IMG/VR virus record: IMGVR_UViG_2645727562_000019
DNA length: 12,458 nucleotides
From: a virus
Taxonomy: Duplodnaviria; Heunggongvirae; Uroviricota; Caudoviricetes
Reading direction: 5' to 3' (one strand)
Shown: piece after piece, positions 1 to 12,458 of the stretch
Numbering within the stretch: position 1 is the stretch's first letter
Layout of the letters: the number at the start of each line of letters is the position of its first letter
Translations under genes and position numbers: made by a program
The notes under the pieces: model-generated
The model's database searches: none
The model's input: the letters and a program-made list of their open reading frames with translations, nothing else
What the model was told of the DNA's origin: nothing

Positions 1-1257
1 GTGCTTACCGATACAAAATTAAAAAACCTCAAGCCGCAGGACAAACTGTACAAGGTCTCCGATCGTGACGGGCTGTATGTAGCTGTGCTTACGTCAGGCA
101 CGGTCTCGTTTCGCTATGACTACCGTATCAACGGTCGCCGCGAAACACTGGTAATCGGGCAGTATGGGCGTGACGGTATCAGCCTGGCAGAAGCGCGGGA
201 AGAACTGATTGCTGCAAAGAAGCTGCTTAAAGCAGGCCAGTCGCCGGCTGCGGCTAAACGTGACGGTATCAAAAAGATTCGTGGTGCCGAGACGTTTGCG
301 GTACATACCGACAGTTATATGAAACACGTCATCCTGGCTGACAGTACCCGCGCAATGAAGCAGGCGGTGATCGACCGTGACATACTTCCGGTTCTTGGCA
401 ACAAAATGATGGCTGAAATTACCACATCGATGGTTCGTGATTTGTGTGACCGGATTGTCGAACGCGGTGGCCGTGCAACAGCAGTACAGTCCAGGGAGAT
501 CATCAGCAGCGTATACCGTCACGCCAATGACCGTGGTCATGGTTTGTTTAATCCTGCGGCTGACATTAAACCTTCGTCTATCGCCATATTTAAACCACGA
601 GAGCGAACACTGACACCAGAAGAAATTGGCCTGTTCTTCCGTACGCTGGATGCCATTGGTGCTATGGGCACTATGAAAATGGCTTTAAAGCTGGTGCTTA
701 TCACTATGGTTCGTAAAGGCGAGTTCACCAATGCAACGTGGGATGAAATAGATTTTAAAAAATGGACATGGACAATTCCTTCAGACCGCATGAAGGGAAG
801 CCGGGCGCACGTTATTTACCTGCCTAAACAGGCACAGGATATATTGGTCGGGTTGCAGATGTGCGCTGGTGGAAGTGAATATCTGGTTCCTGGTCGTTAC
901 AATTTCCGGAAGCCATTATCTAATGCCGCGCTGAACTCTCTGATCGACAGAACGGTGAAAATAATAAATGAAGATGGTGAGCATATTCAGGACTTCACTG
1001 TACATGATATGCGCCGTACAGCCAGTACGTTGTTGCATGAGGCTGGTTATCCTTCAGACTGGATTGAAAAGTCTCTGGCACATGAGCAGAAAGGTGTGCG
1101 CGCCGTATATAACAAAGCGGAATACGCCAGACAGCGCGCCTACATGTTGCAGCAGTGGGCCGATATGATTGATTCCTGGATTGACGGGGAGCATACGGAT
1201 CTGATTCCGTTCTCCCCGTCGAAGTTTGAGAGGTGGATGGAAGACAGTAATAAATAA
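1..1257 (+). CDS. int: Tyrosine site-specific integrase (P4-type phage integrase family)
   Basis: 418-aa ORF with N-terminal LTDTK...LYKVSD arm-binding-like region, box II HDMRRTASTLL (HxxR) and C-terminal VRAVYNKAEY tyrosine region. GTG at window position 1, so the true start may sit at or just upstream of the edge. Stop TAA at 1255-1257. Confidence 0.85.
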   Translation: MLTDTKLKNLKPQDKLYKVSDRDGLYVAVLTSGTVSFRYDYRINGRRETLVIGQYGRDGISLAEAREELIAAKKLLKAGQSPAAAKRDGIKKIRGAETFAVHTDSYMKHVILADSTRAMKQAVIDRDILPVLGNKMMAEITTSMVRDLCDRIVERGGRATAVQSREIISSVYRHANDRGHGLFNPAADIKPSSIAIFKPRERTLTPEEIGLFFRTLDAIGAMGTMKMALKLVLITMVRKGEFTNATWDEIDFKKWTWTIPSDRMKGSRAHVIYLPKQAQDILVGLQMCAGGSEYLVPGRYNFRKPLSNAALNSLIDRTVKIINEDGEHIQDFTVHDMRRTASTLLHEAGYPSDWIEKSLAHEQKGVRAVYNKAEYARQRAYMLQQWADMIDSWIDGEHTDLIPFSPSKFERWMEDSNK

Positions 1258-1259
1258 TT

Positions 1260-1919
1260 CTATCCTTCCTGGACTTTGGTAAGCGTCAGATTTCCGCAGA
1301 ACACTGCGCCGGTGTCGATGTACATTTGGTTTGCATACACCAGTGGGTGATGTGCTGGCGTATGACCGAAGATGAACAAATCGGCACCGGTTATCTCCGA
1401 GACAATACCGTCCTGCGCGTCGCTAACCCGCTCACGATTCCATATCACCATTTCTTCCGGTACTGGCTTATCGAATGCGTATTCGTTGTGCGGGTAGTCT
1501 GCGTGGCAGATGACGACCTTCTTATTGCCGGTAACCAGTTCGATAATCATCGGGAGGTTGGTAACCTTTGGCAGAAGGTATTTGAGTTGCACATCCTGCT
1601 CAGAATCAAGTTGGTGCCACCATCCACCGCCGTTTGACATCCAATGTCCGAAACTTCCGCCGTTGACCAGTGCATCCAGCATCATCTGCTCATGGTTGCC
1701 ACGAACAGCTCGGAACCACGGAATAGTAATCAAATCCAGGCATTCGACGTTTTCAGCGCCGCGGTCAACAAGGTCACCAACGGAAATAAGCAAATCGCGC
1801 GCCGGGTCGAATGAAACTTTGTCGAGTTCGTTCATCAGCAGCGTGTAGCACCCATGCAGATCGCCGACGACGAAGATATTGCACCAGTCAGCGCCATTGA
1901 TGCGTTGATATAGGTTCAT
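1260..1919 (-). CDS. Serine/threonine protein phosphatase, lambda PPase-like metallophosphoesterase
   Basis: Near-colinear resemblance to lambda phosphatase as recalled: [46 protein letters not shown]. Start taken at ATG 1919 (MNLYQRI...) with GGGAG 8 nt upstream; the track ORF extends further 5-prime to 2039 but that would overlap the upstream gene. ATGA overlap with the upstream methyltransferase. Confidence 0.9.
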
Positions 1920-2566
1920 GCTGCACGCTCCCGCCCCTGGTTGTCTGTTGGTGACAGCGGAGCATTGCTGAATGCATTTGTTAATCCGCCAATATCCAAC
2001 GCGTATCCAGGATGTAGTTGCACTGCCGGGTCTTCGCACTGATTACCCCAAACATCGAAACCATGAGACGACTGGCGGGCGAACAGTTCAATGCGAGAAA
2101 CATCGCCTAACAATTGCACAAGTTTTTCACGAACGACATCTGGTTTTCTTGAATGCTCAAGCCGCGGTGCGGTAAATGACTGAACGATCCCTGCATTAAT
2201 GCGTGGAGGTAGTTTTCCCTTTACTGCAAACAGGCAATCTTCACTATTGGCGCGAGTCATGTGTCCCATACCCATAACCAGTTTATCTGGTTGTCGACTA
2301 CCACATTTTATCCACGTGAAGCCCTTCATGGTCATCAGACGGAATCCCCAGGCTTCAACAACTTTTAGTGCTTCGAGTGGTTGTGTTGGCACCCACCACA
2401 TGGCCAACAGACAGTTTTCATCGGCCAAATCCCACACAGGAAGGCGGCAAATATCCAGCACACTCATAACCGGATATTTAAAACCGGCACCGCGATTACC
2501 ATCCGCGGCTTTGTCCCGGTATACCCAGGGTGGATCTGCATAGATTAGTGTGTATTTCTTAGTCAT
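1916..2566 (-). CDS. MT-A70-family N6-adenine DNA methyltransferase, apparently orphan (no restriction partner nearby)
   Basis: IYADPPW(V)Y motif near the N-terminus, typical of the MT-A70 / phage Dam-like family. Start taken at ATG 2566 ([14 protein letters not shown]). Stop TGA 1916-1918 overlaps the phosphatase ATG (ATGA). Confidence 0.8.
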
Positions 2567-2858
2567 AAACCACCCCACAACATCCTATGCCGCTATAGTC
2601 GCCACGGCGAAGGCCGTTACCTTTTGTGATACATTGGTCCCTGCGAACCGCGATCCTTGCACGCTCAACATCACCAGAAGCAACATCCATACACTGAAGC
2701 CAAAGGTGGGCGGCAATGCGGAACTGCCCTTTTTTCTCTCTTTCAATCGCGCGTTTTTCGATCTCTATCGCCGCAGGAGTAACGGCAACAACCTTTGAAT
2801 GGCTGCGCATTGAAACCTTGTTCATGTGATATTTTTCAAGTCGGCTTAACTTTCTCAC
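2559..2858 (-). CDS. Hypothetical protein (99 aa), no recognised domain
   Basis: ORF overlapping the methyltransferase start by 8 nt. GTG at 2858 is preceded by GAGAGGG 9 nt upstream; alternative ATG at 2825 has no SD. Start uncertain. Confidence 0.4.
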   Translation of the reverse strand: MRKLSRLEKYHMNKVSMRSHSKVVAVTPAAIEIEKRAIEREKKGQFRIAAHLWLQCMDVASGDVERARIAVRRDQCITKGNGLRRGDYSGIGCCGVVYD

Positions 2859-2967
2859 TTAATCCAACCCTCTCTGAAAATTAATGCCAGCAGATAAAGC
2901 CATGCTGAAACAGAGGCCAGGAATAAGTACCATCCTGACCATTTGCTCCAGTGCCTTAGCAGCACAC

Positions 2968-3216
2968 TCATGCCGCGTTGCTCACAGGACGATATACTCG
3001 TTGCTGAACAGGAGGTTTTTTACCCTGGAACTCTGCCGGGCTTGCTGCCTGACGTTCATCAAGCCAACGCTCAACTTCATCACGGTTCCATGCGCAGCGT
3101 TTGTCAGTGATATACCAGCGTTTAGGAAATTCCCCTGCGCGCTCCATACGGTCGATAGTGCTCCATGACAGTGGCACCACCGCCAGGAGTTCCTTCTTAC
3201 CTAATGCACCTTTCAT
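2968..3216 (-). CDS. AlpA/Xis-like small DNA-binding protein (excisionase or prophage regulatory protein family)
   Basis: 82 aa; segment LLAVVPLSWSTIDRMERAGEFPKRWYITDKRCAWNRDEVERWLDER fits the AlpA/excisionase winged-helix pattern (L..V.....ST......G.FP.........W...EV..WL). SD-like GAGAGG lies upstream. Confidence 0.75.
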   Translation of the reverse strand: MKGALGKKELLAVVPLSWSTIDRMERAGEFPKRWYITDKRCAWNRDEVERWLDERQAASPAEFQGKKPPVQQRVYRPVSNAA

Positions 3217-3265
3217 AAATACCTCTCTTGGTTGCAGTGCGGCGCGCGTGGCGCCGCGGTGGTGG

Positions 3266-4147
3266 TTACATAGATGTTTCGTTTAATTCTTCCCGACGAA
3301 CGCTGTAAACGTCGGTGGCTTTTGCCAGCAGTTCGTCATCATCTGAAAGTTTTTGTGCAATGTATTTGTAAGCCTTATCCAGTTCGGAGACAGTGCTGTA
3401 ATTCATCGCTGCGCTGGTAAAGGCCATCAGCATTTCTTCTGGATCACGGCTATCCGCTTTACGCGTTTGCTCATCATGCTTTTTCGCTGGTTTAGCGTTG
3501 ATCAGACTGTTCATTCCCGCAGCAGTAGTCGTTTGTGGAGTAATGTCTCGCTCAACGCGCGGTGCCGTTTCCTGTAATTCGTCAGGGGTGTAAACACCGA
3601 GAAGCACATCAGGAGCGTGCAGGCGAGCCCATCGTTTCGTGCAAAGATAGGCAAGCTGCTGGCGCGGATCCTGTTCCCACAATGGAGAGTTACGCACTCC
3701 GGCTTGCGCCATACTGATGGTAAGCTCACGGGGTTCTGCTTCTCCTTTAAGAACTGCTGACACAGTTACCGTCAGATTCGGTGATTTATCTGTTTTGCCG
3801 TTAACATTCGACCAGTCACCGCTCCAGCGATAATTCAGGCGTGTCGCCAGCAGGCTGGAAGAGGATACGACCGCGTTTACCAACTGTGCTTCGTAGCCTA
3901 ACGTTCCGTTTACCACATGCGTTTTCTGCGCCACGGCGAAAGGGTTCATTCCCCACTGTGCCGCCTGCATGGTCACCGCCAGGCAATCGGCAGGTTTGCC
4001 TTCAAGATGTTTCGGTACAGTCACTTTGCTTTGTGACATCAAATCCGCGAAACGCACCAGTTGATTCATGCCCTCGGGGCTGAAGATTGCCGCAGCAGTG
4101 CCTACAGTTGCGCCTGGTTGTGATGTGATTGCGATATCATTGCTCAT
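3266..4147 (-). CDS. RecT/Bet-family single-strand annealing recombinase
   Basis: 293 aa; C-terminal region NSPLWEQDPRQQLAYLCTKRWARLHAPDVLLGVYTPDE...ERDITP parallels lambda Bet (WQSHPKRMLRHKAMIQCARLAFGFAGIYDKDE...ERDITP, from memory). AGGA SD upstream; ATG 4147 overlaps the exonuclease stop (ATGA). Confidence 0.8.
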   Translation of the reverse strand: MSNDIAITSQPGATVGTAAAIFSPEGMNQLVRFADLMSQSKVTVPKHLEGKPADCLAVTMQAAQWGMNPFAVAQKTHVVNGTLGYEAQLVNAVVSSSSLLATRLNYRWSGDWSNVNGKTDKSPNLTVTVSAVLKGEAEPRELTISMAQAGVRNSPLWEQDPRQQLAYLCTKRWARLHAPDVLLGVYTPDELQETAPRVERDITPQTTTAAGMNSLINAKPAKKHDEQTRKADSRDPEEMLMAFTSAAMNYSTVSELDKAYKYIAQKLSDDDELLAKATDVYSVRREELNETSM

Positions 4148-4965
4148 ACGTACATATCCTGTTTACGTGCCCAGTCAGGGCGTTTAATAATTTCCACTCC
4201 GCCCCATTCATCGTTGATGCGGCATTCGTGATAGGTATTCAGATCCCGGCGGAACAGAGCGTGCCCGGCATCGACATCCGGCGCATCCAGCTCGAACACG
4301 CGTACCGGATACCGACCACAATCAATGCTTTCGCTCACGGCAAGAAAGAAAAAACCATGTGGCTGACCAGTAACCCTCATTGCGCCTTCGCGGTACATTG
4401 CGTCCTGCACGTGGTAGCGGAACTCCTCGATGTGGCGTGCAAAACGGTCCATATCTGCAACCTTTTTCACGTCGACGATCACGTTGTGCTCGTTCAGCCA
4501 TTTGTCTGGACGAATTCGGCACAACTCACCCGTATCTTCATCGTTCCAGTACATTGATGCTTCGCAGTAACCAGGTGCTTCCAACATCCAGCGTGCCGCC
4601 GGGTGAGCCATTGCGCTATCACGCATCAGCTCCAGTTTTCGCCACTGCTCTGCATCAAGTACCGAAATCCCCATATCCGCTACATCACGAATAAATGCCT
4701 CTTCGTCAGCTTTACCTTGTTTTGTCCGACGATCGAATTTCGGTGAAACGATGAAGCGTTTGTCAAACTCTCCAGGTTCCAGAAGCAGACAGTGCAGAGC
4801 AGTACCCATGTCCAGTTCAGACTTCTTCTCTTCGTCTTCCGGAGCAGCCTTCACCCATTTCAGAAGGGCAGGGTTCTTAGCCACCATATCTAGCTGCGAC
4901 TTACTCACGCCGTCACCGGCGTGGTAGTCCTCGTTGCTGATATCGAAATAAATTCCCGGATTCAT
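4144..4965 (-). CDS. RecE-like PD-(D/E)XK exonuclease (exodeoxyribonuclease VIII-like domain family)
   Basis: 273 aa; N-terminus IYFDISNEDYHAGDGVSKSQL is typical of the prophage exonuclease VIII-like family, with a D...VDVKK PD-(D/E)XK-like motif. Sits immediately upstream of RecT. AGAGGG SD 7 nt before ATG 4965; ATGA overlaps on both sides. Confidence 0.75.
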   Translation of the reverse strand: MNPGIYFDISNEDYHAGDGVSKSQLDMVAKNPALLKWVKAAPEDEEKKSELDMGTALHCLLLEPGEFDKRFIVSPKFDRRTKQGKADEEAFIRDVADMGISVLDAEQWRKLELMRDSAMAHPAARWMLEAPGYCEASMYWNDEDTGELCRIRPDKWLNEHNVIVDVKKVADMDRFARHIEEFRYHVQDAMYREGAMRVTGQPHGFFFLAVSESIDCGRYPVRVFELDAPDVDAGHALFRRDLNTYHECRINDEWGGVEIIKRPDWARKQDMYV

Positions 4966-5261
4966 GCCGCGTCCCTCTGCCCATCAATCTGATCAGCCAG
5001 ATCCCAGCGGGCGATAATTGCCATTGCCTCGCGCCGGTAGGCATCCATTAGTTCTTCGAACTCTGGACTGTCTTTAGCGGCCTCCAGTACTTCCTGGCGA
5101 ACGCCTTTACCTGTTACAACGTCGAAAGTTGAGGCCAGTTGATGAAGCCGGATGGTCTCAATCAGTTCAACTTGTCGGTCATATAGCTGTTCTGACAGGC
5201 GGTAGTCCTTGTCGAATGCCAGCATGATTTTTTGAAGATTTTTCTGCTGATTAACGTTCAT
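4962..5261 (-). CDS. Hypothetical protein (99 aa)
   Basis: ORF in the operon; start taken at ATG 5261 preceded by GAGGTGG (the track ORF begins at GTG 5267). Stop overlaps the exonuclease ATG (ATGA). Confidence 0.55.
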   Translation of the reverse strand: MNVNQQKNLQKIMLAFDKDYRLSEQLYDRQVELIETIRLHQLASTFDVVTGKGVRQEVLEAAKDSPEFEELMDAYRREAMAIIARWDLADQIDGQRDAA

Positions 5262-5268
5262 ACCCACC

Positions 5269-6303
5269 TCAATATTTGATATACGCGTCCTGCACTTTGC
5301 CGCCAGCGATAGCCAACATTGCTTTCTGCGCGAATTCTTCGGGAATGCCTTGGGCTATCAGATCTGCGATTACTCTGCGGTTAACGGTACGGCGATGCTC
5401 TTTATCCGCAGCTCGGCGCGCTTCTTCGTCGGCGATACGCTTCTGTTCTTCAATGCGGGCTTTTTCTGCCTCCTCTTGGCGTCGGCGTTCCTCGGCAACG
5501 GCTTCTTCTTTTTCGCGTCGTGCACGCTGCTCTGCTTCAATTCGCTGACGTTCTGCTACTTCAGCACGTGCTTTCTCTTCCGCCGCCAGGCGTGCCGCAG
5601 CATCAATTTCAGCTTTCGCTTTTTGTTCAGCTTCGAGCCTGGCCTGTTCAGCAGCTTCCCGGCGGATATTCTCTTCTCGCTCAATGCGCGCTTTTTCCTC
5701 CGCTTCTTTGCGAAGTCTCTCCAGCTCAGCGGCTTCATGCTCGCGTTTTTGAGCTACTGCGAGTGATTCTTCCAGTTTCTGGATGGTTGAATCCTTGGCT
5801 ACTCCAGCTTCTGCTGCGTACTCCTGCCAACTCTCATCAAGTGCTACTGATTTAGCCTCTTGAATTCGTTCCTGAATATCAGTTGATGGCAAGTAGTTTC
5901 CGGAGAGATCGATCACGTCAGCCAGTGCTCGCAAATTTGTCAGGCGTTGTTGCAGTGCTTCAGTGCGTAATTTCTCAGCATTTTCCCACTCGGTGAGTGG
6001 GCGGCGTACTTCATCACGAAGCCGATCGCATTCGGTTACGAGGCGTCGTAACTCTGCTTCAACTACTTTCGGCTGTTCTTTCAGGCGTTTCAGATAATCA
6101 CGTCCTGGTTTTTCTACCGCTGTTTTACTTCTTGAAACCTTCGCAGCCAGAGATGCAATGCGCTTTCTGCCTTTGTCTGTGCTAATGTCAGGCACTTCAT
6201 TAACACCTTCACGGATCTGCTCGAGAAACTTTTCCAGTCCTTTTTCAACGTAAATTCTTGGTGCCATATCTGGTGTGATTTCGATGATTGATAATTCACT
6301 CAT
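5269..6303 (-). CDS. Coiled-coil protein with an E/A/R/K-rich low-complexity segment, function unknown
   Basis: 344-aa ORF with a strong GGGAGGAGG SD before ATG 6303. The central ~120 aa are repetitive (EAEEKARIERE..., AEQKAKAEIDAAARLAAEEKARAEVAERQRIEAEQRARREKEEA). Coding potential is supported by operon context and the ATGA overlap with the upstream small ORF. Confidence 0.7.
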   Translation of the reverse strand: MSELSIIEITPDMAPRIYVEKGLEKFLEQIREGVNEVPDISTDKGRKRIASLAAKVSRSKTAVEKPGRDYLKRLKEQPKVVEAELRRLVTECDRLRDEVRRPLTEWENAEKLRTEALQQRLTNLRALADVIDLSGNYLPSTDIQERIQEAKSVALDESWQEYAAEAGVAKDSTIQKLEESLAVAQKREHEAAELERLRKEAEEKARIEREENIRREAAEQARLEAEQKAKAEIDAAARLAAEEKARAEVAERQRIEAEQRARREKEEAVAEERRRQEEAEKARIEEQKRIADEEARRAADKEHRRTVNRRVIADLIAQGIPEEFAQKAMLAIAGGKVQDAYIKY

Positions 6304-6461
6304 TTGCTAACCTCCTCCCATAGCTCGTTATCGTTGGCTACATCGCGAGCTTCTTTGCTGACGAAAGCCCACTTAATGCCTTCCTGTAAGGTGCGGAACT
6401 TCCAGCTCATGAATCCGCATGCAGTAACGCAGTACCAACCGTTGATGATTTTCCACTGCAT
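6300..6461 (-). CDS. Small Trp-rich protein (53 aa), first gene of the leftward operon; absent from the ORF track (below 60 aa)
   Basis: Manual translation of the minus strand gives MQWKIINGWYCVTACGFMSWKFRTLQEGIKWAFVSKEARDVANDNELWEEVSK. ATG at 6461 with GAGG 9 nt upstream; stop TGA 6300-6302 overlaps the next ATG (ATGA). Confidence 0.45.
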   Translation of the reverse strand: MQWKIINGWYCVTACGFMSWKFRTLQEGIKWAFVSKEARDVANDNELWEEVSK

Positions 6462-6480
6462 AACTTGTTACCTCGGTTTG

Positions 6481-6557
6481 TTACCGTTGAGGTAATAATT
6501 ATGCGTATCTGGTTTGATGTCAATAGATATGAGTTAAAAAAATTACCCGTTAGGTAA
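6481..6557 (-). promoter_or_regulatory. PL-like early-left promoter with two operator palindromes
   Basis: Minus-strand TTGACA (-35) at 6518-6523 followed by an AT-rich -10 region. TTACCGTTGAGGTAA at 6481-6495 lies between the -10 and the mRNA start; TTACCCGTTAGGTAA at 6543-6557 lies 19 bp upstream of the -35. The layout mirrors lambda OL/PL. Confidence 0.6.
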
Positions 6558-6570
6558 TCTAATAGGCAAT

Positions 6571-6592
6571 AAAAAAGCCGCCAGAAGGCGGC
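6571..6592 (-). terminator. Intrinsic terminator ending the repressor transcript
   Basis: GCCGCC-agaa-GGCGGC stem-loop (6577-6592) followed on the minus strand by a U6 tract (A-run 6571-6576 on plus), 23 bp downstream of the repressor stop. Confidence 0.7.
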
Positions 6593-6614
6593 TTACTTAC
6601 TGAAAAATATGATT

Positions 6615-7199
6615 TTATTGTTTGTTTTTTTCGTTCTGGTTGATGACAAATTCAATGTAACTTTCGATCTTTGCTTTCTCGGTTTCGGGTAACAAAGCGT
6701 AGCGCGAGCGGTCATAGTTGATAGTCGCAGGGTCGTGCGGGTGAATCAGTAATTCATAGCCGTGACGCCCGAATGCGGATGCAACATTCTCCAGGGTGGA
6801 AATGGAAACGCTGACCTCATTGTTTAACAGGCGGCTGATTGTCACCTGGGCGACGCCGGATGCGCGGTGAAGTTTTCCCTGCGTTGAAAGGTCGCGGCTT
6901 TCGCTCATCCAGCGTTCCAGGTTGTGAGCCGCCAGCTGACCAATGTCGCTTGGTCCGACAGGCTGAAAACCTTCCTGAGAAAGCGAGCGATCGATATCAA
7001 GCCAGTTACGGGGTTTATTGGCGGCAGCTTCAATTTTTCGCGCAACCTGGTCGCCGATAACCTTCTTGCCAAGAGCCCAGCGGTTTACCAGATTTGCCTG
7101 AGTTCCAAGTTTTTCTGCCATCCGCGTCTGAACACCATTGAATTCACGGTCGATCAAGTCGTTGAGATTTTGCCTACGGACGTCCTGGATACTTTTCAT
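6615..7199 (-). CDS. Prophage repressor candidate (CI-like role): two XRE-type HTH domains, no recognisable S24 peptidase/autocleavage domain
   Basis: 194 aa. N-terminal HTH-like segment VQTRMAEKLGTQANLVNRWALGKK and a second HTH-like segment LSTQGKLHRASGVAQVTISRLLNNEVSVSISTLENVASAF. Divergent from the Cro-like gene with an operator cluster between them; no obvious SD before ATG 7199. Confidence 0.65.
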   Translation of the reverse strand: MKSIQDVRRQNLNDLIDREFNGVQTRMAEKLGTQANLVNRWALGKKVIGDQVARKIEAAANKPRNWLDIDRSLSQEGFQPVGPSDIGQLAAHNLERWMSESRDLSTQGKLHRASGVAQVTISRLLNNEVSVSISTLENVASAFGRHGYELLIHPHDPATINYDRSRYALLPETEKAKIESYIEFVINQNEKNKQ

Positions 7200-7254
7200 T
7201 TTCTGGAAAATCGCCTCATATATGAATCAGTAGATGATTCAATTTAAAGCAATA

Positions 7255-7328
7255 TTACCCAACAGGTAAATGCACCCCATAGGTAACCATCCTTGATTTT
7301 TGTTACCTTATGGGTGAATATTTATTAT
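7255..7328. promoter_or_regulatory. OR-like operator cluster with PR-like promoter
   Basis: Three palindromes: TTACCCAACAGGTAA (7255-7269), GCACCCCATAGGTAA (7272-7286) and TTACCTTATGGGTGA (7303-7317). Candidate rightward promoter TTGTTA (7300-7305), 17-bp spacer, TATTAT (7323-7328), 26 bp before the cro-like ATG. Confidence 0.55.
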
Positions 7329-7353
7329 CTGAAATAAATATCAGGCAATAGCT

Positions 7354-7584
7354 ATGAGCGATAACGAACATTTCGATTTCAAAAAGCACTGGCTTGCACT
7401 TACTCCAGATGAGCGTGAAGCCTTCGCACAGGAAGCCGGAACGACGAGTCACTATATCCAGACTCACTTAACAGGTAAGCGCAAAATGCCAGGTAAAGTA
7501 TTGATGAATGGGCTTTTTAAAGCCTGTAAATCAAGACAATGGTTGCGCTCAAAAGCAGAACTGGCATACTTCTTCTACTCATGA
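7354..7584 (+). CDS. Cro-like small HTH regulator
   Basis: 76-aa ORF divergent from the repressor and immediately downstream of the operator cluster. HTH-like segment AFAQEAGTTSHYIQTHLTGKRKMP. Followed by an intrinsic terminator. Confidence 0.55.
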   Translation: MSDNEHFDFKKHWLALTPDEREAFAQEAGTTSHYIQTHLTGKRKMPGKVLMNGLFKACKSRQWLRSKAELAYFFYS

Positions 7585-7605
7585 TATCCAGCCACAACCC
7601 TCTGT

Positions 7606-7628
7606 AGACCGCCATCCGGCGGTCTTTT
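7606..7628 (+). terminator. tR1-like intrinsic terminator after the Cro-like gene
   Basis: AGACCGCC-atcc-GGCGGTCT perfect 8-bp stem followed by TTT, 22 bp past the cro-like stop. Confidence 0.6.
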
Positions 7629-7639
7629 CATATCTATTC

Positions 7640-7654
7640 GCACCTCAAAGGTAA
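7640..7654. promoter_or_regulatory. Isolated operator-like palindrome between the tR1-like terminator and the zinc-ribbon gene
   Basis: GCACCTCAAAGGTAA, the same variant form as the OR site at 7272-7286. Confidence 0.35.
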
Positions 7655-7734
7655 TAAAAAACCAAATCTGGTTGATCTTTTTTTTGTGTCAGCACAAAAT
7701 AACCGTAATCCCAATACTAATAACAGGGCTTACC

Positions 7735-7935
7735 ATGGAAATCATTACACGTATTGATGCCGCAAAGCGCGGACTTAAACGCTACTACACCGGAAAACCA
7801 TGTAAGCACGGACATGACAGTGAACGCTGGGTTTACAACGGACACTGTGTTGAGTGCACCATGGAATCAAACCGTCGCATCAGGGCAGAGATTAAGCAGA
7901 TCATGATTAATTCCTCCCCACAACATTCAAGCTGA
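7735..7935 (+). CDS. Small zinc-ribbon protein (C-H...C-x2-C), in the position lambda gives to cII
   Basis: 66 aa from ATG 7735 (MEIITRIDAAKRGLKRYYTGKPCKHGHDSERWVYNGHCVECT...); AGGG lies 7 nt upstream. The track ORF starts earlier at TTG 7672, but that N-terminus looks non-coding. Confidence 0.55.
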   Translation: MEIITRIDAAKRGLKRYYTGKPCKHGHDSERWVYNGHCVECTMESNRRIRAEIKQIMINSSPQHSS

Positions 7936-7950
7936 TAGCGGAGATTAATC

Positions 7951-8790
7951 ATGAGCAGACATGCAACAGATTGGGCCTGGGAGACAGATCCAGGTAGCTC
8001 GTCATTAAAGCTCATACTGCTCTCGATGGCTGACAGAGCCGATGAATATAACCTCTGCTACCCCAGCATAGAACGCCTCGTTAAAGACACTTGCCTGAAT
8101 AAAAAAACCGTACAGGCCGGGCTTATATCGCTCATGAAAATGGGGCTTATTTCAGATACCGGAGAGAGAAAGGGAGCGACGAAAAGAGTGCGGGTTTTCT
8201 CTCTTAATATAACCAAAAAAGGGAACATTAAAGGCAACCTAGATGGGTGTAATGAACCCGAAAACGGTAATGTTCCCAAAAACGGGAATATACCCAAAAA
8301 CGGGATGTTGAATGATCCCAAAAACGGGATGTTGAATGATCCCAAAAACGGGATGTTGAATGATCCCAAAAACGGGATCCAGAACCAGTCATATAACCAG
8401 TCATTTAACCAAGAGAGGGAGAGCAGGACAAAAACCGGGGATTCTGTGCCTCATGACCCCGGCGCAAACAACGCCGTGATGAATAACTTTGTTCCTCCTG
8501 GTGGGCCAGGGCAATTAGGCAAATTTGTCATGCATGAACAATGGCAGCCATCAGATGACTTTCTTCGGAAAAGCTCATTGCAGGGAATCTACCTGGACAG
8601 TCTGCCAACGGCACAGGAACTTGCAGAGTTCAGAATTTACTGGATGGCTGAGGGTAAGGCATACCATCAGGCACAGTGGGAGCAGAAGCTGGCAAGGCGG
8701 CTGCAGATTAGCAGACAGAAGCAATCAACATTACCTGATAACAACGTTCCGCACTGGAACAGCCCTGAAGCATGGGAGGATTTCTTGTGA
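7951..8790 (+). CDS. Replication initiator (lambda O-like), N-terminal winged-helix DNA-binding domain, iterons embedded in the coding sequence
   Basis: 279 aa; GGAG SD 7 nt upstream. N-terminal DWAWETDPGSSSLKLILLSMADRADEYNLCYPSIERL resembles phage replication-initiator HTH domains. The middle encodes PKNGMLND x3 from iteron DNA, as in lambda O. Placed directly upstream of the P-like gene. Confidence 0.75.
   Translation: MSRHATDWAWETDPGSSSLKLILLSMADRADEYNLCYPSIERLVKDTCLNKKTVQAGLISLMKMGLISDTGERKGATKRVRVFSLNITKKGNIKGNLDGCNEPENGNVPKNGNIPKNGMLNDPKNGMLNDPKNGMLNDPKNGIQNQSYNQSFNQERESRTKTGDSVPHDPGANNAVMNNFVPPGGPGQLGKFVMHEQWQPSDDFLRKSSLQGIYLDSLPTAQELAEFRIYWMAEGKAYHQAQWEQKLARRLQISRQKQSTLPDNNVPHWNSPEAWEDFL
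8257..8378 (+). repeat. Origin-of-replication iterons: six copies of the CCCAAAAACGGGA core (three as the perfect 16-bp palindrome ATCCCAAAAACGGGAT)
   Basis: Cores start at 8257 (degenerate CCCGAAAACGGTA), 8275, 8293, 8317, 8341 and 8365, spaced 18, 18, 24, 24, 24 bp. Followed by the AT-richer direct repeat CCAGTCATATAACCAGTCATTTAACC (8383-8410). Confidence 0.8.
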
Positions 8791-9572
8791 ACAACGTTTT
8801 TACCGCGATACAAAACCGTGACGGAGAAGCCCTTTCTCGCATGTCAGGTTATGAGCATCAGTACACCAACAATGACAACGTGGTGAACATGTCAGCAGAG
8901 AGGCTTGTTGATGCCCTTTTCAAACAGCTGAAACAACTGTTTCCGGCGGCAGTGGTAACCAACCTGAAGACGCCAGAGCAGGAAGTTGCTGCAAAACAGC
9001 AGTGGATTGCTGCGTTTGCCGAAGGGGGGATCCGAACCCGTGAACAGGTTTCTGCTGGTATGCGCCACGCCCGCGCCAGTGAATCTCCGTTCTGGCCGTC
9101 GCCAGGGCAATTCATCAAGTGGTGTAAAGACAGCAAGATGGTTCTTGGCGTCACCATTGACGATGTGATGGCGGAGTTTCACCGGTACAGCAAGGAAAAA
9201 AGTTTATATCCTGGTGGTCCCGAAAGATTCCCGTGGCGACATCCGGTTATGTACTGGGTCGTATGTGATACCCGCCGTGCAATGTATCAGCGCCAGCTTA
9301 GCGAGATTGAGGTTGAGAAACACGCGCGCAGGCTGCTCGATGATTGGGCGAAAAAGGTGGCTTCCGGACAGCAGATACCCGATCCGGTGATCAGCATACA
9401 GGCAAAGCCAGAACCCATGAGTACACCTCCGGACACAGGGAGAGACGTTTACCATCCACCAGGGCGAAGTTTCGGGTGCATGCCTAACGCCGCCACCCTG
9501 GGGGGAATAACACCGGCGCAGTGGCTGATGGAGGAATACAGGCGGGGAAAGGCGGCAGGATTTATCAAGTAA
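8787..9572 (+). CDS. Replication protein P-like (DnaB helicase loader)
   Basis: Clear resemblance to lambda P as recalled: FPAAVVTNLKTPEQEVAAKQQWIAAFAEGGIRTREQVSAGMRHARASESPFWPSPGQFIKWCKDS against lambda FPASLA...RRQWVLAFRENGITTMEQVNAGMRVARRQNRPFLPSPGQFVAWCRE. Start taken at GTG 8787 with GGAGG 7 nt upstream (GTGA overlap with the O stop); the track alternative is ATG 8772. Confidence 0.85.
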   Translation: MNNVFTAIQNRDGEALSRMSGYEHQYTNNDNVVNMSAERLVDALFKQLKQLFPAAVVTNLKTPEQEVAAKQQWIAAFAEGGIRTREQVSAGMRHARASESPFWPSPGQFIKWCKDSKMVLGVTIDDVMAEFHRYSKEKSLYPGGPERFPWRHPVMYWVVCDTRRAMYQRQLSEIEVEKHARRLLDDWAKKVASGQQIPDPVISIQAKPEPMSTPPDTGRDVYHPPGRSFGCMPNAATLGGITPAQWLMEEYRRGKAAGFIK

Positions 9573-9577
9573 TACCA

Positions 9578-9597
9578 GCGCGATAGCGCATTTTTTT
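9578..9597 (+). terminator. Candidate intrinsic terminator after the P-like gene
   Basis: GCGC-gata-GCGC short GC stem followed by A-T7 (9590-9597), 6 bp after the P stop. The stem is short, so efficiency is uncertain. Confidence 0.4.
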
Positions 9598-9609
9598 ACG
9601 CCTCAATAG

Positions 9610-9686
9610 TTACCTGATGGGTAATAAAATATTCTAAAATCTATTGATTTCGTGTCTTATGTGGTTTTTAATTACCTCAGGGGTAA
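9610..9686 (+). promoter_or_regulatory. Third operator-controlled promoter, with the same architecture as the PL-like region
   Basis: TTACCTGATGGGTAA (9610-9624), 19 bp, TTGATT -35 (9644-9649), 22 bp, TTACCTCAGGGGTAA (9672-9686), then ATG at 9690. The gaps (19 and 22 bp) and the 62-bp operator centre spacing are identical to the PL-like region read on its coding strand. Confidence 0.55.
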
Positions 9687-9689
9687 ATC

Positions 9690-10043
9690 ATGAGAAAACA
9701 GATACAGGCTCTTGGTCGACTCAAAACAGGCCAGATGAACAAAACAGAATCTGCGTATTGCCAGCACCTTGAGCAGCGTAAACGTGCAGGGGAAATCGCC
9801 TGGTATCGATTCGAGGGTATCAAGCTGCGGTTAGCTGATAACTGCTTCCTGACTGTAGATTTTGCCGTGATGTTGGCTGACGGGCAGTTGGTGATGGTGG
9901 ACGTTAAGGGAAGTAAGTCAGTCTTTACTGACGATGCGAGAGTCAAGATGAAGGTTGCGGCAGACAGCTATCCGTTTGTCTTTCAGGTTGCTTATCCAAA
10001 ACCTAAAAAGCTCGGTGGTGGATGGGAGGTTGAGGAACTATGA
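9690..10043 (+). CDS. DUF1064-family protein (PD-(D/E)XK nuclease-like fold)
   Basis: 117 aa; pattern ESAYCQHLEQRKRAGEI...FEGIKLRL...VDFAVMLADGQLVMVDVKG...KMK fits the phage DUF1064 family signature as recalled (...AGEI...F.L...Y.ADF...VEDVKG...). Stop overlaps the next ATG (ATGA). Confidence 0.6.
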   Translation: MRKQIQALGRLKTGQMNKTESAYCQHLEQRKRAGEIAWYRFEGIKLRLADNCFLTVDFAVMLADGQLVMVDVKGSKSVFTDDARVKMKVAADSYPFVFQVAYPKPKKLGGGWEVEEL

Positions 10044-10648
10044 GCGAGAAGCCCAATGCTGCGGGATTGATTGTATCCGGTGATAAAAACCCGAATTGGA
10101 AGGGTGGGAAAATCGAAAAGGTTTGCTCCGTATGTGGCAGGCAATATCAGGTTAAGCGAGCCAACTCCTCTTCAAGGTTCTGCTCACTTCAGTGTGTAGG
10201 AATTTCACAGCGAGGCAAGACGGTAAATCGGGAACTAAAGCGAGTATTAAAAATATGCTGCGTATGCGGATCTTCGTTCTCCGTTTTCTTGAGTCATGAG
10301 AAGCGTCATAAATGCTGCTCGAAACAGTGTTCCAACATAATGCGTTCTTCTCTGATGAAGGGGGAAGGAAATCCAAACTGGTCTGGTGGATTATCGAGAT
10401 TGCCGTATCCGTGGGATTTCCGAGAAACGAGCAAGAGGGTTATTGAGCGAGATGGTTTTACTTGTCAGAACCCAGGTTGTGATGGAACAGACAAAAGGCT
10501 AACAACTCATCATATCAATTACGACAAGCAAGACTGTCGTCAGGAGAACCTTATTTGTCTTTGTTCGAGCTGTAACTCGAAGGCTAATTTCGGTCGGCAT
10601 AAGTGGCAAAAGTTTTATGAATCACTGATGAAAAATAGATCGGCATGA
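10040..10648 (+). CDS. HNH endonuclease with duplicated N-terminal Cys-rich modules
   Basis: 202 aa. C-terminal HNH core CQNPGCDGTDKRLTTHHINYDKQDCRQENLICLCSSCNSKAN. NPNWKGG (aa ~17) and NPNWSGG (aa ~111) motifs, with two Cys-rich segments between them: CSVCGRQYQVKRANSSSRFCSLQC and CCVCGSSFSVFLSHEKRHKCCSKQC. Confidence 0.8.
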   Translation: MSEKPNAAGLIVSGDKNPNWKGGKIEKVCSVCGRQYQVKRANSSSRFCSLQCVGISQRGKTVNRELKRVLKICCVCGSSFSVFLSHEKRHKCCSKQCSNIMRSSLMKGEGNPNWSGGLSRLPYPWDFRETSKRVIERDGFTCQNPGCDGTDKRLTTHHINYDKQDCRQENLICLCSSCNSKANFGRHKWQKFYESLMKNRSA

Positions 10649-10709
10649 ATCGACGATCTTTTTAGTTATCAATGTAATCAATAAGTTATGTGGATAAGCG
10701 AGGGTAAAG

Positions 10710-11366
10710 ATGGAAAGTAATATCAAAGGGTTAGTTACCGCCGGGCATGAGATGGCTTCGGAACTGAAAGCAGAATGTGGCGCCGTTGATATGCGTAGTG
10801 TGGCAAAGCTGATCAGCGATTTGGCAACGCAACTGGAAGTGCAACTGGAAGTGCAACTGGTGCGTGCTAATGCGCTGGCCGAAGACCAACAGAAAGCGAT
10901 TGAGTCAATTAAGCAGGCTGATTCGGCTGTTAAGTTGGCACACGAGAAGTTTTCGGCGCTGGCGGCGGAGAATGCGGTAATGCTCGAAACTATTGAAGCC
11001 GTTCGCAGTGTTGCGGATAACTCCAGTGGAATTGCCGGATGGCATTTGAATGGCGATATCGCCACATGGGAAGAGATTCTTCCTGAAATTAACGATATCG
11101 AAACCCCAGCCACCGATGCTTTTCTGGCTGAAGGGAAGACTGAAGCACGCAAGGAAGGCGCTTATTTTGTGGCGAACAGAATGTTGGCAGCTTGGAAAGC
11201 TGGTTTTATTGATGATACTGCGAAGAACGCCGCGGATATTGCCCGGATGATCCTTACCTCTACTGAGTTTATGGCTAATGCGCCGGAAGGCGATTTTGAT
11301 CGCTCATTCTCTGATGGCGTTCTCGAAGATATCGCCGAACAGCTTCGTAAAGGAGTCATCCAATGA
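10710..11366 (+). CDS. Hypothetical protein (218 aa), acidic, with a short QLEV tandem repeat
   Basis: ORF with GAGGG SD about 10 nt upstream. No domain recognised by eye. Stop overlaps the next ATG (ATGA). Confidence 0.55.
   Translation: MESNIKGLVTAGHEMASELKAECGAVDMRSVAKLISDLATQLEVQLEVQLVRANALAEDQQKAIESIKQADSAVKLAHEKFSALAAENAVMLETIEAVRSVADNSSGIAGWHLNGDIATWEEILPEINDIETPATDAFLAEGKTEARKEGAYFVANRMLAAWKAGFIDDTAKNAADIARMILTSTEFMANAPEGDFDRSFSDGVLEDIAEQLRKGVIQ
10830..10862 (+). repeat. 12-bp tandem repeat CAACTGGAAGTG, about 2.7 copies, in frame within the 218-aa ORF
   Basis: gcaactggaagtgcaactggaagtgcaactggtg encodes QLEVQLEVQLV. Confidence 0.8.
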
Positions 11367-11836
11367 GCAAGATTGATTATCAAAAGCTTCGTGAAATCGC
11401 TGAAAAAACAAAAATTGCTGGTGAAGCACCTGTAATGCCTTTCGATCAGCGAATTAATGCGCTTAACGATTTTATGAAGCACTTTTCGCCAGATATCGCG
11501 CTGGCATTGTTGGATGAATGGGAAAGAAACCAGCAATACATCAAACGCCGCGATCAGGAGAACGAGGATATTGCGCTAACGGTAGGGAAGCTGCGCGTTG
11601 AGCTTGAAGCAGCAAAATCAAAACTCAACGAGCAGCGTGAATATTACGAGGGAGTAATCGCGGATGGAAGTAAGCGCATAGCAGAACTGGAGGAGCGGGA
11701 AATACTGCTCCCGGAACGTAGCAGCATGCTTCATCGAACAGATTTTCACGAGGATTACCAAACGGTAATGGCATACAAAGTTTCTGAAGTCATCGATGCA
11801 ATCCGCGCTACTGGCATTCGCATCAAAGGAGAGTGA
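11363..11836 (+). CDS. Hypothetical coiled-coil protein (157 aa)
   Basis: ORF coupled by ATGA to the upstream gene. Coiled-coil-like segment LRVELEAAKSKLNEQREYYEGVIADGSKRIAELEERE. Function unknown. Confidence 0.5.
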   Translation: MSKIDYQKLREIAEKTKIAGEAPVMPFDQRINALNDFMKHFSPDIALALLDEWERNQQYIKRRDQENEDIALTVGKLRVELEAAKSKLNEQREYYEGVIADGSKRIAELEEREILLPERSSMLHRTDFHEDYQTVMAYKVSEVIDAIRATGIRIKGE

Positions 11837-11837
11837 T

Positions 11838-12458
11838 ATGAGCGCTATAACCAAAGAACGTGTCGAATTATTCATTAAAAATCCGCTTGATAACGGACTT
11901 ACCCGTGGCGAACAAATGGAACTGGCACGAATTGCACTGGCATCGCTGGAAGCAGATCCAGTTAAACGAGTTAACTCAGATCAGATGCGCCGAGTCTGCT
12001 TAGAAGCTAATCGCCATTTAGATAAATATGACGCGATGGCGAAAGAGGTAAATAAGTTGCTTGGACGCATCGCCCCGCCAGCGCCGGTAGTGCCGGAAGA
12101 AGCAACTCCGGAAAACGTAGAAATGCTCTCTGGCTATGTTTCAACGTACAAATTAACCGATAGCGAGCGCGATATTGCTGCCGAAATATGGAACGCCTGC
12201 CGCGCTGCCATGCTTCATAGTGCCGAACCTGCAAGTAATCATGAAGAGTTGCCGCTTGATTATCTCCAAGGTCAAAAAGATGGTCTTGAATGGGCTGCGC
12301 AGCTTGCAGAAGCAAATCACCCACAAACTGGCGACTGGCTTTACGATGACCCGCTGGAGCTGGCTAAAGCTATCAGAAAAGGTCCTGACATGCCCGAATT
12401 CGATGGACCAACTCCGGTAACTCCGGATGGTTGGATAAGCTGTAGTGAGCGAATGCCG
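11838..12458 (+). CDS. Hypothetical protein, 3-prime truncated by the window end (at least 207 codons); not in the ORF track because no stop is reached
   Basis: ATG at 11838, 1 nt after the previous stop (TGAtATG). Frame stays open to the window edge on manual translation (MSAITKERVELFIKNPLDNGLTRGEQMELARIALASLEADPVKRV...). Confidence 0.5.
   Translation, partial: MSAITKERVELFIKNPLDNGLTRGEQMELARIALASLEADPVKRVNSDQMRRVCLEANRHLDKYDAMAKEVNKLLGRIAPPAPVVPEEATPENVEMLSGYVSTYKLTDSERDIAAEIWNACRAAMLHSAEPASNHEELPLDYLQGQKDGLEWAAQLAEANHPQTGDWLYDDPLELAKAIRKGPDMPEFDGPTPVTPDGWISCSERMP

Follow-up and report, generated by a model that had tools for sequence, protein, structure and literature searches.

Three accessory genes, one of them exchangeable cargo, at the integrase-proximal end of a phiV10-like prophage

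Lambdoid phages normally carry a Ser/Thr phosphatase gene in the nin region. Phage lambda can do without this gene, ninI, and its function there is poorly understood (PMC10695390, PMC3224144). M.EcoPA8orf6770P, an adenine methyltransferase of phage PA8, was reported to methylate 16S rRNA when combined with its partner PNB-2; on its own the enzyme was nearly inactive on DNA and on RNA, and the partner is needed (PMC10810198). The C-terminal tail of this STEC-type methyltransferase has been suggested to be relevant for holoenzyme formation (PMC10810198). The same paper describes M.EcoGV as highly similar to M.EcoPA8orf6770P and as methylating GATC in DNA when overexpressed (PMC10810198), and an entry in another source lists M.EcoGV as GATC-specific on DNA (PMC6602927).

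Relatives of both enzymes are encoded by adjacent genes in the stretch of viral DNA analysed here (12,458 nucleotides, referred to as the window), preceded by a small third gene.

Three catalogued genes of a Uetakevirus prophage

Uetakevirus members phiv142-3, PAS61, phiV10 and ZX5 were collinear with the window, with 60-79% coverage at 96-98% nucleotide identity, and a 99.9% identical prophage copy adjoins guaA in E. coli NADC1036. Judged by its sequence, the window derives from a podovirus prophage of the genus Uetakevirus (phiV10/epsilon15-like). The original prediction had compared the locus with lambda; a lambda-type genome is contradicted by nucleotide homology and by the taxonomy lines. 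The following features are referred to below:

1..1257, plus strand: tyrosine integrase (Pfam Arm-DNA-bind_3, Phage_integrase, Phage_int_M; RefSeq WP_257117223.1, next to guaA)
1243..1913, no strand assigned: swappable cargo cassette, comprising all of the phosphatase ORF except the start codon and an alternative int 3' end (phiV10/PA8 alignment, slot census)
1260..1919, minus strand: NinI/lambda-phosphatase-type binuclear metallophosphoesterase, 219 aa (1G5B match, Pfam Metallophos, PHROG 246)
1916..1919, minus strand: ATGA stop/start overlap of methyltransferase and phosphatase, the fixed slot junction (reads TCAT on the plus strand)
1928..1932, minus strand: GGGAG, Shine-Dalgarno-like element located 8 nt before the ATG of the cargo, within the 3' end of the methyltransferase gene
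1916..2566, minus strand: MT-A70-family N6-adenine methyltransferase, 216 aa, orphan (Pfam MT-A70; RefSeq WP_000163455.1; ATG at 2566)
2525..2536, minus strand: codons of the DPPW catalytic motif, residues 11-14 (from the translation; invariant in a six-sequence alignment)
2559..2566, minus strand: overlap of PerC stop and methyltransferase start, 8 nt, ATGACTAA (kept in 75 of 79 related loci)
2559..2858, minus strand: small regulator of the PerC family, 99 aa with the GTG start or 89 aa with the ATG at 2828 (Pfam PerC; RefSeq WP_001228928.1)
2968..3216, minus strand: AlpA-family (excisionase-like) HTH gene, next upstream of PerC (Pfam Phage_AlpA, 24.2 bits, cut-off 21)

The phosphatase aligned end to end (residues 1-217) with lambda phosphatase 1G5B at 67% identity (E=7e-100), and it matched Pfam Metallophos (57.7 bits, cut-off 21.5) and the 'NinI-like' family PHROG 246 (E=3e-107). 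The motifs GDxHG, GDxxDRG and GNHE and the downstream His ligands are conserved, and all ten active-site residues that were checked are kept (D20, H22, D49, D52, R53, N75, H76, H139, R162 and H186). An assignment to chromosomal PrpA/PrpB was rejected, with scores of 265.4 bits for NCBIfam NF008516 (cut-off 326) and 220.9 bits for NF007425 (cut-off 332); being below these equivalog cut-offs, the protein is classified as a phage NinI-type paralogue. The methyltransferase matched Pfam MT-A70 over the whole model (positions 1-172 of 172; 78.6 bits, cut-off 23.9), and in PADLOC it hit generic Type II methyltransferase models only (MTase_II, 255.9 bits). The 99-aa ORF scored above the cut-off of Pfam PerC (PF06069; 30.4 bits, cut-off 22.6, residues 25-70) and matched PHROG 868, 'transcriptional activator' (E=3e-55); its score for NCBIfam ANR_neg_reg was below cut-off (23.9 bits), and PADLOC returned no match for it. 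The profile search thus agreed with the lambda-phosphatase-like and MT-A70 families named in the original prediction, the former also by the 1G5B alignment and the latter by its full-length Pfam match, while the third protein, described there as unknown, is a member of the PerC family.

All three genes are already named in RefSeq, with CDS boundaries identical to those in the window. Of 5426 complete E. coli genomes, 142 have the full trio and a further 635 contain part of it. Related copies of the phosphatase gene in IMG/VR loci were intact without exception (25 of 25), and pN/pS among related alleles was 0.28 for the phosphatase, 0.17 for the methyltransferase and 0.18 for PerC. Hence all three genes are under purifying selection, and the RefSeq match, the intact phosphatase copies and the low pN/pS values identify them as real genes and not chance ORFs. 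They are ordinary, already catalogued accessory genes, and the phiV10-like prophage to which they belong is common in E. coli; their public annotation is correct, and the practical value of the present assignments is modest.

The trio occupies the far end of a tightly packed, partly overlapping leftward gene string of early type (repressor, PD-(D/E)XK nuclease, RecT, AlpA, PerC, methyltransferase, phosphatase), with which the integrase gene is convergent. Crude consensus scans of positions 1000-3400 did not reveal promoter-like sites on either strand or terminator-like sites on the coding (minus) strand. The sole terminator-like match in this region was located on the non-coding strand and was below chance expectation. 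These data are in line with the predicted location at the distal end of an early-left operon. The parallel drawn with the b region of lambda does not apply, as the genes lie between the AlpA/Xis-like gene and the convergent integrase, inside the prophage. Following infection or induction, the trio would be transcribed leftward along with the genes for recombination.

The interval between methyltransferase and integrase is a cargo slot

Homology of the window with phiV10 and PA8 breaks at approximately position 1243 and resumes at position 1914. A census of the slot covered 80 IMG/VR loci, 79 with an intact and one with a disrupted methyltransferase gene. The 79 near-identical loci with intact methyltransferase contained a DUF1382 gene (49 loci), the phosphatase (25 loci) or an 82-aa ORF with an AntA-like gene after it (five loci), and the junction GCATGAA was identical ahead of DUF1382, phosphatase and 82-aa cargos. 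The last five codons of the integrase gene (...WMEDSNK) come with the phosphatase cassette, and in each of 23 loci the C-terminal variant of the integrase went with the type of cargo. The interval between methyltransferase and integrase is a cargo slot with at least three alternative occupants, among them the phosphatase. The PerC-family gene and the MT-A70 methyltransferase gene, by comparison, are near-constant in this phage group.

A match to the phosphatase cassette with at least 95% identity was found in 146 records; among the matches listed, 40 of 40 were located beside this integrase or contained the phosphatase alone. Of about 565 E. coli genomes in which this methyltransferase region is present, approximately 142 have the phosphatase, and only about a quarter to a third of the prophages with this methyltransferase also carry it. 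In other species, the Uetakevirus-like prophages that were found all lacked it. The lambda-type phosphatase is thus a natural present-or-absent cargo in near-identical prophages, which provides ready-made isogenic comparisons.

The original prediction had taken the ATGA overlap at 1916-1919 as a sign of coupling between phosphatase and methyltransferase. The overlap itself was seen in the sequence, as was the predicted overlap of the 99-aa ORF with the methyltransferase start (8 nt, 2559-2566). Since all cargos begin at this very ATGA, however, the overlap at 1916-1919 is a property of the slot and not of the phosphatase-methyltransferase pair. The GGGAG element, which is likewise common to the three alternative cargos, falls in a stretch common to the window and phiV10, and whichever cargo is in the slot would begin translation at the inherited ATGA overlap with its Shine-Dalgarno element. 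RNA structures that might mask ribosome-binding sites and thereby impose coupling were not detected beyond shuffled controls at either junction (z=0.35 at the phosphatase junction, z=-0.20 at the PerC/methyltransferase junction). A start/stop overlap of two accessory genes marks, in this case, a recombination-friendly slot and not a functional partnership. Taken together, the trio is probably best explained as three separate accessory genes on the integrase side of the leftward early gene string, with the phosphatase being slot cargo that is independent of the methyltransferase.

Substrate and possible partners of the methyltransferase

The genes close to the methyltransferase encode the PerC-family protein, phosphatase, integrase and AlpA, and a restriction endonuclease gene is not among them. 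The predicted 'orphan' status was thereby borne out, and the enzyme does not form part of a type II restriction-modification system. Through its DPPW site it would transfer a methyl group from SAM to the N6 position of adenine. Its conserved core (residues 1-187) is 83% identical to that of M.EcoPA8orf6770P, while the C-terminal tail differs between lineages: after residue 187 it is unrelated to the C-terminal 27-29 or so residues of STEC-type enzymes, and the methyltransferases of E15 and SPC32N lack the tail. Only chance matches were obtained when the whole window was searched for PNB-2 and PNB-1 homologues by tblastn.

The substrate of the enzyme is uncertain because the GATC report for M.EcoGV stands against the rRNA report for M.EcoPA8orf6770P, which requires PNB-2. 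By analogy with M.EcoGV, we give about even chances to a Dam-like enzyme that targets GATC in DNA. Methylation of rRNA or other RNA appears rather improbable, at somewhat less than one chance in five, and the probability left by these two readings falls to another or a relaxed DNA specificity. The window shows neither avoidance nor enrichment of GATC (46 sites observed, 48.6 expected), so that site frequency gives no clue to the specificity, and GATC methylation by the phage enzyme would duplicate that of host Dam. As the closest studied homologue is nearly inactive alone and its partner is absent here, the enzyme may be weak, may need a partner or may act on RNA. The anti-restriction role suggested in the original prediction is possible, but the targets of the studied homologues (GATC, 16S rRNA) point to no new protective motif. 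The paper describing ZX5 does not discuss the methyltransferase. Given the conflicting substrates reported for this subfamily (GATC in DNA or, with PNB-2, 16S rRNA), the PNB-2-less Uetakevirus form represents a natural test case.

One specific form of the RNA reading is that the enzyme methylates 16S rRNA and thereby tunes spontaneous prophage induction, like M.EcoPA8orf6770P with PNB-2. The high identity of the catalytic cores, which includes the variable loop at residues 86-99, speaks for this view, as do the rRNA preference, the DPPW-dependent effects on induction and the weak DNA activity reported for the PA8 enzyme (PMC10810198), and the METTL3/14 RNA methylases also belong to the MT-A70 family. 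We nevertheless regard it as unlikely: the window encodes no homologue of the specificity subunit PNB-2, the C-terminal 29 residues are unrelated to those suggested for holoenzyme formation, and the catalytic subunit alone is nearly inactive also on RNA (PMC10810198). Furthermore, among proteins of solved structure the closest in sequence are methyltransferases that form 6mA in DNA (MTA1), and M.EcoGV is given as GATC-specific on DNA in the entry cited above (PMC6602927). The missing subunit might be replaced by the PerC-family protein, so that PerC and methyltransferase would form the real two-gene unit. MT-A70 enzymes often need partners (PMC10810198), the two genes overlap by 8 nt and are adjacent in 75 of the 79 near-identical loci, and both are kept across Uetakevirus-like prophages of several genera. 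We consider this replacement very unlikely, however, as the PerC-family protein has no similarity to PNB-2, its family is annotated as transcriptional activators, and the two genes are separated in a number of relatives: Tyrion has a DUF1317 gene and a gene for a 75-aa winged-helix protein between them, SPC32N and Citrobacter werkmanii have DUF1317 and DndB genes in this position, and in L019, L020 and L084 a DndB-like ORF is directly upstream of the methyltransferase. Nor does the methyltransferase tail co-vary with the upstream neighbour; such a correlation was rejected because window, phiV10 and Tyrion have the same tail despite the winged-helix ORF upstream in Tyrion. The 75-aa winged-helix protein of Tyrion has no detectable similarity to PNB-2.

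Roles of the phosphatase and comparison with known systems

By analogy with the in vitro activity of lambda phosphatase, the protein would act as a Mn2+-dependent phosphoesterase on phosphoproteins of host or phage, presumably in an accessory role that is dispensable and does not depend on the methyltransferase. The paper describing PAS61 nowhere mentions the phosphatase. The original prediction, by contrast, had speculatively paired the two genes in function, with the methyltransferase countering restriction and the phosphatase countering kinase-based host signalling or defence. Such a co-adapted, coupled pair would be compatible with the ATGA overlap and its Shine-Dalgarno element, with the location of both genes in one early-type gene string and with the orphan status of the methyltransferase; conflicts between phage and host over phosphorylation are real, as exemplified by the T7 kinase (PMC13645617). 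An independent co-localisation is found in an Ewingella lambdoid prophage, where a methyltransferase of the same family follows NinB and a NinI-like phosphatase is encoded approximately 860 bp downstream, but this arrangement is nothing other than a nin region, and three small ORFs separate the two genes. The junction is shared with the DUF1382 and 82-aa cargos, the phosphatase is present in only a minority of the near-identical IMG/VR loci and of the E. coli genomes with the methyltransferase region, and it is missing from the related prophages of other species. In addition, the phosphatase family occurs in 1450 phage records, most of which lack this methyltransferase, and PADLOC did not return a match for the phosphatase. 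The functional pairing was therefore not sustained, and we consider it highly improbable.

Slightly less remote, though still improbable, is a main activity on nucleic-acid or nucleotide substrates, with healing of RNA 2',3'-cyclic phosphate ends after cleavage by a host ribonuclease, or breakdown of signalling nucleotides or dinucleoside polyphosphates, as candidates. In vitro, lambda phosphatase cleaves bis-pNPP as well as nucleoside 2',3'-cyclic phosphates, and the Pnkp phosphatase domain has its prototype in this enzyme (PMC2190708); the window protein has partial NCBIfam matches to ApaH, PrpE and bacterial Pnkp as well as a PHROG cross-match to an 'RNA ligase' family. The ApaH, PrpE and Pnkp matches, however, span only the common metallophosphoesterase motifs and are far below the cut-offs, and the window does not contain a kinase or ligase partner gene. 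More speculatively, and with little probability, the slot might be a hot-spot of conflict genes, in which the phosphatase gains an advantage by erasing phosphorylation by competitor or host kinases and the PNB-2-less MT-A70 enzyme modifies both RNA and DNA. Examples of such kinases would be those of T7-like phages that superinfect the cell, or toxin kinases of the HipA type, and either the lysogen or the induced phage would benefit. If true, the phosphatase part would provide a first biological role for the lambda-phosphatase family, and the RNA part would extend phage rRNA methylation beyond Stx phages. Independent accessory genes, with the phosphatase as slot cargo, remain the preferred explanation.

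The closest known systems compare as follows. The phosphatase has the same length, fold family and PHROG family as lambda Ser/Thr phosphatase (NinI/orf221; 1G5B), whereas the nearest lambdoid ninI genes (phi80, HK225) are only about 79% identical to it in DNA sequence. The ciliate DNA 6mA methyltransferase MTA1 (AMT1) is the best solved relative of the methyltransferase by sequence (E ~4e-13), followed by METTL3 (~4e-6). Both share the MT-A70 core and a DPPW-type site with the window enzyme, but they are eukaryotic multi-subunit enzymes, while the phage protein is a bare core of 216 aa with no partner identified. The Stx2a-prophage enzymes M.EcoPA8orf6770P (PA8 gp5)/M.EcoGV have in common with it the DPPW motif and a place in the leftward early region close to its integrase end; the PA8 system includes PNB-2 and PNB-1, in contrast to the window, which contains neither and has the PerC-family gene as upstream neighbour. 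The PerC/Pch activators of virulence genes (PF06069), to which the ANR family is related, match the 99-aa ORF over about 46 residues only. The window ORF is a conserved phage gene and not one of a virulence plasmid, and its product is a putative regulator by family, with neither LEE nor any other target implied. Phages vB_EcoP_PAS61 and BP9 have an identical trio (98% DNA identity), labelled phosphatase, methyltransferase and hypothetical protein. In phiV10, finally, gp32-gp34 are a DUF1382 protein, a DNA methyltransferase and a PerC-like activator; the PerC-like gene, the methyltransferase gene and the junction are common to phiV10 and the window, but in phiV10, as in PA8 and most phiV10 relatives, the methyltransferase is followed by the DUF1382 gene, and in the window by the phosphatase.

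Gene layout at the integrase end of the window

The ORF list and the sequence place the phosphatase, methyltransferase and PerC-family ORFs back to back on the minus strand, at the end of a gene string that meets a convergent integrase gene:

6615-7199, minus: HTH repressor
between HTH repressor and PD-(D/E)XK nuclease, minus: unknown genes
4144-4965, minus: PD-(D/E)XK nuclease
3266-4147, minus: RecT
2968-3216, minus: AlpA-like gene, followed in order by the next three
2559-2858, minus: PerC-family ORF, 99 aa from GTG
1916-2566, minus: methyltransferase ORF, 216 aa from ATG at 2566
1260-1919, minus: phosphatase ORF, 219 aa from ATG at 1919
1-1257, plus: integrase

The coordinates and the ATGA overlap of the original prediction were right: phosphatase and methyltransferase share positions 1916-1919 (TCAT on the plus strand, ATGA on the coding strand). 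The phosphatase ATG has a GGGAG element 8 nt upstream of it, and the PerC-family ORF ends 8 nt inside the methyltransferase ORF (ATGACTAA). Simple consensus scans of 1000-3400 found neither promoter-like sites on either strand nor terminator-like sites on the minus strand, which fits a single long leftward transcription unit. The stop codons of integrase and phosphatase are separated by 2 bp only (1255-1262). Given this spacing and the lack of a terminator-like element, leftward early transcripts should continue into int in antisense, and those of int into the neighbouring cargo gene; such read-through could exert antisense control on the integrase.

The closest matches of the window were the Uetakevirus podoviruses phiv142-3, PAS61, phiV10 and ZX5 (96-98% identity), and not a lambda-type genome. 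These best phage matches span no more than 57-79% of the window, so the early region is a strong mosaic. In the recombination module (3266-6303), RecT (3266-4147) and the PD-(D/E)XK nuclease (4144-4965) are encoded by separate genes, whereas a RecE/RecT fusion is annotated in phiV10; the module also contains 101-aa and 344-aa ORFs without Pfam match. Among the rightward accessory genes (10040-10648, 11363-11836) are a 202-aa ORF whose matches to zf-HIT and HNH_3 are weak and sub-threshold, and a gene for an Ead/Ea22-like protein that scores 100 bits in Pfam. A 99.9% identical region is present twice in E. coli NADC1036, once in the chromosome and once in its own 38.7-kb replicon record, the size of a phage genome (records NZ_CP076267.1, 38,709 bp, and NZ_CP076264.1). 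The separate record points to assembly of an excised circular phage genome and thus suggests that the prophage is active.

A cargo slot between methyltransferase and integrase

Among isolated phages, the three-gene set was found in PAS61 and BP9 only; phiV10 and about 15 other phages match over only 60% of 1200-2900. Where the window has the phosphatase, phiV10 has a 64-aa DUF1382 gene. Alignment with phiV10 placed the breakpoints at ~1243, within the last int codons, and at 1913/1914, directly before the shared TTCATGCTGCACG, which contains the start codon and Shine-Dalgarno element. The content of this slot (its "cargo") was determined at 80 IMG/VR loci with a methyltransferase at least 98% identical; there are at least 599 matches, of which these are the 80 best, and proportions are therefore approximate.

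Slot content at the census loci (the 80 best IMG/VR matches)
DUF1382: 49 loci
phosphatase: 25 loci
82-aa ORF, then AntA-like gene: 5 loci
methyltransferase disrupted: 1 locus

At the 80 best-matching loci, every cargo starts at the same GCATGAA junction. The phosphatase went with an integrase ending in ...WMEDSNK at 23/23 census loci, and the other cargos with an integrase ending in ...WMAGE or close variants. The third cargo (L012, an IMG/VR locus, 3648-4871; also L013, L018, L023 and L025) consists of an 82-aa ORF without Pfam match, starting from the same ATGA junction, and a 216-aa AntA/AntB antirepressor-like gene, ~1 kb before int.

The whole set was present in 142 of 5426 complete E. 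coli genomes and part of it in 635 of 5426; about 70 of the matching records, those at 60-80% identity, probably reflect distant ninI genes. The phosphatase cassette was matched at ≥95% identity in 146 records, and each of the 40 listed among these 146 has it next to this integrase, or the phosphatase alone. Of 28 loci from other species, 8-10 had a Uetakevirus-like arrangement, none of them with the phosphatase. The sole other co-occurrence in these 28 loci was in a lambdoid prophage of Ewingella sp. (L102, 2549-5773), where the methyltransferase directly follows NinB and a NinI-like phosphatase is located ~860 bp further, before NinG. This is an ordinary nin region, so members of both gene families travel as accessory genes of the nin type.

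Slot census, E. coli genomes and other-species loci together show that the ATGA overlap is a property of the slot and that phosphatase and methyltransferase assort independently. In the slot, the phosphatase is one of several interchangeable cargos, and the functional pairing originally proposed for the two proteins is not supported.

Substrates of the two enzymes and neighbours of the methyltransferase

Profile searches assigned the phosphatase to the lambda type and the methyltransferase to MT-A70, as expected. The alignment of the phosphatase with lambda phosphatase (PDB 1G5B) runs from one end to the other (E=7e-100, 67% identity), and 10/10 active-site residues checked are kept. The protein also matches Pfam Metallophos and PHROG 246 'NinI-like serine-threonine phosphatase'; its scores for the chromosomal phosphatases PrpA and PrpB stay under the NCBIfam equivalog cut-offs, and it had no match in PADLOC. 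By homology it is a predicted Mn2+-dependent phosphoesterase. Lambda ninI is not needed for plaque formation and is poorly understood (PMC10695390, PMC3224144). Since phosphodiesters and nucleoside 2',3'-cyclic phosphates are also cleaved by the lambda enzyme in vitro (PMC2190708), the substrate may, by analogy, be a nucleic acid or nucleotide; T7 kinase biology (PMC13645617) makes it conceivable that the phosphatase acts in kinase-based conflict.

The methyltransferase matches the entire Pfam MT-A70 model (78.6 bits), and carries DPPW as residues 11-14; among solved structures, ciliate MTA1 DNA 6mA methyltransferase chains are its best relatives, then METTL3. It is an orphan, as predicted, because none of its neighbours encodes an endonuclease. 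In its core it shares 83% identity with M.EcoPA8orf6770P of Stx2a phage PA8, an enzyme reported to have almost no activity on DNA or RNA by itself (PMC10810198). With PNB-2, encoded upstream, the PA8 enzyme forms a 1:1 complex that prefers 16S rRNA and 30S subunits, and its DPPW motif is required for its effect on spontaneous induction and virulence (PMC10810198). Action on RNA is a live alternative for the window's enzyme. On the other side, passages in PMC10810198 and PMC6602927 describe GATC methylation in DNA by overexpressed M.EcoGV, which is highly similar to M.EcoPA8orf6770P, and REBASE listings of relatives as GATC enzymes. Because the window encodes no homologue of PNB-2 or PNB-1 and the C-terminal tail differs from that of the PA8 enzyme, we prefer, with moderate confidence, DNA N6-adenine as the predicted target, most likely in a Dam-like GATC context. 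The GATC frequency of the window was uninformative on specificity. In a Dam+ host, a Dam-like enzyme would add no new protective motif but could keep rapidly replicating phage DNA fully methylated. In one IMG/VR relative (L069, 3001-3219) the methyltransferase ends after 72 residues at a premature stop (TGG for W73 to TAG).

The 99-aa ORF, initially described as unknown, scores above the gathering threshold of Pfam PerC and has a match to PHROG 868 'transcriptional activator' (E=3e-55). It directly precedes the methyltransferase with an 8-nt overlap at 75/79 near-identical loci (from the 80 best IMG/VR matches), as might be expected if both proteins formed a holoenzyme. This is unlikely, however, given the genes that intervene elsewhere: DUF1317 and 75-aa winged-helix (HTH_24) genes in Enterobacter phage Tyrion (L004, 1408-1811), DUF1317 and DndB in SPC32N and Citrobacter werkmanii, and a DndB-like ORF in IMG/VR loci L019, L020 and L084 (1880-3001). 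Moreover, the window, phiV10 and Tyrion share a C-terminal methyltransferase tail (residues 188-216) that E15 and SPC32N lack and that differs in PA8, a distribution independent of the upstream neighbour. Like PNB-2 in PA8, the Tyrion winged-helix gene lies immediately next to the methyltransferase; sequence similarity between the two proteins was not detectable (E=0.05). The DndB-family (DGQHR-motif) proteins, 355-373 aa, are encoded directly 5' of the methyltransferase with a stop/start overlap in L019, L020 and L084 and in relatives L006 (737-1804) and L095 (1937-3004). This position is a second variable slot, on the side of the methyltransferase opposite to the cargo.

Comparison with existing annotation

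Exactly the same three CDS are annotated in RefSeq for E. coli NADC1036, where they adjoin a tyrosine integrase in a prophage beside guaA: 'serine/threonine protein phosphatase' (WP_001055436.1), 'MT-A70 family methyltransferase' (WP_000163455.1) and 'PerC family transcriptional regulator' (WP_001228928.1). In allele comparisons, pN/pS was 0.17-0.28 across the three genes. The PAS61 paper is silent on the phosphatase and the ZX5 paper on the methyltransferase. All parts are members of known families, RefSeq names these very proteins appropriately, and two isolated phages have the same arrangement. Our analysis adds only two points to these known systems: the precise cargo slot with its breakpoints, and the placement of the methyltransferase as a member without PNB-2 of a subfamily whose substrate is disputed.

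Follow-up and report, generated by a model that had tools for sequence, protein, structure and literature searches.

Small proteins of the epsilon15 gp37 type are the closest described relatives of the product considered here. The annotated homologues epsilon15 gp37 (NP_848245), phiV10 p39 (YP_512294) and phiv142-3 Orf44 match it over their full length (77-98% identity), lie in the same place after the repressor gene, the operators and the early-left promoter (PL), and have the same Shine-Dalgarno sequence, start and apparent coupling to the next gene. A study of ZX5 (PMC9782041) confirmed for this type of phage that the prophage integrates at the 3' end of guaA, as well as what the repressor and the antirepressor do; it makes no mention of the small ORF. 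Literature searches returned no publication or experiment on the small protein, whether by gene name or by accession, PHROG number or peptide.

The better known systems with a comparable layout are those of phage lambda and the Rac prophage. Lambda N, an intrinsically disordered protein, shares with the gene described here its position only, as the first gene from a repressor-controlled leftward promoter. Kil, cIII and Ral of lambda and KilR, YdaF and YdaG of Rac are of similar size (44-73 aa), belong to the same kind of operon and are expressed after derepression only; YdaG and YdaF likewise lie directly behind the repressor gene.

The window (the whole stretch of DNA that was analysed, 12,458 nucleotides; IMG/VR record IMGVR_UViG_2645727562_000019) had been the subject of a preliminary description made from its letters alone, which drew attention to an unannotated, Trp-rich ORF of 53 aa at the place that lambda gives to N, judged it unlikely to be an N-type antiterminator and proposed it as a candidate for a small effector, such as Kil-like division inhibitors or anti-defence factors. 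Here we compare this small ORF with its relatives in order, coding pattern, predicted structure and possible role.

The prophage and its early-left region

The 2.1 kb around the small ORF are 98-100% identical to E. coli chromosomes, in which the matching region is a prophage integrated next to guaA. Its genes follow the order integrase, phosphatase, MT-A70 methylase, PerC, AlpA, RecT, nuclease, small genes and double-HTH repressor, after which come a divergent cro-like gene and DnaT-like and P-like replication genes. A tblastn search with the small protein retrieved 36 phage records, mostly from Uetakevirus podoviruses; phiV10, epsilon15, TL-2011b, ZX5, SPN1S, SPC32H, Tyrion and Klebsiella and Enterobacter relatives are among them. 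By gene order and tblastn matches the element, previously compared with lambdoid phages, is a Uetakevirus (epsilon15/phiV10-like) prophage with a lambda-like layout of the immunity region, and not a classical lambdoid phage. The features of its early-left region are as follows:

4962 to 5267, minus strand: gp36-like gene (PHROG 856), found directly after the small ORF in phiV10 and epsilon15
5269 to 6303, minus strand: gene for a predicted coiled-coil protein of 344 aa (PHROG 1376), joined to the small ORF by ATGA; absent at this place in phiV10 and epsilon15
6300 to 6461, minus strand: 53-aa gene, homologue of epsilon15 gp37 and phiV10 p39 (PHROG 898) by profile match and tblastn
6311 to 6315, minus strand: GGAGG, putative Shine-Dalgarno sequence of the 344-aa gene, within the last codons of the small ORF (W-E-E-V)
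6471 to 6474, minus strand: GAGG, putative Shine-Dalgarno sequence of the small ORF, 9 nt upstream of the ATG at 6461
6481 to 6495, either strand: operator palindrome TTACCGTTGAGGTAA, overlapping the last base (6495) of the -10 element and corresponding to the second repressor site in the epsilon15 record
6495 to 6523, minus strand: predicted early-left promoter (PL equivalent), with -35 TTGACA at 6523-6518, a 17-nt spacer and -10 AATTAT at 6500-6495
6543 to 6557, either strand: operator palindrome TTACCCGTTAGGTAA, upstream of the -35 element and 62 bp from the operator at 6481-6495
6575 to 6594, minus strand: predicted intrinsic terminator ending the repressor transcript, with an 8-bp GC-rich stem and a T run; annotated in phiV10 too
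6615 to 7199, minus strand: double-HTH repressor gene, encoding a protein 100% identical to phiV10 p40; homologue of epsilon15 gp38

From the end of the repressor gene at 6615, the order is therefore terminator, palindrome, promoter, second palindrome, Shine-Dalgarno sequence and ATG. The same type of promoter (TTGACA-17-GATTAT) occurs in epsilon15 and in one Klebsiella relative. Both operators at PL are perfect TTACC-N5-GGTAA palindromes, and a search of the whole window for TTACC-N5-GG(G/T)(A/T)A with one mismatch allowed gave 14 strand matches against 1.45 expected, a number that none of 200 shuffled sequences reached. The matches form three pairs, located at PL, at the divergent repressor/cro promoters (7255, 7303) and at 9610/9672; the three repressor-binding sites annotated in the epsilon15 record are ATTACC-N5-GGTAAT palindromes at corresponding positions. 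The leader between the promoter and the small ORF measures about 27 nt and is filled by the operator and the Shine-Dalgarno sequence, and minus-strand intrinsic terminators were not detected from 6460 to 1260.

The small ORF is thus promoter-proximal, at the position of lambda N, as the preliminary description had it, and it is the first cistron of a repressor-controlled early-left transcript. Being first behind such a promoter, it would not be expressed in the lysogen and would be one of the earliest genes to yield a product after infection or induction; judged from this arrangement of sites, the gene would be repressed by the prophage repressor and would be the first to be translated on derepression.

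Coding potential and annotation of the small ORF

The ORF runs over 53 codons from ATG to TGA and its product is MQWKIINGWYCVTACGFMSWKFRTLQEGIKWAFVSKEARDVANDNELWEEVSK, in agreement with the translation given earlier. The composition count returned the five Trp residues of that description and two Cys (C11 and C15) instead of its three. Arg is represented by two residues (R23, R39) which form no cluster, so that the protein is indeed not Arg-rich; His is lacking, and the calculated pI is 6.1. The Shine-Dalgarno sequence mentioned in that description was found as GAGG at 6474-6471, and all 13 loci compared have a GAGG or GGGG element 6-9 nt before the ATG, which is itself kept. At the other end, the stop codon TGA (6302-6300) overlaps the ATG (6303-6301) of the 344-aa ORF in the expected ATGA.

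The window contains 147 ORFs of at least 30 aa, and the length of the small ORF alone is therefore no evidence for a gene; the support beyond chance comes from its substitution pattern and from its match to PHROG 898. An alignment of the first 44 codons was made for 13 loci of Escherichia, Salmonella, Klebsiella, Enterobacter, Citrobacter, Scandinavium, Pseudocitrobacter and Erwinia dacicola. Of the 44 sites at each codon position, 14, 15 and 35 varied at positions 1, 2 and 3, respectively. The frame of the small ORF showed a pN/pS of 0.26 and no stop in any of the 13 loci, against 1.4-1.6 and many stops in four other frames. Despite the constraint on the amino acids, synonymous change is frequent and affects half of the sites (pS about 0.5). 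This constraint is concentrated at the N-terminus, with pN/pS rising from 0.095 over codons 1-25 to 0.46 over codons 26-44 (0.20 over codons 1-38); in a five-phage subset, AlpA had a value of 0.23, the repressor 0.41 and the gp36-like gene 0.43. The small ORF is a genuine protein-coding gene, as the synonymous/nonsynonymous pattern called for in the preliminary description confirms, and its N-terminal half is under unusually strong constraint, above every neighbouring gene tested.

There is practically no chance left that the ORF is fortuitous or that the real gene lies on the opposite strand (6304-6495, plus strand, in the window), as it was annotated in phage Tyrion, where a 70-aa ORF of the opposite strand was called at this locus instead. 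That call, and the lack of any call in one E. coli genome with 100% identity, speak for such a reading. The sense frame, however, is open in every locus with its Shine-Dalgarno sequence and ATG conserved, while the Tyrion antisense frame has a pN/pS of 1.42 and 4 stops and the window antisense frame, which shares wobble positions with the gene, 0.46 and 2 stops. An antisense gene is refuted by these frame-wise ratios and stop counts. An RNA element was also considered and set aside, given that an Rfam scan of the window gave no match and that the predicted folding of the RNA did not exceed that of shuffled sequence (z=-0.72).

The exact 53-aa sequence is present in RefSeq/NCBI as WP_187470042.1 ('hypothetical protein'), and a copy with 98% identity is annotated as WP_001198619.1. 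Of 5426 complete E. coli genomes, 558 (~10%) contain the DNA of the small ORF, and most of these have a hypothetical protein annotated beneath it. The term 'unannotated' thus held for an ORF list with a 60-aa cutoff and for the one identical genome, but not in general, since the two RefSeq entries and the phage homologues exist: the gene and its family are already catalogued (PHROG 898, epsilon15 gp37; RefSeq) and were not overlooked. Automatic annotation is inconsistent at this locus, the gene being missed in some RefSeq genomes and placed on the wrong strand in Tyrion.

The profile of PHROG 898, a family of unknown function, matched residues 1-49 of the product over positions 1-49 of its 50 (E=1.1e-37), and all 38 aligned relatives matched it as well. 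In a profile search of 5.8 billion proteins the family comprised 64 clusters at 90% identity, and all source names given were Enterobacterales. Searching 1.8 billion representatives exhaustively with a profile yielded only 19 relatives, of which one (P0032, 1929 aa) is a tandem-repeat artefact. Conserved positions in the family are M1, W3, G8, T13, G16, S19, F22, W31, A32, F33 and A38; of the five Trp residues, only W3 and W31 are broadly conserved.

Conservation within a mosaic neighbourhood

The preliminary description proposed a search for homologues at the same position in related prophages, and these were found: all 19 loci inspected share the order cro-like gene, repressor, operators and PL, small ORF, recombination module and AlpA. 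The gene that follows the small ORF changes. It is gp36-like (PHROG 856) in phiV10, epsilon15 and Klebsiella relatives, the 344-aa coiled-coil gene (PHROG 1376) in the window, phiv142-3, Citrobacter and Serratia, a 94-aa gene in two Hafnia relatives (one copy with a precomputed Pfam match to GamL, PF28165), and a 550-aa RecE-like gene in one metagenomic locus. Further downstream, several loci carry a nuclease (exonuclease) and a RecT that are not homologous to those of the others. Identities of 68-84% for the small protein stand beside 41-45% for the repressor and 46-53% for the gp36-like protein; AlpA and the cro-like protein are likewise well conserved.

A four-nucleotide overlap between the stop of the small ORF and the next gene is present in most loci, and the small gene appears, from this arrangement, to be translationally coupled to whichever gene comes next. 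The C-terminal tail of the small protein (WEEVSK, WEG, WG or GVSK) varies with that gene because the Shine-Dalgarno sequence of the latter sits in the tail, and the variants coincide with the junction and with the ribosome-binding site of the next gene. Accordingly, the window protein ends in WEEVSK and its epsilon15/phiV10-type homologues in WEG or WG, because in the window the 344-aa gene and not the gp36-like gene comes next.

Predicted structure and remote homology

AlphaFold2 with 38 diverse sequences predicted three beta-strands (residues 2-6, 9-14 and 18-22) and one helix (residues 25-52), i.e. a three-stranded sheet with a single helix (pLDDT 78.2, pTM 0.53), the confidence dropping in the tail. 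This model superseded one made with 16 close sequences, which was all-helical and uninformative (pLDDT 54.7). The folded core has a net positive charge, and catalytic or membrane features are absent from the protein. The product is probably a small, soluble protein in which a sheet would pack on a helix and which would end in a poorly constrained acidic tail.

Foldseek comparison of the model with the PDB and with viral models gave nothing at E<0.001. Resemblance of fold only, at identities of 2-21%, was seen to MmoD, AP2, the HicB N-terminal domain, YegP/UPF0339, T7 gp1.2 and the dsRBD core, which share no motifs with the window protein and whose functions are unrelated. The predicted beta-beta-beta-alpha arrangement would be a common mini-fold that serves protein and nucleic-acid binding alike, and the fold therefore does not identify the function.

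Sequence-based searches found no homologue of known function. Pfam and NCBIfam scans of the small protein gave nothing meaningful, the PADLOC defence-system models no match, and a PDB sequence search chance matches only. Among the 38 relatives, a Pfam scan returned only sub-threshold matches to DUF2985 and PF24184, which were dismissed as compositional or weak. When 16 small proteins of early-left operons were compared by HMM and hhalign (from lambda N, Kil, cIII, Ral, Ea10, Gam, orf28, orf60a and orf63; from Rac KilR, YdaE, YdaF, YdaG, RacC, RcbA and RalR), the result was negative in every case (hhalign probability at most 3.7%), so that the likeness to these proteins in size and operon is not accompanied by any similarity of sequence or profile. 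For lambda Kil and Rac KilR the hhalign probability was 0.2% each, and no Pfam match was found.

Possible functions of the small protein

The account that we favour, and to which we would give an even chance as a whole, is that of a gp37-family gene, first behind PL, whose product is a small, host-directed binding protein. It would bind a conserved macromolecule stoichiometrically, and its target would more probably be some conserved component of the host than a phage protein encoded nearby; its role might be that of an early host-directed accessory factor heading the recombination module, and not that of an N-type antiterminator. Residues 1-25 are almost invariant across phages of Escherichia, Salmonella, Klebsiella, Enterobacter and Citrobacter, and they stay constant while the repressor, the gp36-like protein, the exonuclease and RecT change, for which reason the partner is more likely to be found in the host. 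A conserved host target is the most economical explanation, and we consider its probability to be close to even or slightly below. Two observations speak against it: a phage partner is also conceivable, as AlpA and the cro-like protein are well conserved, and the positive core together with the likeness of the fold to nucleic-acid-binding modules makes DNA or RNA a possible target. A Kil-like or anti-defence effector, as suggested earlier, would be a plausible candidate.

The positive charge of the predicted core and the likeness of the fold to several nucleic-acid-binding modules would also suit a minimal nucleic-acid-binding regulator, whose sheet and helix might bind phage DNA or RNA in the manner of AP2, integrase N-terminal or dsRBD-like modules and so tune early transcription, excision or recombination; we regard such a regulator as unlikely. 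By analogy with P22 Arf/Abc and lambda Gam, the protein might instead be an accessory of the recombination module which protects linear DNA ends or modulates RecBCD or SSB. The small gene always heads the Exo/RecT module, and in one Hafnia relative the variable stretch before the exonuclease contains a gene matching GamL, the phi80-type anti-RecBCD family (PMC12315714). However, the small protein remains constant in loci that have exchanged their nuclease and annealing proteins for unrelated ones, which means that it cannot be assigned to a particular recombinase; similarity to lambda Gam is absent, and the adjacency may merely reflect the order of the operon. An accessory of this kind therefore seems a rather poorer candidate still. 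It is very improbable that the ORF is translated only as a leader, which would bring ribosomes to the gene behind it, and that its peptide has no function of its own: the ATGA-type overlap in most loci and the Shine-Dalgarno sequence inside the tail would fit, but codons 1-25 show their low pN/pS although pS is about 0.5, the fold is confidently predicted, and a pure leader would not keep its sequence from Escherichia to Serratia.

Equally little credence can be given to a mini-protein stabilised by zinc or a disulphide through the CxxxC pair. C11 and C15 are invariant in close relatives, and weak sub-threshold matches to PF24184, a phage zinc-binding family, occur in 7 of the 38 members (best E-value 0.0011). 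More distant members, however, carry Y/S, F/S, H/S or I/S in place of the two Cys, and this loss means that the pair is no pointer to a metal or disulphide site. In addition, two Cys and no His stand against the four conserved Cys/His ligands to be expected, the two PF24184 matches inspected score at most 15.1 bits against a cutoff of 27, the window protein itself has no match, and the zinc-binding protein YdaE of Rac is unrelated. The chance is slimmer yet for N-type or any other processive antitermination by which the early-left operon would be read through, as the preliminary description had rightly suspected from the lack of an Arg-rich motif. Position directly downstream of PL is what the protein has in common with lambda N; it has two Arg and no Arg-rich RNA-binding motif, the short leader has no room for boxA/boxB (a nut site), the window gave no Rfam match, terminators to be overcome were not found on the minus strand between 6460 and 1260, and neither Pfam nor hmmsearch nor hhalign shows similarity to N. 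Moreover, the window protein is predicted to fold into sheet and helix, in contrast to the disordered lambda N.

As a sequence feature, the small ORF is ordinary, a catalogued hypothetical protein in a well-studied phage genus. To include its product in a functional screen of small phage proteins would nevertheless be cheap and reasonable: it would be the first to appear on derepression, its N-terminal half is more constrained than any neighbouring gene tested, and it stays fixed while the genes downstream are shuffled. A further-reaching possibility, to which the preferred host-directed account could be extended but which we consider doubtful, is that the PHROG 898 proteins are a class of immediate-early host-directed inhibitors, the first product of derepression across the Uetakeviruses of Enterobacterales. 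If this were so, the target could be a host nuclease, a defence hub, or the machinery of replication, division or transcription, and the near-invariant N-terminal sheet of 25 residues would be the interaction surface.

Repressor, operators and leader

The operators are considered together with the repressor gene, a further pair of sites and the leaders of two relatives:

6615-7199, (-): gene of a double helix-turn-helix repressor (HTH regions at residues about 21-61 and 106-147)
9610-9624 and 9672-9686: perfect TTACC-N5-GGTAA repressor-type palindromes, the third such pair in the window
L004 (epsilon15), about 2913-2971: leader region with a short GC hairpin
L005 (Klebsiella phage), 2940-2953: short GC hairpin in the leader

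The window repressor is 100% identical to phiV10 p40 and only about 42% identical to epsilon15 gp38, and despite the latter value the operator half-sites, TTACC/GGTAA, are shared by the two phages. The palindromes of the third pair are spaced 62 bp apart, as are those of the early-left promoter. The P-like replication gene ends before them, at 9572, and the ATG of a 117-aa ORF (9690-10043) comes after them; the pair suggests a third repressor-controlled promoter. Between the early-left promoter and the small ORF (the gp37-like 53-aa gene) the leader measures about 27 nt in the window but about 95 nt in epsilon15-type relatives, in which a third operator covers the Shine-Dalgarno of the small ORF. 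In the Klebsiella phage the hairpin is followed by a U run (CCACCAACGGGTGG TTTTCT). The hairpin of the epsilon15-type leaders could be an attenuator, whereas the window has no such element.

The small ORF in relatives

P0001 (E. coli, 59 aa) is one natural variant of the small protein, in whose second strand nine residues (WYCVTACGF) are duplicated in tandem and in frame. The record of Enterobacter phage Tyrion calls a 70-aa opposite-strand ORF and leaves out the gp37 homologue:

Tyrion (L012), 2905-3117, (-), against 3001-3150, (+): opposed ORFs

The substitution pattern shows that the opposite-strand frame does not encode a protein: its pN/pS is 1.42, and relatives have stops in it. The call is probably a misannotation.

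Mosaic genes downstream of the small ORF

5269-6303, (-): 344-aa predicted coiled-coil gene, PHROG 1376 (function unknown)
L019 (Hafnia-type metagenomic contig), 4240-4524: 94-aa gene with a precomputed Pfam GamL match (PF28165)

Relative to phiV10 and epsilon15, the 344-aa gene is an insertion that separates the gp37-like gene from the gp36-like one, and its translation is coupled to that of the gene upstream. Phage phiv142-3 and relatives from Citrobacter and Serratia have it too, at 48-99% identity, and on these comparisons it is a mosaic cassette. The genome of E. coli 602687 (L002) matches the window at 100% identity across 5200-7300 and encodes a YqaJ-type nuclease and a 340-aa RecT (L002 3835-5766), a pair differing from the 273-aa PD-(D/E)XK nuclease and 293-aa RecT of the window (3266-4965); as judged from sequence, the recombination module is swapped between otherwise near-identical prophages. 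GamL is the phi80-type anti-RecBCD family. In L019 the small ORF is followed by a 326-aa gene and then by the GamL-match gene, whose product had no similarity to the window gp36-like protein by BLASTP. Given the GamL match, anti-RecBCD genes may have a place in the variable stretch that separates the small ORF from the exonuclease.

Follow-up and report, generated by a model that had tools for sequence, protein, structure and literature searches.

Predicted Rep operators at the early promoters of a phiV10-like Escherichia coli prophage

The RefSeq record of Salmonella phage epsilon15 (NC_004775.2) contains seven features annotated as "protein_bind: repressor, lysogeny", which may be predictions only. 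These features read (A)TTACC-N5-GGTAAT, and some of them are located far from the immunity region. The assignment of this type of palindrome to a phage repressor is therefore not new, as it is already in the public epsilon15 record. A second point of reference is SPC32H Rep, a structurally solved tetrameric repressor (PDB 5D50, 5D4Z) that combines an N-terminal DNA-binding domain with a looping-type tetramerisation domain, and in whose structure a distance of about 100 angstroms separates the two middle-domain pairs (PMC9986798). According to secondary sources, the SPC32H Rep tetramer binds palindromic sites and one tetramer is enough for repression. The C-terminal domain of SPC32H Rep has the same tetramerisation fold as Rco of plasmid pLS20, in which an N-terminal HTH is joined to a p53-like tetramerisation domain and which loops operators located 75 bp apart (PMC9986798).

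Here we describe a family of palindromes in a window of 12,458 nucleotides (IMGVR_UViG_2645727562_000019), which covers the early region of an E. coli prophage of the phiV10 type (genus Uetakevirus); phiV10 is 98% identical to it over positions 6314-9842. A motif scan identified five perfect copies of TTACC-N5-GGTAA, at 6481-6495, 6543-6557, 7255-7269, 9610-9624 and 9672-9686, the same coordinates as those reported in the initial annotation, and the copy with one mismatch that had been placed at 7303-7317 is also present. Only 0.01 perfect copies are expected by chance in the window, five copies were found in 0 of 200 shuffles, and TTACC was the sole half-site, among all half-sites, to give more than one perfect 5-N5-5 palindrome. 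The density of the motif in the host, which had been proposed as a check, leads to the same answer, because no perfect copy was found in 100 kb of E. coli K-12 DNA scanned. Thus, the palindrome family is real and not a product of chance. The GCACC-N5-GGTAA variants claimed at 7272-7286 and 7640-7654 were recovered too, but they are not established by counting, because matches with two mismatches are a common background: shuffles predict 3.2 of them per window, E. coli K-12 contains 27-28 per 50 kb, and six further ones are present in the window, all within genes. They are supported instead by their orthologous sites, which are perfect or have one mismatch. At the position of 7272, epsilon15 and SPC32H carry a perfect TTACC palindrome. 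For 7640, the counterpart in phiV10 and Tyrion is GTACC, a single mismatch; 51 of 80 viral contigs share this form, and one contig has a perfect TTACC. All eight sites are intergenic, as had been claimed, and are contained in four gaps (6461/6615, 7199/7354, 7584/7735 and 9572/9690).

The leftward promoter PL (6495-6523, minus strand) consists of TTGACA (6523-6518) and AATTAT (6500-6495) separated by a 17-nt spacer; it was called by the promoter scan with 10 of 12 consensus positions, and its -35 is conserved in five phages. The leftward early operon that starts here contains a small ORF at 6300-6461, followed by genes for a 344-aa protein, a DUF3799 nuclease, RecT and an MT-A70 protein. The predicted PL-proximal operator, a perfect palindrome (TTACCgttgaGGTAA, 6481-6495), begins at the final base of the PL -10 hexamer, with its centre near +1. 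The predicted PL-distal operator, also perfect (TTACCcgttaGGTAA, 6543-6557), is located next to a T-run at about -61.5, which places the two centres 62 bp apart. A terminator-like hairpin with a T-run follows the rep gene (6575-6594, minus strand); it was detected by the scan and is annotated as a terminator in phiV10.

Three sites, spaced 17 and 31 bp apart, are present between 7199 and 7354, the region that we refer to as OR. The predicted operator nearest to rep (TTACCcaacaGGTAA, 7255-7269) is perfect, is invariant in 80 of 80 contigs, and overlaps the putative leftward rep promoter TTACCT-17-TAAATT, which was read by eye. The middle site (GCACCccataGGTAA, 7272-7286), 17 bp from the first, has a degenerate left half. 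The third site (TTACCttatgGGTGA, 7303-7317), supported by the motif scan, the promoter scan and conservation, carries one mismatch and sits on the rightward promoter between a conserved -35, TTGATT (7293-7298), and the -10 region. Next comes the cro-like gene (7354-7584, plus strand), which was assigned by homology and predicted fold and encodes a 76-aa all-helical protein. It is followed by a terminator (7606-7625, plus strand) that was found by the scan and is annotated in phiV10.

Beyond this terminator, the predicted operator GCACCtcaaaGGTAA (7640-7654) has its centre about 60 bp upstream of the predicted start of a putative promoter with TTGATC at 7672-7677, a 17-nt spacer and CAAAAT at 7695-7700. 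This promoter, read by eye and conserved in five phages, would drive a 66-aa ORF, a dnaT-like gene and gene P. A short conserved hairpin (GCGC-N4-GCGC followed by T7; 9578-9597, plus strand), annotated as a terminator in phiV10, is located after gene P. Downstream of it we infer a post-P promoter (9644-9672, plus strand) from inspection by eye and five-phage conservation, with TTGATT (9644-9649), a 17-nt spacer and TTTAAT (9667-9672). The promoter scanner, run on the window, did not report the post-P, post-terminator and rep promoters; in the case of the post-P promoter this can be attributed to its -10, which has no A at position 2. Two perfect predicted operators flank the post-P promoter: a distal one at about -61.5 (TTACCtgatgGGTAA, 9610-9624), and a proximal one (TTACCtcaggGGTAA, 9672-9686) that covers approximately +1 and the ribosome-binding region, and whose GGTAAatcATG is invariant even when the downstream gene differs. 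PL and post-P therefore have the same layout: an operator covers the start site, and a second one is located 62 bp upstream of the first. In the PL, post-terminator and post-P regions, 19.5 bp separate a second recurring motif, approximately AACCATATATGGTT, from the centre of an operator, and in PL and post-P the motif is also 42.5 bp from the other operator; these spacings would place both operators and the motif on one face of the helix. It was not found in the rep/cro intergenic region.

Taken together, the data support four predicted operator-controlled promoter regions in the window: PL, OR with its three sites, the region after the cro-like terminator, and post-P. The initial annotation had proposed a three-promoter regulon extending beyond the PL/PR pair. 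The clustering at promoters and the extension, to the post-terminator and post-P regions, stand, but the number has to be raised to four, because the site at 7640 belongs to a separate promoter.

In the PL and post-P modules alike, all 20 half-site columns are invariant among five phages, compared with 3 of the 10 spacer columns. In the 80 viral contigs, variability is 0.001-0.002 in the half-sites, 0.13-0.26 in the spacers and 0.04 in the flanks. Half-sites that are (nearly) invariant while the N5 varies freely fit recognition by a protein, and not an RNA structure. It could be argued that the palindromes act as RNA hairpins in processing, stability or translational control, since the ribosome-binding region falls within the proximal post-P site, folding of the 21-nt segments gives -2 to -6.5 kcal/mol, and the epsilon15 record has RNase III sites elsewhere. 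We consider this exceedingly unlikely: the stems are weak and only 5 bp long, most z-scores are unremarkable, a search of Rfam gave no match, and the distal sites are located upstream of their own promoters, past terminators. Moreover, compensatory stem changes are absent; fixed stems with varying loops are the mark of a protein that contacts specific bases. The PL and post-P modules are alike beyond their operators, which might suggest that the copies are functionless remnants of duplicated promoter modules, if not chance matches. However, across hosts ranging from E. coli to Serratia the half-sites are invariant whereas the bases next to them change, and the shuffles, none of which reached the observed count, the K-12 scan, and the conservation in five phages and 80 contigs effectively refute both versions, leaving them next to no probability.

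Which protein reads the sites? The rep gene (6615-7199, minus strand) encodes a 194-aa repressor that phmmer, alignment and Pfam identify as a full-length homologue of SPC32H Rep (phmmer against PDB 5D50, E = 4e-42 over residues 1-190). Using the domain names of PMC9986798, it comprises an N-terminal DNA-binding domain, a middle HTH_3-like domain and a C-terminal tetramerisation/Ant-binding domain, the C-terminus aligning to the SPC32H Rep tetramerisation domain. Pfam gives only HTH-type domains, and an S24 peptidase domain is absent. The earlier description of this protein as a "dual-HTH" repressor needs a qualification: the SPC32H structure describes the second HTH-like domain as a dimerisation domain, which is not known to read DNA in addition. 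Helix residues N36, L37, R40 and W41 are invariant among homologues that are 41-78% identical to the window Rep, in keeping with the invariant half-site. Overlap with or proximity to sigma-70-type promoters, invariant half-sites, homology to SPC32H Rep and the epsilon15 annotation all favour the original proposal that the sites are operators of the adjacent repressor. On this sequence evidence, the TTACC-N5-GGTAA palindromes are very probably operators of the prophage Rep, a repressor of the epsilon15/SPC32H type that would not be cleaved in response to RecA.

An alternative is that the Cro-like protein is the main reader of the palindromes and that Rep recognises another sequence, for instance AACCATATATGGTT, a motif in need of a binder. 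Like the half-site, the Cro-like protein is highly conserved: among four enterobacterial phages it is 78-86% identical (epsilon15, SPC32H and Tyrion), and 54% in Serratia. It is probably an HTH protein; a Pfam search with it gave no match, and its predicted fold is weakly similar to that of lambda-repressor-like/YdaS HTH domains (TM 0.57-0.62, E > 1). Because it is more conserved than Rep, conservation cannot tell which of the two proteins reads the sites. Nevertheless, the alternative is improbable. The epsilon15 record gives the sites to the repressor, the residues of the Rep DNA-binding helix are invariant, and the sites that relatives have before late, lysis and integrase genes suit a protein present in the lysogen; besides, AACCATATATGGTT is missing from the rep/cro gap, where the repressor must act. 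Rep and the Cro-like protein sharing sites, in the fashion of lambda, is compatible with Rep as the main reader.

The sites around rep, around the cro-like gene and after the replication genes correspond one by one in phiV10, Tyrion, epsilon15 and SPC32H. Complete related genomes contain 8-11 perfect sites each, compared with about 0.5-0.7 expected at up to one mismatch. All five phages have the 62-bp spacing, as do 152 of the 154 such pairs counted in the 80 contigs. It is not universal: a Serratia prophage, with a Rep of 54% identity, has retained the motif, but its pairs are 75 and 18 bp apart. The complete relatives have additional sites before terminase, head, tailspike, lysis and integrase genes, which supports a regulon that would cover nearly every transcription unit, late genes included. 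In the late-gene regions, the operator precedes the likely -10 by about 70-90 bp, no obvious place to block RNA polymerase. This location, together with the distal sites at about -61.5, a classical activator position, could mean that the palindromes bind a phage activator or a host regulator, with the distal sites acting as class-I-type activator sites. Such a role is very unlikely, more so than reading by the Cro-like protein, given that the proximal sites over -10/+1 at PL and post-P and the OR site in the rightward promoter spacer occupy repressing positions, that the motif is densest around rep, and that the rep region has no other adjacent conserved DNA-binding gene. A host regulator is further opposed by the absence of the motif from the 100 kb of host DNA.

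Assuming that Rep is the reader, the closest system is that of epsilon15, which belongs to the same genus and has the identical motif, (A)TTACC-N5-GGTAA(T), the same gene order, and sites at the left promoter, after the replication genes and beyond the immunity region. In our scan, epsilon15 had 11 perfect matches among a total of 15 when up to one mismatch was allowed, whereas the record lists only seven; one of these is at the position matching 9610, and neither the three OR sites nor the proximal post-P site is included. Epsilon15 differs in that its PL leader is longer and holds a third site, that two adjacent OR sites are both perfect where the window has one perfect and one degenerate, and that its Rep is only 42% identical. 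The SPC32H Rep/Ant switch shares full-length Rep homology, the same palindromes at the same positions and the lack of an autocleavage domain. PhiV10-type phages have an Ant homologue, that of phiV10 being 88% identical to SPC32H Ant and located beside a LexA-box-like CTGT-N8-ACAG, outside the region covered by the window. On the other hand, the SPC32H Rep is about 41% identical, its host is Salmonella instead of E. coli, and the window itself has no antirepressor gene.

The CI-Cro systems of lambda, P22 and 434 resemble the locus in their divergent repressor and cro-like genes, three palindromes over two opposed promoters (that of rep being putative), a separate left promoter with its own operators, and half-sites one helical turn apart. 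Unlike those repressors, the window Rep is of a tetrameric type and lacks the S24 RecA-dependent cleavage domain; the OR spacing is 17 and 31 bp instead of about 24 bp; and fixed 62-bp operator pairs bracket promoters. In addition, predicted repressor-controlled promoters follow terminators here, whereas lambda reads through by N-mediated antitermination. The stoperators of mycobacteriophage L5, bound by gp71, are asymmetric 13-mers that are oriented with transcription inside operons and stop elongation. The many predicted repressor sites genome-wide, late regions included, are reminiscent of L5, but the sites described here are symmetric and lie at promoters past terminators, not inside transcribed operons, and we therefore do not class them as stoperators. 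Finally, the 75-bp bridging by Rco parallels the 62-bp pairs. However, Rco acts through several tetramers on arrays of direct 8-bp repeats; here the sites are single palindromes, and looping by Rep is putative.

In the mechanism that we propose, two N-terminal HTH domains would read the two half-sites, one helical turn apart, and one Rep tetramer, having two DNA-binding pairs, could hold two palindromes together. The 62 bp at PL and post-P amount to about six turns, so that both sites would be on the same helix face, one over -10/+1 and the other, at about -61.5, abutting an A/T-rich tract at the position of an UP element. With both filled, RNA polymerase would be blocked and the promoter DNA bent or looped. 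As the middle-domain pairs are about 100 angstroms apart and 62 bp correspond to about 210 angstroms of straight DNA, bridging would need strong bending. At OR, the site within the rightward promoter would repress the lytic promoter, and the two sites 17 bp apart, over or beside the likely rep promoter, may allow autoregulation, while the degenerate site at 7640 would serve the weaker promoter after the cro-like terminator. Every early unit would thus begin past a terminator with its own repressor-controlled promoter, and the same may hold in relatives for the late, lysis, antirepressor/tailspike and integrase regions. With repressor-controlled promoters at so many units, lysogeny would be held by direct repression, and, judging from the relatives, induction would proceed via a LexA-controlled antirepressor encoded outside the window, not via repressor cleavage. 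The sequences show the sites, their placement relative to the promoters, how they are conserved and the homology of Rep; from these we infer that Rep binds the sites, that a tetramer bridges pairs 62 bp apart, that Rep controls its own gene and that the Cro-like protein may play a part.

The 62-bp pairs and AACCATATATGGTT may together form a composite operator, in which one Rep tetramer wraps the promoter and the Rep middle domain or a second regulator reads AACCATATATGGTT. This proposal is speculative, and we regard it as rather unlikely, but if it is true, the Uetakeviruses would replace the lambda antitermination cascade by repression that acts directly, through looping, on every transcription unit. 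Only the fixed pairing and AACCATATATGGTT may be worth experimental work. The wider outcome is a regulatory map in which four predicted repressor-controlled promoters, which phiV10-type records do not annotate, define the early units of a type of prophage that is common in E. coli. The half-site is the same in all relatives analysed, with hosts from E. coli to Serratia, and immunity may therefore be shared within the genus to a far greater extent than among the lambdoid phages; the map would be useful for engineering phiV10-based reporter phages and for forecasting cross-immunity.

Five perfect copies of the palindrome TTACC-N5-GGTAA are present in the window, starting at positions 6481, 6543, 7255, 9610 and 9672, where 0.01 would be expected by chance. 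A pattern search thus returned exactly the perfect copies that the initial annotation had reported; none of the shuffles of the window attained five, and TTACC is the one half-site for which the window has two or more perfect 5-N5-5 palindromes. The set is completed by a site with one mismatch (7303) and by two sites with two mismatches each (7272 and 7640), both of which have GCACC as their left half. Since two-mismatch matches are ordinary background (3.2 expected in the window, and 27-28 per 50 kb in E. coli K-12), these GCACC variants, although indeed present, are backed by comparative evidence, that is, by the matching sites of relatives, rather than by counts. All eight sites lie between genes, as had been claimed, and the 100 kb of E. 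coli K-12 that were scanned contain no perfect site. It was also considered whether the palindromes could be restriction-modification target sites; this was ruled out because they occur only at intergenic promoters.

The stretch that spans all operators (6314-9842) is 97-98% identical to the Escherichia phages phiV10, PAS61 and phiv142-3, which belong to the genus Uetakevirus of epsilon15-like temperate podoviruses, and E. coli chromosomes carry similar prophages. The integrase gene (1-1257) is accompanied by a leftward early operon for an MT-A70 methylase, RecT, a DUF3799 nuclease, a 344-aa protein and a 53-aa ORF (end at 6461), followed by the repressor gene rep (6615-7199, minus strand), the 76-aa cro-like gene (7354-7584), a 66-aa ORF (7735-7935), the genes for a DnaT-like initiator (7951-8790) and a lambda-P-like protein (8772-9572), and a DUF1064 gene (9690-10043), then accessory genes. 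The 66-aa ORF, which is kept after the cro-like terminator in relatives, has a CxxGH...CxxC pattern, possibly a zinc ribbon, and gave no match in a Pfam search. Within the initiator gene, iteron-like tandem arrays were observed at 8249-8411 (an 18-bp unit repeated 3.1 times, the perfect 24-bp unit CCCAAAAACGGGATGTTGAATGAT 3.6 times and a 12-bp unit 2.4 times); by analogy with lambda O, they probably mark the replication origin inside the initiator gene.

The leftward early promoter PL was identified on the minus strand with a promoter scanner (TTGACA 6523-6518, a 17-nt spacer and AATTAT 6500-6495). The operator at 6481-6495 starts at the last base of its -10 box and is therefore centred at about +1, and the operator at 6543-6557, which is followed by a T-run, has its centre at about -61.5. 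The region after the lambda-P-like gene (post-P) matches this arrangement base for base. It consists of a short hairpin plus T7 (9578-9597), the operator at 9610-9624, the A/T-rich TAAAATATT, a candidate promoter found by eye (TTGATT 9644-9649, a 17-nt spacer and TTTAAT 9667-9672, a -10 box that falls outside the scanner's rule), and the operator at 9672-9686. The latter leads into GGTAAatcATG, a segment that is invariant even where the downstream gene of the phages differs. The resemblance suggests that PL and post-P are a duplicated promoter-operator cassette. The PL module (6475-6569) and the post-P module (9598-9692) also have ATCTATTGA around the -35 box in common. Centre to centre, the paired sites are 62 bp apart in all five phages compared (that of the window, phiV10, epsilon15, Tyrion and SPC32H) and, in the contig set, in 152 of the 154 pairs of this kind; the spacing holds although the DNA between the two modules differs in length.

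The rep/cro-like intergenic region (OR) contains the sites 7255, 7272 and 7303, with spacings of 17 and 31 bp. Site 7303 lies between the conserved -35 box (TTGATT, 7293-7298) and the -10 region of the rightward promoter, and sites 7255 and 7272 would cover or flank a weak leftward candidate promoter for rep (TTACCT-17-TAAATT). Site 7640 is located directly past the cro-like terminator (7606-7625). About 60 bp downstream of this site is the start point of a conserved candidate promoter (TTGATC-17-CAAAAT), where there is also a TAACC half-site. Thus, the proposed clustering at PL, OR and post-P holds, but the window contains four operator regions, not three.

Each of four complete genomes (phiV10, epsilon15, Tyrion and SPC32H) has 14-18 sites when up to one mismatch is allowed, where 0.5-0.7 would be expected. 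As we read the annotations, the perfect sites are non-coding and occupy corresponding places in these genomes: upstream of terS and of the head operon, adjoining the antirepressor/tailspike genes, downstream of the replication genes, and at PL and OR. Ahead of the lysis genes, the site is perfect in epsilon15 only, with one mismatch in the other complete genomes; a one-mismatch copy before int is conserved in the relatives, which also have a degenerate copy after the cro-like terminator. These sites before terS, head, ant/tailspike and lysis genes bear out the view that the regulon extends beyond PL and PR. In epsilon15 and SPC32H the counterpart of 7272 is a perfect palindrome, and the counterpart of 7640 has GTACC in phiV10, Tyrion and 51 of the 80 viral contigs, and TTACC in one contig.

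Three perfect sites within two annotated ORFs, at the phiV10 terS start and in Tyrion gp39, are apparent exceptions, and both gene calls look wrong. The start of phiV10 terS (41-715) at position 41 places two operator-like sites (87-119) within the gene, unlike in epsilon15 and Tyrion, whose terS begins directly downstream of them; Tyrion gp39 (34059-34271) is an ORF overlying the PL promoter and its operators. All four complete genomes keep a near-operator, TTACCyTAAAGGTAT, in the DNA from the attP region to the integrase start (in phiV10, 26870-26884), immediately upstream of window position 1; its role is ambiguous because the epsilon15 record annotates an integrase-binding site there.

Conservation was compared in the aligned PL and post-P modules. 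Among the five phages, 20 of 20 half-site columns are invariant, as are 3 of 10 columns in the N5 spacers and 43-51% of other positions. In the 80 viral contigs (IMG/VR), from a scan that retained only loci with a 100%-identical Rep, the repressor, variability is 0.001-0.002 in the half-sites, 0.13-0.26 in the N5 spacers and 0.04 elsewhere. Fixed arms and free centres fit base-specific protein contacts. On the other hand, palindromes could act as RNA hairpins, but the lack of compensatory changes beside these fixed arms and free centres, together with their weakness when folded, argues against it; an Rfam search of the window returned no family. At the sites matching 6543 and 9610/9672, the variability of the N5 spacers exceeds that of the adjoining non-coding DNA 3- to 6-fold, and they are the fastest-changing positions of these regions in the contigs. 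The motif is retained in a Serratia prophage with a Rep of 54% identity and is unchanged at the loci of the most distant Rep homologues found (52-54% identity, Serratia), and an inverted-repeat search of the Serratia loci revealed no alternative palindrome. Repressor-operator covariation was therefore set aside, as identical contig Reps and a motif kept in distant Serratia offer no specificity change to compare.

Binding of the palindromes by Rep is the best-supported reading. The 194-aa window repressor is a full-length homologue of SPC32H Rep (PDB 5D50, E = 4e-42), for which secondary sources describe N-terminal DNA-binding, middle dimerisation and C-terminal tetramerisation/antirepressor-binding domains (PMC9986798) and a tetramer on palindromic sites, one tetramer being enough for repression. 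Pfam detected HTH_3 mid-protein and a weak HTH-like match at the N-terminus of the window Rep, and no S24 cleavage domain. In the recognition-helix region, N36, L37, R40 and W41 are invariant among homologues 41-78% identical to it, in keeping with the unchanged half-site. The Cro-like protein shows strong conservation and is probably an HTH protein, judging from a single-sequence structure model with weak HTH-like matches only; it has no sequence match in the PDB and none in Pfam. As in lambda, it may well share the palindromes, but it is unlikely to be the only protein to read them, given that sites in front of late, lysis and integrase genes suit a protein present in the lysogen.

If Rep binds as a tetramer, one molecule could occupy two sites, either adjacent pairs 17-18 bp apart or the 62-bp pairs, which bracket a promoter on the same helix face and might be bridged. 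Each early transcription unit would begin downstream of a terminator, with its own Rep-controlled promoter, and late units in relatives have the same arrangement; at OR, rep would be autoregulated. With no cleavage domain in Rep, induction would be expected to occur through a LexA-controlled antirepressor. A homologue with 88% identity to SPC32H Ant is encoded in phiV10, in a region not covered by the window, and a LexA-box-like CTGT-N8-ACAG adjoins the start of its gene (phiV10 ~20815-20845), which suggests that the antirepressor of phiV10-type phages may be under SOS control.

A second motif, with core CATATGTGGTT and roughly the palindrome AACCATATATGGTT, has seven matches at no more than one mismatch in phiV10, against 0.7 expected. 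Its copies in the window (6501-6514, 7660-7673 and 9653-9666) and those at phiV10 3308, 20921 and 24739 lie within or adjoin the PL, post-terminator, post-P, head, tailspike and lysis core promoters; it is absent at OR. All three window copies are 19.5 bp from an operator centre, and those at PL and post-P are also 42.5 bp from the other operator. DnaA, NrdR and MqsA-type boxes, which the motif resembles with mismatches, were considered and dropped.

The epsilon15 RefSeq record lists seven 'protein_bind: repressor, lysogeny' features with the sequence (A)TTACC-N5-GGTAAT: three at the left promoter, one after the replication genes (matching 9610), and one each before the terminase, head and tailspike genes. 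Sites that fit the motif and are absent from that record are the three at OR (epsilon15 33341-33402), the proximal post-P site (35969-35983) and the pre-lysis site (24704-24718). In the literature, text searches for this motif or for the operators of phiV10 or SPC32H returned secondary mentions only, and the ZX5 paper discusses repressor and antirepressor and does not define the operator. The window set corresponds by orthology to the epsilon15 sites and probably forms part of an SPC32H-type Rep/Ant switch. Divergent repressor and cro genes, a tripartite OR and a separate PL resemble a lambda-type switch; however, Rep lacks the autocleavage domain that defines that family, and site spacing, repressor oligomeric state and the number of directly repressed promoters also differ. 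In this phage, whose records carry no such annotation, the palindrome set thus counts as a correct rediscovery. New here are the fourth region, the OR triple and proximal post-P site omitted by the epsilon15 record, the strict 62-bp geometry common to PL and the post-P promoter, and the population-level footprint.

What the first reader, a model, noticed from the sequence alone, without database searches (positions are those of the whole stretch)
6615..7199. Repressor candidate has two HTH domains and no visible autocleavage domain, so the induction route is unclear
Lambda-type CI proteins carry a C-terminal S24 peptidase domain for RecA-stimulated cleavage. Here both halves look like XRE-type HTH domains and no Ser/Lys dyad region is recognisable. 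Induction would then need an antirepressor (as in Gifsy-type or 186-type systems) or another signal, and no antirepressor is recognisable in the window. There is no SD before the start codon; whether the transcript is leaderless cannot be decided without a mapped start site.
Basis: inference. Interest (0 to 1): 0.45.

Follow-up and report, generated by a model that had tools for sequence, protein, structure and literature searches.

The report
Known antirepressor-controlled phage repressor (Rep)
The gene is the already studied lysogeny repressor of phiV10/epsilon15-type E. coli prophages, which is not cut during DNA damage but is switched off by a small LexA-controlled antirepressor (Ant) encoded about 20 kb outside this window, so the finding is correct but ordinary.

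Summary
The ORF at 6615-7199 (minus strand, 194 aa) is real.

The protein is 100% identical to gp40 of E. coli phage phiV10 and ORF21 of phage vB_EcoP_ZX5. It is 42% identical over its full length (E 4e-42) to Rep of Salmonella phage SPC32H, which has crystal structures (PDB 5D4Z, and 5D50 as the Rep-Ant complex). In that family the repressor is a tetramer that RecA does not cleave. A small antirepressor, Ant, whose gene lies behind a LexA box, removes it from DNA.

The window holds neither an Ant homologue nor a LexA box. Every close relative has both. This includes phiV10 and an E. coli prophage that is 99.5% identical over 86% of the window. In them ant (85 aa, 88% identical to SPC32H Ant) lies beside the tailspike gene, directly behind a CTGT-N8-ACAG box.

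The window carries the expected operators (TTACC-N5-GGTAA) at OL, at OR and at a third promoter.

The induction route is published, so novelty and interest are low.

The parts
6615..7199 (-). rep: lysogeny repressor, 194 aa, SPC32H Rep family
   Evidence: ORF. 100% identical to phiV10 gp40 and ZX5 ORF21. E 4e-42 over the full length to PDB 5D50 chain A 'Repressor'. 42% identical to SPC32H rep. Overexpression of the identical ZX5 protein blocks the lytic cycle (PMC9782041).
7014..7199 (-). Rep N-terminal HTH domain (aa 1-62), the inferred DNA-binding domain
   Evidence: Cro-like YdaS_toxin/DUF739 and weak HTH_3 matches. Helices 4-19, 24-31, 35-43 and 50-59 in the model. About 54% identical to the SPC32H N-terminal domain, with NLVNRW conserved (my count on the alignment).
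6948..7013 (-). Inter-domain linker (aa 63-84)
   Evidence: pLDDT below 50 for aa 63-82. This is the stretch where the alignment to SPC32H Rep has its gaps.
6618..6947 (-). Rep C-terminal XRE-like domain plus C-terminal helices (aa 85-194), the inferred tetramerisation and Ant-binding domain
   Evidence: HTH_3 best stretch at aa 106-147. E 4e-20 to 5D4Z, which is Rep residues 92-198. Foldseek TM 0.81 and rmsd 2.9 A to 5D4Z.
6575..6594 (-). Intrinsic terminator after rep
   Evidence: Stem of 8 pairs (6 G-C) followed by a T run. Annotated as a terminator at the same place in phiV10.
7255..7269 (.). OR operator proximal to rep (TTACCCAACAGGTAA)
   Evidence: Perfect match to TTACC-N5-GGTAA. The window has 14 matches with up to 2 mismatches against 3.2 expected, and 0 of 200 shuffles reach that count. 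The position is conserved in five phages.
7272..7286 (.). OR middle operator (GCACCCCATAGGTAA, 2 mismatches)
   Evidence: It starts 17 bp after the first operator starts, as in SPC32H, eps15 and BUCT711.
7303..7317 (.). OR operator proximal to the cro-like gene (TTACCTTATGGGTGA, 1 mismatch); overlaps the -35 hexamer and spacer of PR
7242..7270 (-). Candidate rep maintenance promoter (-35 TTTACC at 7270-7265, 17 nt spacer, -10 TTAAAT at 7247-7242)
   Evidence: Conserved across the window, Tyrion, SPC32H, eps15 and BUCT711. It falls below the consensus-scan threshold, so this is inference.
7300..7328 (+). Candidate PR promoter (TTGTTA, 17 nt, TATTAT) driving the cro-like gene
   Evidence: Promoter scan.
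7354..7584 (+). cro-like gene (76 aa), divergent from rep
   Evidence: phrog_35 'transcriptional repressor', E 9e-13. Syntenic with phiV10p41 and eps15 gp39.
6495..6523 (-). Candidate PL promoter (TTGACA, 17 nt, AATTAT) for the early-left operon
   Evidence: Matches 10 of 12 consensus positions.
6481..6495 (.). OL operator overlapping the -10 hexamer and start of PL
   Evidence: Perfect site.
6543..6557 (.). OL operator upstream of the PL -35 hexamer, 62 bp from the other OL site
   Evidence: Perfect site. The 62-bp spacing is conserved in seven genomes.
9610..9624 (.). Distal operator of a third Rep-controlled promoter after replication gene P
   Evidence: Perfect site. The equivalent eps15 site is annotated as repressor-binding.
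9672..9686 (.). Proximal operator of the third promoter (TTGATT at 9644-9649, 17 nt, TTTAAT at 9667-9672), just before the gene that starts at 9690
   Evidence: Perfect site, 62 bp from its partner. The promoter was read from the sequence, so it is inference.

Best explanation
The ORF is the immunity repressor (Rep) of an epsilon15-like (Uetakevirus) prophage of the phiV10 type, integrated next to guaA in E. coli.

Inferred mechanism, by homology to SPC32H Rep. The N-terminal HTH domains of a Rep tetramer bind 15-bp palindromes, TTACC-N5-GGTAA. These lie at OR (three sites), at OL, and at a third promoter after gene P (two sites 62 bp apart in each of the last two). Binding shuts PR, PL and the third early promoter. 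The C-terminal HTH-like domain does not read DNA. It builds the dimer and tetramer and is the docking surface for the antirepressor.

Rep has no S24 peptidase domain and is not cleaved. On DNA damage, LexA self-cleaves and frees the ant promoter. That promoter lies outside this window, between the virion genes and the tailspike gene. The 85-aa Ant protein then binds Rep, breaks up the DNA-binding tetramer and induces the prophage.

Shown here: identity of the protein, domain architecture, absence of S24, the operators, and the presence of ant plus a LexA box in all close relatives. Shown by others: repressor function of the identical ZX5 protein, and the Rep-Ant mechanism in SPC32H. Inferred: that the part of this particular prophage outside the window carries ant, and that phiV10-type Ant acts on this Rep.
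For: Identity with known proteins:
- phmmer against PDB gives 5D50_A 'Repressor' at E 4e-42 over aa 1-190, and 5D4Z at E 4e-20 over aa 89-190.
- Foldseek with the AF2 model puts 5D50 ('Rep-Ant complex from Salmonella-temperate phage') and 5D4Z on top.
- The protein is 100% identical to the phiV10, ZX5, PAS61 and phiv142-3 proteins, and 41.8% identical to the SPC32H gene annotated 'rep: repressor'.
- No S24 domain is found.

Ant and its LexA box in relatives:
- The SPC32H record annotates ant (86 aa) divergent from the tailspike gene.
- phiV10p24 is 88% identical to it (E 4e-56).
- A LexA box sits directly upstream of ant in phiV10, SPC32H, ZX5, eps15, Tyrion and the closest E. coli prophage.
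- SPC32H and its non-lysogenising sibling SPC32N differ at only two bases. One of them changes ACAG to AAAG in that LexA box.

Co-occurrence of rep and ant:
- Rep and Ant homologues occur together in 35 of 36 phage records.
- They occur in near-equal numbers of complete E. coli genomes, 537 for rep and 529 for ant, out of 5426.

Operators and literature:
- The operators are strongly over-represented and sit on promoters.
- PMC9638917, PMC7380047 and a bioRxiv 2025 preprint summarise the Rep tetramer, the Ant tetramer and LexA control.
- PMC9782041 shows that overexpressing the identical ZX5 repressor abolishes free phage and cuts lysis-gene transcripts by 99.97-99.99%.
Against: - The ant gene and LexA box cannot be checked for this exact prophage, because they lie beyond the window. 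The best genome match covers only 86% of the window.
- Rep is only 42% identical to the biochemically studied SPC32H Rep, while Ant is 88% identical, so conservation of the interface is assumed and not shown.
- Tetramer formation, Ant binding and lack of RecA cleavage have not been tested for the phiV10-type protein.
- The primary SPC32H papers (J Virol 2013, PNAS 2016) were not readable in the library. Their details rest on secondary citations, on database records and on my memory.
Confidence: 0.9

Rival explanations
1. Induction runs mainly or additionally through a second antirepressor. This is the BRO-N protein encoded just downstream of ant in E. coli Uetakeviruses. Its C-terminal 75 aa are an Ant-like domain, and it may answer to a signal other than LexA.
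For: - The BRO-N protein of the closest prophage matches Ant over aa 154-232 at 38-42% identity.
- ZX5 ORF4 matches phiV10 Ant over aa 152-223 at 44% identity, E 3e-20.
- The BRO-N protein of the closest prophage matches phrog_450, the family of the small Ant, over aa 153-234.
- Overexpressing ZX5 ORF4 lowered lysogeny about 1000-fold and lowered rep transcripts by 75% (PMC9782041).
Against: - The gene is split by a frameshift in phiV10 (two tblastn pieces in different frames; two annotated genes p22 and p23), so phiV10 probably does without an intact copy.
- It is absent from SPC32H and eps15.
- It follows a terminator, and no LexA box was seen in front of it.
- Binding to Rep has not been shown.
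Confidence: 0.3
2. Rep is inactivated by RecA-stimulated or other proteolysis despite lacking a recognisable S24 domain, for example by cleavage in the linker.
For: A flexible linker at aa 63-82 exists. Nothing else supports this.
Against: - There is no S24 hit at E<=1.
- Both domains are all-helical, with no beta-rich peptidase fold.
- From my memory of Kim & Ryu 2013, SPC32H Rep is not cleaved on SOS induction. PMC7380047 reports only that LexA self-cleavage leads to an antirepressor that inhibits the repressor by protein-protein contact.
- A single base change in the ant LexA box is one of only two differences between SPC32H and the non-lysogenising SPC32N.
Confidence: 0.03
3. The protein is not the prophage repressor but an XRE-type antitoxin or accessory regulator. 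One phage record labels it a VapI/HigA antidote.
For: - One GenBank record annotates it as 'plasmid maintenance system antidote protein VapI' (H7).
- There is a weak HigA hit, E 1.2e-3, far below the family cut-off.
Against: - The gene sits in the classic immunity position, divergent from a cro-like gene, with three operators between them.
- There is no adjacent toxin gene.
- The identical protein has repressor function.
- It has full-length homology to a structurally solved repressor.
Confidence: 0.02

Closest known systems
Rep/Ant switch of Salmonella phage SPC32H (Kim & Ryu, J Virol 2013; Kim et al., PNAS 2016; PDB 5D4Z and 5D50)
   Same: - Full-length homologue: 42% identity, E 4e-42.
- Same two-domain helical architecture, with no S24 domain.
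- Same genus (Uetakevirus) and same gene position.
- Same operator consensus TTACC-N5-GGTAA, with the same arrangement of three OR sites and pairs 62 bp apart.
- Close relatives carry an Ant 88% identical to SPC32H Ant behind a LexA box.
   Different: - The sequence has diverged, about 54% identical in the N-terminal domain and under 40% in the C-terminal domain.
- Operator spacers are mixed or GC-containing here and A/T-rich in SPC32H, so immunity specificity may differ.
- E. coli members add a BRO-N/Ant-like fusion gene that SPC32H lacks.
- There is no biochemistry on this orthologue.
phiV10 gp40 and vB_EcoP_ZX5 ORF21 repressor (Perry et al. 2009 genome annotation; Li et al. 2022, PMC9782041)
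   Same: Identical amino-acid sequence. The ZX5 protein was shown to block the lytic cycle when overexpressed.
   Different: - Those papers did not connect the protein to the SPC32H Rep-Ant mechanism.
- The ZX5 paper tested the BRO-N protein as antirepressor and left the small LexA-controlled Ant annotated as hypothetical.
Coliphage 186 CI/Tum and the Gifsy/Fels-2 repressor-antirepressor systems
   Same: Same logic: a repressor that is not cleaved is inactivated by a LexA-repressed antirepressor.
   Different: - No homology to these systems turned up. Rep's searches returned only generic XRE/HTH families and its own Uetakevirus relatives, and small Ant matched none of the named 'anti-repressor Ant' PHROGs, only a weak hit (E 7.6e-7) to phrog_1760.
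- From memory of Kim & Ryu 2013, Ant was described as structurally distinct from the antirepressors of sipho- and myoviruses.
- Here the repressor is a two-HTH-fold tetramer, and Ant acts by rearranging the oligomer rather than by covering the DNA-binding surface (PMC9638917).
Lambda CI / P22 C2 (HTH plus S24 peptidase, RecA-stimulated autocleavage)
   Same: - Same role and same divergent rep/cro layout.
- Three OR operators and separate OL operators.
- A terminator after the repressor gene.
   Different: - No S24 domain.
- The C-terminal domain is an XRE-like helical fold.
- Induction is reversible and works by protein binding, not by cleavage.

Membership tests
SPC32H-type Rep (Uetakevirus repressor) | Full-length sequence homology to SPC32H Rep | tested here: met
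   phmmer E 4e-42 over aa 1-190 against 5D50_A. BLASTP gives 42% identity, E 2e-53.
SPC32H-type Rep (Uetakevirus repressor) | N-terminal HTH domain, flexible linker, and a C-terminal helical domain that matches the Rep 92-198 crystal structure | tested here: met
   AF2 model. Foldseek TM 0.81 and rmsd 2.9 A to 5D4Z.
SPC32H-type Rep (Uetakevirus repressor) | No RecA-dependent autocleavage domain | tested here: met
   No Peptidase_S24 hit at E<=1. The fold is all-helical. Actual non-cleavage was not tested.
SPC32H-type Rep (Uetakevirus repressor) | Cognate operators shared with SPC32H and eps15 at OL, at OR and at the post-replication promoter | tested here: met
   TTACC-N5-GGTAA sites at 6481, 6543, 7255, 7272, 7303, 9610 and 9672. 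The same layout occurs in SPC32H, eps15, Tyrion and BUCT711. The eps15 record annotates its sites as repressor-binding.
SPC32H-type Rep (Uetakevirus repressor) | Partner antirepressor Ant under a LexA box in the same phage | not testable with these tools
   The locus lies outside the window. It is met in all relatives examined: phiV10, ZX5, the E. coli 602687 prophage, eps15 and Tyrion. Rep and Ant co-occur in 35 of 36 phage records. BUCT711 has an imperfect box.
SPC32H-type Rep (Uetakevirus repressor) | Tetramer that binds DNA in trans and is disassembled by tetrameric Ant | not testable with these tools
   This needs biochemistry or multimer modelling. It is known only for SPC32H (PMC9638917).
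Lambda CI / LexA-like S24 repressors | C-terminal Peptidase_S24 domain with a Ser/Lys dyad and an Ala-Gly or Cys-Gly cleavage site | tested here: not met
   No S24 match. The C-terminal domain is an XRE-like helical fold.
HigA/VapI antitoxins | Score above the family cut-off and an adjacent toxin gene | tested here: not met
   TIGR02607 scores 18.7 bits against a cut-off of 47.7. No toxin ORF is adjacent.

The most novel reading that the evidence does not exclude
phiV10-type E. coli prophages may have a two-input, self-reinforcing induction circuit. One input is the small LexA-gated Ant. The other is a BRO-N::Ant-domain fusion under separate control. In addition, a Rep operator beside the ant promoter would make Ant release its own gene from Rep, giving positive feedback. 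A single Rep tetramer may bridge operator pairs set 62 bp apart (about six helical turns) and so clamp whole promoters. None of this has been shown for this lineage, and it lies mostly outside the reported coordinates.
Probability: 0.25. Interest if true: 0.35.

Novelty: already known. Interest (0 to 1): 0.1.

Why it matters
The result matters mainly for annotation. About 10% of complete E. coli genomes (537 of 5426) carry this repressor labelled only 'helix-turn-helix domain-containing protein'. Its partner Ant is labelled 'hypothetical protein', and phrog_450 is labelled 'unknown function'.

Recognising the pair as the SPC32H-type Rep/Ant switch predicts three things. These prophages, including phiV10-like phages of O157 and other STEC strains, are SOS-inducible through LexA. 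Induction is reversible. Antirepressor cross-talk between co-resident prophages is possible.

It opens no new question about repressor biology.

Tried and rejected
- Reading the primary SPC32H papers and the eps15 genome paper by DOI and PMC id failed, because they are not held. I used secondary citations, GenBank annotations and a direct SPC32H/SPC32N genome comparison instead.
- I looked for an S24 domain, for an Ant homologue in the window, for any antirepressor PHROG among the window ORFs and for a LexA box in the window. All were negative.
- NCBIfam gives no family above its cut-off for Rep, and no match at all for Ant, the cro-like protein or the BRO-N protein.
- I looked for a whole-window match that would identify the exact source prophage. 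The best was 86% coverage at 99.5% identity (E. coli 602687), so the rest of this exact prophage could not be inspected.
- The leaderless-mRNA idea is unsupported. No -10 element lies immediately before the ATG, and a conserved promoter-like element lies about 40 nt upstream.
- I did not attempt Rep-Ant complex modelling, because the tools predict single chains only. I did not analyse interface residues, because coordinates and the paper were unavailable.

Full report
**What is in the sequence**

The window is the integrase-to-replication segment of an epsilon15-like temperate podovirus (genus Uetakevirus). The immunity region 6400-7700 is 98.4% identical at the nucleotide level to E. coli O157 phage phiV10, and is found in about 560 of 5426 complete E. 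coli genomes. The whole window matches a prophage next to guaA in E. coli strain 602687 at 99.5% identity over 86% of its length.

The ORF at 6615-7199 on the minus strand (194 aa, ATG start) is exactly where the finding says. It sits in the classic immunity position. It is divergent from a 76-aa cro-like gene at 7354-7584 (phrog_35). An intrinsic terminator at 6575-6594 follows it, and then the early-left operon.

**Checking the observation**

- Pfam finds HTH_3 in two stretches, the best at aa 106-147, plus a Cro-like YdaS_toxin match at aa 21-61. It finds no Peptidase_S24 even at E<=1.
- An AlphaFold2 model built from 32 homologues has two helical domains, aa 4-59 and aa 85-151 with further helices to 193. 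A low-confidence linker at aa 63-82 joins them.
- After the Rep structures themselves, Foldseek's best matches are XRE-type HTH proteins such as SinR, NHTF, ClgR and DdrO.
- No ORF in the window matches an antirepressor family. tblastn with Ant finds nothing. The window has no CTGT-N8-ACAG LexA box.

**What the protein is**

The protein is 100% identical to phiV10 gp40, to vB_EcoP_ZX5 ORF21 and to the same protein in about a dozen other E. coli phage records.

A sequence search of the PDB returns 5D50 chain A, 'Repressor', at E 4e-42 over residues 1-190. It returns 5D4Z at E 4e-20 over residues 89-190. Foldseek names these entries 'Rep-Ant complex' and 'Repressor from Salmonella-temperate phage'. 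They are Rep of Salmonella phage SPC32H. The SPC32H GenBank record annotates rep at the syntenic position and ant (86 aa) divergent from the tailspike gene. Identity between this protein and SPC32H Rep is 42%. The eps15 RefSeq record makes the same HHpred link to 5D50.

**How it most likely works**

For SPC32H the literature reports the following.
- The repressor is inactivated not by cleavage but by an antirepressor made after LexA self-cleavage (PMC7380047 citing Kim & Ryu 2013).
- Rep binds DNA as a tetramer in which the DNA-binding pairs come from different dimers.

I could not open the two primary papers, so I checked their central genetic claim directly. SPC32H and SPC32N differ at only two bases. 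One of them converts the ACAG arm of the LexA box in front of ant to AAAG.

In the phiV10 lineage the partner is present.
- phiV10p24 (85 aa, annotated 'hypothetical') is 88% identical to SPC32H Ant.
- It is preceded by TACTGTGTATTTATACAGTT.
- The closest E. coli prophage has the same gene behind CACTGTATAAATATACAGTT, and ZX5 has it behind TACTGTATAAATATACAGTT.
- eps15 and Tyrion also have perfect boxes at ant.
- Rep and Ant homologues co-occur in 35 of 36 phage records.
- They occur in nearly equal numbers of complete E. coli genomes, 537 for rep and 529 for ant.

Direct functional evidence exists for the identical protein. Overexpression of ZX5 ORF21 eliminated free phage and reduced endolysin and holin transcripts by 99.99% and 99.97% (PMC9782041).

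**DNA targets in the window**

The palindrome TTACC-N5-GGTAA is strongly over-represented. The window has 14 matches with up to 2 mismatches against 3.2 expected, and no shuffle reaches that count. The sites sit on promoters.
- OR has three sites, at 7255, 7272 and 7303. The last overlaps PR (TTGTTA-17-TATTAT).
- OL has two perfect sites, at 6481 and 6543, bracketing PL (TTGACA-17-AATTAT).
- Two more perfect sites, at 9610 and 9672, bracket a promoter-like element just before the gene at 9690.

The same consensus and the same spacing recur in phiV10, SPC32H, eps15, Tyrion, BUCT711 and the E. coli prophage. The spacing is 17 bp between the first two OR sites, and 62 bp within the OL and post-replication pairs. 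The eps15 record already annotates several of these sites as repressor-binding. A spacing of 62 bp is about six helical turns. That would let one tetramer hold both sites of a pair. This is my inference.

**Translation start**

No usable Shine-Dalgarno sequence precedes the ATG. The only GAGG ends 14 nt upstream. The same lack is seen in Tyrion, SPC32H, eps15 and BUCT711. A conserved TTTACC-17 nt-TTAAAT element overlaps the rep-proximal operator and ends about 42 nt before the ATG. If it is the maintenance promoter, the mRNA has a leader of roughly 35 nt and is not leaderless. Only start-site mapping can settle this.

**Comparison with known systems, and novelty**

In logic the switch resembles 186 CI/Tum and the Gifsy systems, in which a LexA-gated antirepressor acts on a repressor that is not cleaved. 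By homology it belongs to the SPC32H Rep/Ant family. Every membership feature testable in the window is met. The partner gene and the oligomer biochemistry cannot be tested here. It fails the defining feature of lambda-type CI, which is the S24 domain.

The induction route is published, and the identical protein has been studied, so I rate the finding 'already known' with low interest.

**Residual uncertainty**

- The part of this exact prophage that would carry ant was not available.
- Rep has diverged much more than Ant between the two lineages (42% against 88% identity), so conservation of the interface is assumed.
- E. coli members also carry a BRO-N protein whose C-terminal 75 residues are an Ant-like domain. 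This is the protein the ZX5 authors tested as 'anti-repressor'. It could be a second induction input.

Noticed in passing
L003 9196-9906 (+); L005 (ZX5) 1078-1773 (-); L001 (phiV10) 19551-20230 (-): The BRO-N domain protein encoded downstream of ant in E. coli Uetakeviruses has a C-terminal 72-79 aa domain 38-44% identical to the small antirepressor Ant; the L003 copy also matches phrog_450. This is the 'ORF4 anti-repressor' tested in the ZX5 paper, which left the small LexA-controlled Ant as 'hypothetical'. In phiV10 the gene appears to be frameshifted.
   Followed up: partly
window 6481/6543 and 9610/9672; the same pairs in L001, L002, L003, L006, L007, L008: Perfect Rep operators occur in pairs exactly 62 bp apart (63 bp once), each pair bracketing a promoter. 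The spacing is conserved across seven genomes whose Rep proteins share as little as 42% identity. This suggests one tetramer bridges both sites on the same face of the DNA.
   Followed up: partly
L001 20877-20891 and 20497-20511; L002 20013-20027; L006 897-911: Rep-operator palindromes also lie in the ant/tailspike intergenic region; in phiV10 (L001) a further one lies just downstream of ant. Others lie before the terminase, portal-region, holin and integrase genes. Rep may therefore control far more than PL and PR, and may co-repress ant with LexA, which would give positive feedback on induction.
   Followed up: no
Rep and Ant proteins of phiV10 (L001) and SPC32H (L002): Ant is 88% identical between the two lineages but Rep is only 42% identical, although both use the same operator half-sites. 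Spacers are A/T-rich in SPC32H, eps15 and BUCT711 and mixed in phiV10-type phages. It is unclear what sets immunity specificity, or whether Ant cross-reacts between lineages.
   Followed up: no
L007 (Klebsiella phage BUCT711) 17010-17035 and 384-399: In BUCT711 the box in front of ant is imperfect (ATGT-N8-ACAG). The only perfect LexA box lies before an unrelated 109-aa hypothetical gene at 34-363.
   Followed up: no
window 8249-8411 (+), inside the O-like replication gene 7951-8790: There are three adjacent tandem-repeat arrays: 18 bp x3.1, 24 bp x3.6 at 100% identity, and 12 bp x2.4. The 24-bp array encodes NGMLNDPK repeats. By analogy with lambda O, these are probably the origin iterons.
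   Followed up: partly
window 5269-6303 (-): A 344-aa, highly charged protein (phrog_1376, unknown function; the homologous position in NZ_CM168011.1 includes a gene annotated 'coiled-coil domain-containing protein') sits in the early-left operon. It has no counterpart in the phiV10, SPC32H or eps15 annotations at this position.
   Followed up: no
window 1260-2039 (-) and 10040-10648 (+): There are two accessory genes not present in phiV10 at these positions. One is a NinI-like Ser/Thr phosphatase next to int. The other is an HNH endonuclease after the Holliday-junction-resolvase-like gene at 9690-10043.
   Followed up: no
PHROGs phrog_450; RefSeq WP_001188252.1 (L003 8623-8880): The SPC32H-type Ant family is labelled 'unknown function' in PHROGs and 'hypothetical protein' in RefSeq E. 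coli genomes, even though a crystal structure of the complex exists. This is an annotation gap that affects about 10% of complete E. coli genomes.
   Followed up: partly

Follow-up and report, generated by a model that had tools for sequence, protein, structure and literature searches.

A putative repressor-controlled early promoter region and a probable homing endonuclease gene at one locus of a phiV10-like prophage of Escherichia coli

The window analyzed here, the whole 12,458-nucleotide stretch of IMG/VR record IMGVR_UViG_2645727562_000019, belongs to a phiV10-like E. coli prophage (Uetakevirus). Its segment 9578-10648, comprising a control region and two nuclease-fold genes, is best read, at rather better than even confidence, as a free-standing homing endonuclease gene carried within a repressor-controlled early operon. 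On this reading, three layers are superimposed at the locus: a repressor-controlled early promoter, a resident nuclease, and a selfish insertion. A previous sequence-only reading had presented the segment as an undescribed system, in which a dedicated, immunity-controlled promoter switches on a two-gene nuclease module. That interpretation is partly supported: a separate control region bearing the operators of the immunity repressor does precede the first gene, and both open reading frames have nuclease folds, but the dedicated switch, the obligate module, and the claim of novelty do not stand. Because the control module is genus-wide, the two genes are not an obligate unit, and the second gene is a discrete insertion, the segment does not amount to an undescribed system but combines regulation of a known type with a selfish element of a known type.

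The palindrome TTACC-N5-GGTAA occurs six times in the window with at most one mismatch, against an expectation of 0.17, and none of 200 shuffled sequences reached six. The sites lie at 6481 and 6543 in a PL-like region, at 7255 and 7303 in the PR/PRM region, and at 9610 and 9672 upstream of the gene starting at 9690. The PR/PRM cluster (7255-7317) consists of a perfect site at 7255, a site with two mismatches at 7272, and a site with one mismatch at 7303, and the corresponding epsilon15 cluster has the same 17/30-bp spacing. A 194-aa repressor is encoded on the minus strand at 6615-7199. It carries an HTH_3 domain and matches PDB entry 5D50 with E = 4e-42 over residues 1-190, i.e., the full length, and is thus a homolog of Rep, the tetrameric repressor of Salmonella phage SPC32H (PDB 5D50/5D4Z). 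SPC32H Rep is described as a tetramer when binding DNA and as being disabled by the antirepressor Ant (PMC9638917). The window shares its repressor family with the immunity regions of epsilon15, phiV10, and SPC32H, as well as the palindrome itself and a third operator pair, 62 bp apart, placed directly after the replication genes.

Both operators of this third pair, operator 1 (TTACCTGATGGGTAA, 9610-9624) and operator 2 (TTACCTCAGGGGTAA, 9672-9686), are perfect palindrome matches with a TTGATT hexamer between them, 62 bp apart as in the PL-like region, just as the sequence-only reading had described. The site homologous to operator 1 is annotated as "protein_bind repressor" in the epsilon15 RefSeq record, which leaves the downstream operator of the pair unmarked. 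The PL-like control region occupies 6481-6557 on the minus strand, with operators at 6481-6495 and 6543-6557, TTGACA at 6523-6518, and AATTAT at 6500-6495. Read on their coding strands, the two regions have the same layout of an operator, 19 nt, a TTGAyw hexamer directly preceded by ATCTA, 22 nt, and a second operator, with 62 bp from operator start to operator start. The description of the third region as a near-copy of PL is correct for this architecture but not for the sequence, since 23 of 47 inter-operator positions match (shuffle p = 0.007), mostly in the ATCTATTGA block.

The candidate promoter on the plus strand consists of a −35 hexamer, TTGATT (9644-9649), preceded by ATCTA as at PL, and, after a 17-nt spacer, a putative −10 hexamer, TTTAAT (9667-9672), assigned by positional analogy with the AATTAT of PL. 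Position 2 of this −10 hexamer is not an A, and operator 2, which overlaps the predicted transcription start, begins with the final T of the hexamer. The right half of operator 2 doubles as the Shine-Dalgarno sequence of the downstream gene, and the leader from the predicted start would be only about 10 nt long. A consensus scan did not call a plus-strand promoter at 9644-9672. A promoter-like site on the minus strand between the operators (9658-9631) was set aside as chance-level, and its hexamers, as judged by eye, are not kept in the aligned relatives.

Upstream of the operators, directly after the lambda-P-like gene, a weak intrinsic terminator is present on the plus strand at 9578-9597, as had been proposed, with a GCGC-GATA-GCGC hairpin at 9578-9589 and seven T residues at 9591-9597 (−7.4 kcal/mol, z = −2.2). 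The 4-bp stem and the T-run are conserved and the loop is variable in phiV10, epsilon15, and the relatives L004-L010, and the phiV10 record annotates the counterpart as a terminator. The weakness of this terminator and the poor −10 hexamer that escaped the scan would suit an arrangement in which the operators at 9610 and 9672 accompany no promoter at all and act as a repressor roadblock or as a looping anchor to OR about 2.35 kb away, the genes being expressed only by read-through from PR. A tetrameric repressor would lend itself to such looping, and the distance from OR to the third pair resembles the OL-OR separation of lambda. We consider this arrangement unlikely: the CTATTGA block at −35 and the A/T-rich block at −10 are as conserved as the operator half-sites, relatives have better −10 sequences (TATAAA or ATAAAT) at the same place, the spacing of the layout equals that of PL base for base, and the other operator sites of SPC32H are also intergenic and upstream of genes.

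The module of terminator, operator, promoter, and operator, with its operator pair 62 bp apart, was found in 70 of 80 IMG/VR relatives and in phiV10, epsilon15, and SPC32H, which identifies 9578-9689 as the standard, genus-wide control region of phiV10/epsilon15-like prophages. Across 65 distinct relatives the operator half-sites are invariant with the operator centers free to vary, CTATTGA is invariant, and TGG-TTTTTAAT is nearly so; at the −10 position the relatives read TTAAAT or ATAAAT/TATAAA. Operator 2 is located at −18 from the ATG in 66 of the 80 relatives and at −20 in four more. Relatives from E. coli, Salmonella, Klebsiella, and Pectobacterium all have identical operator half-sites, and one Pectobacterium relative retains a pair of operators at this gene, though differently arranged. 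Thus, the promoter is not special to the two nuclease genes: the same module heads a RuvC-like resolvase gene in epsilon15, at the position taken in the window by a DUF1064 gene, and the HNH insertion described below is an extra feature of the window. The notion of a dedicated nuclease switch is likewise contradicted by SPC32H, where perfect operators of the same repressor occur in at least six intergenic regions, upstream of genes. The ZX5 paper predicted four promoters but reports neither operators nor transcripts for the region.

Nor does the transcription unit stop at 10648. A hairpin after the second nuclease gene (10637-10661) was considered as a terminator that would have closed a two-gene operon, and was rejected, being no better than shuffled sequences (z = −0.9; phiV10 equivalent, z = +0.4). 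No convincing terminator was found between this gene and the next genes of the rightward unit (10710-11836, plus strand), an eae-like gene at 10710-11366 and an Ead/Ea22-like gene at 11363-11836, and same-strand genes continue past 10648.

The first gene of the unit (9690-10043, plus strand) encodes a 117-aa DUF1064-type PD-(D/E)XK nuclease. The protein scores 23.0 bits against Pfam PF06356, under the gathering threshold of 24.7, but its homology to DUF1064 is not in doubt because it matches PHROG 190 with E = 2.9e-37 and is 75 to 77% identical to PF06356-containing proteins that NCBI names DUF1064. It has a restriction-endonuclease-like fold with a D...(D/E)xK triad, in which D57 and K73 are invariant and position 71 is D or E, and the fold resembles those of Hjc and TnsA. 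A sequence search of the PDB gave nothing useful for this protein or for the product of the following gene. We know of no biochemical activity for the DUF1064 family. By analogy, the protein is probably a structure-specific nuclease or Holliday-junction resolvase, a reading consistent with the PHROG label, the Hjc-like fold, and the RuvC-like gene at the equivalent epsilon15 position.

The second gene (10040-10648, plus strand) encodes a 202-aa HNH endonuclease, and its start overlaps the DUF1064 stop codon in an ATGA at 10040-10043, as the sequence-only reading had correctly noted. A purine-rich, Shine-Dalgarno-like stretch, GGGAGGTTGAGGA (10024-10036, plus strand), lies inside the last DUF1064 codons and would serve the HNH start. 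The protein has a pair of Cys4 zinc-ribbon modules in its N-terminal part and an HNH domain at its C terminus. Pfam gave no match above threshold, HNH_3 at E = 0.002 being below the cut-off; the match to PHROG 1271 ("HNH endonuclease") has E = 3.7e-23. The catalytic residues H158, N170, and N179 and the zinc cysteines C142/C147/C175/C178 are invariant in 57 homologs, and the structural model resembles the HNH domains of McrA, Cap5, and Gme. The gene is intact at every locus examined, and no decayed copy was seen among them, a somewhat unexpected finding for a gene that is purely selfish. Its GC content is 44.5%, compared to about 48 to 50% in the neighboring DUF1064 and eae-like genes and 53.7% in P; this difference is mild and not decisive, and we discarded atypical composition as a sign of acquisition. 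In all 22 E. coli genomes carrying the gene it has no RefSeq annotation, an annotation gap in which a 202-aa HNH gene has been overlooked.

Comparison with phiV10, from which the HNH gene is absent, revealed an acquired cassette at 9843-10648 (plus strand), composed of about 200 bp of foreign DUF1064 3′ half and the HNH open reading frame. Identity to phiV10 is 98.5% up to 9842, falls to 62% in 9843-10028, and resumes at 10646, placing breakpoints at 9842 and 10646. The window DUF1064 gene is therefore a chimera, phiV10-type in 9690-9842 and donor-type in 9843-10043: its 5′ half derives from an HNH-less lineage, and its 3′ half is 92 to 95% identical to HNH-carrying relatives compared to 62% to phiV10. 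The recoded DUF1064 tail of the cassette provides both the Shine-Dalgarno sequence and the ATG for the HNH gene. In a comparison of filled and empty site consensus sequences, GGGAGGTTGAGGA is missing from the HNH-less alleles, which read GGAATATCGAAGA. The empty sites of phiV10 and of a Klebsiella relative (L018) read GAAGAGTTCTGA up to the junction and ATCGACGATC after it; in phiV10 the junction lies within 35400-35600 and appears as GGAATATCGAAGAGTTCTGA followed by ATCGACGATC. This Klebsiella allele has the same DUF1064 3′ half as the window, no HNH gene, and a phiV10-type tail and junction. The idea that the 117-aa DUF1064 allele is an HNH-specific partner was dropped, since two Klebsiella relatives (L018 and L019) have the allele without the HNH gene. 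Taken together, the aligned alleles indicate that the HNH gene was acquired as a discrete insertion and that one recombination breakpoint falls within DUF1064.

The insertion point is shared by other phages. All 19 IMG/VR loci with an HNH homolog of at least 59% identity have it adjoining or overlapping a DUF1064 3′ end, and in all other metagenomic and genomic contexts read, including unrelated phage backbones, at 56% identity or more, it also adjoins a DUF1064 3′ end. In another phage (L065), an unrelated open reading frame with His-Me/HNH_3 and HTH_7 domains occupies the same ATGA junction and ends in KKAGGGWAIEEF, a displaced DUF1064 tail. The HNH protein of L017 ends in EEF, and the HNH DNA of L021 ends in GAAGAGTTCTAA. 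We conclude that the HNH protein is probably a free-standing homing endonuclease. Homing and competitor exclusion had already been among the functions suggested for the gene.

That the HNH gene is a domesticated accessory gene, e.g., a packaging helper or an anti-defense nuclease, acquired through ordinary mosaic recombination and devoid of homing activity, seems to us very improbable. The early regions of phages are highly mosaic, co-opted HNH proteins such as the terminase-associated HNH exist elsewhere, and the loci examined hold only intact copies; such a history would nevertheless leave unaccounted for the confinement of the gene to DUF1064 3′ ends whatever the phage backbone, the recoding or duplication of the host gene tail where the two genes meet, and the use of this site by a second endonuclease family. 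The gene is also distant from the terminase genes and rare among relatives.

The distribution of the two genes bears on whether they form a unit. DUF1064 occurs without the HNH gene in phiV10 and in 71 of the 80 IMG/VR loci. The cassette is found in 22 of 5426 E. coli genomes, in copies that are all at least 99% identical, and 531 of these genomes match the locus, so that the site is filled in 22/531 genomes; the families number about 4700 clusters for DUF1064 and 138 for this HNH family. The HNH gene is thus always beside DUF1064, whereas DUF1064 is usually without it, and the two genes do not form the obligate unit that had been envisaged. It is accordingly improbable that the two proteins are a dedicated two-nuclease module for induction, acting in host DNA degradation, defense, or counter-defense, and that the promoter exists for this module. 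The genes do overlap, and their translation is coupled at every HNH-carrying locus, unrelated phage backbones included; the HNH catalytic residues are conserved as well. In addition, identity to the window rises and falls roughly in parallel for the two proteins when distant phages are compared, as would also be expected of a functional pair. Against a dedicated module, besides this distribution, are the origin of the window DUF1064 5′ half in an HNH-less lineage, the unrelated endonuclease at the L065 junction with its duplicated DUF1064 tail, and the RuvC-like gene headed by the promoter module in epsilon15. PADLOC defense-system models matched the HNH domain only, through ZorE models, and gave no match for DUF1064.

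There is a slim chance that the strict and ancient linkage of the zinc-ribbon-HNH protein to DUF1064 3′ ends reflects a real partnership; the linkage spans proteins 56 to 100% identical, holds in unrelated phage backbones, and in every case involves intact genes whose translation is coupled. If this were true, the HNH protein might, for instance, introduce a nick or break at a specific site for processing by the DUF1064 junction nuclease, and the two would constitute a recombination-initiation or competitor-exclusion device released only on lifting of the prophage repressor. As a milder possibility, of similarly low probability, the tetrameric repressor may enclose the −35 elements of several promoters in fixed 62-bp micro-loops.

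Under the homing endonuclease reading, the locus would work as follows. In the lysogen, the SPC32H-type tetrameric repressor (6615-7199) would bind both operators at 9610 and 9672, whose centers, about six helical turns apart, are predicted to lie on the same face of the DNA. Binding would occlude the −10 element and the start site and would probably enclose the −35 element in a small loop. A third early transcription unit, with DUF1064 as its first gene and the eae/ead-type genes farther along, would thereby be silenced. Once the repressor is inactivated, in this phage family by an antirepressor, the third unit would fire together with PL and PR. DUF1064 would act as a small PD-(D/E)XK nuclease of the replication/recombination module, most likely as a branched-DNA or Holliday-junction resolvase, and the HNH open reading frame, situated exactly at its stop codon, would be expressed by translational coupling. 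The HNH gene may have reached a phiV10-type prophage from an HNH-carrying relative, through break repair or recombination, in an event that would have co-converted the last ~200 bp of DUF1064. With an HNH-less relative co-resident, the endonuclease would cleave the uninterrupted DUF1064 3′ end or intergenic junction, or a site close by, and its gene would be copied in. Being under immunity control, the endonuclease would therefore act only after induction or during co-infection, which is when it can bias inheritance against related prophages.

The regulatory layer resembles OL/PL and OR/PR of lambda in its putative sigma-70 early promoters, which would be occluded by repressor, and in operators on the same helical face, so that cooperative binding with a small loop is possible. 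Hochschild and Ptashne are said to have described, in 1986, cooperative cI binding to operators five to six helical turns apart. It differs from lambda in that the operators flank the promoter, whereas those of lambda are in tandem, and in that induction in this phage family is by antirepressor and not by repressor cleavage. Furthermore, the lambda genes after P are read from PR through tR2 by N antitermination, while in the window every unit seems to possess an operator-bearing control region of its own.

Free-standing HNH homing endonucleases of phages, e.g., T4 MobE (PMC2790892; reviewed in PMC2988022), offer the closest parallel for the insertion. Shared traits are an intergenic or gene-end insertion beside a conserved gene of DNA metabolism, presence in some close relatives and absence from others, a co-converted flank with a mosaic boundary at the nuclease gene, and an HNH catalytic domain with separate DNA-binding modules; nuclease genes at recombination boundaries have been reported (PMC10448857). 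Unlike enzymes of the MobE type, the window protein is encoded in a temperate podovirus prophage under immunity control and has its two zinc ribbons at the N terminus and HNH at the C terminus. DUF1064/PF06356, the phiH ORF25 family, has been predicted to consist of PD-(D/E)XK nucleases (PMC1189080), and the window protein, despite lying just below the Pfam gathering threshold, is like this family and the archaeal Hjc resolvases in its size of about 115 aa, its D...(D/E)xK motif, and its place in a phage replication module.

The locus does not overturn current understanding. It does suggest that the nin-like early-right genes of phiV10/epsilon15-type prophages, which are frequent in E. coli, Salmonella, and Klebsiella, are to be viewed as a separate repressor-controlled unit. 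It would also represent a clean natural case of homing-type gene conversion in a temperate phage, in which the unoccupied and the occupied site, the co-conversion breakpoint, and another endonuclease family at the same hot spot can all be observed.

The window shows 100% identity to a prophage adjoining guaA in E. coli strain 602687 (NZ_CP189657.1), and region 9400-10750 is ~96-98% identical across its flanks to phiV10-type Uetakevirus phages (phiV10, phiv142-3, ZX5, and others). The gene order resembles the lambda layout: integrase and recombination genes with a leftward PL-like promoter, a repressor gene (6615-7199, minus strand) adjoining the PR/PRM region, a cro-like gene (7354-7584) with a strong terminator 3' of it, a DnaT-like initiator gene (7951-8790), and a lambda-P-like gene (P, 8772-9572), followed by the control region ahead of the DUF1064 gene at 9690. 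The probable replication origin (8249-8411) lies inside the initiator gene, where 3.6 perfect copies of a 24-bp iteron, CCCAAAAACGGGATGTTGAATGAT (8293-8378), are flanked by 18-bp repeats (8249-8303) and 12-bp repeats (8383-8411); three minus-strand terminators called there by a terminator scan are misread iterons. A 344-aa ORF in the PL operon (5269-6303, minus strand) is found between homologs of phiV10 p38 and p39 and looks like an inserted accessory gene, because p38 and p39 are adjacent in phiV10. Neither Pfam nor PADLOC gives a hit for it, and its sole match is PHROG 1376 (E = 2e-120), whose function is unknown.

With at most one mismatch, the operator palindrome TTACC-N5-GGTAA occurs at six sites in the window, against 0.17 expected, and none of 200 shuffles reached six. 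The sites are 6481/6543 (PL-like), 7255/7303 (PR/PRM) and a third pair, 9610/9672, ahead of 9690; a two-mismatch search adds an operator at 7272 in PR/PRM. A degenerate operator at 7640-7654, GCACCTCAAAGGTAA, has two mismatches (one in its phiV10 counterpart, L001 2253) and is another terminator-then-operator boundary, placed just 3' of the strong terminator after the cro-like gene and ahead of an ORF at 7672. The sequence-only reading described the region ahead of 9690 as a near-copy of the PL-like region. Read on their coding strands, both indeed have the layout operator, 19 nt, ATCTA-TTGAyw, 22 nt, operator, 62 bp start-to-start, but the likeness is architectural and does not extend to the sequence: 23 of 47 positions outside the operators match (p = 0.007), mostly in ATCTATTGA of the alignment. 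In PL's register the -10 reads TTTAAT, which lacks the position-2 A and was not called by a consensus promoter scan. Between the two operators is a leftward promoter-like match (9658-9631, minus strand; AAGACA, 16 nt, TAGAAT) that would be antisense to the P gene end; it is within chance expectation, and by eye its hexamers are not kept in aligned relatives.

The same two operators and TTGATT precede the DUF1064 gene of phiV10, and epsilon15 has an operator pair 62 bp apart (L002 6908/6970), the first of which is already labelled 'protein_bind repressor' in the RefSeq record. SPC32H has the pair as well. The gene that follows differs: where phiV10 has DUF1064, epsilon15 encodes a RuvC-like Holliday-junction resolvase and SPC32H a 114-aa 'putative restriction endonuclease'. 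Among the 80 best IMG/VR DUF1064 loci, 70 have operators spaced by 62 bp (-80/-18 or -82/-20 relative to the ATG); exceptions include seven with two adjacent operators (-37/-19), similar to the arrangement in a Pectobacterium prophage, and one with a single site. Across 65 distinct sequences, the half-sites and CTATTGA never change and TGG-TTTTTAAT hardly does, while operator 1 varies freely at its five central bases, a pattern typical of a palindrome that is bound by protein and flanks a promoter. In some relatives the -10 position holds a better hexamer (TATAAA/ATAAAT). These patterns point to a genus-conserved, partly annotated, repressor-operated early promoter ahead of DUF1064, with predicted repressor binding and promoter activity and a weak -10. 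That the pair is a roadblock or looping site only would be compatible with the uncalled -10 in the window, and is unlikely in view of the invariant CTATTGA and the better hexamers of relatives.

The window repressor is a full-length homolog of SPC32H Rep (PDB 5D50, E = 4e-42), which is described as a tetramer when binding DNA and as inactivated by an antirepressor (PMC9638917). On a repressor-operated promoter, a Rep tetramer holding both operators, which lie on one face of the helix about six turns apart, would mask the -10 and the start site and force the -35 into a loop. The DUF1064 Shine-Dalgarno sequence falls within operator 2, and a start ~7 nt past the -10 would leave a leader of only ~10 nt. 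In addition to OL, OR and the third pair, SPC32H has perfect operators just ahead of the terminase genes (small terminase first), ahead of the head gene block, and in the ant/tailspike gap (L024 12, 3175 and 20013). Perfect operators outside the window are also present in the E. coli prophage, at L003 17855-17869 and 21015-21029; its site ahead of the terminase genes is a tandem pair that immediately follows a strong terminator. Late and accessory units seem to be under direct control of the repressor, as are PL and PR. The third pair is one of at least six control regions in a genome-wide regulon, not a switch dedicated to nucleases.

The weak terminator noted after P was recovered (4-bp GC stem plus T7, -7.4 kcal/mol, z = -2.2). 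After the HNH gene, no candidate terminator folds better than chance (z = -0.9), and same-strand eae-like and Ead/Ea22-like genes lie directly downstream. The unit is best seen as an 'early-right 2' operon, with the weak terminator insulating it from PR and a repressor-operated promoter of its own. Overall, the observations of the sequence-only reading stand, and its interpretation holds in part, including the repressor-operated control region, the nuclease folds of both ORFs and the suggestion of homing.

The 117-aa DUF1064 protein scores 23.0 bits against PF06356, just below the Pfam threshold of 24.7, is 75-77% identical to proteins that pass it, and matches PHROG 190 'Holliday junction resolvase' (E = 2.9e-37). 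D57 and K73 are invariant in its homologs, and position 71 is D or E. DUF1064 proteins are predicted nucleases (PMC1189080). Given these matches and the RuvC-like gene at the equivalent position in epsilon15, a structure-specific nuclease or resolvase of the replication/recombination module is the best inference, which makes DUF1064 a resident gene for a probable junction nuclease. In one Klebsiella-type contig (L010 3651-4001), the gene caller gives a 34-aa ORF where DUF1064 precedes an intact HNH gene, yet a tblastn alignment spans all 117 aa; either the gene was miscalled or the host gene is disrupted beside an intact endonuclease.

The HNH gene (10040-10648), an inserted gene, overlaps DUF1064 at the ATGA of 10040-10043, as originally described. 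Identity to phiV10 is 98.5% over 8700-9842, falls to 62% in the DUF1064 3' half, and is regained at the stop codon of HNH (aligned from 10646; ATCGACGATC starts at 10649). HNH-carrying relatives in other Enterobacterales match the foreign 3' half at 92-95% identity. Of 5426 complete E. coli genomes searched, 531 have a match to the query region and only 22 carry the cassette (9843-10648), invariably at this site and with identity of 99% or more. The same 117-aa DUF1064 allele occurs in a Klebsiella michiganensis prophage that lacks the HNH gene and has a phiV10-like ending. The empty-site consensus is ...GGATGGrAyATCGAAGAGTTCTGA|ATCGACGATC; in filled sites the tail is recoded to ...GGATGGGAGrTTGArGArytATGA, giving rise to a Shine-Dalgarno sequence and the start codon of HNH. 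The 202-aa ORF is unannotated though intact in the RefSeq record of the source genome (NZ_CP189657.1, complement 3469550-3470158), and in 22/22 cassette-bearing E. coli genomes the sole feature listed under the match is the DUF1064 gene. The ORF is likewise intact yet skipped by NCBI gene calls in several Klebsiella assemblies (L020, L022, L023).

In the HNH protein, two Cys4 zinc-ribbon modules precede a C-terminal HNH domain (AF2 pLDDT 88). Its family comprises 138 clusters at 50-100% identity, nearly all metagenomic, and a search of 50,697 phage records gave no close homolog. Every metagenomic or genomic context examined, including three unrelated phage backbones and 19/19 IMG/VR loci at ≥59% identity, has the gene abutting or overlapping a DUF1064 homolog at its 3' end. 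Such constancy could suggest a true two-nuclease partnership, which is improbable: the DUF1064 family is ~30x larger (~4700 clusters), the HNH gene is absent from 71 of the 80 best IMG/VR DUF1064 loci, and the cassette is present in 22 of 531 locus-matching E. coli genomes. The two-nuclease unit first envisaged is therefore not upheld. Identities to the window for HNH and DUF1064 are 77% and 90% in L009 and 84.5% and 86% in L007, two relative loci, so the similarities are not fully congruent.

The site is also reused. In L065 (IMGVR_UViG_3300011154_000002, 1848-2351), an unrelated 167-aa His-Me/HNH_3 and HTH_7 ORF overlaps the DUF1064 stop (ATGA) and is a second endonuclease family at the same insertion hot spot; its C-terminus, KKAGGGWAIEEF, copies the DUF1064 tail at a displaced position. 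Vestiges of this tail are likewise seen at the end of the L017 HNH protein (…EEF) and of the L021 HNH DNA (GAAGAGTTCTAA). Elsewhere in the genus, a different 'putative HNH-endonuclease' gene of SPC32H (L024 31846-32256), wedged between RecT-family and RecE-like genes that are separate but adjacent in epsilon15 and described as fused in phiV10, may likewise be a homing-type insertion.

Nuclease genes have been reported at recombination boundaries (PMC10448857), and known free-standing homing endonuclease genes include T4 MobE and the seg/mob genes (PMC2790892, PMC2988022). The HNH gene shares their hallmarks: one constant target beside a conserved gene, patchy occurrence, flanking co-conversion, and use of the same site by other endonuclease families. 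The HNH gene rides the early operon by translational coupling, and by these comparisons it probably represents a new, unannotated family of free-standing homing endonucleases specialised on DUF1064 3' ends.

Follow-up and report, generated by a model that had tools for sequence, protein, structure and literature searches.

The window analysed here, a stretch of 12,458 nt, comes from a lambdoid Escherichia coli prophage (100% identity to NZ_CP189657.1, in which guaA adjoins the prophage integrase). Within it, alignments delimit an 803-bp segment that is present or absent as a unit, and which consists of a replacement 3' end for a DUF1064 gene and an HNH endonuclease gene, joined by an ATGA overlap and without a promoter of its own. 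The reading we favour, at a probability of roughly 0.6, is that this segment is a promoter-less HNH homing cassette that replaces the 3' end of its target gene, DUF1064. That the protein is an active nuclease, that it has a target site, that the imported allele is immune to it and that the cassette homes are all inferred. Zinc-ribbon HNH endonucleases form a common class that already carries this name in GenBank; what is new here is a phage cassette with this anatomy that is so strictly tied to DUF1064. If homing is correct, the locus would be a compact and tractable case of an endonuclease cassette that brings a spare 3' end for its target gene, residing in E. coli lambdoid prophages, and it would account for an intragenic mosaic boundary in phage genomes. 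An arrangement of this kind has so far been described for the mORF elements of fungal mitochondria. The features of the locus are as follows.

7951–8790, upstream of DUF1064: DnaT/HTH replication-initiator-like gene
8772–9572, upstream of DUF1064: lambda P-type gene
9690–10043, + strand: DUF1064 gene, 117 aa, predicted PD-(D/E)XK nuclease (near-threshold Pfam match, RefSeq names)
9834–9842, + strand: left junction, the final bases in common with HNH-less prophages, GCTGATAAC, codons for LADN (alignment)
9843–10039, + strand: imported 3' end that replaces that of DUF1064 and forms the left part of the cassette (found in the same 22 genomes as the HNH gene)
10040–10648, + strand: HNH nuclease ORF, 202 aa, ATG to TGA (ORF check, PHROG 1271, dN/dS)
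10637–10664, + strand: weak hairpin followed by a T-run, AGATCG-11 nt-CGATCT, spanning the right junction
10646–10663, + strand: right junction, TGAATCGACGATCTTTTT, the same sequence whether or not a prophage has the HNH gene (alignment)

The DUF1064-HNH pair sits in the early-right (replication/nin) region of the prophage, and genes for Ead/Ea22-like and DUF551 proteins are found downstream of the HNH ORF. Operator-like palindromes are present upstream of the pair, where they flank the region at 9600–9690. The Pfam DUF1064 model scores 23.0 bits on the 117-aa product, slightly below its cut-off of 24.7, and alleles of this gene carry the DUF1064 name in RefSeq. Proteins of this family are predicted PD-(D/E)XK nucleases of unknown role (PMC1189080, PMC3424549). 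The position of the pair bears on one alternative, that the HNH protein is a terminase-associated factor of the HK97 gp74 type, needed for DNA packaging. Relatives with about 31% identity do occur in Brucella and Gordonia phages, beside or inside the genes for the terminase large subunit. In the window, however, the HNH gene belongs to the replication/nin region, and some 3 kb with eight annotated features separate it from the small terminase gene downstream. Moreover, genes of the gp74 type adjoin the terminase/portal genes and encode a small single-domain protein, whereas a product of 202 aa with two extra zinc modules and a constant linkage to DUF1064 does not fit that type, and most sibling prophages package their DNA without an HNH gene. 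We regard a packaging role as very improbable.

A preliminary description of this DNA, made from the sequence alone, had placed the HNH gene at 10040–10648, and these coordinates were found to be exact, the ORF running on the + strand from ATG to TGA and encoding 202 aa. The ATG of the HNH gene overlaps the stop codon of DUF1064 by 4 nt (ATGA), and there is neither a promoter nor a spacer that belongs to the HNH ORF. Comparison with eight relatives, the proteins of which are 76–89% identical, gave dN/dS ratios of 0.04–0.12 at dS values of about 1–2.7, and an E. coli allele with 99.3% identity differs by four synonymous and no non-synonymous changes. These low ratios show the ORF to be a real and constrained gene, under purifying selection. 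RefSeq does not annotate it in any of the 22 complete E. coli genomes in which it is present, where the only RefSeq feature under the HNH match is the upstream gene with its 4-nt overlap; in three loci viewed directly, the ORF coincides with a 660-bp annotation gap. A conserved gene has thus been left out of the RefSeq annotation of complete E. coli genomes. In GenBank, the exact protein is present as 'HNH endonuclease' from E. coli, with entries on at least 1,000 contigs, and records from Salmonella and Klebsiella name near-identical members of the same 90%-identity cluster.

The distribution of the gene among complete E. coli genomes is sporadic. It was found in 22 of 5,426 genomes, with every copy at least 99.3% identical, and a search of the same genomes in distant mode recovered no carriers beyond these. 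The DUF1064 gene is present in about 530 genomes, and in about 508 of them only its nt 1–153 match that of the window, so that the HNH+ loci represent 22 of about 530 genomes sharing the same 5' part of DUF1064. Several of the 22 carriers are near-clonal isolates, and the number of independent acquisitions is therefore lower than 22, a point against homing.

The boundaries of the polymorphic segment were placed by aligning the window with three HNH-less prophages. The first 153 nt of DUF1064 are 96–100% identical to the HNH-less alleles, an identity that extends through position 9842, and divergence begins at 9843, the remaining 197 nt being merely 56–58% identical to those resident-type alleles. 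The entire HNH ORF is absent from the three prophages. At 10646, precisely at the stop codon of the HNH gene, 100% identity resumes: the HNH gene and the DUF1064 of the HNH-less prophages share one and the same stop codon, TGA, which is followed in both by ATCGACGATCTTTTTAGTTAT. The 22 E. coli genomes with the HNH ORF, and no others, also have the DUF1064 3' segment, which is 100% identical in all of them and lies next to the ORF. From these exact junctions and this linkage, it follows that the unit of presence and absence is the 803-bp cassette at 9843–10645, and the DUF1064 gene of the window is accordingly a hybrid, with a resident-type 5' part of 153 nt and an imported 3' part of 197 nt. 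The presence/absence polymorphism that the preliminary description had thought worth looking for is thus evident, with 22 carriers among some 530 genomes that share the upstream gene, near-identical flanks and exact junctions. Filled and empty alleles that differ only by the 803-bp cassette exist in nature, an empty one (DUF1064 plus spacer) being found at 3613310–3613780 of NZ_CP018970.1, which makes cleavage-site mapping and crosses straightforward. The possibility that the cassette, unlike its flanks, had swept recently was also considered and set aside, since the HNH+ E. coli loci are 97–99% identical over several kb, with no clear contrast between the two.

The association with DUF1064 extends well beyond E. 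coli. Loci carrying an HNH relative of 51–100% identity were collected from E. coli, IMG/VR enterobacterial prophages, Kluyvera, Janthinobacterium and metagenomic phage contigs, and in 30 of the 31 a DUF1064 gene is immediately upstream, usually overlapping the HNH start. The single exception (L054) is a decayed copy, in which a 5'-truncated HNH gene is fused to another gene. No DUF1064 gene was found near more distant members of the superfamily. Among diverged HNH+ phages, identity at third codon positions is 0.58 for the 5' part of DUF1064, 0.74 for its 3' part and 0.70 for the HNH gene, so the history of the 3' part is that of the HNH gene, unlike that of the remainder of DUF1064. The 3' segment (9843–10039) is 83–94% identical at the nucleotide level to the HNH-linked alleles of other phages, and the HNH gene itself is 76–83% identical among HNH+ phages. 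This excess in the 3' segment reflects tighter protein constraint together with shared history; a conserved DNA or RNA element was considered in its place and rejected, as the third-position identity of the segment (0.74) is the same as that of the HNH gene (0.70).

Several relatives retain a displaced native DUF1064 end beyond the HNH gene, and the junctions seen among family members have 0, about 3, 12 or 30 such codons. In L138, the HNH stop codon is followed in frame by AKIKIAAALFPFRFIAARLIKKQWEFEQF and a stop, in which the 30 terminal codons of DUF1064 recur in diverged form, while the intact copy upstream ends in VKIKVAASLFPFNFKMMILKKGAWEQRDF and a stop. In L132, L134 and L135, the HNH ORF runs into a 12-codon tail of DUF1064 type, KKDGGGWxxEEF, followed by the stop codon, and tails of this type are also seen on several other proteins of the alignment of relatives. 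The C-terminal extensions of enterobacterial variants of 213–222 aa were examined as further candidates for such tails, but they represent read-through into the spacer after an indel. Downstream of the HNH ORF in the window, no remnant of a native DUF1064 3' end was found, because replacement there is complete and the junction lies at the stop codon; as a point against homing, the evidence from native remnants thus comes from relatives only.

These same relatives are where an alternative account, that DUF1064 and HNH form a cooperating pair in phage replication or recombination, has to be weighed. The cassette pattern would then result from ordinary homologous recombination between mosaic genomes, and lambdoid phages are mosaic in any case, which itself speaks against homing. 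The two genes are strictly adjacent and translationally coupled across deep divergence, both are under strong purifying selection, and they lie beside O- and P-like genes in the replication/nin region; selection and synteny of this kind fit a cooperating pair as well as they fit homing. In more distant enterobacterial phages, the similarity covers DUF1064 and HNH together over about 9577–10714, that is, the two genes move as an ordinary block, a further observation that counts against homing. In addition, the DUF1064-type tail KKxGGGWxxEEF on many relatives could be a common docking peptide. On the other side, about 96% of the E. coli prophages with the same DUF1064 have no HNH gene and yet retain intact catalytic motifs, which indicates that DUF1064 does not need HNH. 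The second DUF1064 end past the HNH stop in L138, diverged over 30 codons, is a relic of insertion rather than a functional tail, and the protein of the window is entirely tail-less. On this evidence, we judge cooperation of the two products unlikely. A narrower proposal in the same vein is that HNH is a second nuclease working with DUF1064 and not purely selfish, that KKxGGGWxxEEF is a shared peptide by which both dock to the same replication or recombination partner, and that the window protein is a tail-less derivative; we hold this to be a long shot.

If the segment is a homing cassette, its spread might proceed as follows. On an encounter between the genomes of an HNH+ phage and an HNH-less relative, the zinc-ribbon array would position the nuclease on the HNH-less DUF1064 allele, which would then be cut. 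The HNH+ copy would serve as template for repair of the break, and crossovers would fall in the conserved stretch coding for EGIKLRLADN (up to 9842) on one side and at or past the DUF1064 stop codon on the other. The recipient would gain a foreign DUF1064 3' end and the HNH gene, DUF1064 would stay intact, and HNH would be read from the DUF1064 message via the ATGA stop/start overlap. What the 22 genomes document is that the flanking DUF1064 3' sequence is linked to the HNH gene, not the process of conversion itself. A pointer to a possible target, and a speculative one, lies immediately past the left junction, where a near-invariant NTFYTPDF is changed to NCFLTVDF in the enterobacterial HNH-linked allele. 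The DUF1064 genes of distant HNH+ loci have the common NTFYTPDF, which means that the change is not general, and no general signature of an immune allele is evident.

Two known systems resemble this arrangement. Phage T4 has promoter-less, free-standing HNH and GIY-YIG cassettes with co-conversion (PMC2988022, PMC2790892). The mobA-mobE genes of T-even phages ('intronless homing') likewise encode an HNH domain fused to a separate DNA-binding region, and they too are promoter-less, are read from the upstream host message, occur sporadically between conserved genes, and are transferred along with neighbouring sequence (PMC2988022, PMC2790892). They differ in that the DNA-binding region of the mob proteins is C-terminal, whereas the predicted array is N-terminal here. 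In addition, the present cassette replaces the 3' 40% of its neighbour up to the stop codon instead of sitting in a spacer, and it belongs to a temperate lambdoid prophage. The preliminary description had called the gene horizontally acquired, homing-type and free-standing. Its sporadic presence and exact junctions support the first two terms; the third is incomplete, since the gene lacks both a promoter and a spacer, begins in an overlap with the stop codon of DUF1064 and moves with a replacement 3' end of DUF1064.

The layout is the same as in the mORFs of fungal mitochondria, which comprise a resident 5' part, a foreign C-terminus, an endonuclease ORF and a native C-terminal remnant, examples being atp6 of Allomyces macrogynus and atp6, atp9, cox2 and nad3 of Glomus (PMC3630166). 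The native remnant may be partial, may be in frame with the ORF, or may be wholly replaced, as in Glomus atp9 (PMC3630166). On this comparison, the window corresponds to the wholly replaced case and L138, L132, L134 and L135 to cases with a remnant, and in both systems a foreign copy of the 3' end of the target gene (9843–10039 here) lies upstream of the endonuclease ORF. The mORF endonucleases, however, are LAGLIDADG or GIY-YIG enzymes in fungal mitochondria, whereas the one described here is an HNH enzyme in a bacteriophage, and its target would be a small phage nuclease gene.

The ORF product is predicted to be a modular HNH nuclease, with the following parts.

10088–10108, + strand: NPNWKGG motif, aa 17–23 (N17, P18, G22 and G23 invariant)
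10118–10216, + strand: predicted zinc ribbon 1, FCS-like, aa 27–59, with C29, C32, C48 and C52 and an RFCS motif (invariant Cys, model)
10250–10354, + strand: predicted zinc ribbon 2, aa 71–105, with C73, C76, C93 and C97 (invariant Cys, model)
10370–10390, + strand: NPNWSGG motif, aa 111–117 (N111, W114 and G117 invariant)
10463–10588, + strand: HNH core of the beta-beta-alpha-metal type and H-N-N variant, with a Cys4 zinc site, aa 142–183 (profiles, model, invariance)

Conservation was assessed in an alignment of 35 relatives with 51–100% identity. The motif residues listed as invariant (N17, P18, G22, G23, N111, W114 and G117), the eight ribbon cysteines and the HNH residues (C142, C147, H157-H158, N170, C175, C178, N179 and N183) are unchanged in all 35, so they are functional features and not chance occurrences. 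The preliminary description had pointed to NPNWKGG and NPNWSGG as bracketing two Cys-rich segments, and the motifs are where it had seen them; the bracket is not a special feature but the two-copy instance of a common module. In superfamily sequences, the repeat unit reads CxxCG..F.V...RFCSxxC followed by G..NPNWKGG, and it precedes a single HNH core as a tandem array, the copy number of which ranges from two to more than 12. With an exhaustive profile search, 581 cluster representatives were recovered at E ≤ 1e-30, and the number rose to 14,289 at E ≤ 1e-10; lengths of 250–670 aa with 3–7 matched stretches are frequent among them. Two NPNW motifs with two Cys segments therefore constitute an ordinary architecture, in which the zinc ribbons and their NPNW(K/S)GG linkers probably form a DNA-binding array. 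In the papers searched, there was no mention of an NPNWKGG motif or of FCS fingers in HNH endonucleases.

In the HNH core, the position of the general-base histidine is filled by H158, which closes strand 1 and is invariant (model and alignment). N170, the Asn before strand 2, and N179, at the metal-ligand position of the helix, are also invariant, and the structural zinc site is made up of two invariant Cys pairs, C142/C147 and C175/C178. The core had been described as canonical. It is indeed a Cys-rich HNH core, but of the H-N-N type, with Asn as the third catalytic residue (CNSKAN); most superfamily relatives, including most multi-zinc-ribbon HNH proteins, have His (CH) at the position of N179. 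Cas9 HNH domains also have Asn at the third catalytic position.

The earlier assignment as an HNH endonuclease was borne out by domain searches, in which PHROG 1271 ('HNH endonuclease') matched residues 17–199 with E = 3.7e-23. Pfam models for the HNH domain stayed below their gathering thresholds (PF01844, HNH, 15.2 vs 21.4 bits; PF13392, HNH_3, 18.0 vs 24.8 bits), as did zf-HIT below its cut-off on the window protein (18.2 vs 24.7 bits). The zf-FCS model (PF06467) gave no Pfam match on the window protein but passes its cut-off on P0129, a multi-repeat relative (29.7 vs 22.4 bits). The HNH proteins of PHROG 1271/8446 found in phages and archaeal viruses (such as the HNH of Brucella phage Tb and HCTV-5 gp104) have the same repeat unit and a single HNH core; they differ in being only 24–38% identical, in having from 2 to more than 12 copies of the unit, and in lying in contexts without DUF1064.

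A confident AlphaFold2 model built on the family alignment (mean pLDDT 86, pTM 0.43) predicts two beta-hairpin plus helix units followed by a beta-beta-alpha core, with strands at 154–158 and 171–175 and a helix at 176–182. The low pTM is as expected from this beads-on-a-string layout. Fold matches in the PDB are at the level of domains only (E > 0.07) and include the HNH domains of Cap5, Gme and IscB, and, for the ribbons, an FCS finger and YacG, the ribbon matches to these last two (2w0t for the FCS finger) being weak (E = 0.5–1.3). Full-length matches of the model, with E values down to 4e-12, are to predicted phage proteins labelled HNH or homing endonuclease.

The HNH domain of IscB is the sole solved structure that was found by sequence (profile match, E = 1e-4), and IscB gives the best match to the catalytic core both among solved structures and in NCBIfam. 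This resemblance to IscB/Cas9 is at the domain level only (35 vs 175 bits, over the HNH part alone): the window protein has no RuvC domain or RuvC-HNH architecture and no guide RNA, and identity as an IscB was rejected. IcmJ was likewise discarded, its NCBIfam match being limited to the HNH core with a score far under the cut-off.

A further match to the core, with models of ZorE (Zorya type II), bears on whether the protein might be an exclusion or defence nuclease that damages the DNA of competing phages, its own spread being a by-product of marker exclusion. The PADLOC ZorE model, which has no cut-off, matches the HNH core with E = 3.5e-10, marker exclusion by free-standing endonucleases is known from T4 (PMC2988022), and the operator-like palindromes ahead of the pair could be seen as in keeping with such a function. 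The NCBIfam ZorE match, however, covers the HNH core only, at 27 vs 600 bits, and neither ZorA/ZorB nor other defence partners are encoded nearby, so identity as ZorE was rejected. The palindromes, if they are repressor operators, would also mean that the gene is off in the lysogen. A defensive role is thus improbable in our view, and the homing cassette remains the preferred reading.

Base composition gives the cassette little distinction. The HNH ORF had been thought AT-richer than its flanks, as a mark of foreign origin, but its GC content of 44.5% is a mild dip against the window mean of 48.9% (s.d. 3.1% in 609-nt windows, 8.4% of which are lower), and its GC3 of 0.46 is inside the range of the other genes (0.41–0.59). 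Both values are within the normal spread of the window, and composition was dropped as evidence of foreign origin. That neither GC nor codon usage sets the cassette apart as foreign counts against homing, and the arguments that the preliminary description had drawn for acquisition from composition and from a hairpin are weak. The hairpin does exist at 10637–10664, but it is marginal (z = -1.9 against shuffled sequences), its stem being 6 bp and its loop 11 nt long, and a terminator scan did not call it. It was not retained as a terminator on these grounds, and also because half of it is backbone sequence: its 5' arm belongs to the cassette, while the 3' arm and the T-run lie in the backbone and are present in HNH-less prophages as well.

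The palindrome TTACC-N5-GGTAA occurs six times in the window, as against 0.17 copies expected, and six copies were not obtained in any of 200 shuffles.

Copies of the TTACC-N5-GGTAA palindrome in the window
6481-6495
6543-6557
7255-7269
7303-7317 (1 mismatch)
9610-9624
9672-9686

Two pairs of copies have the same internal spacing, 62 bp. One of these pairs lies in the immunity region, adjoining the HTH gene (6615-7199, minus strand), and the other is found immediately 5' of the start of the DUF1064 gene, where window 9589-9709 aligns to the reverse complement of 6460-6580, the core ATCTATTGA being common to both. The palindromes look like repressor operators, and this resemblance suggests that DUF1064 and the HNH ORF downstream of it are transcribed from their own repressor-controlled promoter. 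Directly past the stop codon of the P-type gene is a terminator-like stem (GCGC-GATA-GCGC, followed by T7; 9578-9596), which is kept in prophages that carry DUF1064 and lack the HNH ORF, and which could be a tR2-like terminator opening the nin-like region.

The conserved 202-aa HNH gene is left uncalled by RefSeq (PGAP) in 22/22 complete E. coli carrier genomes, leaving an unannotated gap of about 660 bp; the identical protein is labelled 'HNH endonuclease' in GenBank records.

Sites of the uncalled HNH gene in the window and in compared loci
Window, 10040-10648 (plus strand)
L001, 11045-11710
L002 and L003, 2505-3170

At two loci, L002 (2152-2504, E. coli HN257) and L018 (3652-4001), the DUF1064 gene adjoining the HNH gene is frameshifted while the HNH ORF is intact, so the HNH gene can persist without an intact DUF1064.

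Among the relatives, that of Janthinobacterium sp. UMAB-56 (L053, 4001-5035; 62% identity) runs on as a 344-aa ORF, and so is either extended at its C-terminus or fused to sequence downstream; extended forms are also seen in P0104 (276 aa) and P0119 (287 aa), both protein relatives. On some phage contigs, two or three members of this HNH superfamily are encoded within a few kb: there are two copies at L024 and three at L030, and at L134 another two HNH genes lie upstream (1-417, minus strand; 2130-2636, plus strand). This suggests that the same genomes have been invaded repeatedly. Many HNH relatives end in KKxGGGWxxEEF, which is also the C-terminal tail of DUF1064 proteins.

HNH relatives with the KKxGGGWxxEEF end
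Protein alignment A1: P0023, P0028, P0031, P0036, P0053, P0078, P0090, P0095, P0108
Compared loci: L132, L134, L135

We read this end as a retained native gene end, although, since the motif is well conserved, it could instead be a peptide with a function of its own, or serve the element as a homology arm that it keeps.

Downstream of the HNH ORF lies ORF 10710-11366, for which searches of the window found no family match; within it is a 12-nt tandem duplication (GGAAGTGCAACT twice, 10835-10858) that encodes a repeated LEVQ.
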